A DNA stretch of 64,000 nucleotides from Pseudogymnoascus verrucosus (Eukaryota), in NCBI GenBank assembly GCA_001662655.1, contig KV460238.1, one strand, 5' to 3'. Positions 1 to 64,000 of the stretch are shown here, piece after piece. A model generated the notes under the pieces. The model searched no databases. It was not told the DNA's origin and was given only the letters and a program-made list of their open reading frames with translations. A program made the translations under genes and the position numbers. How positions within the stretch are numbered: the stretch's first letter is position 1; each line of letters starts with the position of its first letter.

Positions 1-919
1 CCCCCCCCCCCCCCGACCCCCCGCCTCCCACGACTATCTTCGTTGTGCGCCCGCCCCCCAAAAATACCCAAATATCTCACCTCTGAGTTACCTTTGGTTA
101 CTCTACTCAAAGTTACTTTACTCTCGAATTTACTTACTTGAAGTTACTCGAGTCACTTAAGTTTACTAAACTTACTTAACTTGCCTTACCTCACCAACCT
201 CCAAATACCCATACATACACATACACACCAAAACACCAAAACTCCTACTCGCACTACATCACACCTTACTTCACGTGTTCAATCCCCACCAACACATACC
301 AACCTCCAAAAATACAAAATACTACGCCAAAACCTGCACCTGCAGTCCAGCCTAACCTGGGCAAGCAACTTGCAAGCCCTACCGACCTCAGCCTGCATAT
401 GCCGGGGCTGCCCTCGACCACGGTGTACACCCTACCACATCGCTTGCCAACGCATCCAGCATATCAGATTAAAGTACTCGGCCTCGCCTTTAGTCTCCGC
501 CCAGCCACTCTGCGCCAAACAAAGACCGACCGCGTCGCCTGAAATCCCACCCACGCACGCAACCCATTGCCTTATCGTCATATCTCCATCGACATCATCG
601 TTCGTCCAATTTCGCAGCTTCAGCTCGCCAGTATAATCTTTCAATACCCGCGACGCTCTTTGCACAATCTCCGCGCCGAACACGCGACGGGACGACGGGG
701 CGACTGACTCGAGTCCGCCAACACGTCACTTCCCACGTTTCTCACATCCCCCACCACTAACCACCCACGAACCAACCGCGCGCCGAGAGTGAGTGAGAGC
801 GAGAGAGCTCCGACGACGAGCTACACGACGCATCCCGACGCGCCGAATCCGACGCGCGACCGCCGCCAGGCAACCCAGCTCGCCGCCGCGAACAATCACC
901 TAGACACGCCGTAGTCCCA

Positions 920-2017
920 ATGATGGAGTACGCGCAATACCAACAACAGCCGCAAGGCCACCACCCTCAGAGCCAGGGCCACCTACAGAACCCATATCCC
1001 AACTCCGGGCAGCTACCGGGGCCAGGCGCACCCCTCACGTCGCCGACAAACCAGCCGCTGCACCAACAACAACACGCGCTCCACGGCCAGACATCCCCCA
1101 TCCTGCCGTCGCAACAGCAAGGCGCGCAGGGCCAGGGCCACCCCGTGCACCAGCAGATGTACAACCAACCCCCCTACGGCGTCCAACCGCAGGGCATGCA
1201 CTACGGGATGCCCGGCGGCATCTCGACACAAGCCGCCGCCATGGCAGCCACCGCCGCCGCCTCAGGCCAAGGCTACCCATTCCTATCATCTGACCCGAGT
1301 CTCCCCAACACCTCGCCGCGCATGGGCGGCCTCAACCTCAAGAAAGACGCTGCGCGCCGCCCGCGCTCGCCACACCAACTCACAAACCAACTCGGCCACC
1401 CCCGCCGCGTAAGCACGCAACTCGGCTCACCCGGCGCCCCAGCACAACCACTCAACCACGTCGCGCGCCCCGCGGCGCCACCGATGCCCGCACAAGCACC
1501 TCAGCACCCGCAGTCGCCCGAGCTCGTCGCGGGTGCAGGAGCAGAAGAGAGTCCGCTCTACGTCAACGCGAAGCAATTCCACCGCATCCTGAAACGGCGC
1601 GTCGCGCGCCAGCGCCTCGAGGAAGCACTCCGCCTCACCTCAAAGGGGAGGAAACCGTATCTCCACGAGTCGCGACATAACCACGCGATGCGCCGGCCGC
1701 GCGGTCCCGGTGGGCGCTTCCTGACCGCCGACGAGGTGGCGGAGATTGAGCGCAAGCAGGCGGAGGGCGAAGAGGGGGGCGCGGAGGCGGTGCCTGCTAC
1801 GGCGACGCCGGCGAAGCAGGGGAGCGCGTCGACGCAGGGGAGTGCAGGCGCGCCGGGGGCGGGAGTGGCGCCGGGTGCGAATGCGAGTGCGCCAATGTCC
1901 GGGGGGAAGAGGAAGGCGGAGGATGAGGAGGAGGCGACGCCGAGTAAACGCGTTAAGGCGAGGGCGGCGAGCGAGGATGATGATGAGGAGGAGGAGGATG
2001 TGGATGAGGATGGCTAG
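920..2017 (+). CDS. hapB: CCAAT-binding complex subunit HapB/Hap2 (NF-YA)
   Basis: Single 365 aa ORF with a Q/P-rich N-terminus and the NF-YA core [26 protein letters not shown]...[25 protein letters not shown], then a basic KRK/KRVK NLS-like segment and an acidic tail. Confidence 0.95.
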
Positions 2018-3949
2018 ATGGGGTCGGGTGAGGTTCGGTTTGAGCCATGTGTTTGTGTGTGTGTTGCATAGCGCGTTCGACGGGTCTGGGACTCGTCGTC
2101 GTTGCTGCGCGGCCTCCACCCTCCACATCCTCCCGTCCATCTTGTTATTCCACTCAGTCATCAATCATCCTCAACCAGTACACCACTTCTACACACCCCT
2201 ACATACCAAACTCCTAAACCACCTCGCCTCCCCTTTTACGACGAAACGAACCGTTGATGAAATCACACCGCCCTTTGTTTTTTTGGCCTTGGGAAGGGGG
2301 GGGAAAGAAAAACTTTATCTTGCCACTACTACTACTACTGCTGCCCTGCTGCGTAACTTTAACTTACTACTGCTGTTTTTTGCTTTGGACTGTTTGTTTC
2401 TGAGAGGGAGATGTGTTGGAGTGGGAGGAATTATAACAATTTTTTGTGTTTGAGTTGAGATAATCTTGTTTTTATTTGTTTTTGTTCGAGGGGGGAAGAA
2501 GGAGGGAGAGGGAAGGAAGGAAGGGTGGTGGGGAGGATGGGGGGAAGGACGAGGAGGAAGGGGAAATCATCACGTCGACCTCTAGGTACGGCGGTGCTGT
2601 GTATCTCTCTCATCTTTCTCGTCGGGGGTCAGGGGATTAGGGTGGAGGGATATCAGCGGGACAACGGGACGCAAGGGACTGGAAATGGTCAGGGATAGGA
2701 AGGGAAGGGGAGGGGGAAAGAAGGGGAGGGGAGGGGGTTAATCGAAATCGACTTGCATCATATCCCCAAATGTCTATTCTTGTCAAATGTCTCGTTTACT
2801 TGTCACAAACTGGTTCTCTTTTCTATCTGCTCTCTGCTCTCTCTCATCTCTCGGCACACACTGTCTTGCTTATCTTGTTTATTTTGCTGTTTGTGTCGTC
2901 TCTTGCTGCTGTCTTTGTCATTGTTTGTGTTGGGGGGTGCTGCGTAAATTTTGTCTTTGTGTTTGTTTTGTTGTTTTTGGAGGGGGTTTGTTTTGGGATA
3001 GGAATGAAAGGAAGTTGGGATGGGAACGGAAGGGTGGTAAGGGACTGGGTATGGAAGGATGGTAAGGGACTGGGAATGGGAGGGAATGGAAGGATGGGAT
3101 GGGAATGGGAAAGGGAACGACTTTTAGACTGGCATCCGCTCGCGCATTCTATGCTACCCTTTTTTTTTACTTTTAAAACTTTTAAACTTTTTAAATACTG
3201 GTGTTGGTGTTTGATGCTGATATGAATGCATTGGCGCCTTTATTCTCTCACTTGGTCTTTGGTCTTGGTCTTGGTCTTGGTCTTGCACGCGCGATGTGTG
3301 TGTGTGTGTGTGTTTATGTGGCTTTTGTGTGTTTTGAGGGTCTCTCAGGTCTCTCGGGTCCTTGGTCTTGATAGGTTTTGTGTTGTGTGCTGTATCGCTT
3401 TATGAGGTTACGTGATCATGATCCAAGCCTCTGATTAAGCGTCTGTGTGTGTGAGCTGGGAGGCAGAGGAGGGAGGGGCGGGCGTGGCGATGGTATATGC
3501 CGCAGGATTGAAGGGCGCTGGGGAGTTGGGACGAGGAAGGGGAAGTTAAGTGTGCGTGTGCGTGAGCTGGCTGGGCCGTGGAGGAGGAGGAGGGGAGATG
3601 GGGAATCATCAGGACGGGACGTGATGGGATGGTGCAGGTAGGCGTGACGGCACGATATGGGTGGGACGGGAGGATGGGGATAAAACAGGATGGGTAGGAT
3701 TGGGACGATTGTAGGCGGGACAGTAGGATGGTGGGGCGGGACGGGGCGATTATAGGCAGGATAGGGAGGACCATCACATTTCGGGGTTTTATTTTCGTTT
3801 TTTGTCGTCTCTGTTTTATGAGCTTTCTGTCGGTTGGGATGGGATGGGATGGGATGGGGGTACACAAATAGGTCGGTTTTATTTCTTATATTTATATTCA
3901 GGAAAGAAAGAAAGGTCATTCGCTTGGGGGTGGGATGTATAAATGGTCG

Positions 3950-4560
3950 TCAAAACTTATTTTCCGATTTTAAATTTAAGATATTTGTATATGAGTTTGC
4001 TCTGTAGACACAAACTTGTTTATCTTCAAAACAGCAACTCTATGCCGTGTAGATATTACTCCGTCTTTTAACATCTTAGATCTTGGATATATTCTATAAC
4101 CCTTTATATTTATATTTAGTAAAGAGGGAAAAAAGGCAAGGAATATGTAAAAGGTCATTAAACTTATCTTCTACCTATATAAAATTTTAAGATCGTCGTA
4201 CATGACATTCTCTCTTACTAAACATAAACCAGTCATCTTTAAATATAGTGCTCTGGTCTGTATCAATATTACCTAGTTAGACATCTTACGCCTTAGGAAT
4301 ATTAATGTTATATCCATTAGGCATCTTATTTATATCTAAGGGATGTTAATACTAATGAGGATATCCTAAGAATAGATGGCACTATTAATTTCTCCAGCAA
4401 AACAACAACAAATGTCATCTTTTCCAACTACAACTCAATTCTATAACTACGACTTCAAATTAATTATCCCCAAACAATTTTATAATTATAGACCCTCTAC
4501 CACCCATATCAGTGTATTTCATATATCAACGAATTAATAGCCATATACCCACAGTTGCGG
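3950..4560. other. AT-rich, TpA-rich degenerate segment (possible RIP-decayed repeat or gene relic)
   Basis: Abrupt drop in GC relative to the flanks, many TA/TAG/CTA words and only short ORFs. No recognisable protein motif. Confidence 0.35.
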
Positions 4561-4894
4561 TCGTGCAGTTGGGTTGGAAAAGTGATATTTCTTAGGCCGA
4601 GGGAGGAGGGGGGATATCAGTAATGCCACCACCTACTCTTTCAAACGCACACCTCCACCCAACTTCTACCTCAAGACCTTTCATCTCGTATATGTCTTTC
4701 TCAGCCCAGCAACCTTATGATAAAGATAAAGACTACTGGACCCGAAGCCGTGGCATTTATAGATTGAACTAAACAGATAAATACCGACGCATTTATGCGA
4801 AGCTTGTTGAGGGGTTTCTTATCTGGCTGATTGAAGAAGCTGTGCTGCCCACTCGAGGCGTGCATGAGTTTTGAGTGGCTGGGTGGTGGGGTGA

Positions 4895-5065
4895 TGGTAG
4901 TGAGAGAGAGTGATGATAGCAGGAGAGCACGGTGACAGCAAGTGGGAGCAGTGACAGCAGGAGAAAACAGTAGCAGCAGGAGCAAACAGTGGCAGCAGGA
5001 GAGAACAGTGACAGTTAGTGACAACAAAAGTGAGAAACGGTAGCAGGAGAGAGTAGTGACAGACA
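4895..5065. repeat. Degenerate minisatellite (GTGACAGCAGGAGAG-like units)
   Basis: Repeated gtgacagcag, agcaggagag and acagtg words through the interval. Confidence 0.55.
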
Positions 5066-5410
5066 GAACGGAGGGGCAAATTCAAAATCCGTACGGGCAG
5101 CCCCGTGGTATCGCGCCGGGAATTCAATATCTCCTCTACCTGCGCTGCTGTATCATATGATCGCACCTCCTCCGTCTTGAGGACGAGTGCGTTAGGGAAC
5201 GATGATCTCTGGTAATATAATGACTTTTTGAACTCCAAGAGAAATTTTTCCCGGCCCCTGGGATCGACGGTTGATCAGCAGCGCGATGGGTTTCAGGTCC
5301 TTTTCGAAGGGTGGTATGTGGATACTATTTGAAAATGAAGCTGGGCTTCTTTCCTGAGGGCGAGCATATCCACTGCATACATATGATATGGCCTCTATAT
5401 TCTACATATT

Positions 5411-5487
5411 TCATCACTAAGATCAGAAGCATGAGAGCAAAGTATAGTGTCATCACTACAATCAGAAGCATGGGACAAGATATAGTG
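5411..5487. repeat. 39 bp tandem duplication
   Basis: tcatcactaagatcagaagcatgagagcaaagtatagtg is followed directly by tcatcactacaatcagaagcatgggacaagatatagtg. Confidence 0.8.
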
Positions 5488-5650
5488 GAAGTGGCACTGT
5501 AATTGTGTGCTAATAATAAAGTACAATTATGACTGTAAAAATAAAGTTCTAAGGAGTGCAAATTTGTGACCGACATCATCGTGATCCTAACCCTTCCGAA
5601 ACAACACCGACTCCATCAAAATCCCGTCTCAATTAAAGACCAGGCGCATT

Positions 5651-7635
5651 TCAATAGCTGGGCGCGTTCAGGGCAAGGGCCATGAGACCACCACCGATAA
5701 GACCGGCAATCGGGATAGTCACGACCCAGGAGAAGAACAGGAGACCAACACGCTGCCAGTTGACAGCCTTGAAGGTACCGTTGCAAAGTCCGACACCGAC
5801 GGTGGCACCAGTGATGCACATGGATGTAGAGACTGGGAGCTTGTACTGGGAGAAGATGAGGGTGGTGATGGCGGCGCCCATCTCCATGGACGAACCACGC
5901 GAGGGGGAGTGGTAGGTGAGCTTGTTACCCATGACCTTCATGATGTTGTAACCGTAGGTGATGAATCCGACACAGATGGTGAGGGCCATGACGGCGATCT
6001 GCCACGAGGGAACATCCTCCTTAGACTTGACAGTCTGGCCAGATTGCCATGCACCGTACATACCAGCCCAGACACCGACAGCGTTACCGACATCGTTGGC
6101 GCCGTGAGCGAAAGACGCGGTACAGGCGGTGATGATCTGGACGAAGGAGTAGAGGTACTCGACCTCGTTCTGGTACTTGGTGGCGTGGTCGTAGACGACG
6201 GCCATGCGGCGGCCCTCGGGGGTACCGAGGACACCGATCTGGGAGCCGTGGATGTCGTAGTAGACACCGTAGAGGAGGGCGCAGACGAGATGGGCGGGGA
6301 GGCGGACAAAGAAAGCCCAGAGGTTGTGGCGCTCGTAGATCTCACCGCTACCCATGGGGTGGTTGTGGAGAGTGCGCATGGCCCATCCGATTGGTCCTCT
6401 CTTGGTGCGGAGGAAGGCGTGGTGCTTGGCCTCGGCGCGGGCGAGGAGCAGGCGGTAGTGGGCTTGAGCGTTGATGCCGGCAGACTCGTCCTCCAACTGG
6501 GCGAGGGTCTTGGGGGCGGGTGCGCTCTTCTCGTTGGAGACGTCTCTCTCGCTGCCAGCAGGGGTAGTCTCAATGACGTCGAGGTCCTTGGTGGGCTCCT
6601 GGCCTGGAACCTTGAGATCTCCGGAGTCTTCCTCATCATTGTCGTGCTGGATGACGGCGTAGTTGGGAACGCGAGCCTGGGTGGCATCTGCCGGGGGAAC
6701 GCGGTGGAAGAGGGCAGGTCCTTGCCAGATATCGGTGATCTTGAGGGTGTAATCCTTCTTGATGACCTTGCAGTGGACGTATGGGACGAAGAAGAGACCG
6801 GCGAGGATGAACAGACCGAAGCCAACACCGAGGGTGACGCTGGCGATGTACCAGGCGGGCTTCTTATCGAGACCAAGGTTGGGGGATCCCTTGTAGACGA
6901 CGGAGAGCGTGCAAATGGTACCGGCGATCAGGAAGAAGAAAGGCGAGGTGAAGACAGCCCACTTGAGGGGGTCCTTGCGAGAGTGAACAGTTATCTTAAT
7001 GAGCATGAAGATGATCGAAGCAAAGCATCCAGATGCGATTGGGGCCATGCAAAGACCAGCGAAGATGGCACCGAGACCGGATCCGTTACTCCATCCCCAC
7101 TGGACGTTCTTAGCACCGACAGCGGCGACACCAACACCAGCGATGGAAGAGACCAGGGAGTATGTCGAAGAAACGTGGGCAGAGTTGCGAGTACACCACA
7201 TAACCCAGATGGCGGCACCAGCGGAAGCGCAGGCGAAAGCCAACAGCTGGACACCAGCGTTGCCGTGGAATGCAGCGATGGGGATACTGTTTGCTGTTAG
7301 CTAATGGTCCTCTTGGCTATTTGTTATAATTGTTGAACACTAACATTCCGTTCTTAATCGTAGAGGCAGTGCGAGCACCGACAGCCATGGCACCAGTGAT
7401 CTCGAAGACCAAGCACAAGAACATGGCCTGGCGGTATGTGACGGAGCGGGAGGACACCGACGTAGCCCAAGCGTTGGCAACATCGTCTATTGGAGGGTCA
7501 GCTCATGAACAATTGACAACAACAATGGGTATGAGGATGTGGTGGCAATAACTTACTTGCACCATTGTTAAACGCCTCAAGAAGCGCAAACATTGTGCCA
7601 AAGGCAAAAACGTAGGTATACTCGTGCATCACCAT
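5651..7635 (-). CDS. pho89: PiT-family Na+/phosphate symporter (Pho89 / Neurospora PHO-4 type), 3 exons
   Basis: Exon 1 MVMHEYTYVFAFGTMFALLEAFNNGA splices (GTAAGT donor at 7556) to NDVANAWATSVSSRSVTYRQAM. The second PHO4 repeat FAHGANDVGNAVG and the motif LPVSTSMCITGATVGVG lie in the 530 aa ORF. Confidence 0.93.
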
Positions 7636-7836
7636 CTTGGCGGCTTAGCTCTTAGCTGTTGCTTGGACGGTTTACGGCTGGTTGATCTTGCCAATACATA
7701 GAAAGGCGAACATCACATATATATACCCATGATGGGAGCGCATGCGCGTGCTAATCGTCCCGACTAAACTTTCGCGAAGAAAGCCTGGACGAGACGAATA
7801 ACCAATGTTGCAGAATAAGGAAGCAAAATCTCTCAG

Positions 7837-7886
7837 CACGTTGATATTCTGGACGAGCCAGAATACAGTATCAACCCACGTGGGTT
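7837..7886. promoter_or_regulatory. Pho4/NUC-1/PalcA-type bHLH sites upstream of the phosphate transporter
   Basis: CACGTT at 7837-7842 and CACGTG at 7877-7882 inside the perfect palindrome AACCCACGTGGGTT (7873-7886). A TATATATA element lies at about 7718-7725. Confidence 0.6.
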
Positions 7887-8575
7887 TGATACACGGGATA
7901 TTTGACAGACCTAAGAAATAAGGGTGGTAAGAGGAAGTCTGGGCAGTCTGGGCAACTTATACCGAAACGGCAATAATTATGGAACGGGAGCTTGGCGGCC
8001 ATCTTGGCATAAAAAGTGGGCGACGAATGAGAAGACAGGAAATGAGAATTTAGACCCAGCGGAAGCATGGAGAGACCGAACCCCCTGTTGTCTTATCGGC
8101 ACTAGTCCCTGGTAGTCTTGTTTAGTCTCCTTTCGTGGCTTTTGCTTGACTATCCTCGACTCCCCTCGTCTCTTACCTTGAACCACCCCACGTCCCTTAA
8201 GCAAGCACGAGGTCGTGGGAGTGAAACGAGCGGCATGATCTCCTCCCCCATCTCGCATCTTGAGCGTAGATTTACCAACAAAAAAAGGAAATAAAGGAAA
8301 ACGATAGACTGCCTTCTAGAAGAAAGTGGATTGATGTGAGATTCACGATTCACATCCTGTTCCATCCTGAAAGCCAATAATAGGACGGCACATTCATGCA
8401 AGTCCCTGCGGCGGCTCTTAGTCTGCCTCAAATATGAAAAACTATTGATGGAGTGGAGTGTTGCCAGCGGCTGCATCTACGCAGCACGCGGCATGCATCT
8501 TTTACATTTGTCATGGGGAGAAGAATATGGGTTTGCCTCGCGTATAATGGGGTTTTTTTAATTTTTACTTATGAC

Positions 8576-8667
8576 AGGCAGGCAGGTAGGCAGGCAGGCA
8601 GAGAAGGAGCGAGGCTCACTAGTTAATAGCAGAGAGTATTACAAAGATGGAAGGAGCGAGGCTCACT
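8576..8667. repeat. (GGCA)n microsatellite plus a 17 bp direct repeat AAGGAGCGAGGCTCACT
   Basis: The direct repeat copies start at 8604 and 8651, just downstream of the GH55-LysM stop codon. Confidence 0.7.
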
Positions 8668-8766
8668 GTCTACCTAAGGCGCAGCTACGAAGCACGCACG
8701 TGTTGTGTATTAGATTCCACATCAGCATGTCATACTAACCCCCGTCTCCATAACCGCCCCCCCGCG

Positions 8767-11700
8767 CTAGATCTCATCCCAAACCACAAACGGCAACGCG
8801 CAATATGCAACACCCTCTACTAGCTTGCCAGTGCAATTCGCGATCTCCGTCCCGAGCGAGGGGTTGACTTCCAGAAAGATCGTGATTGTGGTCCCGCTCG
8901 TAAATGCAATAGTGCTGCACGTGTCCCCCGAGCCAGCCACTCGCCACGTCCCGCAGTTCAGGGTCGTGTTGGCTGCGACGGTCGCCCCGACTGGCGGGGG
9001 GCTGATGAAATGGCTATACCCCGGCGCGTCAGCTGGGATCGTCGTGTCGCCTGGCACGACGGTAGAATTTGCGGCAAACTCGCCGTTCTGCGGCGCTAGG
9101 CAGATGACGTGCCCGAAGGCGGCGTCACTAGCTGTGTGTAAGTTCGTGCAGTCGCGGTCGACCCAGCGATTGTACATTTGTACGTTGCCGATGACGGAGA
9201 CCAGTGTGGTCGCCGTGACATTATATTCGATCGAGGAGCAGGTGTCGTCTGGCTTGATAGTCCAAGTCATCGCACAAGCAGGCGGCAGGCAGAGCGAGGT
9301 GCCTGCCGCGATAGAGGAGCAGTCGTATATCGAGTCGGGATTCCCGGCGTAGAGAGCTGCGGAGGCGAGGCTGTGCGATTCCGCGATCGAGTCGCAGGTG
9401 TCGCCCTCGGCGGTGACAATCATCTTGTTGGTTTGACAGTACGTCGATGGGTCGGGGAGGTCGAGAGGTGAGTCGGGGATCGTGGTGCTTCCGCCGACTG
9501 GGCATTGCTCGAGCGTGTATTCGAGTTGCGACTTGATGAAGGTGTCGTAGCTAGAGAACTGCGAGCGCTGCATTATGGCAAAATGTTCTATCCAACAGTA
9601 GGAGCACATCTCTTTTGGCGGCATGTCTTGGATTTTGGAAACTTGGGTGAAGCCATCGATAACTTCGCCGCAGTACTTGCCCGTTATGGGATCCAAAAGA
9701 CAGGTCTGATTCCACCCACTCCAGATACGACCGCCGAGGAGAGTAGGCAGAGCATTGTTAACGCGATAGCCCGCACAAGCGATCGAAACACTATCGAACC
9801 AGCTCTTCAAGCTCTTCCCGCACGAAGCAGCGCAGACAGTATTGGTATCGTTGGCGGTTCCGAGCCAGCTTTGAATTCCGGGGGACTGATACGTCTCAGT
9901 ACGGTTATCACACGCGATAACTTCGGTCAGCGCACTCCTGCAACTATCAGGCAAGACAGGCCCGTATAAGCTGTCGAGCAGGGCATTCGACCACACGCGG
10001 TACCCGGGGAACTCGCGTTCACCGACAATATCAGTTGATCCCTGGAGCCAGGCCAAGACAGAGGAGAGAAACCCATTAACGTTATCCTTGGCGTATGTAG
10101 GTGTACTCCCTAGGGGCGAGACCATCTCCTTGATGGCCTTGGTGCATAAATTATAAAGCCAGATGTCGCTACTCTGCTGGATCTCGAGCCCGCGCTCCTG
10201 GCAGTCGTTGGTGTCCACGCAGGCTTGGCTGTAGTCATCGAACCAGCTGTAGAGTCCAGCGCCAAGGACGTAGATGGACGCCGAGTTGATGATGCGGACC
10301 GCCCAGGAGACCGCACAGCGAGCCGAGCCGCCTACGCAGCTAGTGAAGGTTGGGTCGTTGGGGAATTGTCCTGATGTGAAGGGGGCTGGTGCGTGAGGGA
10401 TTGGCTGGAAGTAAGGCGATTCCGTCTGAATCATGGCCATGACCACATCCTTTGCGTTGGAGAGTTGGTACTGGTACAGCACATTATGCTCGACCGAAGT
10501 TCCCCATAACCAAGCCTTATCGCTCTCAACAAGTAGACCTCGACCAGAGTAAATATCAATCTGATCTAGCGTCTTCGAATCCAAATCATGATCTGCCGTC
10601 CAGAGCCAGACATTCTCAAGATAGGCTGTCGACTTAGGCTTTAGGTGCATTAGGAGAGATGCAGCCTTACAGCGGGAATTGATAATCCCGGACTGCTTGG
10701 GGCAGTTCTTAACTGAGAGATCGCTACCTACCGCGCCGCCGATTCGGACATGGGTGTCTGTGCGAGAAGAACGGTTAGAATCAAATATTATAATTACCGG
10801 GTAAACACTGAGGTGTTGTATATAACTTACCCCACATGCCGGCAGCCCCAAGGCTTGATTCAGCCACGTTCCATTCAATGGCGACGGCACCTGCTGTGGC
10901 GCCCTTGACGGTGACCATCATACTCGTGATCTCAGCGATGCCGACATCCCCCGCCTTGCCCACTTGCACGACGGCTCTGGGTTGGGTTTCATCGGCGAAC
11001 TGATTACCGTAGAAGTTAAGTTAGCGACTAGACTTTTTCTTGAAAGCCCAACATTGCGTTCCAAAGAGCAGATAGCTTCTACTGACCATATCACCAGTTC
11101 CCATAATCTGCGACCAAACCTGTCCAATGATGCGGGATCCAACTGGCACACGGAGAGTATCCGTCACAATGTACACCCCATACGGAATGAAAACCACAGA
11201 CGAAGTATTCGCCGCGCCCTCAAGGATCGAATTGAGAATCTTCGTATCATCCGTCACCCCATCCCCCTTAGCCCCCAACGTCCTCGCATTCATAACCTTA
11301 CCAGCCGCCACATCAAGATACCCCGGCCGTCTCCTCGTAAACAAGTTCGGCGCCATCTTATCATACGCATCACCTAGCAGCGCCGTGCTCCGCTTCATGA
11401 CGGGGATACGCACCCCGTTAGCGAAGGAAGTTTTCCCGTCGCCGCTCGTTGCGGTGGTCACTAGCCCGAAACCCCAGTTATCAACTACGACCTGGTCTCC
11501 GCCGGCGAGGAGGACTTTGCCGGTTGTATCGTCGGTGATGGCTGTGACTGTGTTGAAGAAACCGACGTTCTGTAGCAGGAACGAGGTCGAGTTGTCGGCG
11601 AATAGCGTTGTCACGATGCCTTTAGGGGTGTTGGCGATGATGGAGTCGACTAGAATGAGAGATCCGACGCTTTGCCCAGTGGACTGCGGACCGCCGGCCT

Positions 11701-13436
11701 ATGAAAAGGTATGTTAGATTTTGGGGTCGTGGGAAATGGGGACTGGGGGTCGACTTACGCCGCCGATAATGAGGAGGCCGGTGCCGCAGCTCTCAATGAC
11801 AAAATCTTGCATCGTCCATGCCCAGTCCCAGTGCACTTGTAGGGCAATGACTGAGCTGACGAAGACGAGATGGCTGGTCGTGAACTGCTGGTTGCCAAAG
11901 TATGCCCTTTGAGCCGTCAGTAACTGCAATCCGTGCATATAGTCGGCTGAAAGGATGGCTCCTTACCCAAAATGCCCACCGACAAACGTGAGGTCTGCTA
12001 GAAATCCTCCGGAACCGTTCTCCATATATATTCCCTTGATATGCTACGTTAGCACTCTGTTATACGACTCAGGGGAAGTAAAAAAACGAGAAATGAGAAA
12101 TGAGAAATGAGAAAAGATATTGAAAGCTTACCTGTTGATTGTTGCCTGGCACATCGGACTCGTATAGCATGTAAAACTCGATGTTCTCAAGCGACGTCGC
12201 CTGCGCGACTTGCCAATGGATGCCACACAGGTAGCTCCACGGAGAAGCAGGCCTGATGTCGATTTTGAAATTTCGGACGCTGCGTAAGAAGTTTGCCGTG
12301 TTGAGATACCTAGAGGGCCACAGTTAAATCCCTTCCAGCTTGCGGCTTGCATACACTTAATGAAATCACATACCACTCCACATTATCGCTAACATAAACG
12401 TCGCTGGTGATTACTCCTTGGCCTACGAAACTCGACGCAGCGAGCAAGGTTGGAACCTGCACGGCCTAGACGGAAATACCTCCATTAGTGCCCTTCGAAC
12501 TTTGGTTCGGGGTTAAGTTGATTAGGACTCACATCACCGAGGAACTCCGTGTTGAAATATTGGATAATAGGACTGCTAACAAGGTACGTCCCAGGTGGGA
12601 AGTACACAACAGCTGGGTAGATAGTGCTTGACCCGCAGTCAGGACCACATCTCCCGCCTGAAGATACGGCGAGGTTAATAGCCTTCGTGTCATCTGTGAC
12701 GCCGTCGCCTTTGGCACCAAAATCTTTCACATTACGCCAGACCTATCACTCTATGATTAGCTCCAATCCAAAATAGAGTCAATGTTATCACTCGCGTGAG
12801 TAGAGGAAGCCCTACCTTATACCCAGCCGGTGCAAAAGGACTCGACCCAGACGATCCCATGTCCACCATCCACCATGCACTAGCCCGCTTGGATTTTGCT
12901 TCATGATCATCGCCATAGACTGAGAGTCGCCCCTCTGGTGTCTTATGCGATGGCGGAACGTTCGTGTCGTTCGTCTTGTGCGCATACTTCTTCTTCATTG
13001 TCGCAGCTACTGCGGAGTGATTCCCCTTAGCGACCTGCCGCGTCGCCTCAGCCATGATTCTCGCAGCGTCAGCGAGCTCGGGCGAGATGGAGTAGCTTTT
13101 GGCGGCTGTCTCAGTGGTACTGTTGGCCTGATTTTGGCGCTTTTGGGTAGTGCCATTGTTGACGATGGACGAGGGTTGTAGAGCAGCTGCCAGCTTAGGA
13201 GTTATCTTGCCAGATTGGAACTTGTACTTGTTGAAGTGCGGATTCTCGACGCGGGCTTTGTTAACACGGCTGAGCGCTGAGAGGCCCTCCTCTACCAATG
13301 CCACTGCGGCGGAGGTCTTGCTGCCATCGCGAGCGTGGTTACCGTGGAGGTGAGTTCCAGAGATCAGTGTGGCATGGAAGATGAGGAGGAGTATTGTGAG
13401 GACTACACTCCTCAATGGGGGATCGAAGCGCCGCAT
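8767..13436 (-). CDS. Secreted GH55 exo-beta-1,3-glucanase fused to a Cys-rich domain and three C-terminal LysM domains (multi-exon)
   Basis: Signal peptide MRRFDPPLRSVVLTILLLIFHATLISG and a pro-region with KR sites. Spliced GH55 motifs: VWRNVKDFGAKGDGVTDDTKAIN, NFLRSVRNFKID, GIHWQVAQATSLENIEF, GIYMENGSGGF, GNQQFT, a second GAKGDGVTDDT repeat, WLWTADHDLD, EHNVLYQYQ and QTESPYFQP. LysM repeats: GDTCDSIAESH..NP..C..LCLP, DDTCSSIE..N..DCTNL..ICL and GDTCSTIA..NPSLG..C. Confidence 0.9.
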
Positions 13437-13917
13437 AGTGATAAATACGACAGATAGAGACCTCACAAAGAAGGCTCTTGCTAGAGAGCTTGAAGATAGA
13501 TAGAAATATGCAACGCGGACATAGCTAAAGGGGTTATAACCTATACAAGCCATAGCATAGCCAACTTTCCTCCGCCTCCTTATGAGAGCCATAGATACAT
13601 ATCGGGTCTACGAATGGAGTGATATTCGTAACTGCCGTTTTCCCTACCGGCGTCCCGACGTTCGCCGTCAGCACCACATGCCAGCGCCGTAGCCGGGCTC
13701 TCGGCTTCTGCAAGGCAGGCCTATAGAATTAACTCTTGACATGATTAATGTAAAAAATACGAGCGCGAAAATATCTAGTGCACCGCAACGGAAGATTACC
13801 AATCTATGAAAAGGTCCAATTAATATAAATTATATGAGTAAACGCGACCCGTGCCGTAAGCATCGGAAACGCTAGCACCTTCGGCGCCAGCGACTATGCA
13901 AATTGGACCTCTGATAC

Positions 13918-14364
13918 CTTTACCAGCCTCGTAAGGCCAGCCAATCGCAAAATTTACTATTTTATATCCAATCAATTTACTGGGTTAGCCGTAATGTCAT
14001 ATGGTTAATGTCATATAGTTAAGAATAATCCTAAGAAGTTCTCGAAGGATTCTGTCGGCCGGCACTACAAGAGTCTGACCCGCCAAGGCACCCGTTGTCA
14101 ACCCGGTTTGAGCCTAGCAGTGCCAATTAGAAACAAGCTTCTTTACCCATCAGCCTCACTAAGCCGGCCAATCGTAAAATGAACATTTTATATCCAATCA
14201 ATTTACCAGGGTTAACCATAATGTCATATAATTAAGATAGAGCTATGCAAGAAGTTCTCAAAGGGTTCTATCCGCCTGCACTACATTAGTCTGACCCGCC
14301 AAGGCACCGGTTGTCAACCCCGTTTGAGGTTAGCGGTGCCAATTAGGAATAAGCTTCCTTACCA
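13918..14364. repeat. Diverged tandem duplication of ~220 bp in the shared GH55/GH18 promoter
   Basis: Shared blocks in both copies: ttttatatccaatcaatttac, aatgtcatata.ttaaga, aagaagttctc, gtctgacccgccaaggcacc.gttgtcaaccc and gtgccaattag.aa.aagcttc.ttacc. Confidence 0.9.
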
Positions 14365-14532
14365 CATTTAGACATATCAAAGTAGCCAAACCGCTAGTGG
14401 TCTATTAGTACCCACCGTTATGTCAACGAAGGATCAACGTGGATCAACGCAGGATCGGCGCCCTGACAGATTCAGTAGCGGATCGGCCCACGCTTGATTC
14501 AGGTCGACGTTTACTTAGCCACATATTGATTA

Positions 14533-14627
14533 GACATATGTTCCGGCCGTGAGATTTGCCCGCTCATAAGCTGACCGGCCAGCTCACGAGGGAGAATAAC
14601 TCACGGCTGGGCCGGAACACATATGTC
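14533..14627. repeat. Imperfect inverted repeat (hairpin) of ~95 bp
   Basis: Left arm gacatatgttccggccgtgag...agctg pairs with right arm cagct...ctcacggc...ggccggaacacatatgtc around a 6 nt loop (accggc). Confidence 0.8.
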
Positions 14628-15104
14628 AAGTCTGCGACGATCGGATCTGTAAGCAGTTTACACCATGAGTGTCTGAACAGTAAGCCGGCTTATTCTTGAC
14701 AGTGTCAAGGACGGTAAGCAACGTGATAACCGCGGTTCGGCAGTTCTTCTAATGCAACCCTTATACAAGTCCAAACATTGTTATGAGGCGTCATATAGGG
14801 ATGTGGATGCTCCGTGGGCTACTCACTTAGTCTCGGTCAAGGGTTGAACATACTACAGTCTCTCTTCATGACACATGATCCTTCGGAATAGACGGAAATG
14901 TAAGGCGCTTATTACAGAATTGTAAGTGATTAGCAATGGCTAATTGTACATTCTCTCCGAGCCGAGATCCCTTCGGGGTTTGCGAAGCAGGAGGACCTTA
15001 GACTCGCTTTTTCAACATCTCTCACCTCATCCCCACCATTCACCTCTCTCCATGATTCAGACCTCAGCGACCTGTCTCTTTGATTTCTAGACAAACTTCG
15101 CACA

Positions 15105-18100
15105 ATGGTGGCATCAAATCGCCTCCTACCGTATGCTCTCTGGGCGCTTCTGATATGCCTCCTAGGTCTCAGCAATGCCCAGGACGCCCCAGAGTGCAGC
15201 GCATCACTACCATGTACAGCGGGATGTTGCAGCAAATTTGGATTCTGCGGTTTAGGACCGGACTGTAAGAAGTTGCCCAAGCACGAGAGGAGCCAACCTC
15301 TTACCCCAGAGCAAAAGTTAACCTTGTATTACAGACTGCAGCAAGGATGTATGCGTCAATAACTGCGACCGCAAAGCTGATTGCGACCCGGGAGGTTATG
15401 GCAAAGACTACGTGCTCAAGACCACATGCCCCCTAAATGTTAGGACCGCTATCTATTCGTAACATTTCTGTCCTAACTGACATGTCTATATAGGTCTGCT
15501 GCTCTAAATATGGCTTCTGCGGAACAACAAAAGAGTTCTGTGGCACGAAAACCGTGAGGCGGCCAAGCTGTGACATTGACCAGAAAGGCAAGTTCAAGCG
15601 TGTTGTGGGATACTATGAGAGTTGGGCCACAGGGCGGCCGTGCAATCGCATCTACCCAGAGCAGATCCCTTCAGACATCTACTCCCATATCAACTTCGCC
15701 TTTGCTAGCATCGACCCCACCACTTTCGAGCTTGTCCCCGCCGATGTAGCAGATATTGATCTGTATAAGCGCGTGGCCAATCTCAAAGCCAAGGATATAA
15801 ACCTCAAGGTTCTCATCTCTGTGGGCGGCTGGACCTTCAACGACCCAGGTCCCACGGCCACGACTTTCTCTGATATTGCAAGAGATGAGACGGCTCAGAG
15901 GAAGTTCATCGACTCGGTGCTCAGATTCTTGCAGACGTATAACTTTGACGGCATCGACATAGACTGGGAGTATCCTGAAGCTGAGGATCGGAGCGGGCGC
16001 GGCGAGGATTTCGCCAACTTCCCTAAGTTTATGAAAAATATAAAGCAGACTCTCAAGAGCTATGAGGTCAGCGTCACACTCCCGGCGTCTTTCTGTAAGT
16101 TACGATGGCTCTTTCTTCAGCCTTAGTCTCTAGTCCCATCCCGATTTCTAGTTGACTCCTCAATCGAAACGTCTCTAAAACTCGCTATAGGGTACCTTCA
16201 ACACTTCGACCTTAAGAATCTCGCACCACACGTCGACTTCTTCAACATTTTGACGTACGACTTCCACGGCGTGTGGGACAAGCTGAACAAATGGGTCGGC
16301 CCGTATCTCAACTCTCACACCAACCTAACGGAAATCAAAGACGGTTTGGATCTCCTCTGGCGCAACGGCATCGACCACGACAAGGTGTCACTAGGCCTCG
16401 CCTTTTACGGCCGCGGATTTATAGCCAGCAGTCCCACTTGCCTCGAACCGGGTTGCACGTTCGAGTCCGGGACTGACGCCCAGTCGTGCAGCGCTGAGGT
16501 CGGTGTGCTGCTGAACTCAGAGATCGACGGCCTAGTCGCTGAGCAGAACTTAAAGCCCGTACTAAACAAGGACGCCGCCGTCAAAATCCTGACATGGGGT
16601 GGTAACAACTGGCTTACCTATGATGACGAGGAGACGCTGCAGATGAAGGCAGATTTTGCACGCAGCGAGTGCCTTGGCGGAGTCATGGTATGGGCAATCT
16701 CACATGATACGCAGGACATGAAGTACAGCAATGCTCTGTCGGGTGTGGCCCCAAGGCTGTTTAATTCCAAACTTTATCGGGGCAGCGTAGGTAACGGAGA
16801 TAATGGATATGTTACGGATGAAACGGACTATCAACAGTGTAGGTGGACAGGTTGCAACGAGGACTGCCCAGGAGACTGGATCCGTATGATGAGGAAGGAT
16901 GACGGCGCTAGGCGTGACGAGTTCATGGTCAATGGAGCGGGGTGTGGTGGATATGGTGAACAGTATGTCTACGTCTAGTGTCTCCCTGATCTAAGCACTT
17001 CGTCTGTGCTAACTCCTTCAAAGCAAGCTATGTTGCCCGCCAAGTGCCAACGTGCCCACATGCGGGTGGTACTCACATAGGAACGGCAATTGTGATAGTA
17101 AGTACCGATTCGCTCCATTCCCTATAATTCACAAACGCTCCTCCCACTAACTTCCCCGTAGATGGCGAATCCTGCCCAGCCGGCACAAAGGAAATCGGAA
17201 GCAACAGTGAATACTGTCACCCTAGCGGATTCTACTCGCCGATCAGGTCCTACCAAGCTGCATGCTGCACTACCGACACCGACAGTATGGTGTTATATTC
17301 CCAGTGCGACTGGTCCGCGAAAGTATCCCTCGGAAACTGGCCGGATTGTTCCAAGTCGTCGTGCAGTAATGATGTGGTCGCTTACTCTGGTGATGGCAGC
17401 GGCGAAGCCACCTGCTGGGGAGCCTGGTACGAGCAGCTAGGAGACTCACAAAAGAACAAGTACTGCTGTGATCAGCCTGATGATAACAAGAAATGGTCGG
17501 ACTGCGAGTGGCAGGGTAAAACAGACGTGAGTGATAATATACGGCCCCGTTTCTTTATTCTAAAACGCTACCATTTTGTAGTTCGATGCTTTAGCAGGGA
17601 AGATGCTAACTATAGAATGTTATTAGATCATTGACGAAGACACGGGGTTGCACATTTGCACGGGGGAGTGCTCGGGGGGCCTTATTATGGTGGCCGCGCA
17701 GCAGGCGGGATGCTCGGGTGGGGGGGCTGAAGTGAGATGCTGCAAGCCGAGCTACAAATCATTACAGAAGAGGTATCAGAACAGCGAAGATGATGAGTTC
17801 GCATACTATCTAAAACGTGAGTTAAGCTACTTTTTTTTCAACGTGACATATTGTGTGGTTCTGCCTAGTTGCTAACATGTTTCTGTTTGTAGGTTACATG
17901 GAGAATCCATTCTGCTCGGCAAATATCTTCAACTCTAACGGACTGCGAAAGCGTATTGACTCACCAGTATCCGACCTAGCTGTCACAGCTAGCAATGGTG
18001 AGTTAGGACCTTAGATGCTTTCAACAGTCGAAATCGGAGTTAACAGCAGATGCAATCTCTTAGGCACCGTGATTAAGCGTCAATTTAGCCCAGATATTGT

Positions 18101-19643
18101 GGCCCAGGACTACGCGGAGAAAATGGCCGAGGAACTCTTTATTGGAACGCCGCGACAATCTACCATAGATATATGGGATAACACAGTGGTTCCCTACTTT
18201 GATAACCTCTCCTATGCTAACCTCCATGACTACCAGATGGGAGCCGGACGTAACGAATTCCTGCAGTATGGAAGTACGCAATGGCCCTGGTATATCACCT
18301 GCAATATGGCTACCCTACAAATCGCAATGTCGGGCAATGGAGGTGACTCGGACCCGGGCTCAGGCTCCTGCACGACAACCTGCGTGTGTGTTAGGGCCGA
18401 CTGCTGCAGCGAGGATGACAGTGAATGCATCAACTCTAGCGAAGATGGGTATGACACCGTTTCCAAAAGGGCCGCAAAAAACTACGATTGGACGGCCTTC
18501 GATTATAGGACAGGTGCTAGACAGTCTCTTCCTTGGAGAGCACCAGATGTATGCCTTACTTCACTCTATTGACGTAACCTCTTAGAGACCAACAGCTAAC
18601 TAATCTAATTAGTATCCTTCACCAAGCAATTTGAACAAGATTAAGGAGCGCAGCAAATTCGCCGAATCGTACACATACGATCCGAACTGCGCTAGCTTCC
18701 GCCCTGTCGTGGTCGATTCTTTACAGGACGGCAAAATTGTTGATGGATTCGAAAGCAAGTCCGCCCTAAATATGACCATACTTGTTTCTGGCCCTAACTC
18801 TGTTTATTAGACGATCACATATTTGAGCGCAAGATGCTGCCTGTCTGGGGCGACAACGCGCTCCAGGGATACCTCGCAGGCAATGAAGACGCCAGCCATC
18901 GGGTACCGTACGATTTCTTCACAATATCCTTGCAACAAATCGACGCATCAGGCGCCACTATCCAAGACCGTATGATGATTGCGCTTGGGAGCAACACGAA
19001 CCGCGACGTGATGACGTTACTAGTTAAGGACTTAAACCTCGTAAAAGAGAGGGTAAGGGGTTCCTAGGACCTAATGTTTTGACGTTGAAACGACGAATGT
19101 TTAGCTGACAGCTTCTAGTTATGGACTACCACAGAATCCCCTATCGGCGACACAATGATGGAAAATCTAGTCTATGGAACAAGCACAATCACGGCATGCC
19201 CAAATCAGGGAATGGACAAAATCAGAAAAGTAAGATATCCCCTAGCAAGGCAGACCTATAGAAACAAATCGACTCACTATCTTCTCACAACACAGGTCCT
19301 CATCGTCTACCGATGGCACATGGAGCGAGAACCGCATAGACGCCTTAAAAATGTCATGAATAACCTTCGAGCTCTCCTCCACGAAGCAGACCTACACTAC
19401 GAGAGAACACACAACGGCCAGAAATCTTACGCAGTAGAGCACTTTGACGCCTGGACCAAGACGACATTTGAGGTAATGAGGGATAGAATCAAGGCTTGGG
19501 GCCAGAATTGGCTAGACGAACTGAACATACCTGCCATCACTAATAGTTATGTGGGTAATAGCATTCGACAGAACCTAGTTATTGCCTACGGCAATATCCC
19601 TGACATTGACACAACGGACTTTTACGTCCCAGATTATTCATAG
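15105..19643 (+). CDS. Subgroup C (killer-toxin-like, class V) GH18 chitinase: signal peptide, CBM18/hevein modules, GH18, Cys-rich region and a C-terminal putative HNH-like domain (about 13 exons)
   Basis: Signal peptide MVASNRLLPYALWALLICLLGLSNA; hevein-like CCSKFGFCGLGPDYC and CPLNVCCSKYGFCG; GH18 motifs RVVGYYESW, SVGGW, intact catalytic FDGIDIDWEYP, TYDFHG and LGGVMVWAIS. Canonical introns plus one GC-AG intron (18755-18810) keep the frame open to the TAG at 19643. Confidence 0.88.
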
Positions 19644-19835
19644 TTAGATGGCAGAGGAGCTAGGAGACGTTGATCCAGTGGGTTCGGTCTTAGGGGACCT
19701 AACTGCCAGGACAAAAAGACGGTCAGATGTTGTAATCTATCCTTAAAGATGTCACTGTATCTGCAGCAAAATGATACTATCCCCTATTATTGATAGAAGT
19801 GCGAGGTGTTGCGGAAATCATCGCTGAAGTCCATA

Positions 19836-20120
19836 CCCCTGGTTCTTGTGCCGCCTAGAAGCTCGAGGGGCTGTACTGTGATGTACATAGCTGAGAATCG
19901 ATGCTAGAAATTTGAGCTAATGGTATTTCTCTCTTTACCTGTATTTCCAAGTAATTAATGTGACAATACCAGTCCCTTGCTCTTGTGCTGCCCAAAAGGC
20001 CGCAGAGGGACTGTACTGTGCTATACATAGCCGAGGATCGATGCTAGCAATTCAAGCTAATAGTATTTCTCTATTTATCTCCATTTTTAAGTAATTAATG
20101 TGATATTAATAGCCCTTGGT
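19836..20120. repeat. 140 bp tandem duplication between the convergent chitinase and unknown gene
   Basis: ctgtactgtg occurs at 19871 and 20011. Shared blocks atcgatgctag, agctaat.gtatttctct and aagtaattaatgtga recur with a 140 bp period. Confidence 0.9.
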
Positions 20121-20277
20121 TAATATTTTAATTATAGTTGCCGTAATCACCGCTGCCATCCACAGTCCTTCTTCCGACTTTTGGGCGGCACGAGTAGATG
20201 GCCAAAGCTCTACCTTCTATTGCTGTCTAAGACATTCTCTTATAAAAAGGTCCTCTCATGTCGCTGTTCATATAGAC

Positions 20278-21267
20278 TTAACTCGGGGAATACCACAACT
20301 TCCCAGATCCATGGGGGATCTCCGTGCGTTCAAAGGTGTATAACCACTTCCCACTTGCCCTAGTCCTCTCAAACCATGCATCCGGGATGTCTTTAGTACA
20401 CAGCTTCATCCATCCATCATAGTTGTCGCCATCCCCGCCGCCCTGAAATCTTTTTACGGCCTGCGAGTCAACCAGCCAGACATACGAGTGGCAATAGAGA
20501 ACGTCCCGAGCCTACACGAACACAGTTTAGCATTCCCACATGATGAATAGGAGGGATGGCTTACACGTCTTTCCTCGCGAGATACTAGTTCTAACGACGG
20601 TGTCTCCTTGGGAAGTGTGGCGAGCGAGCGAAGCGAGCCCTCGTCGATGACTAGGAAGTCGCAGAACCTAGCGCTATCTTGGATGTTGAATTCGGCATTG
20701 CTGTCGACATCACCAACGGCATTGCAAAGCCAAGAATCAAAGGCGTTAGTGAGCGCCTTGATATCATCTTGGCTAGCGTTGTCAAGGTCAGGGACGTTTA
20801 TCTTCTCCAAGTCCACGTCAACTTCCTCAAGTATGAAGCGGCGCCCAAGCTCTTCATTGACTGAGCTGTCGCTTTTGTTCGTAGCCAGACGGTTAAGGTG
20901 AACAAAGTACTGCGTCACCCAGCGCCTTAGATTTTCTAACGCAATCGGCCATAGTGTGTTAGACTCATCTGAGTATGTTGTGCGTAGTACTAGTTTTGTC
21001 AGATTATGCCAGATCATATCGAATTAATCAAGGTTGTATAATACATAACGAATAAGTGAATGTGATGGCGTATTTACCTGTGTAGCCCCACGATCCTTCA
21101 GCGTATCTGCCTGAGTTTTTATATCTGCACATGGAGTCGTTCATCATACTGAACCACCACATGGCCTGTGTATCCTTATCACGATTGAACATTGGTAAAG
21201 TATGCGCAGATAATTCGCGGGATGGTTTGGGAAACGTTTCTTTGATAGACATTATGGATGGATGCAC
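20278..21267 (-). CDS. Uncharacterised cytosolic fungal protein (~282 aa, WGYTVLRTTY...GWM type), 3 exons; candidate immunity protein
   Basis: Exons 21267-21078, 20989-20565 and 20511-20278 splice in frame through GT-AG introns: ...SWGYTVLRTTYSDESNTLW...ARFCDFLVIDEGSLRSL...YVWLVDS...YDGWMKL...WYSPS*. No signal peptide. Confidence 0.75.
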
Positions 21268-22097
21268 TTTCGCAAGGTAAATATTCGAAACGGGGGTGTA
21301 GGAAGCCTGATGTAGATATAAAAGTGATTATGGAGGTAGTAGAAAGGAGAATTAAAAATGTTAACTAAAGATAAGTTAATGTGATTTTTCGTGCGTGTCC
21401 TAACTTCCTGGTATTGTACGAGGCTATGGCCTGTACTTATAATGGAGCTCAAGCCACTCTTCCGATCGCCCTAACGCACGAACCACCCACGCCCCCTTGC
21501 GTCGGGTCCAGCCGCCAGGGTCGTCGGACTAAAACAAACGGCGGGTTTAACACCCATCCCATTTCTATTTCGAACCAAGCTGTCAATTGTTTGCCGTTTC
21601 TCGGGCTTCCTGTCGCCACAACACGCCTTGAGCGACAAGCGACGGAGACGAGAACTAGTCTTCGACTTGGCTTTGGCTTTGCGGGATAGGGAAGGGAGAG
21701 AGAGGGTGAGGCGCGGACTTGGGCGAAACTTTCACGGACACTCGATACTCGCTCATCCTCTCGGAATTGCCAATACACCACCGACGCTAAAGAGACGCTT
21801 GCTCGGGGCTTCTACAACATTGGAGAAGCGGCTTGAAAGGGAGTAGAGCGGTTTGTTTGACGCCAACACCGAGACGAAGACGGAGTTCCCGGTGCCTGGG
21901 TAACAAAGCGAACAGCAGGCAAGGGGCGCAACGAGGGACACAGATCGAACAGACACACATCCGCAATACGCACATACTCTTCTATTGAAACGGAAGAAGA
22001 GAACTACACGCCCAAGAGGCAACATAACCATCATCCGTCGACCAGCCAGACCTCACGACCACCTCCAAATCTCCCACCCGCACAAACCACCGCAACG

Positions 22098-22718
22098 ATG
22101 CCGACACGTCTCGCATCTCCTCCGCCACCACACGCAATGAAACGCAAGCGCGACGACACAGGCTCCCCACACGTAACAACAGGAGAAGGAAGGAGTATAC
22201 TCAAACCCCGCCTCCTACGAACCGGGAGCGTCAAACGGGTCCGCTGCGATGGGGAGAGCTGGCGGCGGCGCGAGGGGGATGGGGGATGGGGACTATGGGA
22301 CCAACAACGTGATAATTTCTCAGAGGATGGAATGGAAGATGGAAAGAATGGATGGGGAGGGGGGAACCAGGTGGCGATAGGGGTGAAACTCGACTTATCG
22401 CCCTGTGTGGTGTGTGCGCGCCGGCCGCGGGTGAAGGGGGATTTACTTGGAGGCGGGTTTGGGGCGTGTGATGGGTGTGGGGGAAGGGTGTGCTGTATTT
22501 GTGTTAGGCGGTGTGATGGGGGTGGAAGGGATAGGGTTGGAGAGATAGGAGAGGAGATGGAGGAGAGTGGTGGGGAGGGAAATGAAGATGGAAGAATGCA
22601 ACGGGAATGGGGAGGTGGCGCGTCACATTGCGAGGTTATTTGCAGTCGATGTTGTGTTGAGAGGGGGGAGGAGGGGGAAGTGCGGTGTTTGGGATGCCTG
22701 TGGAAGGAAGGAGAATGA
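22098..22718 (+). CDS. Hypothetical protein with a basic N-terminus (MKRKR) and C-terminal CxxC clusters (possible Zn-binding)
   Basis: 206 aa ATG ORF containing CVVC, CDGC, CCICVRRC, HCEVICSRCC and CLGC. Confidence 0.65.
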   Translation: MPTRLASPPPPHAMKRKRDDTGSPHVTTGEGRSILKPRLLRTGSVKRVRCDGESWRRREGDGGWGLWDQQRDNFSEDGMEDGKNGWGGGNQVAIGVKLDLSPCVVCARRPRVKGDLLGGGFGACDGCGGRVCCICVRRCDGGGRDRVGEIGEEMEESGGEGNEDGRMQREWGGGASHCEVICSRCCVERGEEGEVRCLGCLWKEGE

Positions 22719-23180
22719 GACCGTGTCTTTTCTTCTGGGAAGGGGGGATGTGCCTGGATGGCGTCCTTGGGGGGCACGATGTATATATAAATATTATACC
22801 CAGGTGGTCTATCTGGGATGCACGTGGGAGCGGTGCGATTGATATCAACGACTGGGAGTCACTCAGTTAGTATCATATTACTAGTTTGGCGACACATGGC
22901 TGTCGCCATCCCAATGAACAACACATTTACTATACACAACGGGCCCTTTCAGAGCCTCCGAGTCATCGTGATGTAGGCACTTGAGTGAGCACCCGTCTCC
23001 GGGCTGGGAGGCGGGTGGCTAAACAGCATACTTGGCCAACTCACGCAACTATCACGGTTAGGGAGCATGGGCGACGTTGGATTTCGAAAGTAGATAGGGA
23101 CGAGACCTCCAATAAGATTACTATAAATACATCCCTACATGCAACCCATATATACGCGCATCATAACACACTACCGCCCT

Positions 23181-26100
23181 CTAATACAAATCCTCATCCT
23201 CCTCCGCCCTCCCAAACCCACCAACAGCCACTCCCTCATCGGTATCCTCCTCCATCCTCGCCTTTCCCTTCCCCTTCCCCTTCCCACTACTCCTCGGCCT
23301 CCCATTCACCAACTTCTTCTCCACCACTCCATTAGCCTTCTTCCCATCCGCACCCCCGTTCGCCTCCGGAACAGCCTCAAACTGCGCCCGCACCTTCGTA
23401 TAATGCTCCAACTCCTTCGCACTGACACTGGGAATCAGCTCCTGCTGCGCAGCCATGAAATCCTCTTCTGTGACCACCACAGCCACATCTGCTGGCTTTG
23501 CGTAGTGGTCGAAGAAGTACGCCGTCGTGATTGTGTCGTCGGGCGCGCGCTGAGAGTTGATGGCTTTGACTTGTGCGTCTACAGCGGATGCTTGGCGTGT
23601 TACGGCTTTGAGCATGGCGTCGGAGCAGAGGGCGTAGAAATCGGCACCAGTGTAGGTGAAGGGAAGGCGGGTGGCGATGCGTGGGAGTGAGAGGGTGGGT
23701 GACATGGTGAATCTGGGATAGTGTCAGTATGACCCGGTTCAAAAGGATAAAAGGGGCTGGGAAGGGGGATACGTACTTCCTGGTCAACGCCTCCATGATC
23801 GTTGCCTGCTTGTCGTGTGTATCGCTCACACCAAGGTAGAGCATCTTATCGAAGCGACCCGGGCGGAGCAGCGCTGCATCCAGCAGATCGGGACGATTCG
23901 TCGCGCCGATGACGAATACGCCACCGCCGCCATCATCGCCATCGCTCATTCCATCCAGCTCTGCGAGCAGCTGGGACACGATACGATCCATGACACCTCC
24001 ACTATCACCCTGGTTACCACGCTTCGGCGCGACGGAGTCGAGCTCATCGAAGAAGACAACGCAGGGCCTCGCGTCGCGCGCCCGCTGGAACACACGGCGC
24101 ACGTTCGCCTCAGACTCTCCAATGTACATGTTGAGCAGCTCTGGGCCCTTGACGGAGAAGAAGTTGAGCGCGAACTCAGTCGCGATGGCCTTTGCCAACA
24201 GCGTCTTACCCGTACCGGGTGGACCATAGAACAGGATACCAGAGCGCTTCTTCATGCCCTTAGCGAACAGCTCAGGGCGCTCGAGCGGCAGCTGGATGGT
24301 CTCCATGACAGCATCCTTGACGTGCGCGAGACCACCGACATCGTCCCACGTGACGTTGGGGATCTTCGGCGCACCGATAGCGTCGGCGAAGTTCTGACGT
24401 GCGTGCTCAACAGCGTGGTTGAAATCGGCGCTGGTGAGGCTGCGCGATGGGCCACCAGATAGCTGCACGTCGCGCACGGAGACGGGGAGGGCGGCCGAGG
24501 CGGCCGAGGTAGCGAGGCTTTCGAGACGAGTGTGGCGTGCCACCAGGGCACGGTCCACGACGTCAACTAGGTCACCAGCAACGAGAGCGGCGGTTTTGAC
24601 GGCTACGCCACCAAGGTCTACGTCGGTTGAGAGGGAGACACCGCGGTCATCGACGATGCTGTGGAGGATGCTCTCACGCTCGCCTTCATCGGGTGCATGC
24701 ATATCGAGCTCGTGAGTGAACAGGCTGCGGATTCCGTCCGGTACCTTGTCCACTTCCGTTGTGGTCGCGATGATGACGCGGGAGTCGGCGAGGACGTCCT
24801 TCAAAGCTGCAATCATCCGCTCAGCCGCCAGGGCCTCGATGTGGCGGACTACGAGTGCCGTGTTCTCCGCGCCGCAGGTCAGGGCACGATCGGCACGCGC
24901 CTTAAGGAAACCTTCTGTCTTAACATCGCCGCCGGCTCCACCTTCGCTGACTATGTCGTACGCGTCGATGGTGAAGCTGTGAAGACCGATATCGGAACAG
25001 GCTCTGCTAGCAAGCGTTGCTTTGCCAATGTTCCTCTGGGTTGACACAAGCAGGATGGCTAGCGGTGGGAGCTTTAGGTGGATAGACCTTGCGCTTGTCG
25101 CCGCTGCGACCAGTTCTCGCAGTTGGCGGCGGAGAGGGGTGATGTGCTGAGGCTGAGGCTCTGGCATAGTCGGGGCCAAAGCATCAGAACTAGATTTAGA
25201 GACCGCTCGCAGCTTGAAGTAGTGCTCCCAAGGGCTGTCCTTGGTCGGTGGCAAGCGGCTCTTTTCCGTCCCAGCTGCAGCCATTTGCGTCTGGGAGAAA
25301 TCAATAGCTGCTACGCCGCCCCAGATATCCTCGTCCTCAGGGTCCTCAACCTCTTCGCGTCGTGCGTGCGTGATATGGCTAACCTTGAACCAAATAACCC
25401 CAGTAGATTTCGTCAAACTGGTCCCCTGCTGATCGGGGTTGACTAACATGTCGTCTGTTATCGCGTCCTCTTTACCCGATGAAGTCTGGAATAATGTCCT
25501 TCCTAATGCCTCATCGATTGGAATTCCGACGATATCTCCAGTCTTGACAACCCTTGCTCTCTGAGTGAAGTGTCGCTTGAGGCCGCTAATAGCAGCAGTC
25601 TGGAGAGTCTTCTCAGTAGCCAAAGGTGTAGCAATCTTTGCGAAAGTCACCTCGCGGGCAACGGGTGGCAGCGAAGTGTTGGTAATCTTCGGTAGTGAAG
25701 CCTTCCCTACCGTCTGGGTCTGCTTCAGAGTCGACAAGCGCACATATGGGGTGCTATCTAGATTGGCTAACAGTATTGGTGAAAGATAGACTGTCGGGCT
25801 CGTGGGTTTCGACACCTGTGAGTCGAAGAATGACATCTTCTTTGACCCTCTGCTAGACGGTATCTTGGTGACGGCCCTGTGCGAGTACCCTTCTGGCAAA
25901 CTGTAAACCTTGACAGGTCGCCAGATGAAGTCCTCATCCTGCGCCTGTCCAAAGCTACCCAGTGTCCACAGACCCATGCCTTGCTCAGGCGGCTCAGAGG
26001 CAGTCTCCAGGCGGACCCAATCGCCTGAGAAGCAGCCGATCTTAGTGAGCGAGTTTACGTCAACGTAGATGCGTGCTTCCTCGTCATCGTCGGCTGGAGG

Positions 26101-27371
26101 AGTAGGGCGGAGCAGCTCTTCGGGAAGAGGGCTCATTAGACCCTGCGCCTTGAAGAGTCTGCCCCGTTGGCCACCAGCTCGCGCTGTTGTCGCAGTGTAA
26201 TTTGAAAACACGGATCCGGGAGTCGCAATGCCATTGGTTCTACGGCTAGGGCCGAGAGGAGTAGCCATGCCACTTATATTCGAGGAGGGCAGCATTGGAG
26301 CTTGTAAAGAAATCATCTCATCCATAGAATCGTCCGACAGATTGTCCGTATCGTCAAGGTCTTGATCTTCGGCCTCAGTCTCTGTCATTGAGTCGTCTTC
26401 AGGAGCCGCATCGGTTTTGTAGCGGTCTTCGGCGGCCGAAAAGAACTGCTCATTAGAGGTATCCTCATCTACCTCAGTGACCTGGTCTAGAACGCGCCTC
26501 AGAGACATATTCGACGCCTTCCTGACAGTCCTCGTGTGGTGCCCCGTCTGCGTGACAATGATGCGCGTATTAGGCGACAATATGCCCTGTGCGACTGGCT
26601 CACACAGAGTCACCTTTGCTGGTGGGGGCAAAACATGCGTGATAGAATGCGGCGCCAGAGGAAGCGGGAAAAAGTCACCTGCATGCACAACCTTCAATGA
26701 CGACAGGGCTTCTCGGATTGCCGAGCTGAGTCGGTCTTCCGGCACAGCGCTCTTTCCATTTGCATGGTTGCCGTTGGCCAGCGGGTGCTCGCCATGGAAC
26801 GTTCCCTCACCATTTTCAAGTCGCTTGGCCAGGCCAGCCTCGAGAGTGACGAACACAGTGTCCAATGTCAGGGGCAACACATCAAGTGCCCAGATCTCGA
26901 TTCCGCTACGGCTGTGACTGAGCAGTTTCGACGGAGTCGTGCGCTGGAGCTCTTCGGCAAAGCCTTGTAGGGCGACAGAGCTGGGCGCGAACTGTATAGT
27001 GTTGGTCGCGAGGGCGCTCGACGGCCTCACGGGCACGACAGTCCAGCTAATTTCGTCCACGGAATTGAAGGGGGCTTTCGGGGATATCGCAATGTGTGCA
27101 AGCTCGGGTATGCCGACGGGTCCGTCGCCGTTTGTTTCGTCGTCTTCATTGCACTGTTAGCCGACCGAATTACTCGTATTTCATGCAGTCACTTACGTTG
27201 GTCTTGGGCGGGAAAGAGCTCGTTATAGAGGTCTTCTGACACAATCCCCACATCGCCTCGGACATGCTCATCCAGCACCAGTCTCGCGAATACCGCAGAC
27301 TTGTCCTGGCGACGTCTTCTCTTGCGCTTGCGCCTGTTAGCTATCGGGGTATGCTGTATAACAGCCGACAT
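23181..27371 (-). CDS. PEX6: Peroxisomal AAA+ ATPase Pex6 (3 exons)
   Basis: D2 domain GAPKIPNVTWDDVGGL...GMKKRSGILFYGPPGTGKTLLAKAIATEF...FFDELDSVAPKRGNQGDSGGVMDRIVSQLLAELDGMS...ATNRPDLLD and a degenerate D1 (QRNIGKAT). Last exon reads YTGADFYALCSDAMLKA...PSVSAKELEHY. First exon starts MSAVIQHTP. Confidence 0.95.
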
Positions 27372-27467
27372 TCTGGAGGGTTGCCGGCGCTGTATAATCA
27401 AGGGGTTTGAAGTGTTGTAGTTTGCGCGTTAAGTTCACAGTTTCATCGCCGATTCCTCAGCATGTGC

Positions 27468-27679
27468 CCGAGGTAACTGTGTGGCTCTGAGACTGACGGA
27501 GCCAAAATATACGACGAAATATATACAGAATATGCTTCGAGTGACTGAACGCTGAAGTCGCAATGAGTTGTACAATGGTTCAAGGAATTATTGGGGTAAA
27601 CGTCTCTCGGGCCACGGCGTCAGCTATGGTAGTGGGGATTGAGAGTCGCGGTTCGGAGTCTGGGGCTTGGGAGCCGAGG
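27468..27679. promoter_or_regulatory. Two CCGAGG (FarA/FarB-type) motifs upstream of PEX6
   Basis: CCGAGG at 27468-27473 and 27674-27679. Confidence 0.45.
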
Positions 27680-28226
27680 GACAATTTGATCCTGTATCCT
27701 CACAAGCCATGGGGAACGGAGCCGAGAATGTGGGGTTGACCAATGAGGCGGATATGCACGTGACTCGACTCCAAATAACTTAGCCTCGCACATCAGTCAG
27801 CTCCAACTCATGAACCTGTGAAGGGCATAACCACAACAATGAACTAATGCTATACAGTCGTTACTTGAAAAATCTTTGCAATTGACTGCTTGAGCTAAGT
27901 TACCGACAGAATTTGAGTTATTAGCTTTGTAATTTCTTTATGCCAACTGCAAAGCGAAAAGAGGCGTCTGCATGCCCCAAGTTGATACAAACTCGATTAA
28001 TGATCTCTAGCTATCCAACAAGAACCCCCATCTTCACTTTTCACTTTTTGCTCGAGCATCCCTTTTTATATGAACCTCTCCTTGCACTCTAACTTTTCCT
28101 TTCCCTATTCAAACCTCAAACACGACTCATCGGATCTAGCCCTTGCCTGGTTTTCCAACGCTAGTTGTTAGATTTCTTTGTGGGGTTTGCTAACTGGCCC
28201 CCCCCATAAGCTTCAGTCCAAATACT

Positions 28227-28937
28227 TCAACCCAGCTCCAGTATTCCCCTCAACACTTCCACTGCAAAGTCCCCTTGGCCCTCCAGCATCGCCACGAACC
28301 AGTCCTCGCTGATTAGTGCATGTATGTGCAACACCACCGTCTTAATAACGAACTTTCTCAGGGAATCACCAGGCAGCGTTCTCTGGAACACCATCTCCAC
28401 ACTATCCATGAAAGTATCTCTCTGCCATATCTCTGCCACAAGCTCTGTGTACTTATGCCGGGCAAGGCCCTTTAGGGCGGGGATGCTGTTCTTGTCAGCT
28501 ATGACATATACTTCGACATTCACAACCAGTGCGTCCGCGTTAAGCTCTACCAGTTCCTCGCCGGGTTTGGTAGAATAGCGCGTGTCACCGTAGTCGCCTT
28601 GGTAGAGGAAGCGAAGCATCATCTCCACGATGTCTGGTTTGTCGTCTGGGAGGTCAATGACGCCGCTGTGAGCTTCCTGTATTTGTTAGCCTGTGAGCCT
28701 GCCTGGTGTTTTTTTTGCAGTTGACAGAGAGGTGGGATCTATCATACCTTGAACCCTCCATCAACCATGGCTGCAAATACAGGCGAATGAGTGCAGACCA
28801 CTGAGCGATGCATATTCCATGCTTGTTCCTGGCATGTAATGCGCATGTCGCTGTACTTTCCTGAATCGAGGAGGCTGGATTAAAAAGTTGGTATGGGGAC
28901 AGTGAAGTTATCTAGGGAAGGCCACTCACACGTCCAT
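28227..28937 (-). CDS. BTB/POZ domain protein (3 exons, 8 nt first exon)
   Basis: ATG GAC GT|GTGAGT splices to give MDVLLDSGKYSDMRITCQEQAWNMHRSVVCTHSPVFAAMVDGGFKEAHSGVIDLPDDKPDIVEMMLRFLYQGDY...VYVIADK. Confidence 0.85.
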
Positions 28938-29580
28938 AACTGTGTCGACAGCCTTCAAGTTCGAGATATCAGTCAAATCGCTTCTGGCGGAGGGTGAATG
29001 AAGGTCGAGACTCTTTTGACTGATCTTGATGGTATTATGAGATTGAACAAAGAGAATTGGGGGTTTGGGGAGATGCGACAACTATCGGACGTGTATGAGC
29101 TCTGGGTGAGAACCCATGGTTGCCCATGGCGTTTGTTAACTGGGAATTGGGATTGGTAGTGGATGTGTTGAAGAAGGCAGTTGCAATGGAGGGGTGGATT
29201 TGTTATGGTCCTCGGCAAGGTGAGGGATAAACGACGGGCAGAGTATATTTCCAGTGAATTATGAACAACTCTTTCTCTCTGGGTTTTATCTTCTATCCCA
29301 CAATCTGTGTACGCCCTTCGAGTAAACGGAGTCTATATAACTACGAGTTTTACCATAGTCTCGGAGGGAATCTGGATGCTGGAGTCCTTGCAGAAGCTTG
29401 CAAAAGGTGCGGGACCAAGACTTGGAGACAAATTCACTTCAGAACCATAACCAATACTACATTATTCTCTGTATTACTTTATACACTCTCATTATTTATT
29501 TGGTTCCCCTTTCCTCGTTTGTCGTCACTCTAATCAATATTCATTGCTTGAATATCCTACTCGCATCAACTACCACAGCG

Positions 29581-30375
29581 ATGAACAGGTAATATATTCT
29601 TCACTATACTACATCGCGTTATGTATTAACGCTCATTCTTTCAGCCTTCTTGATTCTGGGAAATACAGCGACTTGCGTATCGCTGTTGCGGAGAGTTTTG
29701 GGACGTTCACCGAACTGTGATCTCCACAGCGTCGTACACCTTCGAGAAAATGGTTGACAAGTGTTCTGAGGCAAGCGTTCTATCTCAAAGAAGGTGATCT
29801 ACTATGGTAACTTGAAGCAGAAGGTGGATTCCCCCGGCGTGATTGACGTCAATAAGTACCATCCGAAGATCGTGGAGAAAATGTTGCGCTTCATCTACCA
29901 CGGCGACTACGACGACGAGCGTGAACAAAAAAACCACGCGGCAACCGATCTTCCACATGAAACAAAGGTCGAAACTGAGTCTTGCAAATATGAGATTTCT
30001 AAAATTCTTGATAACCCCCCGCAAGAACCTGGCCGGCCACTTTGGAATAAAGACGCGCTGCGTGTGACTATCGAGGTCTTCGTTATTGCTGACCATCACC
30101 ATTTGCATACCCTCATGCGGCATGCAGCAAAGAAGTTTGAAGAGGTTGTAGGGAGGCTGTGGAAAACAGCAAGCTTTGCGCAAAGCATAAAACAGTTTTA
30201 TGATTCTCAGATCAGCGAACTTTACCGCAGGCCAATCCGCAACGTTATTATCAAGGCCATCGTAAATAATGCCCCTGTGCTACTGAAGGAGAAGACATTC
30301 CAAAACATATTATCCCACTATGGTGATCTGGCGATGGAGGTGTTATGGACCGTAGTGAAAGTAGAGGACAAGTGA
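29581..30375 (+). pseudogene. BTB/POZ paralogue with a 1 nt frameshift in exon 2 (pseudogene or assembly error)
   Basis: ATG AAC AG|GTAATA splices to LLDSGKYSDLRI, and this frame stops at TGA 29718-29720. The shifted frame from 29684 gives CCGEFWDVHRTVISTASYTFEKMVDKCSE, then a probable GC-AG intron, then GVIDVNKYHPKIVEKMLRFIYHGDY...VFVIADHH. Confidence 0.75.
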
Positions 30376-30781
30376 CAACTTAACATGGGGAGTTTTCTTC
30401 TCGGCAACATTGAAAGGAAGGAAACAAAAAGTTCTGAGAATGCTTCAAGGATGAAACAAAAAAAAAGGGGGGTTTTCAGCTAAGGTCAACGCTCCTTTCA
30501 CGGAAAGGGGACACTGCGGTTGTGTTAGAACAAATAGGCTACAGGGGTCATGTTCGTGGCAGAGAGGCGGCTTTGCAGTTAAAAAGTTTGTACCTTCAAG
30601 TTACATCCTAGTTTGACAGTCAAGCTATATCAAGTCTCCAGACACCACAATCTCGCTCGCTCAAAATGAGGATATATGCAAAAACAACTGAACTCCATTG
30701 CCATGCTCAGACGCGGCCCCCCGTCATCACTTCATTTTCTTTTCCCCAACTATAAAACAAGCAATCGTGCTACCATCTCAT

Positions 30782-32909
30782 CTACACCAAAGCCCAAAAT
30801 CGCAGAAGTCGTGATATAATTCTGAAGCCTCGGAGAGGTCCGCTCGCCAAAAGCGAGTTTGCTGCGCTGCTCGACACGGATGGGGCGGTCTGCTCTGTTC
30901 CTGTGGCCGTGTCTTGAGATGATCCTGTACCCGATTCTTCCGAGCCGGAGCCTGAGTTCGTGCCAGTGCCTGTGCTCGTTGCCGTGGCTTCAGATCCTGA
31001 TCCCTTGCTCGTGGTGGTGCGCGTTGGAACGGCCTTCTTAGTCGTCGAAACAACAGTAGAGGGTCCTGCAATAACACCACGTCAGCACAATATCCATAAC
31101 TAGCAAGAGAGAACCAAAGAGTGATATCACATACCAGTTAGCTTCGTGCAGATGCCACTCCCCTTCAGATTCGCTGCCGGGAGGAACACAAGCGGCTCTC
31201 CATTATAAATGCCAACCCCAAGATTACCACTCCCATCCGTCTTCGCATCAATGCAGTTCAAGACCTCAATAACATCCAAGTTCGCCGTGAACCCCGTATC
31301 GGCAGACAAAAGCGTCATCACCTCCTCTCCTCCGGCGCCGCGATTCGTGAACAAGCTGACCATCTGCTTCCCATCGTTTCCCTTGCGCATCAGCAGGGTC
31401 TGCGAATCCGGCTGGCTCACTGAAATCCGCTGCTTCACCCAGTCCTTGTCCACTGTTATCGCGCGAGAACGGACTTCGTTCAGCTGTTTGATGAAGGTGT
31501 ATAGCGTGCCGGTAGTCTTGTAGCCGCTGAACCAGAGGGCTTCGCGGGATAGAGGTGGAAGACCGCCTCCGAATCCTTGTTCTTGGCCGTTGTATATGAT
31601 GGGAATGCCGTCGGTGAGCATGGTGTAGGCGATGGCGTTCATGTCGAGAGAGACGTCTGTTGTTTTGAAGGGGAATCGCGGCAGATCGTGGTTTTCCATA
31701 AAGGACCCCAAGAGCGTTGTGTCCGTGCAAGAGGCGTTCATTTCCTTGATGCCCTGGACTAGCGCAGTCAATGGGCCTCCTTGGAAACTGCTGGTTATCC
31801 AGTAGTATCTAGAGGATGGACTGTTAGCTTATGGTAATGCCGGGTTGGAGGGTGGGAGGGCATACGAAGGATAGTTCATCGCCCCCGACATGACTTCTAA
31901 GTATGAGCACAGCGTCGGGGGGTCTCCACTGAACACCTCGCCAAGGATGTGTATGCCCCCGGCGGCTTTTTGGAAGGATGGATAGAAACCCTTGTTGACT
32001 TCCTGAGCGGAGTCAATACGCAGGCCATCGATGGTGTAGTTGGCTATCAGTTGGCCAATCCACTTGTTGAATTCGGCCTGAACATCGTCGTCTTCGGTGC
32101 GCAAGTCGGGGAGCGAGACGAAACCGGTACCAGCGTTGGAACCCGCCCAGCATACCTCGGTGGAGCTTTGGCTCGTGAAGTCGATAGGGCAATGAGGGTG
32201 GTAGAAGGATTCCTATGAAACCATTAGCTTTTCTTCTGGCACCATATATATTTATTTCATGGGAGACATACCTTGTTAAAAGGGTGAAGAGTGCTATAAT
32301 CAATCTCCTCTGGGGATCCCGCGTAGGCCATGTGGTTTGTCACCACATCAACCATCAAGTACTACGTACACTCGCCGTTAGAATATGCTAACACATTGCT
32401 GAACTCGGGGATGCCAGGCGAGAAGGCAGAGCCCCGGTACCTTGGGAACGAACTTACCATTCCCCTAGCGTGCAGCTCATCAGAAAGGTCCTTCAGATCA
32501 TCCGCGGTCCCAAAATTCGCATTAAGCTGGTAAATATCATCGGCCCAGTATCCGTGATATGCGGCTCCGTCCGCCGTCTTATTCACAATATTCTTGACAA
32601 CGGGGGATATCCAGACCTGTTCTGCCATTAATTTGCGTCCTGTGAGAATCAAAAGCCCACCCAGATGGAAGCACGTACAGCAGTAAACCCCATCCCCTGG
32701 ATATAGTCCAATTCCTTCACTATTCCCTTCCATGAACCCCCGCAGTAGTCCTGCTTTGTTAGATCACAATGCGCGGTTGTCGACCCGTCGGCGCGTGCGA
32801 ATCGATCTGTCACAATCTGGTATATGGATTGGGATCGCCATTCTGCCGGCGAGAGAGCCTGCGCAGCGGAGAGGAGGAAGGCGGCGAAGAGGGCGTCAAG
32901 AGCACGCAT
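30782..32909 (-). CDS. GH13_1 alpha-amylase-like protein with a Ser/Thr-rich tail and probable GPI signal (multi-exon)
   Basis: Signal peptide, then [60 protein letters not shown] and [10 protein letters not shown]. An extra last exon after the intron at about 31133 encodes [10 protein letters not shown]...[11 protein letters not shown]...[30 protein letters not shown]. Confidence 0.88.
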
Positions 32910-33666
32910 TTTGCGGCTCGGACAGCTGGGTCAACAGTTGATCTCTCTGGTACCGCTTAGACAAGCAAGGCTGTTGGGTATCACGCAGAAATAGGAAGGA
33001 TGCGCGAAAAGGAGGACGCTATGGAAGGAAGCAGTTCAGCACAACGGCATTTTACAGTGGGAAAGACTGGAAATGGCTCGAGAGTTTTCTATATACGCGC
33101 GACAACACTATTATCCTTGGCCTCTGCGCTTGGGGCGCGAAGGATTTCTGGTAATTTGGGGCTGGGGCTGATGAGCTGGGGATGTAAGCTGACAGCTCAG
33201 TGTGCCATAGAATAAAAAGTTATAAATAGATGTACGGCCAAGTATGCCAAGCACGTGATTTATGTCAAACCTTACCCGCATTAAGATTGGGTCGTAACTT
33301 GGCATGTCTCACCGCTTCTATAATAAAATGGAGTGCATATAATATTAACGGGCGAGTATTAATAATAAGCAAGGCGTCTGTGAGGAGCGGACTGTTCATA
33401 GACCTTGGATCTATCAATCACTCAATCCGTGGATACCATCTATGGTGCCCGACATTAATGCACGCCTTACTGAGTGCGGCTAGCGAATAAGACCTCCCCC
33501 CTTCATTTAGAAAGCTTATTTCCCAAGGGACAATTCTTATTTGCAGAAGATTAGATCACGTAAGCTTGCCTTATCGATTGAGGGGTCAGACCAGAGCCGT
33601 GACAACATTGGCAGTTGCGACACACAAAAACAACACCAACGTTCTTTCTAAATACAGACCTTGAAA

Positions 33667-34413
33667 ATGATCAGCCTCGTTGCTTTCGATCTCGATGGAA
33701 CGCTTGCCATCAGCAAGCAGCCATTGAAGGACTCTATGGGTGAGGCGCTGGCCGACCTCCTAGCTGTTGCCCACGTCTCCATCATCTCAGGGGGTGACTG
33801 GCCACAATTCGAGAAGCAAATCGCCAGCCGCTTGCCAGCACGTGCCGATGTAACTAAACTATGGCTTATGCCGACCACTGGAACCAAGCTATACCAGAAC
33901 AAGGGTGATGGGTGGAAGGTGGTATATGCCGAGCTGTTCACCGACGAGCAGAAGAAGGATATCCTCGAGGCATTTGACGCTTCGCTGGAGGCCACTGGCT
34001 TCACACCAGAGAAGACCTGGGGCGAGCGAATTGAAGACCGCGGCAGCCAGATTACCTTCTCGGCGCTTGGCCAGGAAGCACCCATCTCCGCGAAGCAGCA
34101 TTGGGACGCCGATTTCGCCAAGCGTAAGGTGATCCAGGTTGACTTGCAGAAGCGCCTGCCCGATCTGTCGATCAACATGGGCGGCACAACCTCGATCGAT
34201 ATTACAAGGAAGGGTGTTGACAAGGGATACGGTCTGAAGAGGCTGAGCGAGGCGACCGGGCTCCCCCTTGAACAGATGATGTTTATCGGCGATGCCATCT
34301 TCCCAGGTGGTAACGACTATCCTGCCAAGCAGATCGGGCTGCCCACTGTTGACGTCAAGGACCCAGAAGGCACTCTTTCCGCAATTGCTGCCATTGTCGC
34401 GTGCCTCTCGTAG
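33667..34413 (+). CDS. Bacterial-type HAD-IIB hydrolase (phosphomannomutase-like), intronless
   Basis: HAD motif I FDLDGTLA, motif II ISGG, the segments IEDRGSQITFSALGQ and GGTTSIDIT..GVDK, and motif IV FIGDAIFPGGNDYP. Confidence 0.9.
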   Translation: MISLVAFDLDGTLAISKQPLKDSMGEALADLLAVAHVSIISGGDWPQFEKQIASRLPARADVTKLWLMPTTGTKLYQNKGDGWKVVYAELFTDEQKKDILEAFDASLEATGFTPEKTWGERIEDRGSQITFSALGQEAPISAKQHWDADFAKRKVIQVDLQKRLPDLSINMGGTTSIDITRKGVDKGYGLKRLSEATGLPLEQMMFIGDAIFPGGNDYPAKQIGLPTVDVKDPEGTLSAIAAIVACLS

Positions 34414-34748
34414 TACATCAAGTCACGGAAGCTGGATTTCAATTCTACCGTATTTAGACGTGCATGGTCGCGTTCACTCGATGATTATTGATGGCGATAT
34501 GTCGCCAAGATTACTGGGATATGGGCTTCAACTCTTGCAAGATCCAAACTTAAACCAAGATGGAATGGACAGGAAAAGTGAAATGGGATGGGAATCGTTT
34601 CTAATTCGACCAGACGATGGCACTTGGCCAATCTGTTTGTCACATCTGGGTATATAGACCGCGAAACTGCCACAAATTTAGTCACTGATATTGAGAAAAC
34701 CCCATGATATTTCCCTTCATCAACCGATTATGAAAACAAGCCCTCCTA

Positions 34749-35609
34749 TTAACTGCTAACACTAGCAGTCTTAGGTAAATCACTCCCAACAGCACAAGTC
34801 GCTCCCGCATCCACGGGAAGTATAACACCTGTTACCCACCTCGCCTCATCCGACGCCAAAAACCTCACTGCACACCCCGCATCCCACCCATTCCCCTCCG
34901 TCCCCAATAAACTCCTCTTCCTCCTCGCCTCCCTCGCCTCCTCACTCATCCCACCCGCATACATCATCGGCGTGTACAGCATACCAGGGCACACGCAGTT
35001 GACTCTAATACCATCCGGCGCATGATGCGCCGCCATCGCGCGCGTCATGTTCACAATCGCTCCTTTACTCGTCGGGTAAAGAAGATGCGGCGTGCCGCCT
35101 CGGATACCGGCTACACTGCCCATATTCACGATGGAGCCGCGCACCTGTCCTGTGTTTTTCTGCATGGCGGGGATCGCATACTTGGCTGATAAGACCATGC
35201 TGCCAACGTTGACTTCCATCCCCGCTGCCCACTCTACCATATCAACATCGACAGCTGTACCGCGCGCGCCACCGATTCCAACGTTATTAATGAGGATATC
35301 GAGGCGACCGAAAGCCTTGACCGCAGCTTCAACCATGGCTTCACAATCTGTAGCTTTAGTGACATCCCCGTAGAAAGCGAGGCCTTTTCCCTTCCCCTCT
35401 TCAGTGATCATCTCCACCGTCCGATTCGCCCAGTCTTTCTCGCGGTCTACGCAAAGAACGGAGGCGCCTTGTTCGGCGAGGAGGATGGCGGCCGCGCGAC
35501 CGTTGCCGATGCCGTCACCTGCGGACCCTGCGCCGGTGACTATGGCTACTTTGCCGGCGAAGGAGCCGCTGATTGGCCTTGATGCCACTTCGGGTTGTTG
35601 GCTTGCCAT
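34749..35609 (-). CDS. Short-chain dehydrogenase/reductase (classical SDR)
   Basis: TGAGSAGDGIGNG Rossmann motif, NNVG, catalytic S...YPTSK and IRVNCVCPG. Confidence 0.9.
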   Translation of the reverse strand: MASQQPEVASRPISGSFAGKVAIVTGAGSAGDGIGNGRAAAILLAEQGASVLCVDREKDWANRTVEMITEEGKGKGLAFYGDVTKATDCEAMVEAAVKAFGRLDILINNVGIGGARGTAVDVDMVEWAAGMEVNVGSMVLSAKYAIPAMQKNTGQVRGSIVNMGSVAGIRGGTPHLLYPTSKGAIVNMTRAMAAHHAPDGIRVNCVCPGMLYTPMMYAGGMSEEAREARRKRSLLGTEGNGWDAGCAVRFLASDEARWVTGVILPVDAGATCAVGSDLPKTASVSS

Positions 35610-36413
35610 GATTGCTTGGTGTGGATTATTTGGTGCTGATAGTTGGAGAATGGCGTGAGAATGAGAATGTTATCTTACTGGAACATGGAGGGGTGGGTTC
35701 GTAGCTATACCCCGCGTTTACCCCACATGGATACCCCCGGGACTATAGAATTAACTGACACCTCGGGAATGCTTAACCACGCACAACGCATGATGGGCTC
35801 TCTAGTATATAGTCTTCTCTTGGACCACGCATTCAATCGAATACTAGCGCCGGGTCTCTTCAACCAACCTTAAGCGTGTAGGCGTTAAAATCACTATGTG
35901 ATGCTGCACTATATGAGTTTCTATGTCCGTTTAAAACGAGAAATAGTAACTAGCAAATGTGGCTGACGCCTTAGAGTGAATGTTATGCGACTTATTGTAT
36001 TACATGGTGACTGGCGTTTAAATAGCAACGATGAGGGCCGACGAGGCTCTACCTATGCTACAGATGATATACAGGTTGTTGCTGTAAATTGACTTCTAAA
36101 AATAGGTGAGTCGACAGAGTACCATGGAAGCTGGTTTGCCAAGCATCTAACTACAAGCAGAACTAACAACTAACATATCATATCATAAATCTGCAGTATG
36201 CTCCCCACCTATCACCGCGACGCTTCGGCCCGTGCGTCTGTTGGTTGACCCAGAAGACAATGCTGGGTCAACCATCGGTGATTTGTGAACGAAGCGCGTG
36301 GGGTATGACAAGTGGCTACAATTGTATATAGCCAACACATCCCCCATCGTCTTGTAATTCCGTTCGTCTTTCACAAATCCACACAGCGTCTTAGCCTCCG
36401 ACTCTTGCTCATA

Positions 36414-37593
36414 ATGGAGTGGCCAGAGTTTACGAACCCGTTCGTCGGTATAAAACCTCCGCCGGGCGTTCATGTTCCCGAGCGCGAGGAGCTTCTAGGT
36501 AGCATCTGTGCAGAGAGGTCGCCTCGTTCCGGTTTTGCATACCCACCGGAAGCGCCCACATTCTGGATCAAGTACGGCTTTGCAGTATATTGGAATGAGG
36601 TATGCGGCCAGACCGTGGCATATGATGGCCTCCGACAGATTGGATCTTAAGTGCGAGCGCCGGGAGTGTACTACGCCTTTAAAGAAGATACAAGTACTTA
36701 CATTGTTATGGAGTACATTCCAGGAAAGACTGCCACACAGTGCTTGGAGGAAACTCAAGATGAGGCAGAAAAAGAAACGATCTATCGGTCCATGGCCTTC
36801 GCAGTTAGTGAGCTTCACCGTATCCCCATCCCTGAGTCCCGGCGACGGCTAGCTGTCATCTCTGGGGAGAGGTTTCGCCATAATATTTTCGAATCTCATC
36901 TACTAGCTACCCGTCACTACGAGAACACGGAGCAATTCCAAAATCATATTAATACGGTTAGTTCTTACCTCAATTTGACCCAAATCTCATACGGACAGTC
37001 TAACGAAACGTATCTAGTTCCTAAGATTAACCAAACGAGAGAATCGAGTTCATGGCCTCCATCAAGAGCCGATGGTTTTCTGCCAGGCAGATATATACCA
37101 TGGCAACTATATGATCGATGCTGATAACCGGGTAACGGCCATTGACTTCGATCTTTCGAGCATCGTTCCGTCTAGCTTGGCAAAATTCTCTGCGCGCTTT
37201 CACAATCTCGGCGTTGACATTAGTCAGTGGGTGGACGTCCCAGCCACTGAAGGGATCGACAACACTGAGGCGCTGTTGGTGGCATATGGCCCCATGACCA
37301 TGGGATCGAGTTCGTTCTATAGAGTCGGTAAGAGGACTCGTGGCGGAGATGATGAGACTCAGAACAGAATCAACCAGGCTTTGCAACACGAGGTGAGGGA
37401 TTATCCTAGGTCTTGGGGGCCAACGATGGGTGAAGTTATTGCCGCGCAGGAGGCAAACGACAAGCTAGGTGTGGAAGTGGATCCTTCCGTGCGACGTTAC
37501 ACAGCTGAGGAGATCAAAGAAATCAAGGGCTTTGGCTGGGGCAAGCCCAAGCCCCGCATACTCCGCAAGCTCGTCGAGGATGACCTACCCTAA
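36414..37593 (+). pseudogene. APH/choline-kinase-like (PKL fold) gene with an in-frame stop
   Basis: MEWPEFTNPF...FWIKYG...NEV...RQIGS, then TAA (36648-36650), then VRAPGVYYAF...YIVMEYIPG in the same frame. After the intron at about 36956-37018: VFCQADIYHGNYMIDADNRVTAIDF. Confidence 0.75.
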
Positions 37594-37742
37594 TTTCAAA
37601 ATGTATTGGCAGAAACGTGAGCGCTGGAAACCGTTCTTTTTTGTTTGTGATAAAGGAACGATTCGTCCAGGGAAAACTTTAATATCACATAACTAGCTAC
37701 AGTCCGTGCGAGGCTGGCAACCAGCACCGCCTTTCAGATACT

Positions 37743-38907
37743 TCACGTCGATGGGTTAAGCCCATAAGCAACGATCGCCGTCCCGCTCCAAAGCATAATC
37801 TGCTCCTCCATACCCAAGCCTCCCATCTCGCACATCCTCTCCACCACCGCCCTCCACTTCTTCCACGCATCTTCGCCAACGCCCACCGTGCAGACCGGCC
37901 AGTCGCTTCCGAACATCAGCCTCCCGCGGAACGCCGCGAGGATGACAGACAGCCAGGGCAGGATGGCGGCGAAGATGTGGTTTGCGGATTCGGTTTTCAG
38001 GGAGTCCGGCAGCTCGGATAGGCACCCGCTGAGCTTCATGTAGGTGTTCTTGGCTTGGGATAGCTTGAACATCGCCTCGCGCCACTTCTGGAAGCGGGGG
38101 TTCGCGTGGAGTTCGTCGGGTGGGAGAGCGTAAAAGGAAAAGTCGGGCTTGCAGAGGTGGTCTGTTTCTCGTTAGCACATGAACAGAAATCCGCATGCAG
38201 AAGCAGTATCGGAAGAAGGGGATATACATACTTATCACAATCCTAACTTTCTCTCCATCCTCAACACCCTCATGAGCCAATTTCACCATCTCCACCGCTT
38301 CCTCCAACTGCCAATCCCCCCCATTGTGCTGATCAACCCCCAAATCAAACGTCAGCTTCTCCCTCCCCAACAGCTTCAAGCCCTCAATAAAGCCCTCCCC
38401 CAGCATCGTTCCCGGCGGCTTACTCTGCACCAAATACCGGAACCCAGAGATCCTCTTTCCCGCCTCCTCCCCCGCCACCTCCCGCGCCTTCTCTATATAC
38501 CGCTCCACCACCGCCGCTCCGCTCGGCAGCGGCGCCCACGGCACAAACCCCTGCACTAATTTGGCATGGCTTTCATCGTGGCCCTCGCCCTCCTTGGGCT
38601 CACCAACGGCAACGCGCCGGATCCAGTCGACCTCCATCAAAGGCCCCGCCCAGCCGCTGCCGTCAGCCTCGCCGGAGTCGAGGTCATGCTCGCGGTCTGT
38701 CTCGAGGAAGACGAATCCCTCGAGTTCCGGGGGAGAGGTGGTGGCGGCGGTGTATTCTTCGAGGGAGTGCTGGTTTGTGGATAGGGGAAGGTTGGGATCG
38801 AACCAGGCGAGTGTGTTCACCTCAGATGCGGGGTAGATGTGGATGTGGGAGTCGATGATGGGGTATTTAGGGGTGACGGCGGGAGACTCGGTGGTTGTAG
38901 ATGCCAT
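37743..38907 (-). CDS. LRA2: L-rhamnono-gamma-lactonase (amidohydrolase 2 family), 2 exons
   Basis: IIDSHIHIY, GFVFLETDR, GFRYLVQ, spliced NHLCKPD, YMKLSG and MFGSDWPVC, located inside the rhamnose cluster. Confidence 0.88.
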
Positions 38908-39403
38908 GGTTAATTATATTTTGGATTTCGATTGATTATTGATGGGTATCTGATTATAAAGTACTGTACGAATTGCTTTTGTTGAATGGGTTGTTGATGG
39001 CTCTGGTCTATCTTCAGCTATGTGGGGTTTATCTCGCAAGGCTGAGGCGATTCGTTTAGGGGTCCAAGCTCCCCTGGTGGTGGATACCGAAGAGTTGCTG
39101 GTCGGGGGGTGTTTCCCCGAAGACGGTGGGGTTATGAGACCAAGCCGTGTAATTGTAAGACCTGGTGGATGACCTCGGACTGTATTACTGTTTGCATCCG
39201 CCACTCTGTCTTTTAATATTAAACGAAAGCAGACCGGGATTTTTCTTAACATTCTTATTTCTTCCACCTTACTATTTTTCAAGTTGTGAGTACTCCGAGT
39301 CTCCAAGCAGCTCCAACTGACCGACGAAATAGCCCGATTGTCGAAAGTGCGGGGTAAATTATCAGATCACCACCATCACCACCACCACCACCAAACTCCC
39401 ACA

Positions 39404-40442
39404 ATGGCCTCCCCACCACCAGGCGGCGTCTACGTCCCCGTCCCAACCTTCTTCGTCGGCAAGACAGCTCCAAACTACAATGCGGCCGCTGCTCCCTTCG
39501 ACGCGGAGACGCAATCCAAGCACTCCATCCACCTCGCCAAAAGCGGCATCCGCGGGCTCGTGATCCTCGGTAGCACCGGCGAGGCAGTCCACCTCACCAA
39601 CAAGGAGCGCTTCGAGGTCCTATCTTCCCAGCGCAAGGCCCTTGACGAGGCAGGATTCAAGGACTACCCCATCATCGCCGGGACAGCCACCCAAGACATC
39701 GAGGGAACGGTCGAGCAGCTCCAAGAAGCCCAAAAGGCCGGCGCACAATGGGGTCTCTGCCTCGCACCCGGCTACTTCGCTGGTGCCGTCACGCAAGAGG
39801 GAATCGTGAAATGGTTCCAGGCTGTCGCTGACCGCAGTCCAATTCCCGTTATGATGTTGGTTCCCTCCTCCTCAAAAAAGGCCACGTGCACCAGCTAACA
39901 AACCCCGCAGCTACCACTACCCCGGTGTCTCCAACAACGTCAAAGTCACCCCCTCCACCTACGCCACTCTCTCCGCCCACCCCAACATCGTGGGCTGCAA
40001 GCTCTCTCACGGGGATGTCTCGTACCACGCCCAGATCGGCGCGAACCCTTCCATCGACCACAGTCACTTCCACACCTTCACCGGTCTCGGACAGCAGCTC
40101 CTCCCCATCTTGGCCTTGGGATGCGCCGGCACGATCGACGGCAGTGCAGGATTCTTCCCTAAGTCGGTGGTGCACCTGTACGACCTGTGTCTTAAGGAGG
40201 GTAAGACTGCGGAGGATATCAAGGAGGCGAGGACGCTGCAGTATAAGATTAGTGCAGTGGAGGAGCTAGTGGTGAGGTTTGGGACGGTGGGGATTAAGGA
40301 GGCGGTTTCGAGGGTGTTGGGGTTGGGGGAGAGGGATGGGACGAGGTTGCCGCTTGTTGGGGGGATTCCGGGAGGGGATGCGGAGTGGGAGAATTGGAAG
40401 GGGGCGGTTGGGGAGTTGGAGGCTGTGGAGAAGTCGTTGTAG
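39404..40442 (+). CDS. LRA4: DHDPS/NAL-family aldolase, L-2-keto-3-deoxyrhamnonate aldolase (LRA4-like), 2 exons
   Basis: GVYVPVPTFF, LGSTGEA, spliced YHYPGVSNN, Schiff-base Lys in HPNIVGCKLSHGDVS, TGLGQQLLP and EELVVRFGTVGIK. These motifs match yeast LRA4 as recalled, and the cluster context agrees. Confidence 0.85.
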
Positions 40443-40590
40443 ATTGAGGTATAGCTTTGATAGCTCTTCGTAGCTCATAAATCATAGCTTAGCTATTGCA
40501 TGCAAATAAGAGATATATATCCGCTTTCATTCCACGTTCCTATGTCGATTTATCAACCTACTATATACCCAGAACGCATTCACCATGCCC

Positions 40591-40703
40591 TCGCTGCAGA
40601 TGTAGTCAACGTCGACCTCTCCGAACCAATTCCAGCACCTCACTGCAGCTGTAGTTAACTTCCACCTCTCCAAACCACTTCCAGCACCTCACTGCAGGTT
40701 AAC
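40591..40703. repeat. 49 bp tandem repeat overlapping the LRA1 stop codon
   Basis: tc(g/a)ctgcag recurs at 40591, 40640 and 40689, with acctctcc.aacca.ttccagcacc repeated between copies. Confidence 0.8.
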
Positions 40704-41572
40704 AAACATCCCCCCATCCACCAAAAGCTGCGCCCCATTCACAAATCCACTCAACTCCCCACAGGCCAAAAAAATCGCCGGCCCAACCATATCACTCGTC
40801 TCCCCAATCCTCCCCAACGGAATGCGCCCCTCCATATACCTCTCCTTCTCGCCCACCAAATCCTTCTCATTCAACTGCGTCCTAATCGTGCCCGGCAAGA
40901 GGGCATTACATCTAATCCCGTACTTCCCCAGCGCGACAGCCATAGATTGCATCAGCGAGGTCACGCCGGCTTTGGTGGGTGTGTAGTGCACTTGTTGACC
41001 GCCGCCGACGAGGGCGGAGATGGAGGACATCCCGATTATGGAACCGCCGCGACCTTGTGTGGCCATTTGGCGGGCGGCGGCTTGGCAGGCGTAGAAGGCG
41101 CCGTTGAGGTTGATGTTTACTGTTGAGGCAAAAAGATCCGGTTCCATACTATCGTTGGTATCAGCACGACGTCCCTCCTCAGCTCTCACCACCAAGTAAT
41201 AAACTCTCCAAGGAGAAGGGGGAAGACTCACTCCAAAACCTCAGCAAACTTACAAACCCCCGCATTACTCACAAAAACATCTAACCCCCCCCACCTCTCC
41301 ACCGTCTTCCTCACCAGCTCCTTCCCCGTCTCCGGAAGGGAGATATCACCCTGCACCTCCATCAACTCCCCAGCACCGGCATCTTTCTCCTTCAGCGCCT
41401 TCGCCTCCTCGATCAAGGAGGCGAGCAGTGAAGCGTCGGAAGCGAGACCGAGATGGTTGGCGGCGACGTTGCAGCCTTGGGCGAGGAATCCTAATGTGAT
41501 GGCCCGACCGATGCCCGTGGTGCCGCCGGTTATGGCGGCGGTTTTGGAAGCGAGGAGGGCGGTTGGTGGCAT
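40689..41572 (-). CDS. LRA1: L-rhamnose 1-dehydrogenase (SDR), 2 exons
   Basis: TGGTTGIGRAI, VAANHLG, SNAGVCKFAE, SSISALVGGGQQVHYTPTKAG, CNALLPGTIRTQLN and the C-terminus LLVDGGMFVNLQ. Confidence 0.92.
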
Positions 41573-42448
41573 TTTGTTTTGCGGGTGGGTTTTGGTGGTG
41601 GTTGTGATGGGTGAGGGTGAGAGATGTTTCAGACGGATAGGTGGGATGTAGTCGTCGTGGTTGAATCGCGTGTCGACTGTAGCTATAGCTGTAAGCTTTA
41701 ACCCACCAAACAAAACACACAACTTCGTCAAAAATCGTTAAAACAGTTATATTTTCTTAGATCAATCACATCCACAATCCAGTGGACACGCGGATACGCC
41801 TACGTTGCTATATCTCCTCTCCTCCAGTTACCGTTTCCGGAAATCCCACCCCTCACTCCCCAATGGAGGGGTCACGTACCCCCCACGACACTTTTCCGCT
41901 AGCGGCTCCCCTCCCAATCCACCCAGGTTTCCCCCTGTACCCCGCCATATTCGGTGGTCTTTCACCCACCACCGAGCTGCCGAAACCACCAAAATGACGA
42001 TTTTGCCGAGACGGAGAAATTAGGAAGGCAAAACTGTATGCCCGCATGTATACCCGCCGCCACGCACGCACACGCGCACGCAAGATCTGAGAGCCAGCCG
42101 GATGGGACGCACGAGGACCGGCATTTCTTTTTTAGTTATATTAAAAAAAAGTTGGGGGAATGCGGGGGAGATGGGATTCTGCGCGTCGTTTGCATGCAAG
42201 TTTCACTTTCTGCCGTGTATATGTCCCAATCCATGTCAATACCGTTAAACTGTATAGCAGTAGGGTGTAGTAGAGATAGTTTCGAATTATATGCACAAAA
42301 AAGTCTAAACTACCTTCTACTGCCAAAAAATACAATAACACAAGTCAATTTATTCCCCGAGGTCCCCCCGCGAAGCCAATGAAAGGCAACAAAACAATCA
42401 AGCAAAAGAGCAAACAGCAAAGAATATGTAGTTTCATAAAGTCCCCAA

Positions 42449-44007
42449 TCATGCAGATGTCGTCAATCCGTTGACCCCATTCACCAGCTCCTCTACAATA
42501 CTCGTCTGCTCCTTCCCGCCATCAACCGTTGGCGTGGATTTCTCCGTCGCGGCGGCAGCCTCCTGCGCAGTGACTGCTGGGACAGAAGCCTCCTGTGAAA
42601 CAACCGGAGCTGCGGCAACAGGTGCAGCCTCAATCTGAGCGCGCTGGAGCGGGCCGCCGAGTGGGCGTTCCGGGTTGGGGGTGAGGAGGTATTGTGCGGG
42701 GATCAGGCGAGCGGCGGGGTTGAGGGTGAGACCGAAGCCGGGCTTGTCGAGCTGGTCGGCGGTGAGGTAGCCGTTGATCGGGATGGGCTCGTCGATGAAG
42801 AGGTCGCCGAAGACGGGGAGGACGCTCTTTCCGTCGGGAGAGTTTGCGAGGTATTCTTGGAAGGGGCAGTTGGTCTGCGAGATAACGTAGTGGTAACTGT
42901 AAGGGCCGCTGGCGTGGGGGACGACAGGGATGTCGTAGGCGGCGGCCATGGCGGAGACCTTCAGGAGCTCGGTCAGTCCACCGAGCCACATCACGTCGGG
43001 CTGGATGATATCGAGGTTGCGGCCCTCGATGAGCTTGCGGAATCCGTAGCGCGAGTACTCGTGCTCTCCGGTCGTGAACTTGACTTGCGGGTGGGCGCGC
43101 TTGATGAGCGCAAATCCATCAGTGTCATCAGGCGACAAACACTCCTCCCACCAGTTAATGTTGAGGTCTAAGCAGGCCTTGACAATCTCAATTGTGTACT
43201 GGACGTTCAAGCTCATGTAGCAGTCGACCATGATTGGGAAGTCTGGTCCAACACTCTCGCGGTGCTTGCGGAGGAACTCAACGTTCTTCCTGAGGCCGGC
43301 GTGGCCCTCCTCTGGGCAGTATGGAAGCGGGACCTTAGCTCCCCAGAAACCCATCTTCTTAGCAGCAGTGGGCTCCGGGCCGGTGCAGTAGAAATCGAGC
43401 TTCTCGCGGGTTGCACCACCGATCAGCTTGTAGACTGGCTCGTTGCGAACCTTTCCTTGGAGATCCCAAAGTGCCAAATCAATGACGGAGATGACAGCAA
43501 CGGGAAGACCCTTGCGGCCGTAGAACATGGAGGCGCGGTACATTTGTTCGAAGATGTGGTTTGTGTCTCTCGGGTCAGCACCGATCAGGAAGCGCTCGAA
43601 GTGCTGGTGGACGAGCCAGCAAGCAGGAGGGCCTGAGACAATGTTAGAAATGCTGGCTGCGAATTCATGGCGGTGAGTATACGTTACCTCCGAATCCAGT
43701 AGCAAAGCCAACTGTGCCATCTGTTCCCTCGATTTCCACACAGAAGGAGCCCAGAACGTTAATTCCCCAGCTCAGTCTCGAAGCACGATATTGCTCCCAT
43801 CTCGACATAGGCGTGGAGATGGAGGTGTCGACGAGCCTGTCATACTCGTCAGCAAGGTGCGGGGTGAGAGTATGGTGATCTTTGAGACGATCGTGTCTGT
43901 GGTACATACCAATGGCCGCCCTCGACATTGTGGTAATCGCCTCCGGAGCCAACGCCATCGATCACGTAGGTCCTAATGGCCTTGATCTTGGGGAAGTCTT
44001 TAACCAT
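42449..44007 (-). CDS. LRA3: L-rhamnonate dehydratase (enolase superfamily), 3 exons
   Basis: MVKDFPKIKAIRTYVIDGVGSGGDYHNVEGGHW, SWGINVLG, MFYGRKG, DCYMSL, WWEECL, TGEHEYSRYGF, QPDVMWLGG and VPHASG. Confidence 0.95.
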
Positions 44008-45358
44008 CTTGTCGGGTTATGTTGTAAATGCGCGGATTAATTGAGGAATGGCACTCAGAGTCCTACCTGGCTGGGAGGAACCAAGTATTTGTATGGATTG
44101 AGGATATGAAGAAGAGAAGAGGGATTGAGGGGAGAAGAGAAGAAGAAGAAGAAGGCGGAATGGGAAGGGACCGATAATTGTAACGGTTAGCTCTGAGAGG
44201 CTCTTTCCCTCACGATCAGCACGAGGACATGCGGGCGTAGTGTGTTTTGTGGGGTGTAACGTTTACAGTCCTCGGTGTCTCTCGGTGGCTATTAACCCAG
44301 GACCGACGGCCGAGTACAAGCACCGAGTTCCGTGGCGGACAAAGAGTACAATAAAGTACCGGCGACACCGCGGTGTAAACCGGAGAATGGTCGTACTCGT
44401 ACCGTACTCGTTCCGTGAGAGCGGCGAGAAGCATGTGCCTTTAGACGGTGTGGACGGTGGACGACGACGGTTGCATCCACGCACCACAGGTATATACCAC
44501 CAATATGCCATAACAGGTAATTGTGCATTATTACATCACACCACTCTTGCATACTCGTCCATAGAAACGGTTGAGACGATACTCACACATGATACACTCA
44601 CAAACACACTCTGCTCCATGTGGTAAGTATGTAAAAACAATAAGTAGAGCTAGAGTAGACTGTCTTATACTTCTCCTCATACCTGCCTCATACCTGCCTC
44701 ATACCTACTCTCTTACTTATACCCACACACCCCCTCCACACATCCATCCATCCTGTTCCTGTCTCCCTTGTCCCCTTGCCCTGCTTACCCCTTCTTCTCC
44801 TTCTCCCTTCTGTCCCTTTCCCCTTCTCTACCACACTTCCTTCCACCCTTCCACCCTTCCACCATTCCACCCTAACTTCCATCCTTCTACCCTGACATCC
44901 TTCCACCCTAACCACCACACTTCTTTCCTTCCACACACCCTTTGATGCAGCACACTAGAGAAACCCCTAACCTTCCCCACACTTTCTCCCTATAACACCC
45001 CAAATAATCCCTACAACTTCCCTAAGAACCCCTACAAGCACCAACAACACCACTGGAAATAAGCAAACCTGGCCACTGTCTAGTGCCCACCATCCACCAC
45101 AACCTCCCTAACCCCGAAAATCACAAATAGTCCTTAAAGAAGGCGTTCCTGTGTCTCCCCTAACCTCCCCGGATCTTTCCTCTCCACACTCCACACTCAC
45201 TCCACACTTCCCCCCACACTTTTTCGGTCGTGACTTGTGTCTTTGAGCCGAGATACGTAGCCGGCCCAACTGTCACTCTTTCTTTCGCACCTTCATATCC
45301 CGAAGCCAAACCCGTTCGTTGATTCATGTTATGCAACCCACCAAGATTGTCTCACGCG

Positions 45359-48139
45359 ATGGATCTTCAACACTCGCCTCAGCCCTCGATCCTGTCTGGC
45401 TCCGGCCTCAAGCGCGACAGCGACGGGTACAACGACCAGTACGGTAGTGGTGACGAGAGTCTCGCCGGAGATGGAGATGTCAATGAAAACGGTGATGGCC
45501 CGCGCAAAGCCCAGTGTCGTCCCGTGAGGGTATCGTAAGACATCCCTTTCTCGCGGTACCAACCTGAGTTTTCTTTTCACGCGCAAAAAATATATTTATT
45601 ACGCGCTATCTACTGCACATTGTACCGAGTAAAAAGTATATGGATTACAGATAGCTGACCGACTTGAAGGTGTGAATTATGCAAACAGAGAAAGGTATAT
45701 CCACCGAGAGCTTCCCCGCCGCAACATGCATCGCCGAGGTGTTCCTGGAAGACCGCGCGATGCGCCTGTGAACCCCAGACTTACCCTCAGTAGGTCAAAT
45801 GCGATCGCGGGCAGCCATCCTGCCGCTGGTGCAGTCGCAACGGCGCGAGATGCGAATACAAGGAGCGGAAGAAGCCCGGGCTGAGAGTAGGTTCTTGTGA
45901 GAAACCCCGCTGTGCACCACGCGACTAATACCCATAGGCTGGCTACGGACGCGAACTCGAGCAGAGGTTGGACAGGTTGGAGGACATTCTGCAGACGCAT
46001 GCGCGCATCCTTGAGACAGCACTGGCCCCGCAGCAGGGCAACCAAGGCAATCATCTCAACCAGGGCAACCAGGCGGCACTACATGATGGACAGATTCTGG
46101 GGAACCATCTTTCGAGGATAGAGGGCCAACCATTCATTCAACAAAAGACTTCAGCCTTCTCTGGATCTACCCCGCAACATGCCGACTTTCACAACTCGTT
46201 ATCACCGCCAACGCCGTCGATGCAGTCGATGCATGGGGACGCTTATATGCAACAGCAGCACCAGGCGCAACAACACCAAGCACAGCAGCACCAACAGCAG
46301 ATTGTTCAAAATGGATCTCAGTCGGCTGCGCAATTCTATAACACCGCCCAACCGCCAGTGGAATCGCCCACCTTGAATATCTCCGAGAGTACAACAGAAG
46401 CCCCATCTGATAGCGACCTGCCGCCATACGATCTACTTTACGCCCTCGTGGATCTCTTTTTCAAACATGTAAATACATGGTGTCCGATGCTGCACCGCCG
46501 GTCGACGCTGGACTCCCTCTTTGGGCCGTCTCAGTTGGAAGAAGCAGACAGGATACTCTTACACGCCATCGTTGCGACCACCTTGAGGTTTTCTAATGAC
46601 CCGCGGTTGACAGATGAGAGGCGGAACCATTACCACGATATCTCGAAGCAGAAGGTTTTACTATATGGGCTGGAGAATTCATCTGTCAAGGCCCTACAAG
46701 CAATGGTCATACTCGCCCTTGACCTAGTCGGAGATAGCAATGGCCCCCCTGGATGGAACGTCCTCGGCCTCATCACACGGGCAGTCGTCCAACTTGGCTT
46801 GGCTGTTGAGACGACCTCCTTCTCAGTAGCACCCGACTACCAATCCATCTACACACTCCGCGCCATGGTACTCCCGGACGCAAAAGACTGGATCGAAGAC
46901 GAATCCCGCCGCCGACTCGTCTGGATGATCTACCTCCTCGACCGCTACGCCACCATCGCCACCGCCTTCGAATTCGCCCTCGACGAGAAAGAAATCGACC
47001 GCAAGCTCCCCTGTCGCGACGACCTCTGGAACAAAAACGTCCCCGTCGAGACCCGCTGGTTCCACACTCACACCCACGCCGAGTTCAGCCAGCCCCCTCC
47101 CCCCGAAAACCTCGGCGCCTTCTCCTACTACATCGAGATTCTCGGGATCCTGTCGCGGATCCATCAATTCCTCAAGAAACCAGTCGACATCTCCGCCCTC
47201 CCCGATGTCGAGAAGTGGCAGGGCGAGTATAGAGAACTCGATAACCTGCTCACGTCGTGGAAATTCGACCTCCCACCCGACTACGGTAGTATGGCGCGCC
47301 TCTTCCAGCCTGGCAGCAGCAGAACCATAACCTGCGGCTGGGTCATGCTCCACGCCACCTACCACACCACCGTCATCCGCCTCCACTCCTCCGCCGCCTA
47401 CCCCACCACACGCTCACCGATCTTCACACCCTCCTACTCCGCCTCCCAACGCTGCCACGGCGCGGTAGAGAATATAGCCGCCCTCGGCGAATTCGTTGTC
47501 GCCAACAACATGCTCCCCAAGCTCGGCCCGCCATTTGCTTTCACCCTCTGGGTCGCTGCTAGGCTGCTGCTCGTGCACGGCTCGACGATCGAACATAAAT
47601 TGTCCCCGCAGATCCAGTTCTTCGTCGATACCCTCCACGCTATGAGTCGGTACTGGAAAGTCGCCGCGCGCTACTCGACTATTCTTCAGCGCGTGCTGGA
47701 TGAGCATTCCGACTCCGAGACGTCCGCTGCTGCGAACGGGGAGGAGAGAGTAACGCCCTCCAGTGTGAAGATATTGGCTGATATGAGGCGCTGCGCGTAT
47801 GACCTCGATTTCCTGATATCCCGCCAACCGCGCCATATCGGTGCGCTGGGCCGGCTAGGGGGGCAGGGACAGCCTAATCGGACGCCCGCGCAGAATGAGT
47901 TGGAGTATTTGGATGTGTTTGATTTCTTTAATGTGCCCAGGCTGCCGCCTGCGGTGGTGGGCGGGGAGGGGTTGGGAGGAGGAGGAGGGGGAGCGGAGGG
48001 GGGAGCGGGGATGCAAGTTGAGGGAGAGCTAGCAGGGGCGAATGGGAATGGGAATGGGAATGGGGGCGAGTTTAATATTACGAATTTTATGGTGGATGCG
48101 AATTCGGATTGGTTGTTTAAGAATCAGAATCAGGTCTGA
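45359..48139 (+). CDS. rhaR: Zn(II)2Cys6 transcription factor RhaR (L-rhamnose regulator), several 5' micro-exons
   Basis: Spliced cluster VS|CELCKQRK|VKCDRGQPSCRWCSRNGARCEYKERKKPGLR|AGYGRELEQRLDRLE and a fungal TF middle domain (ESRRRLVWMIYLLDRY). Divergent from LRA3. An alternative ATG lies at 45326. Confidence 0.88.
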
Positions 48140-48851
48140 GGGGGGGGGATGGGGATGGGGAAGGGAGTAAGAAGCGGGTGTTGCGGGCGTCTTGTGGGGG
48201 GAAATTGGGTCGAGGATCGGATAATCTTGGATACCTGGATGGATGTTGGATATTGATATTAGGGGTTGAAGGAAAAATGGGTTACTGTTAATACAAAGGG
48301 TCACATAGCATAGTCATTAGTCTATCCGGAAGGCACTGCACTACTCGCACCTTCCGCGTTATTCATGCACATACACATTTCACATTTCACCATTCACATC
48401 ATCAACCTCATTCAAACCCTCTTGTGCAGATCAGAAGTATTAATTCCATCCCCATCCACTCTCTCAGAAAATTAATTCTCTCCCCTTCCACCTCATCTCA
48501 ATCACCCCCTTAATTAATCCCACTCCTCTTCTTCCCCTTGGGCATCCTCCTCCGCTTCTGATTCTAAAATCATGTATGTACCGTAGTTGTGCACAACCAT
48601 TGTCGTATCGGGTATATCGGTCTATCCCCCCCAACCCCGAAAAGCAAAGCGCCTGCAATGAATGGATCCCATCAATCGAAAACAATTGGTTGGTCGATAT
48701 GGTTCTGTCTCGTCGTTCCTTCCATCTTCCGTCATCCCGCTCGCTCCTTCCCGTTCCCGCAACACCCCTCGCTCCTTCCCGCCCATCATCCCTCGCTCCT
48801 TCCCCAACTTTATCAATTTCCCTCCTCCCTCAAGGCAAGCAGGCTAGGCGT

Positions 48852-49148
48852 TCACATAAACCCCATCCCCACACCCACCGCGAGCAACGCAACAACCCAA
48901 GCACCCATCCCCAACCTCACCTTCTCCCCAGCACCGGTGCTCTCGGTCGGTCCCGCGGGCGAAGAGTCGGTGGTGCCGGTGGTGTCGGTGGGATGGACGA
49001 CGGTGATGTCTGTGACGGTCTCGACGTCGCCGTTGGAGTCGGTGGTGGTGCGGATGTGGGTGCTGGCGATGGAGGAGTTGGTGAAGGTGTAGGTTGGGAA
49101 GGCGGGGCCGGTGGTGGTGGAGGGGGCGGTGATTGTGAGGTTTGACAT
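48852..49148 (-). CDS. Small Thr-rich protein with a hydrophobic C-terminus (GPI-like or tail-anchored)
   Basis: 98 aa ORF with good ATG context (caaaATG), a T/S-rich body and the ending GAGEKVRLGMGAWVVALLAVGVGMGFM. Confidence 0.55.
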   Translation of the reverse strand: MSNLTITAPSTTTGPAFPTYTFTNSSIASTHIRTTTDSNGDVETVTDITVVHPTDTTGTTDSSPAGPTESTGAGEKVRLGMGAWVVALLAVGVGMGFM

Positions 49149-50574
49149 TTTGAGGGTGGTTTTGTTGGGCTGGAGAGCTGAGAGCTGGTGTTGAGAGGTT
49201 GGTTGATTGAGGTAGATTCGAAGATCGATTGATTGATTGATCGGTATATGTGAACTTGGGTTTATTCAACTCTATCTGCTGGCTATACGCTAGAGGTAAT
49301 TTTTTCTTTCTTTCAAAGAAATCGGAGCCTGGCAGCGAAGTCGCCTTCCTTTATTCCTTCCACCCCTTGTCCTGCTCCGTCAGCCAAGCACGCAGCCACG
49401 ACGGATACGAGGATGTGGCGGGGCGCACAGGGTGTCGATCGCTGTTGTGCCAGGGGTGGTGGCGTGGCTTGTTGCCTGGTGGATATCGCTGAGTGGGGGT
49501 TTTAGTTGAGGTGTTGGTGGTGGGTGGGTGAGGGAGGTGAGGCAAGGGGGCTGGGCGGTGGTGGGTTTACGGGTCGGACGGGATTGTGCTGGACTGGAGG
49601 AGTGAGTAAATTATCTAAGTATTACACTGGATTGTTACTACTATAGTTAATTACTACTACTGCTATTACAGCTATGGGGAGAAATTGAAGTCGTATTACT
49701 TACTACCTGCGGTATTACTATGGGTAAGAATTCACGTAGTATCGTTATGGCTACGATGTATTTATAGCCCACCATAGCCTCGGGGAATTGATGACGAGGC
49801 AGCGCACCTTACCTCCCCATCTCACAGCCTCCATCAACACTCCAATAATGCTCAATTGATTGGCCACTTCCTAATCATCGCAGCTTATCGCTCTCCCAGC
49901 CGCTGTTGTGCGTGCTTTCTGTGTTGCTGACAACAGGCGCGCTACTGCAGCCTAGCTATATCGAAGGATCGAAACTCGCGGGTTAGTCGGGACAGCGGCA
50001 TCGGCGGGAATAGGAAGGGATGGCCGGAGTGTACTGTGGAATGTCTAAGATGCGCCGTTGGGGTTTCAGTCGTGACGATTGCGGATGGGGCGGTGACGAG
50101 GGAGTTTCACAGTTATGAGTCCCGTGCGGAGGATGAAACGGCGGCGGAATGTGCGGAGGGCCGCTGGTGAGGTGGCGGCGGGGGGGAAGTCGTCATGGAT
50201 ACACGACGCGGTGGTGGTTGAGAGAGAGTTACTGTGGTATGCTATAGATAGGTATGTATGTGTATGTGTAGCTGGAGAGGCTGGATGTGTGTGTGATATT
50301 CGATATCGTGGTTTATGCGGGAGTAACGACGAATTTTTCAAGGTTTTTTACTAGTCAGTCTCATATCGTTGCTGTTCGTTGCTGTTACTGTTGTCTTGGC
50401 ATCTTCCCGATGAGCCGGTCTATAAACACTAAAGGAAAGGAACGAAAAATAATCTATCCCTCTCATCCTCCCCATCACTCCTCTCCCATTCAATCCACCC
50501 CCTCACAAACCCTCCATCAGTACAACACCCGCCCCAACCCCCCACCCCCCCTCCAAACCCTCTCCCTCTCCCTC

Positions 50575-51720
50575 TCATACCCCCTCCCTCCCCCCATCCN
50601 NNNNNNNNNNNNNNNNNNNNNNNNNNNNNNNNNNNNNNNNNNNNNNNNCCACAAACTGTCCCCCCTCCCCCATCCCCGCAGCCGCATACCCCCCACCAAG
50701 CGACGGCGTACTAATCGACGGTCCCTGCACCAACGGCGCCGTATGAACGTGTATATGATTACTTCCCTGGCCCTGGTGAGGGACTTCGAAGCTGCCTCCG
50801 CGGCCGGGGAGTCCGTTCAGAGACCCCCCTCCTCCTCCGCCGCCGTGGTGGTGAGAGCCGCTCCATTGAATGTAGGGTGTGCTTTGGCGGTATGAGGCGT
50901 CTTGGTAAGGTCCCCCGCCGCCGCCGTTGTTGTTGTTGTGGTTATTGAGGAAGCCGAGGCCGTTGGAAGTGCTGGCGCCGAGACGGCGAGTTTCGCGCTC
51001 ACGCNNNNNNNNNNNNNNNNNNNNNNNNNNNNNNAGGAGGCGCTCGGCTTCGAGCTTGACGTCGCGCTCGTGGACTAGCTCGCGGACTGCTTCTCCGTTC
51101 CTTAGGGCTAGTCTTCTTGCTTCTTCGTCTATCACTTTCTCTCCTCTCCTAGCGTCCTCTCTTGCTCTTTCTCTTTCTCTCTCGCGCTCTCTATCGCGCT
51201 CCCTATCCTTCTCCTTCTCTCTTTCCTTCTCCCTCTCCTTTTCCCTCTCCTTCTCCCTTTCCTTCTCCCTTTCCTTCTCCCTCCTCAAAGATGACGTGGA
51301 CCCCCTCCTCTCGCGTCGAAAACTCGACGTACTCCCCCTCCTCGCCGCATCCCCCACCCGCCTCGCCAACCTCCTAATCGCTTCAATCTCCGCAACCAGC
51401 ACTGAAGACCTCCTCCTCCCCGTCTCCTGCAAGGCCGGAGTGGTGGTGGGGGGAAGGTATATATTCGCCCATCCGCCCTCATTCGGCTGGGGAGTAGCGG
51501 TGGCGGTGGTGGTGGGGGCGGGGAACGTCCATGTTGGCGCGGTGGGACGGGTGTAGAGGTGTGCGGGGAGGGGAGAGGTGGTGGGGTGAGGGAGGGGGGA
51601 GTGGATGTGGATTTGCGGGGAGGAGCGGGTGGAGGAGGTGGCATGGGAGCGTTTGGAGGAGCGGGTTGTGCTGGAGTTGCCGTTGGGGGGCTTTCTGGGG
51701 GTAGGGGTGTAGAAGCACAT
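50575..51720 (-). CDS. Low-complexity hypothetical protein (R/E/K repeats) interrupted by two assembly gaps; 3' end uncertain
   Basis: ATG in caacc-gcaATG context and REKEREKE repeats. The N runs make the frame and the stop unreliable. Confidence 0.45.
   Translation of the reverse strand: MCFYTPTPRKPPNGNSSTTRSSKRSHATSSTRSSPQIHIHSPLPHPTTSPLPAHLYTRPTAPTWTFPAPTTTATATPQPNEGGWANIYLPPTTTPALQETGRRRSSVLVAEIEAIRRLARRVGDAARRGSTSSFRRERRGSTSSLRREKEREKEREKEREKEREKEREKEKDRERDRERERERERAREDARRGEKVIDEEARRLALRNGEAVRELVHERDVKLEAERLXXXXXXXXXXXRERETRRLGASTSNGLGFLNNHNNNNGGGGGPYQDASYRQSTPYIQWSGSHHHGGGGGGGSLNGLPGRGGSFEVPHQGQGSNHIHVHTAPLVQGPSISTPSLGGGYAAAGMGEGGQFVXXXXXXXXXXXXXXXXXDGGREGV
50600..51034. other. Assembly gaps (N runs at 50600-50648 and 51005-51034)
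   Basis: N characters in the sequence. Confidence 1.
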
Positions 51721-52260
51721 TGCGGTTGTTGTAATCGTTGTTGTTGGACGGGGCTGTTCGTTTGGCGGTTGGATGAGTGTGCGTTGGTGGACGGGATTGT
51801 TTGTATTGGTGATGGGTTAAATCCTGGGCATGACGAAATGAGAGTTATGTGATGATGAAATTGAAGAATAACGAAGTATCTCTGACGAGAGGGAGAGAAG
51901 AAAACTTATATCCCGTAGCGGCTCTTGTTGGCTCACTCCGTGGCGTAGGAGCCGTTCTTGAGACACAGAAACGAAGGAAAGTAAGGAGAATGCCTTTGAG
52001 CCATATGAGACCGTTTCAAAGAGGAGCAGAGCAGTAAACAAAGATGCCAACAGAAAGATCAGAGCCAAGTTTACCTGGGATCCCTGGCTCCTAGAAGGAT
52101 ATGAGGATAGAACGATCCTGATTTCTTTGACCACGATGATAACTGTTCATGCACTTTGCCGCCCAACCAGCAAACAGAGCGAGACACTGATGCACATTCC
52201 CGTAAAACGTATCGAATTGTATGTACATTGCATCCCAGAAGGGGATGTAGATTAGAGCAT

Positions 52261-54107
52261 TCATAGCTTGGCGTTTTTAGCCTTCTTCTGCGTACTCTTC
52301 TGCCACGCAAATTCCTACATCGTGTCAGTTCAGCTCCACCCACCGCATTTGCGCGAATTTCGCGAGTCCATAAGCACTCAAGGGGGGTTGAACTTACCAA
52401 CTTCTTCGCCTGACCCGCCTCAATGATGATATTAATCACCACTGGCACCGTGGCCTTAAACCCCTCCTCCGTCGCCTTCCGCAGCTCCTCCGGCGTCCTC
52501 ACCAAATACCCCTTTCCCCCACACATCTCTGCCATCTTCTCATACCCCACCTCCCACCCCAAACTCGTGCTGCGCAGCCCCCCTGCCGCGCCCTGCGCCG
52601 TCTTGTCTTGTAGGGCTAACCAGGCATCGCTATCTGCGCTGTCGCCGTGGTAGACGCCGCCGTTGTTGACTACGAATACTAGGATATCCATAGTGTATCG
52701 CGCCATGGTCTCAATCTCTGGCATCGAGAATCCAAATGCCGAGTCACCCTCAAGACACACGATCTTCTTCCGCGAAGACGAGCCAGACTCAGCTTGCGGA
52801 TCGGGCAGGTTATACGCACAGTGTGCTGCGATGGCATAACCGAGACCTACACCCATCGTAGCATATGTTCCTGCATCAAGACGCAGACGAGGGTGCTCGA
52901 CATTGAAGACGCTACGTGAGATATCCATCGTATTAGCGCCCTCGGAGACATACACAATATCCCCATTCTCGGGCGGCGAGAGCGCATTCAGCGTTTCCTT
53001 AATGACAGCGAAGGTGCGACCGTAGGTCATGGGCAAGGTGTCGACCTGTGCAGCTTTGGCGGCTGTGGCTTCGTTCTTGACGGTGCTCGCGCGGATGGCT
53101 GAGATGTAGGGGGTGGAGGTGTTGTATTGCCAGTTTTGGAGACCACTGCTCAGCTGGGAGGTGACGAGGTTGATGTCGCCGATTATGGAGAGAGATGCGT
53201 CGCCGTTGTTCTTGCCGAGTTCTTCGGCGGAGATATCGACTTGGATAATCTTGACGTCGGGGTTCCATTTGGGCTCTTCGCCGAAATGGAGGATCCAGTT
53301 CAGTCTTGCGCCGAGGATCAGGACGACGTCTGCGCCTTTTAGAGCTGCTGAGCGAGCACTGGCTGTGTTTGATGGGTGGGAATCTGGTAAGACACCTTTG
53401 CCCATTGGAGTTGGGAGGAATGGAATTTTAGTGTCGTTGATGAGCTTTCTGATACCGCCCTCTGCCTGGGCATATGCTGCGCCCTTCCCGACGATAACAA
53501 GTGGTGCATTGGCAGCTCTGAGCAGTTTAACTGCGGCTGCGATTCTCTCTGGGTCTCCCGCAGCTCGAGCTGGTGAGGGCACGATAACCTTAGATATCTC
53601 ATCGCCTTCCCCTTGAATCACATCGGCGGGTAGATCCACAAACCCAGTCCCTCCTCTCCCATACCAAGATGTCCTGTAAGCATTGGAGATGCTCTGAGGA
53701 ATCGACTCTAGCGTGGACCGCACCGCCAATTTTACATGCGGCGTAAGAAGACTGACGGCATCCAGCTCTTGAAAGGCACCCTTGGTGACCAGGTGAGACT
53801 CGCTGGAGCCAGCCAGTAGAAGTAGAGGCCATGCGTTTGCTGACGAGTTGCCAATTCCTGACATGGCATGTAAAACTCCCGGACCCCCTACTACCAAGCA
53901 CACTCCAGGCTTCCCTGTAAGATATCCATATGCTGTTGCTGCATAGCTCGCCGCCTGCTCATTGCGGAAAGCTATAAATCTGATCCCAAGCTTGATTGCC
54001 TCCTCGGCGATTTGGACTACTGGTATCCCAACCAGGCCAAATATAACTTTGATGCCAAGCTCATGAAGAGCCTGGGCTATCAGTTGGGCTCCTGTCGGCG
54101 CAGCCAT
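52261..54107 (-). CDS. HACL1: ThDP-dependent 2-hydroxyacyl-CoA lyase (HACL1/Pxp1 family), peroxisomal, 2 exons
   Basis: FGLVGIPV, RNEQAASYAA, GAFQELD, SEGANTMDI, DAGTYATMGVG and the ThDP motif GDSAFGFS...NN. The intron at 52315-52397 gives the true C-terminus EFAWQKSTQKKAKNAKL* (PTS1 AKL). Confidence 0.92.
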
Positions 54108-54504
54108 TTTCTGCTATATTGAAAGAATAAGTGGCGCCTGCGCTGACTGTATATTATATATGTCTCAAACGCCGTTCCAGCCGAGGCTAGCGATGGCGTC
54201 AGTGATGCCCAGGGATGAGCTTAGGCCCTGAAGCGCAGTGCGATAAGCGATAACGCTTCGTCGCAACAACCACGACGAACTGACACGCAAGCGGTTCGGA
54301 GGATCTAACAACCGCTCCTCATGTGCTGGCAGAAATCGCAGTCGTTTCAGAGTCACTAACTTGCTATATCGATCGAGAACCGTCCTGCTCTTTTACGAGA
54401 CAACTTCACAACAACACTTACGGACTACTGAACTCCCTACTCGGACTCCGAACCCCGCATCTCCACACCCTGAACTGAGCTTAGCTACCGCTCTCGTCGC
54501 AACA

Positions 54505-55729
54505 ATGTCGGAAGCCCCAGCTCAGTCCTATTCTACGGACCCGCATCTGTATATCTATACCTCGCTCACCGCTGGCTCATCACATATCGTCACAGCGACA
54601 TCGAGGCTCGAAACCATCCTGAGGGCAAACAGAATCCCATTTAAAGGTATCGATCTCGCAACAGATGAGAAGGCACGCATGATATGGGGACGCCGCGCAG
54701 GAAAAGATGAGAGTGGGCGCCAGCGAAAGCTCCCGGGTTTAGTCCAGGAGGGCCTGGTAATCGGGGTTTGTTGATCTGGCCCGCTTATATGAACTGCGCT
54801 GACTTGCTCAGGACCTGGTGGAAATAGAAGACTGGAACGAATATGGCGAGCTTAAGCAACATGTCCGCATTGTCGGGGTGTCTTCGACGCCGCCAAGACC
54901 TCCTGGATTTGGTAATCCCATAAAGGCTGCTGCTGCTGCTGCTGCGGCTGCGCCAGCTGCGCCAGTTGCTCCCGCGGCACCAGCTGCACCAGCTCCGCCG
55001 ACTGCACCACCGCTACCAACCGGTGCGAAGCAGCCCATTCCTCTCGCCCCCGAATCTAAACCAGTTCCTAAAGAGGCAGAAGTTCCCAAGACGCCTGCAG
55101 CTGGGGGAAATTCAATGACACTGGCGATGCGCCAAATGGGCGAAGAAGCCGCACAGAGGGCGAAGGACATGAAGAAAAAGACACTGCAGGCGAAGCCTGA
55201 AGTATTTGTTGGTAGTGGAACGGGGGAGGCCGCAGCAAAGGATACCAAGGAGTCGGCGACGACAGAAACCCCGCAGATTGTCGAGCCTATTACGATATTA
55301 CAAGACCCAAAAACATCGGCTTGGAATGTATCCCCGGCAAGCACACCGCCTGTCTCGCAGCATGCGCTGAATGAAATGAAGTCTCTCCAATCGCCAACAT
55401 CTACGGCTTGGAAGGTGGCAGATATTAGCTTGCCAGTCGCCAAGAGTGGAGAGAGCGCGACGTCAACTGCATCGGCTGAAAAGGCTAAACCAGTTGAGAA
55501 AAAGGAGGTTGCTGCGGAGGAAGATGATGATGAGGACGACGATGACGATGACGAAGACGAGGAGGATGATGATGAGGACGACGATGACGAAGAAGATGAA
55601 GATGATGAAGACGAAGACGAGGAAGATGAGGAAGATAAGGATGAGGACGATGACGAAGATGAGGACGACGATGAGGAGAAGAGGAAGAAGGATGAAGGCA
55701 CTGCGAAGAACGAACTAAAGAAGGCCTAG
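54505..55729 (+). CDS. Fungal protein with an N-terminal SH3BGR/glutaredoxin-like domain, a Pro/Ala-rich linker and an acidic tail (2 exons)
   Basis: LYIYTSLTAGSSHIVTATSRLETILRANRIPFKGIDLATDEKARMIWGRR...LPGLV...G|DLVEIEDWNEYGELK, followed by a long D/E tract. Confidence 0.8.
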
Positions 55730-56241
55730 GTTGACCCCCTCGGAGTAGACACGGCCTGTATATAGGGATCAAGCCATATCTGGACAGCGGCATGAGCCTG
55801 GCGAGGTTGTAGTTGGATTTGGGATGTTCAATATTCAATATGAAGGGGCCTCTGAAACTACGATCTGATCCTTGCTTCTAACATCACGATAGTTTTACGT
55901 TAATTCAGTATTCTCGTGTGATGCCATAAGTTCCAGTCCAGAAAGTGAGGCATAGCGTGACTGTGGTGTTCCATAATACCAGCAGTAACGGTGAATTAAA
56001 ACAACCTCTGCCTATAAATCCCTTCTTCGCATACAATAATCATACTGAGCCAAATCTCCAAAAATCACGGTTGAATTGGCGGGTAATCAGGGATACCCCA
56101 ATTCTGGAGTTCAGGGGTCACTACTGGCGGATATTTATAAATCCGGGATTGCCTCATGAAATAATCCTAGGGTGGTCAGCACCACTTCGCGATAGCTTCA
56201 ACGACCCATTGGAGTCTCATCAACCACCAAAATCTCCAACA

Positions 56242-57369
56242 ATGGCGCCAGTTGCTAAAGTTACTAAGAAGAACCTTGGAAACGTTGTCGTCATTGGCGG
56301 CTGCGGCTTCCTCGGTCATCACATCGTCAACCAGCTCGTCGATAGCTACACCTGCAAGGTGTCCGTCGTGGATCTCCGCACTACACGCAACCGCCGCCCC
56401 GAATCCGATGGCGTCCAATACTTCGACGCCGACATCACCTCGCTCGAATCTATCGTTACGATCTTCAAGAAGGTCAAGCCAGATGTCGTAATCCACACCG
56501 CCTCTCCCGTGGCCATCGCCGAGACGGCCAATTCCTTCCTCTACAAAGTCAATGTCGAAGGCACCCAATGCGTCATTGACGCCTGCCGCGAGACCGGCGT
56601 CACCGCGCTCGTCTACACCAGCTCCGCCTCGGTCATCAGCGACTCCGTCACTGACCTCATCAATGCCGACGAGCGCTGGCCCATGCTCAGAGGCAAGTTC
56701 CAAACCGACTACTACGCCGAGACGAAGGGTCTGGCCGAAGAGGCCGTCCTGAAGGCAAACCACACCGGCCCCTCCGACCTCCTCACCGCCGCCATTCGCC
56801 CCGCGGGTATCTTCGGCGAGGGCGACGTTCAGATGCTGCCCAATATGCTGGACTTGTACTACAACAACAAGACCAACTTCCAGGTCGGCGATAACACGAA
56901 CCTCTTCGACTTCACGTACGTCGGCAACGTAGCGCACGCACATCTCCTCGCCGCGCACCTGCTCCTGGCGACAGCCAGGTTGTCCGTTAAGCCGCTCGAC
57001 CACGAGAAGGTGGATGGTGAGGCGTTCATCATCACCAACGATGCGCCTATATACTTCTGGGACTTCCCGCGCCAGCTGTGGGCGATTGCTGGCCACAAGA
57101 AGGGAACTGAGGGTGTGTGGACAATTTCGAAGGATGTCGGAGTGCCATTGGCGACGGTGGTCGAGACATCATTGTGGTTGATCGGAAAGAAGAGCAAGAT
57201 GACACCCAGGGGGATACGGTTCAGCTGCATGACGAGGTATTACAATATTGCTAAGGCGAGGGAACGGTTAGGCTACAAGCCGATTTTGACCACCCGTCAA
57301 GGAATGGAGAGGTCTGTGAAGGCCTTTATGGCGGAGAAGGAGAGCGCGGAAGCCAAGAAGACGCAGTGA
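56242..57369 (+). CDS. ERG26: Sterol-4-alpha-carboxylate 3-dehydrogenase (C-3 sterol dehydrogenase)
   Basis: GGCGFLG, IHTASP, VNVEGT, VYTSSASV, YAETK, RPAGIFGEGD, NLFDFTYVGNVAHAHLLAA and GEAFIITND. The true start is MAPVAK at 56242. Confidence 0.93.
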   Translation: MAPVAKVTKKNLGNVVVIGGCGFLGHHIVNQLVDSYTCKVSVVDLRTTRNRRPESDGVQYFDADITSLESIVTIFKKVKPDVVIHTASPVAIAETANSFLYKVNVEGTQCVIDACRETGVTALVYTSSASVISDSVTDLINADERWPMLRGKFQTDYYAETKGLAEEAVLKANHTGPSDLLTAAIRPAGIFGEGDVQMLPNMLDLYYNNKTNFQVGDNTNLFDFTYVGNVAHAHLLAAHLLLATARLSVKPLDHEKVDGEAFIITNDAPIYFWDFPRQLWAIAGHKKGTEGVWTISKDVGVPLATVVETSLWLIGKKSKMTPRGIRFSCMTRYYNIAKARERLGYKPILTTRQGMERSVKAFMAEKESAEAKKTQ

Positions 57370-57993
57370 GGAGGATGTATTAATTACTAGGGCTGGAGCA
57401 TTATGTGTCATATGTCATGATGGTGCCGGCTTACTGAATATAATCATGAGAGCTTTCAAACTCAGAACTGAAGGTGCTGAGGTGCCGTAAGATACCAGAT
57501 ACTTACCACGAGAACATACCAGGCATGCGGCCCCTCTTTCATTATGAGGTTATCTTTGTGATTTTCTGTGAAATTGAGTCCGGAGATGAGCATGGAGCTA
57601 CCACTTGGATCTTCCAGGACAAAGATGAGATAGTGTAACCTACCAAATCTAGCAATTCGCTATGGCATCTTGTCGACCTGGATTGTACGTCCTGACCTTC
57701 CCCACGACCCTTCAATAAACGTGAAGACCCCTGAGTTGACCGATAGCCCACTTCGTGCACAGACCCCTACTAAAACATCCAGAACCCGCGTGGACCGTCG
57801 CACGGATTCAACCACGGACTACCACCAAATATTTCGACATTACCCAAATTGACAGACCAACGTTGTCTTCGAATCTTCAGCGCCTTCGTTACACGAGCAC
57901 AAAACCTTAATTCCTCTCCAGCTCCTCTCGATGACCAATTGAGGCCGCGCCGCATCCCCAATTGTTAAAGGAGTCGCCAGGCTTACTTACACA

Positions 57994-60144
57994 ATGGACC
58001 AAGCCGAGATCCCCTCGCTTCTCAGGAGCTTGTCGAGCGAAGAGGATGCCCTTCGAAAGATGGCAGTCTTCAAGCTGCAGTCCTCAATTAACGATCCTTC
58101 TTTCGCCGACGTCTTCATCTCCACTGGTGGACTCAGCATCCTGCGCCGTCTTATCATGTCAACTGGCGGCAACACCCTCGCATACTCGCTCCAGTCGCTG
58201 AGCCGCCTTCTCGAGGTCGACATGGGCTGGGAAATCTTTGAAAGCGCAGGAGCTGGAGAATTGGTTGAGCGCGTAGTGGAGCTGATTGTCACACATCCCC
58301 TCGTCAACATCCTCCGAGGCGCCATGTCGATACTGGTTGCGATTGTGAGCCACCCACAAACCACACGCGGCTCGATACGAACCCCAGGCGCGTTCGGTTT
58401 CCGCACGCTCAAGCCAGCAGTAGCCGTCTACCCGCAATTCTTTGAGATGGTGGTGTCTCAGCTCAACTCTGCGGACCACGCGCTCTGCGCCAACGCGCTT
58501 ATGCTGCTTAATGCACTTATGAGGGATGCCATAACGAATGACGGTGGAAAGGATGGGACAAGCAAGAGCAGCGGGACAGGAGAGGAGTGGCCGAAGTTTA
58601 TCAAGAGGCTGCAGGACCTTGGTGTCGTAAAGGGAGCATATCGTCTGATGCAGAGCTCAGCATTGCAGGATTTAGCACATCCGTTACTGGAGTTCCAGGC
58701 CCTAACGAAGCTCTTGTTGAGGAAATGGAGGGATATGAGGGTTGATTTGGAACGGCCGGACCATAGGAGGGCGCTGAAGGGAATACACCTTGCAAGTGCA
58801 CCTGAGAAACGAGAGCATGTGACACAAATGGGCCGAGTGGAAGAAGTGAGCGACGCGGCGAAGAAGGGAAGCCGCAAACACAACCCGGAGAAGTGGCGAA
58901 GACTTGGCTTTGTTACTGAGAGTCCGGCCTGGGAGTTTGATCCAATGGGCTACCTCGGCATGATGGATCTGACAGACTACGTACGGAAACAAGAAGACAA
59001 CTTCCAGAAGATCTTGCTTGAACAATCCTCCAAACCTCTTCACACTCGCTGCCCGATCGCCCGTTGCAGTCTAGCAGTTACAGCTATCCTCTACGACCAT
59101 TTCGGTGCCGACAAATCGGAAACCGAAGACGCAAAATACTACCAAATGCTGGAAAGCCCACAAAACTATGACATGATCTTCCGACCCCTGGTCTTGCAAT
59201 GGTCGCGACTCCACACTGCCGGACTTCTCGCCTTCTTCCGCCTATGGAAAGCTACAGGCGCAGTTCAAGACGATTTTGACAAAGTCGCCGAGCTCATCCG
59301 CATCCTGATCGACAAAGTCGTCGGCTCAGCACCACGCACCAAAGACATCACAGAAGCCGAGGAAGAGATTGCGGAATTTGAGTACCAGCGCCTACGCGAA
59401 GTGCAGATGGAAGTCCTAAAGTTCTCATTCGAGGACCAATGGGGCCATCACCTACAGCAAGTGCGCGAGGAACTCCACAACGAGTCCCTTCAGTTCGTCA
59501 AAGAACAGCGCATCCGCTGCCTCCTCCAAGGTTCGTGGTTTCCTCGCAGCGCCACCCGCGGCGATTCCAACTCCGTCGCCTCGGTGCGCAGCAGGCCGTG
59601 GCGCTTCGCGCGGCTTAGCCACAACCGCCGCTTCTTGCACTATGCGGATTTTGAGGCGCAGGCGAGCTACGCGCCGCCACTAACGGAGCTTGGGGAGAAG
59701 CTGGATGTGGGGACTATATCGAGCGTGGTGTCGAATGTGACGGCTGGTGGAGAGGATGATACTTCGTCGATATCGTCGAACACGAGCACGCTCAAGAAGG
59801 AGGATCTGAGCGCGCCGCCGAAGCGGAATACGAGGAATAAGATCACGATTAACTCCTATCTTCCTACGGAGTCCGCAGATGAGGAACAGGTCGAGAGGGT
59901 ATTGCTGACGCTGGACCCGCAGACTCATAGTCTGGCGAGCGAGTGGCTGGATGGGCTTTTGATGTTGTTGAATCAAGCGCCGATTACGGCGGAGACGAAC
60001 AAGCTTGTGGGACTGGTTGTGGACTACGGGCTGAAGATTCGGCTGCTGAATGTTAGGCTTGAGGATGGGATGGAGGCTGGCGAGGGCAAGGGGTTGATTC
60101 CTAGCAGGGAAGGGCTGGATGAGGATTACTACTATGAGGTCTGA
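57994..60144 (+). CDS. ELMO/CED-12 family protein (ARM repeats, ELMO domain, PH domain)
   Basis: 716 aa ORF with KWRRLGF..ESP..EF..GYLGMMDL, CPIARCSLAVT, W...GA..DDFDKV and the PH-like QRIRCLLQGSWF...WRFARLSHNRRFLHY. Confidence 0.9.
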   Translation: MDQAEIPSLLRSLSSEEDALRKMAVFKLQSSINDPSFADVFISTGGLSILRRLIMSTGGNTLAYSLQSLSRLLEVDMGWEIFESAGAGELVERVVELIVTHPLVNILRGAMSILVAIVSHPQTTRGSIRTPGAFGFRTLKPAVAVYPQFFEMVVSQLNSADHALCANALMLLNALMRDAITNDGGKDGTSKSSGTGEEWPKFIKRLQDLGVVKGAYRLMQSSALQDLAHPLLEFQALTKLLLRKWRDMRVDLERPDHRRALKGIHLASAPEKREHVTQMGRVEEVSDAAKKGSRKHNPEKWRRLGFVTESPAWEFDPMGYLGMMDLTDYVRKQEDNFQKILLEQSSKPLHTRCPIARCSLAVTAILYDHFGADKSETEDAKYYQMLESPQNYDMIFRPLVLQWSRLHTAGLLAFFRLWKATGAVQDDFDKVAELIRILIDKVVGSAPRTKDITEAEEEIAEFEYQRLREVQMEVLKFSFEDQWGHHLQQVREELHNESLQFVKEQRIRCLLQGSWFPRSATRGDSNSVASVRSRPWRFARLSHNRRFLHYADFEAQASYAPPLTELGEKLDVGTISSVVSNVTAGGEDDTSSISSNTSTLKKEDLSAPPKRNTRNKITINSYLPTESADEEQVERVLLTLDPQTHSLASEWLDGLLMLLNQAPITAETNKLVGLVVDYGLKIRLLNVRLEDGMEAGEGKGLIPSREGLDEDYYYEV

Positions 60145-60515
60145 GTTTGTGCAGGTGACGTTCTGATTTTCGAACATGCGGCGATGTGGAGGGGTTGTAC
60201 TTGGAATTTTGGCTTGATACCCGGATTGAAGGAGCGGAAAAATGTATTGAATGAATACTACTACCATTAACTACTCAACAGAGATAGTTGCACCAGTTTT
60301 TTGTCTTCATACGATGAGCTCTTGCAATTGAGGTACAAACCCAGTGGGTTCAAACATCCAACTACCCCACAACAAGTCCCATCAAGTAAACCAGCCCTGG
60401 TATTTCTTATTAATCATTATAGTATTCGTCTCCATACCATTAAAAACACTTGACGCTCATCAGATATGTACAGTATATACCAAACCCTTTCTCTCAACCA
60501 GCACACCGCCCAATA

Positions 60516-62024
60516 TCAGACCTTGGCATTCCATCTCCATTTATACCCCATGTAGCCAGCGCGAGAAATGCTGCATGCCATAAATGACAAACTCAAAACA
60601 CCAACCAAGAACCAGACCATGGCTTGGGGTCCCACATTTGACTGAAGTGAGCTTCCTATTGGAATTGAAACAAGCGTCCTGCGAGAGATGTGTTAGCAAA
60701 CTCAAACTCCATAAAATATGTCCAATTCAGGGGGTGGAATAGCCCGTACGCAATCGACACAACAGAATCCATGGCTCCTATCCAACGCGCAAAATCATTG
60801 CCCCTACAGAGCTGCCCGACGCAGCCCATAGACAAGGAAACGAAGCTCCCAGTCCCAAAGCCGTATAGGAAGACGAAGATGTAAAGTGCCACCAGCGAAT
60901 TGAGGCCAAACGGCAGCCAAATAAAGAGCATGGAAGCCAAGGTGAAAACTGCCATCAGAAGAAGCATGTTGAACCGGCCGACTTTGTCAGAGAACCAGGA
61001 CGGTATAACACGTCCAAATGTAGAACCACTGTAAGAAAATATCAGATTTGTTTGGTTTTCCCTTTTTGTGTTGGATGTGAGGGACAAACATGTTCATTGT
61101 CATGATAAGGTAGAAACCTGCTCTTTGTCCATACCCAGCATCTGCTGCATAAGTTGGGATTAATCCAAGGCCAATGATGAGTAACAGTTCAAAACCTAAC
61201 CAGCAAAATTGTCAGCATTTTCACTTATAATAAACAGTTTTATCAAACTCACCAAATGCACTAATAGTTAGCCAGTTGAACGTGCTGTCCAAATAGCAAC
61301 GAACATTGACCACGGCGCTGCTGCTGGTTGCCAACAACCGACTACGGCAGAACAAATTGCCAGGGACCAGGCAGAGAAGGACAATTAATCCGAGTGTCCG
61401 CATAGCCATGGGCCAACTGCTCTTTTCAAGGAGAGGTTTCAATATTAGTGGGAACGTGATACCCCCAAGAGCTGAACCCAGCATAGCCAGCCCAGAAGCT
61501 TGTCCACGTCGTTTCTTGAACCAGTGGCTTATAACACCCTGTGAGACTGTTATGAGCGCAGCGGAGGAGAGACCCCCCAAAACCCCAAGACACAGCATGA
61601 ACCCCAAATAATTTGTGCATTGAGCGAGAAGGAAGAAGGTCACGAGGTATCCAATTGATCCAAAGAGGAGGATGTAACGCGCTCCGTATCGATCGAATAT
61701 AGCCCCTGTTTGTATCGACAGTGCAAGTGACAAGAATATAAATACCGACGGTATCCAGGCAATCTTACTTGGACTTGAGTCACTGAGTTGATTCAAAGAC
61801 CAGTGAAGTTGGAACAATCCCACGGATGCTTGGAAGCCAAAGGTTGCAAAAAGCAAGAAAAATGAGCCCAAAACCACAAGCCAGGCGCGGAGGCCTCCAT
61901 CTGGATATGTCTCGTCATCGTGTCGTTTATCTATCTCGCTGGATGGGTTCGTTAGACTTGTTGTTGTCGAACCTTGAACAGTATTAGCATAGCCCGATAA
62001 ATCCCTGGCTAATGTGACGTTCAT
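60516..62024 (-). CDS. MFS monocarboxylate transporter-like protein (Mch family), 4 exons
   Basis: YPDGGLRAWLVVLGSF, GAIFDRYG, SHWFKKRRGQASG and GRVIPSWFSDKVGRFN. The last exon ends ...GYKWRWNAKV* at 60516. Confidence 0.88.
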
Positions 62025-62629
62025 CTTGATATTTGGGGTTGATTGGGCATGTTGACGTGGGTTCATGTGTGCTGGGAAGTTCGGAATTCTTGAGAGCAGG
62101 CATTCAACAGTCAAGGGGTGATAAAGCAAGCTGATAAAGGGACTTTATTTCAACAGTTTTGGAGTAGCAGGAAGTTTCTGGAAATGTTTTTTGGGAAACA
62201 AAGAAAATAGGAGCGCTTAAGTGAATTAACTTACTCTCGCGGCTGGAAAGCAACTTACATGGTCACCATTCGACCAATATAGCCACAAGACACCATAAGC
62301 CAATTCTTTCTGCCTCATAGCCTACCATTTGTAGCAATATAATCGTTATCCTCAATTCTCAATATTAGAATTATAGAAGGGCAACCTTTGCATCGCCAGA
62401 TAATATCATCACAACAGAGAAGACACAGGGAGCCTCAGAGTCACCAAAACGCACACAAGAGGAGGGACAGGCTAGCTACGGCCGTATGAGATACAACGGA
62501 GCAAACTAAAGAGATATTCCAAAAATGACAAGTAACATGACTCGCTATTGAGTATTACACCTACATGAACCCTCACGATCAGAGCAACGCCCTGGTATTC
62601 GGCAGCAGCAGCTAAAATAGTCTTAGTTA

Positions 62630-64000
62630 CTAAGTTCAGGAATGATCCTGGATACGCCCTAGGTCGCTCAAATCAAGGCCATCAATACGTGGTGCGTCTC
62701 AAACATCCCTGAACCCTCGGGACAAAACCAAAGCCCCAATCTTCACAGCTGTCAAATCGGCTGGATGGCAACAGCGGCAATGGCATTGGAGACGCTTCGG
62801 GCCGTTCCTATCGGGACAGATGGCGTTTACCCCTATCAGTGACGTTTTCACTGCAACACAACCAGCTTGAAGAGATGCTGTATGAACCTGGCCGCAGGCA
62901 AATCACCACATTGCTGAAGAGTAACCAGCTCGCTCCCCTGTGGCAGACACCCAAATGCCGATATGCAGGTGTTATCAAATGGGGTATAGGATCTAACACG
63001 GAAAAGCAAACAATCCCTCCTCCAATGAGGGGCGTAGTGTTCCCAACAAGGATTCATATGTGGGTGCATGTCGTATTGTCGGTTGCGGGGAACTGAGCTG
63101 CAGGACCCTCAAACCTGAGACCCAGCCCGTGGCTTTATACTGGTAGACAACGAGATTGGATGTTGTACGCCGGAGCTGAACCAAAGGGTCGGTGCAAACC
63201 AACGCCAGCGACGCAAGGGCGACATGTTTGATGTATAACATGACATATCGCCTGCAGTGAAGCAAACACAATCCGCTGATGGTTTTCTGTTAACAAGCTT
63301 AATTGCTTCTCAATCAAAATCGGCGATGACAAACTCAGGGATGCTGCATGGGCATGGGGAGGGATCAACAGACGCTACAAGCGCACGTTGCCATTTCGGG
63401 ATCTCCGTCAGGGGCTCCGACAGCCCCGGTACATGGTTTTGGTCCCATGCTGCAGCGCCAATAGTAAAACCCCACCAACGTGGTGGGAATGTCTAACTGC
63501 ATATCATGTCTAATTCACACCATATTCAGCGTGTAATGGCCTCCTGTGGCGCAAGGTCCTAACGAACGAGAGCTACAAGAGCTGCATATACTGACACTAG
63601 CTTGGTGACAGTCTCGCATGACACGCAACACTTGCTCTTCAATCACAGCGCCTTCTCCGGGCGCAAATTAGCCGTGTAACAGTGTAGTAACGCTGTGCAG
63701 TAACATCGCCAAGGAGAGTTGTTCATTCCTTTTCATGGTACAGCAGGGCTAAGGCTATTCCGACCATACGGTGTTAGATTAGACTCTGATGATTGAGCCC
63801 ATTGGGTAGCTAGGTCTCTGCTTCCAGGTCCAATAACACCTCGCACCAGCAATTGTGGTATTGTGTGGGCACGGACTAAATGTCGGCTGCACAGTTGGGC
63901 GAATAGTCCAATTCTTAGAATTCTTGGACCAATTTATGTGAGAACAGATGATATTCATCAACCATCGCGCAATGGAAACAATTATATAGGGCATCAGGGT
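62630..64000 (+). pseudogene. Possible heavily decayed fungal-specific transcription factor gene
   Basis: Only fragments in shifting frames (NIAKE-like at about 63700, QQLWYCVG..D at about 63845) resembling the Fungal_trans A..LGLH / RRLWW..Y..D motifs, with many stops. Confidence 0.2.

What the first reader, a model, noticed from the sequence alone, without database searches (positions are those of the whole stretch)
8767..21267. Candidate fungal polymorphic toxin locus: GH55-LysM, GH18 chitinase with C-terminal toxin, and a putative immunity gene
Seen: three adjacent genes form a compact block between core genes. A secreted glucanase-LysM fusion and a secreted chitin-binding chitinase share a ~1.7 kb divergent promoter. 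The chitinase carries a long KR-punctuated extension ending in a nuclease-like domain, and a signal-peptide-less unknown gene lies convergently downstream. Established: subgroup C chitinases resemble the chitinase alpha subunit of Kluyveromyces lactis zymocin, which delivers a nuclease gamma subunit, and they are known to pair with LysM genes (Trichoderma tac6/tal6). Inference: this is a two-enzyme wall-breaching delivery system (beta-1,3-glucan plus chitin) for an interchangeable intracellular toxin with a linked protector, analogous to bacterial polymorphic toxins.
Basis: partly seen in the sequence, partly recalled or inferred. Interest (0 to 1): 0.88.

Follow-up and report, generated by a model that had tools for sequence, protein, structure and literature searches.

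The report
Fungal chitinase tail with linked binding partner
A soil fungus carries a large secreted chitinase whose conserved, cleavable tail is predicted to be gripped by the protein of the neighbouring gene, which looks like a built-in toxin and antidote pair rather than the swappable toxin cassette first proposed.

Summary
The three genes are real. The window is Pseudogymnoascus verrucosus. It holds a GH55-type glucanase with LysM (minus strand, 8767-13436) and a CBM18-GH18 chitinase of 1232 aa (15105-19643). The third gene encodes a 277-aa protein without a signal peptide (20278-21252, VE01_07298). The block lies between a PHO4 transporter and PEX6.

The public chitinase model is truncated because a GC-AG intron was missed.

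The tail is not interchangeable. Its last 330 residues are homologous in 83 of 86 full-length relatives, and it was found only in chitinases. No nuclease family or fold matched.

The tail does have a conserved KR cleavage site and a near-invariant H/E/R/G/N/N/K set.

Gene 3 sits beside the orthologous chitinase in seven genomes of three lineages. A cognate Colletotrichum pair scored 0.89 in complex prediction, against 0.00 for the controls.

Best reading: a killer-toxin-like chitinase with a fused effector domain and a cytosolic antidote-like partner. Toxicity, expression and the glucanase's role are untested.

The parts
8767..13436 (-). GH55-type (two PF12708 beta-helix halves) secreted glucanase with C-terminal LysM region. 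ATG at 13436, stop at 8767-8769, several introns (exon limits not resolved here).
   Evidence: Pfam hits on ORF pieces 12488-12742, 12072-12323, 11717-11962 and 11024-11698 (PF12708) and 8770-10917 (LysM). ATG and signal-like N-terminus.
13437..15104 (.). 1668-bp divergent intergenic region between the glucanase and chitinase start codons. It contains no ATG ORF of 45 aa or more.
15105..19643 (+). Chitinase gene, 13 exons, 1232 aa. Exons: 15105-15264, 15335-15438, 15494-16094, 16191-16962, 17024-17097, 17162-17526, 17627-17816, 17893-17997, 18064-18548, 18613-18754, 18811-19052, 19119-19229, 19296-19643.
   Evidence: Exons 1-9 from exact mapping of the deposited model P0001. Exons 10-13 from splice enumeration and relatives. 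The model is collinear with the 1235-aa orthologue VF21_00739, 88.0% identity over 1229 aligned residues.
15105..16962 (+). Signal-like N-terminus, two CBM18 modules and the GH18 catalytic domain (DGIDIDWE at aa 240).
17024..18470 (+). Cys-rich region and helical middle domain of the tail, with KR sites at aa 740, 755, 775, 795 and 925. K925-R926 lies at 18465-18470 and is the family-conserved 'LxKR' site.
18755..18810 (+). GC-AG intron (GCAAGT...TTATTAG), 56 nt. The deposited model VE01_07296 reads through it and stops at the TAG at 18808-18810, which gives 1017 aa.
18471..19640 (+). C-terminal domain (CTD, aa 927-1232) downstream of the KR site. The conserved core lies in exon 18811-19052 (FENDHIFERK ... 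DRMMIALGSNTNRDVMTLLVKDLNLVK) and is followed by a long-helix bundle.
20278..21252 (-). Gene 3 (VE01_07298), 277 aa, no signal peptide. Exons 21252-21078, 20989-20565 and 20511-20278 (stop included). Proposed cytosolic binding partner (antidote-like) of the CTD.
5651..7300 (-). Flanking PHO4-family phosphate transporter (context only).
23380..26508 (-). Flanking PEX6 AAA ATPase (context only).

Best explanation
The locus encodes a subgroup-C ('killer-toxin-like') secreted chitinase of the CBM18-only, C-I-type architecture. Its long tail is a conserved, family-wide module.

Shown: the chitinase has an intact catalytic motif. Its tail has a Cys-rich part, a helical middle part, a conserved KR site and a ~306-aa C-terminal domain (CTD). 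The CTD has near-invariant polar residues (H, E, R, G, N, N, K) and no match to any known family or fold. The neighbouring gene encodes a 277-aa protein without a signal peptide. That gene stays next to the orthologous chitinase in Pseudogymnoascus, Monosporascus and the Colletotrichum acutatum complex.

Predicted: the neighbour's protein binds the CTD, and the contact touches or flanks part of the conserved residue set.

Inferred mechanism: the precursor is cut at KR sites by a Kex2-type protease in the secretory pathway, as in the zymocin alpha/beta precursor. The chitin-binding chitinase part docks on and opens a competitor's wall. The CTD is the effector, probably an enzyme of a new fold acting on or inside the target cell. 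The cytosolic gene-3 protein neutralises any CTD that reaches the producer's own cytosol, so it acts as an antidote or immunity protein.

The GH55-LysM glucanase, which shares the 1.7-kb divergent promoter, would help by removing beta-1,3-glucan. This last step rests on position alone.
For: Identity and gene models.

Tail conservation: a profile of 5 distal tails hits 70 of 86 full-length relatives at E<1e-5, rising to 83 of 86 after iteration. The middle part goes from 38 to 84 of 86.

Conserved residues among 55 aligned relatives: H 53, E 47 (plus 7 D), R 51, G 55, N 53, N 53, K 55. The site upstream is dibasic in 38 of 55. The window's own exon carries all of these residues.

Adjacency by consecutive locus tags or accessions on the same contig: VE01_07296/07298, VF21_00739/00740, DL767_009307/009306, KAK0378287/86, CaCOL14_004416/17, KAK1453506/05, KAK1718308/07.

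Complex prediction for the cognate C. limetticola pair (CTD residues 874-1176 plus the 275-aa neighbour): ipSAE 0.89, 0.89 and 0.88, best of 3 controls 0.00. The runs agree in at least 72% of contacts and the partner pLDDT is at least 88. According to the tool, this mark was reached by 51 of 78 solved complexes and 2 of 108 mismatched pairs. The interface includes N1027 and residues next to K1030 and H953. Neither protein has a solved relative, so the pass is not a memory of a known complex.

Rates: between the three lineages the CTD is 54-59% identical and gene 3 is 57-63% identical, while GH18 is 76-86% identical. Effector and partner therefore diverge at similar rates, both faster than the catalytic domain.
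Against: No toxicity, processing or expression data exist. No RNA run was available.

The CTD matched no toxin, nuclease or pore-former family or fold. The best structural rows are generic helical bundles below the noise level for helical proteins.

The linkage is not universal. A 53%-identical gene-3 relative on a metagenome contig has no chitinase within 10 kb upstream or 1.26 kb downstream. In C. tropicale the chitinase (N0V92_011012) and a gene-3 homologue (N0V92_001166) lie on different contigs. No gene-3 homologue was listed for Thyridium, Emericellopsis, Dactylonectria or Rhypophila, although that search was limited by length and by its word index.

The folded pair is from Colletotrichum, not from the window. 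In that clade the conserved Arg is Met.

The tool states that 7 of 44 blindly drawn neighbouring gene pairs also pass.

A tail conserved in almost every relative could equally be a structural or substrate-binding module.
Confidence: 0.5

Rival explanations
1. Ordinary wall-degrading enzymes. The chitinase and glucanase serve nutrition, autolysis or wall remodelling. The tail is a structural, wall-anchoring or substrate-binding module. Gene 3 is merely a syntenic neighbour, and the predicted complex is a false positive.
For: The tail is conserved in 83 of 86 relatives and is always attached to the same enzyme, as expected of an accessory module. It matched no toxin family or fold. The block sits between housekeeping genes. 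The tool notes that 7 of 44 blind neighbour pairs pass.
Against: A cytosolic protein kept next to a secreted enzyme across two fungal classes needs a reason. The score of 0.89 against controls at 0.00 lies well above the range of 0.34-0.59 in which the tool's false passes scored. A near-invariant H/E/R/N/N/K set looks like an active site rather than a scaffold.
Confidence: 0.27
2. One reading: a polymorphic toxin locus in which a conserved delivery enzyme carries interchangeable C-terminal nuclease toxins, each with its own immunity gene.
For: The tail diverges faster than the enzyme part: 54-59% identity against 76-86%. An adjacent partner is predicted to bind it. The feature search of the protein atlas gave GmrSD_C, AHH and HNH_4 nuclease families as weak leads at 0.78-0.80.
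Against: The tails are one homologous family in 83 of 86 relatives. No other N-terminal context was found: all 8 'odd' hits are chitinase fragments. The atlas scores lie in the range that shuffled proteins reach a third of the time, according to the tool. None of 38 relatives hits any nuclease family in Pfam even at E up to 10.
Confidence: 0.05
3. A degenerate or atypical member of the published zymocin-like clusters (C-II chitinase, small secreted gamma-toxin and Imm protein). Here the gamma gene would be lost or unrecognised, and gene 3 would be a member of the Imm-P family.
For: Gene-3 homologues occur in the Colletotrichum species in which such clusters were described, including strain SAR 10_71. 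KR processing sites are present. The published C. siamense cluster lies beside PHO89, a phosphate transporter (passage seen), and this block also lies beside a PHO4-family transporter.
Against: There is no small secreted ORF in the intergenic regions. The chitinase and 120 listed relatives have no LysM. The last Cys of the chitinase is 125 residues from the C-terminus, whereas the cluster chitinases have a near-terminal Cys. The authors report no clusters in Leotiomycetes.
Confidence: 0.1

Closest known systems
Kluyveromyces lactis zymocin (alpha/beta chitinase precursor, gamma tRNase, cytosolic immunity protein) and the zymocin-like nuclear clusters of Pezizomycotina (Heneghan, Salzberg, Wolfe, bioRxiv 10.1101/2024.10.25.620242; Results read)
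   Same: Both have a large secreted chitin-binding GH18 protein with KR processing sites. Both have a non-secreted protein encoded next to it that is proposed to neutralise the toxic part. Both show patchy distribution and have introns. The presumed role in both is fungus-against-fungus competition.
   Different: This locus has no separate small secreted gamma-toxin gene. The chitinase has the CBM18-only (C-I type) architecture without LysM. It has no near-terminal Cys for a disulfide to a gamma subunit. The candidate effector is fused to the chitinase itself. The host is a Leotiomycete, a class in which that study found no cluster.
Subgroup C-I fungal chitinases (Seidl 2005, Karlsson and Stenlid 2008 classification, as summarised in the papers read)
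   Same: The size is about 1200 aa. The architecture has a signal peptide, CBM18, GH18 and a long C-terminal extension, without LysM.
   Different: In the papers I read and searched the extension is not described as a domain with conserved catalytic-type residues. No linked partner gene is reported either.
Bacterial polymorphic toxin systems (a conserved delivery part, a variable C-terminal toxin and an adjacent immunity gene; recalled from Zhang et al. 2012, not read here)
   Same: There is a C-terminal effector behind a processing site, and an adjacent gene for a predicted binding partner.
   Different: The C-terminal domain is one family throughout (83 of 86) and is not found in other architectures. 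The partner gene is convergent rather than co-directional.
Trichoderma tac6/tal6 type pairs of a subgroup C chitinase with a LysM protein (review PMC4392113, passages seen)
   Same: A LysM-bearing secreted protein is encoded next to a subgroup C chitinase.
   Different: Here the LysM protein is fused to a GH55-type glucanase, and the chitinase itself lacks LysM. Whether this pairing recurs in other genomes was not tested.

Membership tests
GH18 chitinase, subgroup C (killer-toxin-like) | GH18 catalytic domain with the DxxDxDxE motif | tested here: met
   PF00704 with E 2.6e-37 and 6.5e-26. DGIDIDWE at aa 240.
GH18 chitinase, subgroup C (killer-toxin-like) | Large size (over 1000 aa) with chitin-binding modules | tested here: met
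   1232 aa. CBM18 PF00187 with E 4.1e-07, plus a second weaker copy at E 0.0019.
Subgroup C-I rather than C-II | No LysM module on the chitinase | tested here: met
   No PF01476 hit on any chitinase piece, on any of the 120 listed relatives, or in 38 relatives scanned at E up to 10.
Subgroup C-I rather than C-II | Placement of the GH18 domain in the C-I clade of a reference phylogeny | not tested
Zymocin-like killer toxin gene cluster | Adjacent small secreted gamma-toxin gene | tested here: not met
   No ATG ORF of 45 aa or more with a signal-like N-terminus lies in 13437-15104, 19644-20277 or next to the block.
Zymocin-like killer toxin gene cluster | [quoted passage not shown] | tested here: not met
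   The last Cys is at aa 1107 of 1232.
Zymocin-like killer toxin gene cluster | Immunity gene homologous to the VLE Imm proteins (Imm-P group) | not testable with these tools
   No Imm sequence could be obtained. The gene-3 profile has no PDB sequence match and no Pfam match.
Zymocin-like killer toxin gene cluster | Dibasic processing site that splits the chitinase precursor | tested here: met
   KR at aa 925-926. The site is dibasic in 38 of 55 relatives. Actual cleavage has not been shown.
Polymorphic toxin system | Unrelated C-terminal toxin domains on closely related N-terminal parts | tested here: not met
   83 of 86 full-length relatives share a homologous distal tail.
Polymorphic toxin system | Adjacent gene whose product binds the C-terminal domain | tested here: met
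   Adjacency in 7 genomes. Predicted complex scores 0.89 against controls at 0.00. This is an in-silico result only.
HNH / His-Me finger or other nuclease (for the CTD) | Match to a nuclease family or fold | tested here: inconclusive
   Nothing in Pfam, PDB sequences, Foldseek or VIA-align. The atlas gave only noise-level leads. The 471-aa model was searched whole, not as single domains.
GH55 exo-beta-1,3-glucanase | Two tandem right-handed beta-helix halves | tested here: met
   PF12708 covers profile positions 1-212 in pieces 2-4 and starts again at profile position 2 in piece 5. That this Pfam pattern equals CAZy GH55 is my recollection. No CAZy tool was run.

The most novel reading that the evidence does not exclude
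The whole CBM18-only (C-I type) branch of killer-toxin-like chitinases across Pezizomycotina consists of single-chain killer toxins. The chitinase part delivers a Kex2-released C-terminal enzyme of a new fold, with a catalytic H/E/R/N/N/K set. The VE01_07298 family is a new class of cytosolic immunity proteins that caps this domain. On this reading the cassette of chitinase plus antidote moves between distant fungi, which would explain why the GH18 parts of a Leotiomycete and a Sordariomycete are 85.5% identical.
Probability: 0.3. Interest if true: 0.85.

Novelty: new variant of a known kind. Interest (0 to 1): 0.7.

Why it matters
Subgroup C chitinases are induced in fungal confrontations, but only the LysM-bearing C-II branch has been tied to a killing mechanism, through separate gamma-toxins.

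The function of the ~500-aa extension of the other branch is not described in the papers I could search. If that extension carries the effector and VE01_07298-type genes encode its antidote, a large and widespread enzyme family gains a mechanism. A new toxin fold and a new immunity family would also be defined. Many genome annotations that truncate or split these genes would need correction, as happened here through a GC-AG intron.

The claim is directly testable with two small constructs in yeast.

Tried and rejected
1. RNA evidence. No RNA holder was listed. The two runs laid (X1, X2) are DNA-type contigs about 99% identical to the window and show no joints. Nothing can therefore be said on expression, splicing of the GC-AG intron or co-induction.

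2. Own genome. It is not held, so paralogues and their neighbours could not be inspected. Handles for L001 are also not held.

3. Nuclease idea for the CTD. Pfam gave nothing on the window exons and P0002, and nothing on 38 relatives at E up to 10. A 21-sequence core profile against the PDB gave 0 hits at E up to 10. Foldseek PDB gave 0 hits at E 0.001 or better. In VIA-align wide the best Z was 6.0 (6m6z_A, a designed transmembrane pore, rmsd 6.2, 161 aligned). In the second look the best Z was 6.2 (8x84_A, a gustatory receptor, rmsd 6.4, 195 aligned). Both are below the tool's noise level for helical models. The atlas leads GmrSD_C, AHH and HNH_4 scored 0.78-0.80, which is noise level. My attempt to read an HNH-like H...N...N pattern into the motif rests on recall only and was dropped.

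4. Fold of gene 3. Foldseek PDB gave 0 hits at E 0.001 or better. In VIA-align wide the 16 best rows are all class II aminoacyl-tRNA-synthetase-type anticodon-binding domains or their homologues. The best is 2pme_A at Z 6.2, rmsd 3.7, 112 aligned, which is under the tool's threshold of 8. I keep this as a curiosity, not as evidence. Pfam found no family for the first member of the 22-sequence gene-3 alignment, only two single-member matches at E above 0.1, and nothing for DUF6924, a lead from the atlas at 0.86.

5. Other architectures for the CTD. The 8 non-full-length hits checked are all fragments of the same chitinase architecture.

6. Metagenome scan with the gene-3 profile. It gave one locus, with no chitinase nearby.

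7. Earlier findings of this scan. There were none.

8. Literature. Searches found no paper describing a conserved effector-like domain or a partner gene for CBM18-only subgroup C chitinases, and none describing a GH55-LysM pairing. Subscription reviews (for example Tzelepis and Karlsson 2019) and the closed supplementary tables of the bioRxiv preprint were not seen and may bear on this.

9. A first MAFFT run timed out. A run whose tails still contained part of the Cys-rich region was discarded as circular and replaced.

Full report
**What is there**

The window comes from Pseudogymnoascus verrucosus. An exon of the tail is 100% identical to the deposited protein VE01_07296.

- On the minus strand, four pieces match PF12708. 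Profile positions 1-212 are covered, and then the profile starts again, which is the two-beta-helix pattern that I recall as typical of GH55. The last exon has a LysM (E 3.7e-10).
- On the plus strand there are two GH18 pieces (E 2.6e-37 and 6.5e-26) and CBM18 (E 4.1e-07).
- 8 of the 16 pieces had no family at all: the first glucanase piece, all five tail pieces and both pieces of gene 3.

The glucanase ATG is at 13436 and the chitinase ATG at 15105, so the two genes share a 1668-bp divergent region. The flanks are a PHO4-family transporter and PEX6. An NF-YA gene, an amylase and metabolic genes lie further out. The block is therefore embedded among housekeeping genes.

**Gene models**

The Thyridium curvatum orthologue P0002 (1146 aa) aligns to the window from 15105 to 19631. 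The deposited 1017-aa model stops at 18810.

The reason is a GC-AG intron at 18755-18810 (GCAAGT...TAG). It is the only splice choice that is in frame and restores the family motif FENDH.

With this intron the gene has 13 exons and encodes 1232 aa. The model is collinear with VF21_00739 of Pseudogymnoascus sp. 05NY08 (1235 aa, 88.0% identity over 1229 aligned residues).

Gene 3 has 3 exons (21252-21078, 20989-20565, 20511-20278) and gives 277 aa, identical to VE01_07298.

The chitinase has DGIDIDWE at aa 240. It has KR at aa 740, 755, 775, 795 and 925, and RR at 1132.

**Is the tail interchangeable? No.**

A library-wide single-sequence search with the P0002 tail found only 35 representatives at E 0.001 or better.
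- The three representatives of about full length (1150-1185 aa: P0048, P0054, P0066) are CBM18-GH18 chitinases, and a 570-aa hit (P0053) also carries GH18.
- The 8 shorter or domain-less hits that I checked are fragments of the same architecture.

I then took the 120 best relatives of P0002 listed out of 252, together with P0002, P0048, P0054 and P0066, which made 119 sequences.
- 98 had a tail of at least 350 aa, and 86 had one of at least 520 aa.
- A profile built from the last 330 residues of only five close tails hit 70 of the 86 at E<1e-5 (Z set to 100,000), and 83 of 86 after iteration.
- The middle part went from 38 of 86 to 84 of 86.
- The three tails not reached are P0176, P0198 and P0199.

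None of the 120 relatives lists a LysM. None of 38 relatives scanned at E up to 10 has one either. In that scan GH18 was found in 38 of 38 and CBM18 in 35 of 38.

The extension is therefore a conserved module of the CBM18-only (C-I type) branch and not a swappable cassette. It does evolve faster than the enzyme part. Between the window, Monosporascus and Colletotrichum limetticola, GH18 is 76-86% identical and the CTD is 54-59% identical.

**What the tail looks like**

An AlphaFold model of the P0002 tail with 56 aligned sequences has mean pLDDT 77.8. It shows:
- a helical middle domain;
- a disordered linker;
- a small mixed alpha/beta core;
- a bundle of long helices.

Just upstream of the core the family has an 'LxKR' site, which is dibasic in 38 of 55 aligned relatives and exactly KR in 37. 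In the window it is K925-R926 at 18465-18470.

Among the 55 aligned relatives the core has H in 53, E in 47 (D in 7), R in 51 (M in 4), G in 55, N in 53, N in 53 and K in 55. The window's exon 18811-19052 has all of them.

This pattern looks like an active site. However, no family or fold matched. The searches are listed under Tried and rejected. The label 'nuclease-like' is therefore unsupported, and the activity is unknown.

**Gene 3**

A search found 45 homologues (of 93 candidates) in Pseudogymnoascus, Colletotrichum, Monosporascus, Phialemonium and Staphylotrichum. None has a Pfam domain.

P. verrucosus has a second copy, VE01_05343, which is 79.8% identical.

The model (pLDDT 78.3, pTM 0.83) is an alpha/beta fold without a significant match.

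**Linkage**

By consecutive locus tags or accession numbers on contigs of equal length, the gene-3 orthologue lies next to the orthologous chitinase in these genomes:
- P. verrucosus: VE01_07296 / VE01_07298, which is the window itself;
- Pseudogymnoascus sp. 05NY08: VF21_00739 / VF21_00740;
- Monosporascus sp. MG133: DL767_009307 / DL767_009306;
- C. limetticola: KAK0378287 / KAK0378286;
- C. acutatum: CaCOL14_004416 / CaCOL14_004417;
- C. melonis: KAK1453506 / KAK1453505, where the gene-3 model is fused to a CAP-domain gene;
- C. lupini: KAK1718308 / KAK1718307.

Apart from the window, this rests on numbering and not on inspected DNA.

Several '208-aa SCP-like' members of the same database cluster turned out to be a neighbouring CAP protein and not gene 3. 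I did not count them.

Evidence against a universal link:
- The one metagenome relative (53% identity) has an NLR-like neighbour and no chitinase nearby.
- In C. tropicale the two genes lie on different contigs.
- Several species that have the chitinase showed no gene-3 hit in the length-limited search.

**Predicted binding**

For the cognate C. limetticola pair I folded the CTD after the KR site (residues 874-1176 of P0232) together with P0017.
- The scores were 0.89, 0.89 and 0.88, and the best of three controls was 0.00.
- The runs agree in at least 72% of contacts, and the partner pLDDT is at least 88.
- The tool's calibration: the mark was reached by 51 of 78 solved complexes and by 2 of 108 mismatched pairs. 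Of blindly drawn neighbouring gene pairs, 7 of 44 passed.
- The interface includes residues 947-950, 965-975 and 1024-1051 of the CTD. That is N1027 itself and positions next to K1030 and H953.
- On the partner's side the interface includes its variable N-terminal helices and the invariant E246.

The model supports binding but does not show it. The pair is a relative of the window's pair, not the window's own.

**Interpretation**

The published zymocin-like clusters of filamentous fungi combine a LysM-bearing C-II chitinase, a separate small secreted gamma-toxin and sometimes an Imm gene. None was found in Leotiomycetes (Results read).

This locus differs in four ways:
- There is no small secreted ORF.
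- The chitinase has no LysM.
- It has no near-terminal Cys.
- The candidate effector is part of the chitinase itself.

I therefore read it as a variant of the killer-toxin-like theme. It is a single precursor whose KR-released C-terminal domain is the effector, paired with a cytosolic antidote-like protein.

Shown: anatomy, conservation and linkage. Predicted: binding. Inferred: cleavage, toxicity, immunity and the helper role of the GH55-LysM enzyme.

The main rival is that these are ordinary wall enzymes with an accessory tail and a neighbour that means nothing. I give the pair-as-functional-unit reading about 0.5.

**Verdict**

The finding is a new variant of a known kind and is worth a bench test.

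Noticed in passing
window 18755-18810: A GC-AG intron (GCAAGT donor) is read through in the deposited model VE01_07296. This truncates the protein to 1017 aa and removes the conserved C-terminal domain. The orthologue VF21_00739 is annotated at full length (1235 aa).
   Followed up: yes
window 19230-19295: This 66-nt intron (GTAAGA...CACAG) is in frame and free of stops. The Thyridium model P0002 keeps an equivalent 22-residue insert, which is the low-confidence loop 333-350 of the tail model. It may be a retained intron in that annotation.
   Followed up: partly
window 15105-16962 compared with P0048 and P0002: The GH18 region is 85.5% identical between this Leotiomycete and Monosporascus (Sordariomycetes), and 82.6% identical to Thyridium. 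This is unusually high for different classes. Together with the patchy distribution it hints at horizontal transfer of the cassette or at very strong constraint.
   Followed up: no
window 8971-9375 and 20374-21192, compared with protein P0007 (V502_07060): The model from Pseudogymnoascus sp. VKM F-4520 fuses a gene-3 orthologue (82-85% identical) directly to sequence 68-75% identical to the LysM end of the glucanase, on the same strand. This would fit an ~11-kb deletion that removed the chitinase and the glucanase catalytic part in that strain, or a paralogous locus.
   Followed up: partly
L001:4355-7843 (minus strand): The only metagenome relative of gene 3 lies beside an NLR-like gene. That gene has an N-terminal PigL_N-like region, an NPHP3_N/NACHT-type NTPase and ankyrin repeats.
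   Followed up: no
window 5651-7300: The block abuts a PHO4-family phosphate transporter. The published C. siamense zymocin-like cluster is reported to lie between SLD and PHO89, also a phosphate transporter (passage seen). No SLD-like gene was seen in the window. This may be coincidence.
   Followed up: partly
proteins P0209 and P0213 (Colletotrichum acutatum complex): In these species a secreted CAP/SCP-domain protein is encoded next to the gene-3 orthologue. The order is CAP, gene 3, chitinase in C. lupini, and the first two are fused in one C. melonis model. This has spread the misleading name 'SCP-like extracellular protein' to gene-3 homologues.
   Followed up: partly
protein P0271 (VE01_05343), another contig of the same genome: This is a second copy of gene 3 in P. 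verrucosus, 79.8% identical over 277 aa. Its neighbours could not be inspected because the genome is not held.
   Followed up: no
window 14800-21400: Two public runs (X1, X2) hold this stretch as DNA-type contigs. X1 holds it in one 8130-base contig with 60 differing letters and 3 gaps over 6601 bases. Close relatives therefore also carry the chitinase and gene 3 together.
   Followed up: partly

Follow-up and report, generated by a model that had tools for sequence, protein, structure and literature searches.

Recent work connects group C chitinases of filamentous fungi with zymocin-like killing by way of gamma-toxin genes in their neighbourhood, a connection made, in the parts of the literature available to us, only for the C-II subgroup. 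In the available sections of their preprint, Heneghan, Salzberg & Wolfe (bioRxiv 10.1101/2024.10.25.620242) associate C-II chitinases, which carry LysM, with neighbouring gamma-toxin and immunity genes, report a near-terminal cysteine in 29 of 31 gamma-paired chitinases, and describe chitinases that can bear fused effector domains (Hce2). In Hce2-fused C-II chitinases such as A. nidulans ChiC2-2, the chitinase is joined to a cytotoxic effector domain (PMC13556262, portion consulted). The role of long C-terminal extensions in other group C chitinases is not addressed in the portions of the literature searched; the same search returned no account of a chitinase with a fused nuclease. Among nucleases, DUF1524 / GmrSD_C (PF07510) belongs to His-Me finger group 3 (Jablonska et al., 2017; PMC5714182), and secreted fungal DUF1524 proteins are reported in the accessible part of a further study (PMC6453484). 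The consulted passages of Zhang et al. (2011, PMC3113570; 2012, PMC3482391) describe, among HNH toxins, a DH-NNK clade for which ascomycete members are listed.

Here, we examined a 64,000-nucleotide stretch of Pseudogymnoascus verrucosus DNA (the window), in which positions 15105-19643 of the plus strand hold the gene for a secreted chitinase precursor, delimited by Pfam matches on ORF pieces and by tblastn of orthologues. The precursor comprises, in order, a signal peptide, two CBM18 chitin-binding modules, a GH18 domain, a Cys-rich middle region, and a C-terminal tail. Reading of the sequence and of stop-to-stop ORFs between 14000 and 21000 places the start ATG at 15105, followed by the signal-peptide-like MVASNRLLPYALWALLICLLGLSNA, and Pfam detects Chitin_bind_1 and GH18 split across two ORFs (3.7e-37 and 9.6e-26), with an active-looking GH18 motif, DGIDIDWEYP. 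A signal peptide, CBM18, and GH18 with DxxDxDxE, the marks of a group C killer toxin-like chitinase, are all present. Pfam hmmscan of P0003, P0005, and the ORF pieces from the window found no LysM (CBM50), and a chitinase of this kind without LysM is therefore not of the C-II type, which is sister to the plasmid chitinases. Assigned by domain content, the architecture is C-I-like and not C-II.

Orthologues of the window gene are chitinases of Thyridium (P0003), Monosporascus (P0005), and Colletotrichum (P0006). Both P0003 and P0005 were colinear with the window in tblastn from 15105 to 19631, and the tail is therefore the end of the chitinase gene. Judged from sequence, five tail segments form the conserved 3' end of a single secreted CBM18+GH18 chitinase gene. 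Exon 1 (18471-18548, 26 residues) was defined by sequence and scripted joining; exon 2 (18613-18754), which runs YPSPSNL..TYDPNCASF..GFE and ends with the first base of an Asn codon, aligns to P0005 and P0006; exon 3 (18811-19052; P0002), from N-DHIFER to LGSNTNRDVMTLLVKDLNLVKER, contains the candidate His-Me core; exon 4 (19119-19229, 37 residues, again from sequence and scripted joining) carries the second conserved cysteine; and exon 5 (19296-19643; P0001) encodes a helical C-terminal subdomain with a YA.xH[FW]DAW motif, followed by the stop codon TAG at 19641-19643. All five lie on the plus strand. The original prediction held that these segments splice in frame, and scripted joining bears this out, giving 921 nt, or 306 codons plus TAG.

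Three of the four tail introns, also on the plus strand and read from the sequence, are of the GT-AG class (intron 1, 18549-18612; intron 3, 19053-19118; intron 4, 19230-19295). Intron 2 (18755-18810) is a GC-AG intron with donor GCAAGT and a CTAAC branch-like site before the acceptor. It splits the Asn codon A/AC, so that the asparagine stands directly before the DH at 18813-18818. Use of the GT donor that comes next (18759) would, by reading of the sequence, meet a stop. That the DH motif follows a GC-AG intron, as had been claimed, agrees with the orthologues: the joined FENDHIFER matches NDH[LF]FER in 3/3 of them, the counterparts being EEFENDHLFER in P0003, GFDNDHFFER in P0005, and GYNNDHLFER in P0006. 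Different splicing before the DH exon had been named as a possible objection; the orthologue gene models agree with the proposed splice pattern. Over its entire length, the joined 306-residue tail aligned to Thyridium curvatum P0003 with 153/317 identities (E 2e-94). The predicted tail splice sites thus agree with orthologue alignment.

The only gap in the alignment with P0003 is one of 21 residues at the position of intron 4. This 66-nt intron is spliced out in the P0005 model and read through both in the P0003 model and in P0007, a fragment 100% identical to the window protein. Because the intron is in frame, stop-free, and read through in these two sequences, it is perhaps retained in some transcripts.

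The tail family, which has no name in Pfam, is rare. With exon 3 (80 aa) as query, a word-based search recovered 2 proteins among 49 candidates, namely a 143-aa fragment and P0003, a Thyridium curvatum chitinase of 1146 aa with 61% identity across 100% of the exon. When the P0003 tail was compared by region with proteins of 630-2006 aa, in a search that sees only shared 5-residue words, 3 of 3011 candidates were returned, all of them Sordariomycete chitinases: P0003 itself, P0005 (Monosporascus, 1168 aa, 50% identity in this search), and P0006 (Colletotrichum tropicale, 890 aa), whose gene model stops after the N-terminal half of the tail. Within the same 5-residue-word limit, no yeast protein was recovered, including those of killer plasmids. 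With the window protein, four carriers are counted as full-length (window, P0003, P0005, P0006). An exhaustive phmmer search of 1.84 billion representatives, queried with exon 5, listed 14 rows at E<=1e-3. Fungal-type relatives account for nine of them, namely P0007 from the window itself, P0005, and seven short fragments. The other five (P0014, P0015, P0017-P0019) were dropped by eye as spurious, being long proteins whose match lies in repeats of the WG.N..GQ.NVP type.

Searches elsewhere were negative within their scope. A longer-length search with exon 5 yielded no further homologue among 24 candidates; neither of two scans of metagenomes, with 308 and 178 pattern matches, nor a prokaryote genome scan (82 pattern matches) turned up a relative; and the best tblastn match against plasmids had E = 4. 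Across 401 Pseudomonadota genomes, a profile search yielded 7 matches at E<=0.1, with a best per-genome value of 7.2e-4, where ~0.3 such matches are expected by chance; the best of them and one other are helicase-like ORFs of ~1170-1230 aa matched at query positions 101-140, and these candidates were set aside.

The tail is flanked by predicted Kex2 sites. A KR dipeptide immediately before it had been claimed and is present at 18465-18470 (plus strand) in the context VSKR/AAKNYDW; the corresponding sites are QKR/AARDYDW in P0005 and EKR/ASEVYDW in P0006. KR is conserved in 3/4 sequences (window, P0005, P0006), and the P0003 gene model lacks that segment. Further upstream, at 17946-17954 of the plus strand, a first dibasic site, RKR (GLRKRIDS), is another possible Kex2 site, and an RKR or QKR is found in 3/3 sequences, the others being P0003 (PLRKRNES, position 706) and P0005 (PVQKRIDS, position 731). 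Both dibasic sites adjoin a Gly/Ser/Asp-rich stretch of the secreted protein, as predicted from sequence. The tail had also been described as Cys-poor, and we counted two cysteines in 306 residues, both conserved; the last lies ~120 aa before the C-terminus, with none nearer the end. Two parts can be distinguished, an N-terminal one of ~155 aa with invariant D-H, N, N, and K, and a helical C-terminal one of ~150 aa. The tail is thus a conserved two-part module flanked by predicted Kex2 sites in a rare, C-I-like lineage of group C chitinases.

This layout resembles that of the zymocin alpha/beta precursor and the 'killer toxin-like' group C chitinases of Pezizomycotina in being secreted and in having chitin-binding modules, GH18, a dibasic site, and a long C-terminal extension. 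Unlike zymocin-type and C-II proteins, the window chitinase lacks LysM, a near-terminal cysteine, and a recognised gamma-toxin or immunity neighbour. It also differs from zymocin in that the tail has no similarity to yeast proteins in the word-limited search, and a candidate warhead would sit in cis. Hce2-fused chitinases share with it a fused extra domain, which in the Hce2 case is a cytotoxic effector; by contrast, Hce2 was not detected here, and the tail sits at the C-terminus behind KR and has few cysteines.

Candidate catalytic residues, all on the plus strand, lie in exon 3. The Asp-His dyad at 18813-18818, a candidate general base, occurs as NDH in 4/4 sequences. An Asn at 18999-19001 (N63 of P0002), a candidate structural residue, is invariant in the window, P0003, P0004, P0005, P0006, and P0010. 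The segment N-L-V-K at 19035-19046 includes an Asn (N75), a candidate helix-borne metal ligand, and a Lys (K78), both found in 5/5 sequences; the fragment P0010 has His in place of Asn at N75. The dyad and asparagines that the original prediction singled out are therefore conserved in every homologue spanning them, with D-H invariant in 4/4 and N/N/K in 5/5 sequences, in addition to P0010 with its N-to-H change at the helix position. Swaps of N for H are usual at the metal ligand of HNH/HNN enzymes. The predicted arrangement has an acidic residue before a conserved His and, later, an Asn and an Asn/His at the helix position, as His-Me sequences do; the His-to-Asn spacing is 61 residues and the N-to-N spacing 12. 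Another possible His-Me core, YA[LV]EH in the helical half, was rejected: P0011-P0013 and P0016 do not conserve its Glu, it is not followed by an Asn pattern, and in the AlphaFold model the motif begins a long helix. We likewise set aside a HEPN-like R-x5-H in RHYERTH, whose Arg is replaced by Leu in the window and which several fragments lack.

By eye, the tail resembles DUF1524 in having [DE]H and hydrophobic residues, then ..LG(N)..[LM]TLL-x4-N..K in identical order, and DUF1524, which has fungal and secreted members, supplies the nearest named clusters in the ESM Atlas. The tail differs from DUF1524 in having six extra residues between LG and MTLL, Glu instead of Pro after the His, an H-to-N spacing of 61 residues versus about 28 to 58 in sampled members (by eye), and no significant profile match. 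With the DH-NNK / Endonuclea_NS_2 polymorphic-toxin nucleases, as they are described in the consulted literature, it shares the form of a C-terminal cassette on a secreted carrier and the defining motif of DH plus Asn/Asn/Lys. We infer that DH-NNK and PF13930 are the same group; the N-L-N-K-x-x-W of PF13930 members resembles, by eye, the N-L-x-K-x-x-x-W of the tail. Here the differences are that only a single Asn adjoins the Lys in the tail and that hhalign against 14 PF13930 sequences did no better than a reversed control.

Profile searches gave no family assignment. Pfam hmmscan, taken to E<=1 on the exons and E<=5 on whole orthologues, assigned the tail to no family, His-Me or other; NCBIfam, PADLOC, and PDB sequence searches with the tail were likewise without a match, and an AbiJ_NTD4 match with E 0.082, below any threshold, was discarded. 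For DUF1524 / GmrSD_C (PF07510), the tail did not exceed the Pfam gathering threshold of 23 bits. Direct comparisons used a DUF1524 set of 30 domains from 52 positive genomes among 301 Pseudomonadota, 29 of which were kept (L086 was dropped as a near-duplicate of L085), and an Endonuclea_NS_2 set of 16 matches in 15 positive genomes among 401, of which 14 were kept (L124, with an internal stop, and L128, a weak second match, were left out). In hhalign, the N-terminal half scored 10.8 (Prob 0.13%) against DUF1524, versus 9.8 for the reversed query, and 12.0 against Endonuclea_NS_2, versus 14.4 reversed. PF09352 is presumably DUF1994.

A DUF1524 HMM built from the 29 members gave -1.5 to 0.7 bits on the four tails, values reached by 16-167 of 300 shuffles, and its best local match was YA[LV]EH in the helical half, not NDH. 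A block for DUF1524 strand 1 did rank NDH first in each of the four whole proteins, at -6.3 to +0.5 bits, versus 28.7-34.8 bits in five true members; DUF1524 block scores overall were -10 to +0.5 bits on the tails versus 18-35 bits in the five true members. The top local hhalign match to DUF1524 pairs QQRMMHALGS..VMTLLVKDMN with QDRCVYQLGN-ITLLKNSVN, with the same TLL-x4-N spacing, which is suggestive by eye only.

In the ESM Atlas, the N-terminal half was matched to named clusters of which the first ten all belonged to the same family or clan as the best (GmrSD_C), with scores of 0.78-0.83. Among the matches listed were GmrSD_C/DUF1524 (0.83, 0.82), GH-E (0.81), AHH (0.78), and GmrSD_C+HNH_4 (0.78); GmrSD_C/DUF1524, GH-E, AHH, and HNH_4 we take to be members of one His-Me clan. 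These matches share 97-125 features with the query, in a score range that is, per the tool, compatible with chance: one third of shuffled proteins reach 0.8 and one third reach ten of ten. With the whole tail as query, the top clusters were unnamed Ascomycota ones (0.95, 0.93) and a bacterial one auto-named 'Chitin-binding protein' (0.92), with GmrSD_C (0.83) and AHH (0.80) ranking below them. The ESM Atlas lead, at chance-compatible scores, is the sole positive sign of a nuclease family.

Structure prediction was of low confidence. AlphaFold2 modelled the whole tail from a 12-row alignment at a mean pLDDT of 50 (50.0), with the N-terminal half below 50 and a helical C-terminal half at 60-74; for the N-terminal half alone (6 rows), the mean was 35 (35.0). 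These low-confidence models mostly place helices around the candidate motif. A wide fold search with residues 120-301 only matched syntaxin/spectrin-like helical bundles at Z 7.5 or less, a common arrangement per the tool, as exemplified by 5m4y_A (rmsd 3.9, 141 aligned residues, C-terminal half).

We tentatively rank highest the reading in which the tail is an effector module released by Kex2, possibly a divergent His-Me nuclease; in this reading, which we hold as possible and short of probable, a group C ('killer toxin-like') chitinase precursor carries the tail as a secreted module distinct from the rest. In such a scheme, Kex2-type cleavage in the secretory pathway would free or loosen the tail from the chitinase, and the chitinase and chitin-binding part would bring it into contact with a target whose wall bears chitin. 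Its N-terminal part would then act as a divergent His-Me (DUF1524 / DH-NNK-like) metal-dependent nuclease, in which His 18816-18818 would be the general base, Asn 18999-19001 would brace the hairpin, and Asn 19035-19037 would hold the metal; the toxin would be encoded in cis instead of by a neighbouring gamma-toxin gene. This reading is coherent and stands unrefuted because the residue conservation and the language-model lead point in the same direction; none of the tests gave it statistical or structural support. The retained dibasic sites speak for it as well, as does the setting, in which LysM, a cysteine close to the C-terminus, and, by a crude scan of 7-30 kb, a small secreted ORF nearby are all lacking. 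Against a nuclease count the acidic character of the tail (pI 5.8), the mostly helical surroundings of the motif in the low-confidence models, the lack of any recognised immunity-like neighbour, and the His-to-Asn stretch, which is better conserved than any other part of the domain, as a hairpin insert would not usually be. The most far-reaching form of the proposal, a single-polypeptide killer toxin in which a C-I-type chitinase is equipped, past a Kex2 site, with a divergent His-Me nuclease of its own and is the founding member of an unnamed nuclease family, we regard as doubtful.

Next in rank, and on balance somewhat unlikely, is the possibility that the tail is the positional counterpart of zymocin beta, a non-catalytic piece cut at KR that helps binding, uptake, or assembly. 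It would account for a layout like that of the zymocin alpha/beta precursor, with a dibasic site and then a ~300-aa C-terminal piece (Heneghan et al., bioRxiv 10.1101/2024.10.25.620242, available sections), and it fits a modelled half that is a plain helical bundle of common type (Z 7.5 or less) and the failure of Pfam, NCBIfam, PADLOC, and PDB sequence searches to detect a catalytic family. A beta-like role is hard to square with the lack of the near-terminal cysteine that links beta to gamma in 29/31 gamma-paired chitinases of the consulted text, with the lack of LysM, hence of C-II type, and with the P0003-tail search, which within its 5-residue-word limit returned only Sordariomycete chitinases and no yeast killer-plasmid protein. 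Nor did a crude scan, in which spliced genes could be missed, reveal a small secreted ORF within 7-30 kb; Pfam scans of the neighbours recognised no gamma-like gene and gave no significant match. Zymocin beta is hydrophobic, and the tail is hydrophilic (GRAVY -0.56).

Less likely still would be a different sort of effector or enzyme, having no more than a few polar residues in common with nucleases, such as another toxin, a wall-active hydrolase, or a carbohydrate-binding module. The best-conserved stretch of the tail, VP..FF..SLQQ.DASG.T.Q.RMM.ALGS, lies between the proposed catalytic residues rather than at the residues themselves, and the top whole-tail ESM Atlas clusters (0.95, 0.93, 0.92) all stand above the nuclease-family rows, as this reading would have it. 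Fusion of a chitinase to a non-nuclease effector, Hce2, is known from the consulted part of PMC13556262, and strain variants within the tail, 8 nonsynonymous versus 5 synonymous, may suggest fast evolution of the kind seen in effectors, although the numbers are small. No family of any kind was detected, so nothing specific speaks for another effector, and there is no non-nuclease family among the named ESM matches listed. The high share of nonsynonymous variants would also suit a tail without function after secretion, either a pro-region that serves folding or sorting and is then cut away at KR, or a weakly constrained appendage specific to the lineage, as would the great rarity of the family (4 carriers; 9 related rows, including P0007, among 1.84 billion representatives) and the metagenome and prokaryote genome scans without a relative. 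Between genera, however, tail identity is 48-60% over the entire 300 aa, with long invariant blocks and two conserved cysteines; identity at this level therefore exceeds what would be expected of a disposable pro-region of such size, and we consider that explanation improbable and place it last.

If the tail were a nuclease encoded in cis, chitinases would deliver toxins in a broader and more modular way than the three-gene cluster model implies, with one gene providing wall binding, wall opening, and a nucleic-acid-cutting warhead, a fungal analogue of bacterial polymorphic toxins. A nuclease tail might also explain how group C chitinases lacking a gamma-toxin partner exert antifungal effects, and would make the small unnamed protein family open to the yeast induction assay already applied to gamma toxins. 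Were it not a nuclease, the tail would still be a conserved, Kex2-flanked module that marks a rare chitinase lineage. The neighbouring gene on the minus strand (8767-13607) contains pectate-lyase-like and LysM ORFs, and is therefore probably a further secreted wall-active enzyme.

A second conserved dibasic site, RKR (17946-17954), lies approximately 170 codons upstream of the KR site that directly precedes the C-terminal tail of the chitinase, and sequence comparison showed QKR or RKR at this position in orthologues. Cleavage at both RKR and KR would free a conserved middle piece of approximately 150 residues, FSPDIVAQDYAEKMAEELFIGTPRQSTIDIWDN....

Within the tail, a chitinase isoform longer by 22 residues is possible, because intron 4 (19230-19295; 66 nt) is in frame and stop-free and is read through both in P0007, an ORF from the database with 100% identity to the window, and in the Thyridium gene model. 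Compared to DNA contigs from three other runs, the tail (18471-19643) had 13 exonic differences (eight nonsynonymous and five synonymous) and five intronic differences. The serine of the LGS motif, which is invariant elsewhere, was replaced by arginine in one low-depth contig. The best-conserved stretch of the tail (18900-19000), VPYDFFT.SLQQ.DASG.T.Q.RMM.ALG, was similar to PFDLYARLLNRRDARGLTVRQRFMTRLG in two large helicase-like ORFs from the Pseudomonadota genomes L129 and L131. This likeness, which came from a search of 401 genomes with a per-genome E of 7e-4, is probably due to chance.

The divergent neighbour of the chitinase gene (8767-13607, minus strand) appears to be a single large secreted gene. 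In its N-terminal ORF, MRRFDPPLRSVVLTILLLIF is signal-like, and the gene also has a pectate-lyase-like domain (PF12708; 11021-11698, minus strand) and a LysM domain (8767-10917, minus strand). It seems likely that this neighbour and the chitinase form a pair of wall-degrading enzymes. Short non-coding direct repeats lie on one side of the chitinase gene (14033-14147 and 14249-14363; 87% identical) and on the other (19865-19975 and 20005-20115; 82% identical). Ordinary housekeeping genes of the window include an NF-YA (CBFB_NFYA) transcription factor ORF (797-2017, plus strand) and a PEX6-like AAA ATPase (23377-27156, minus strand).
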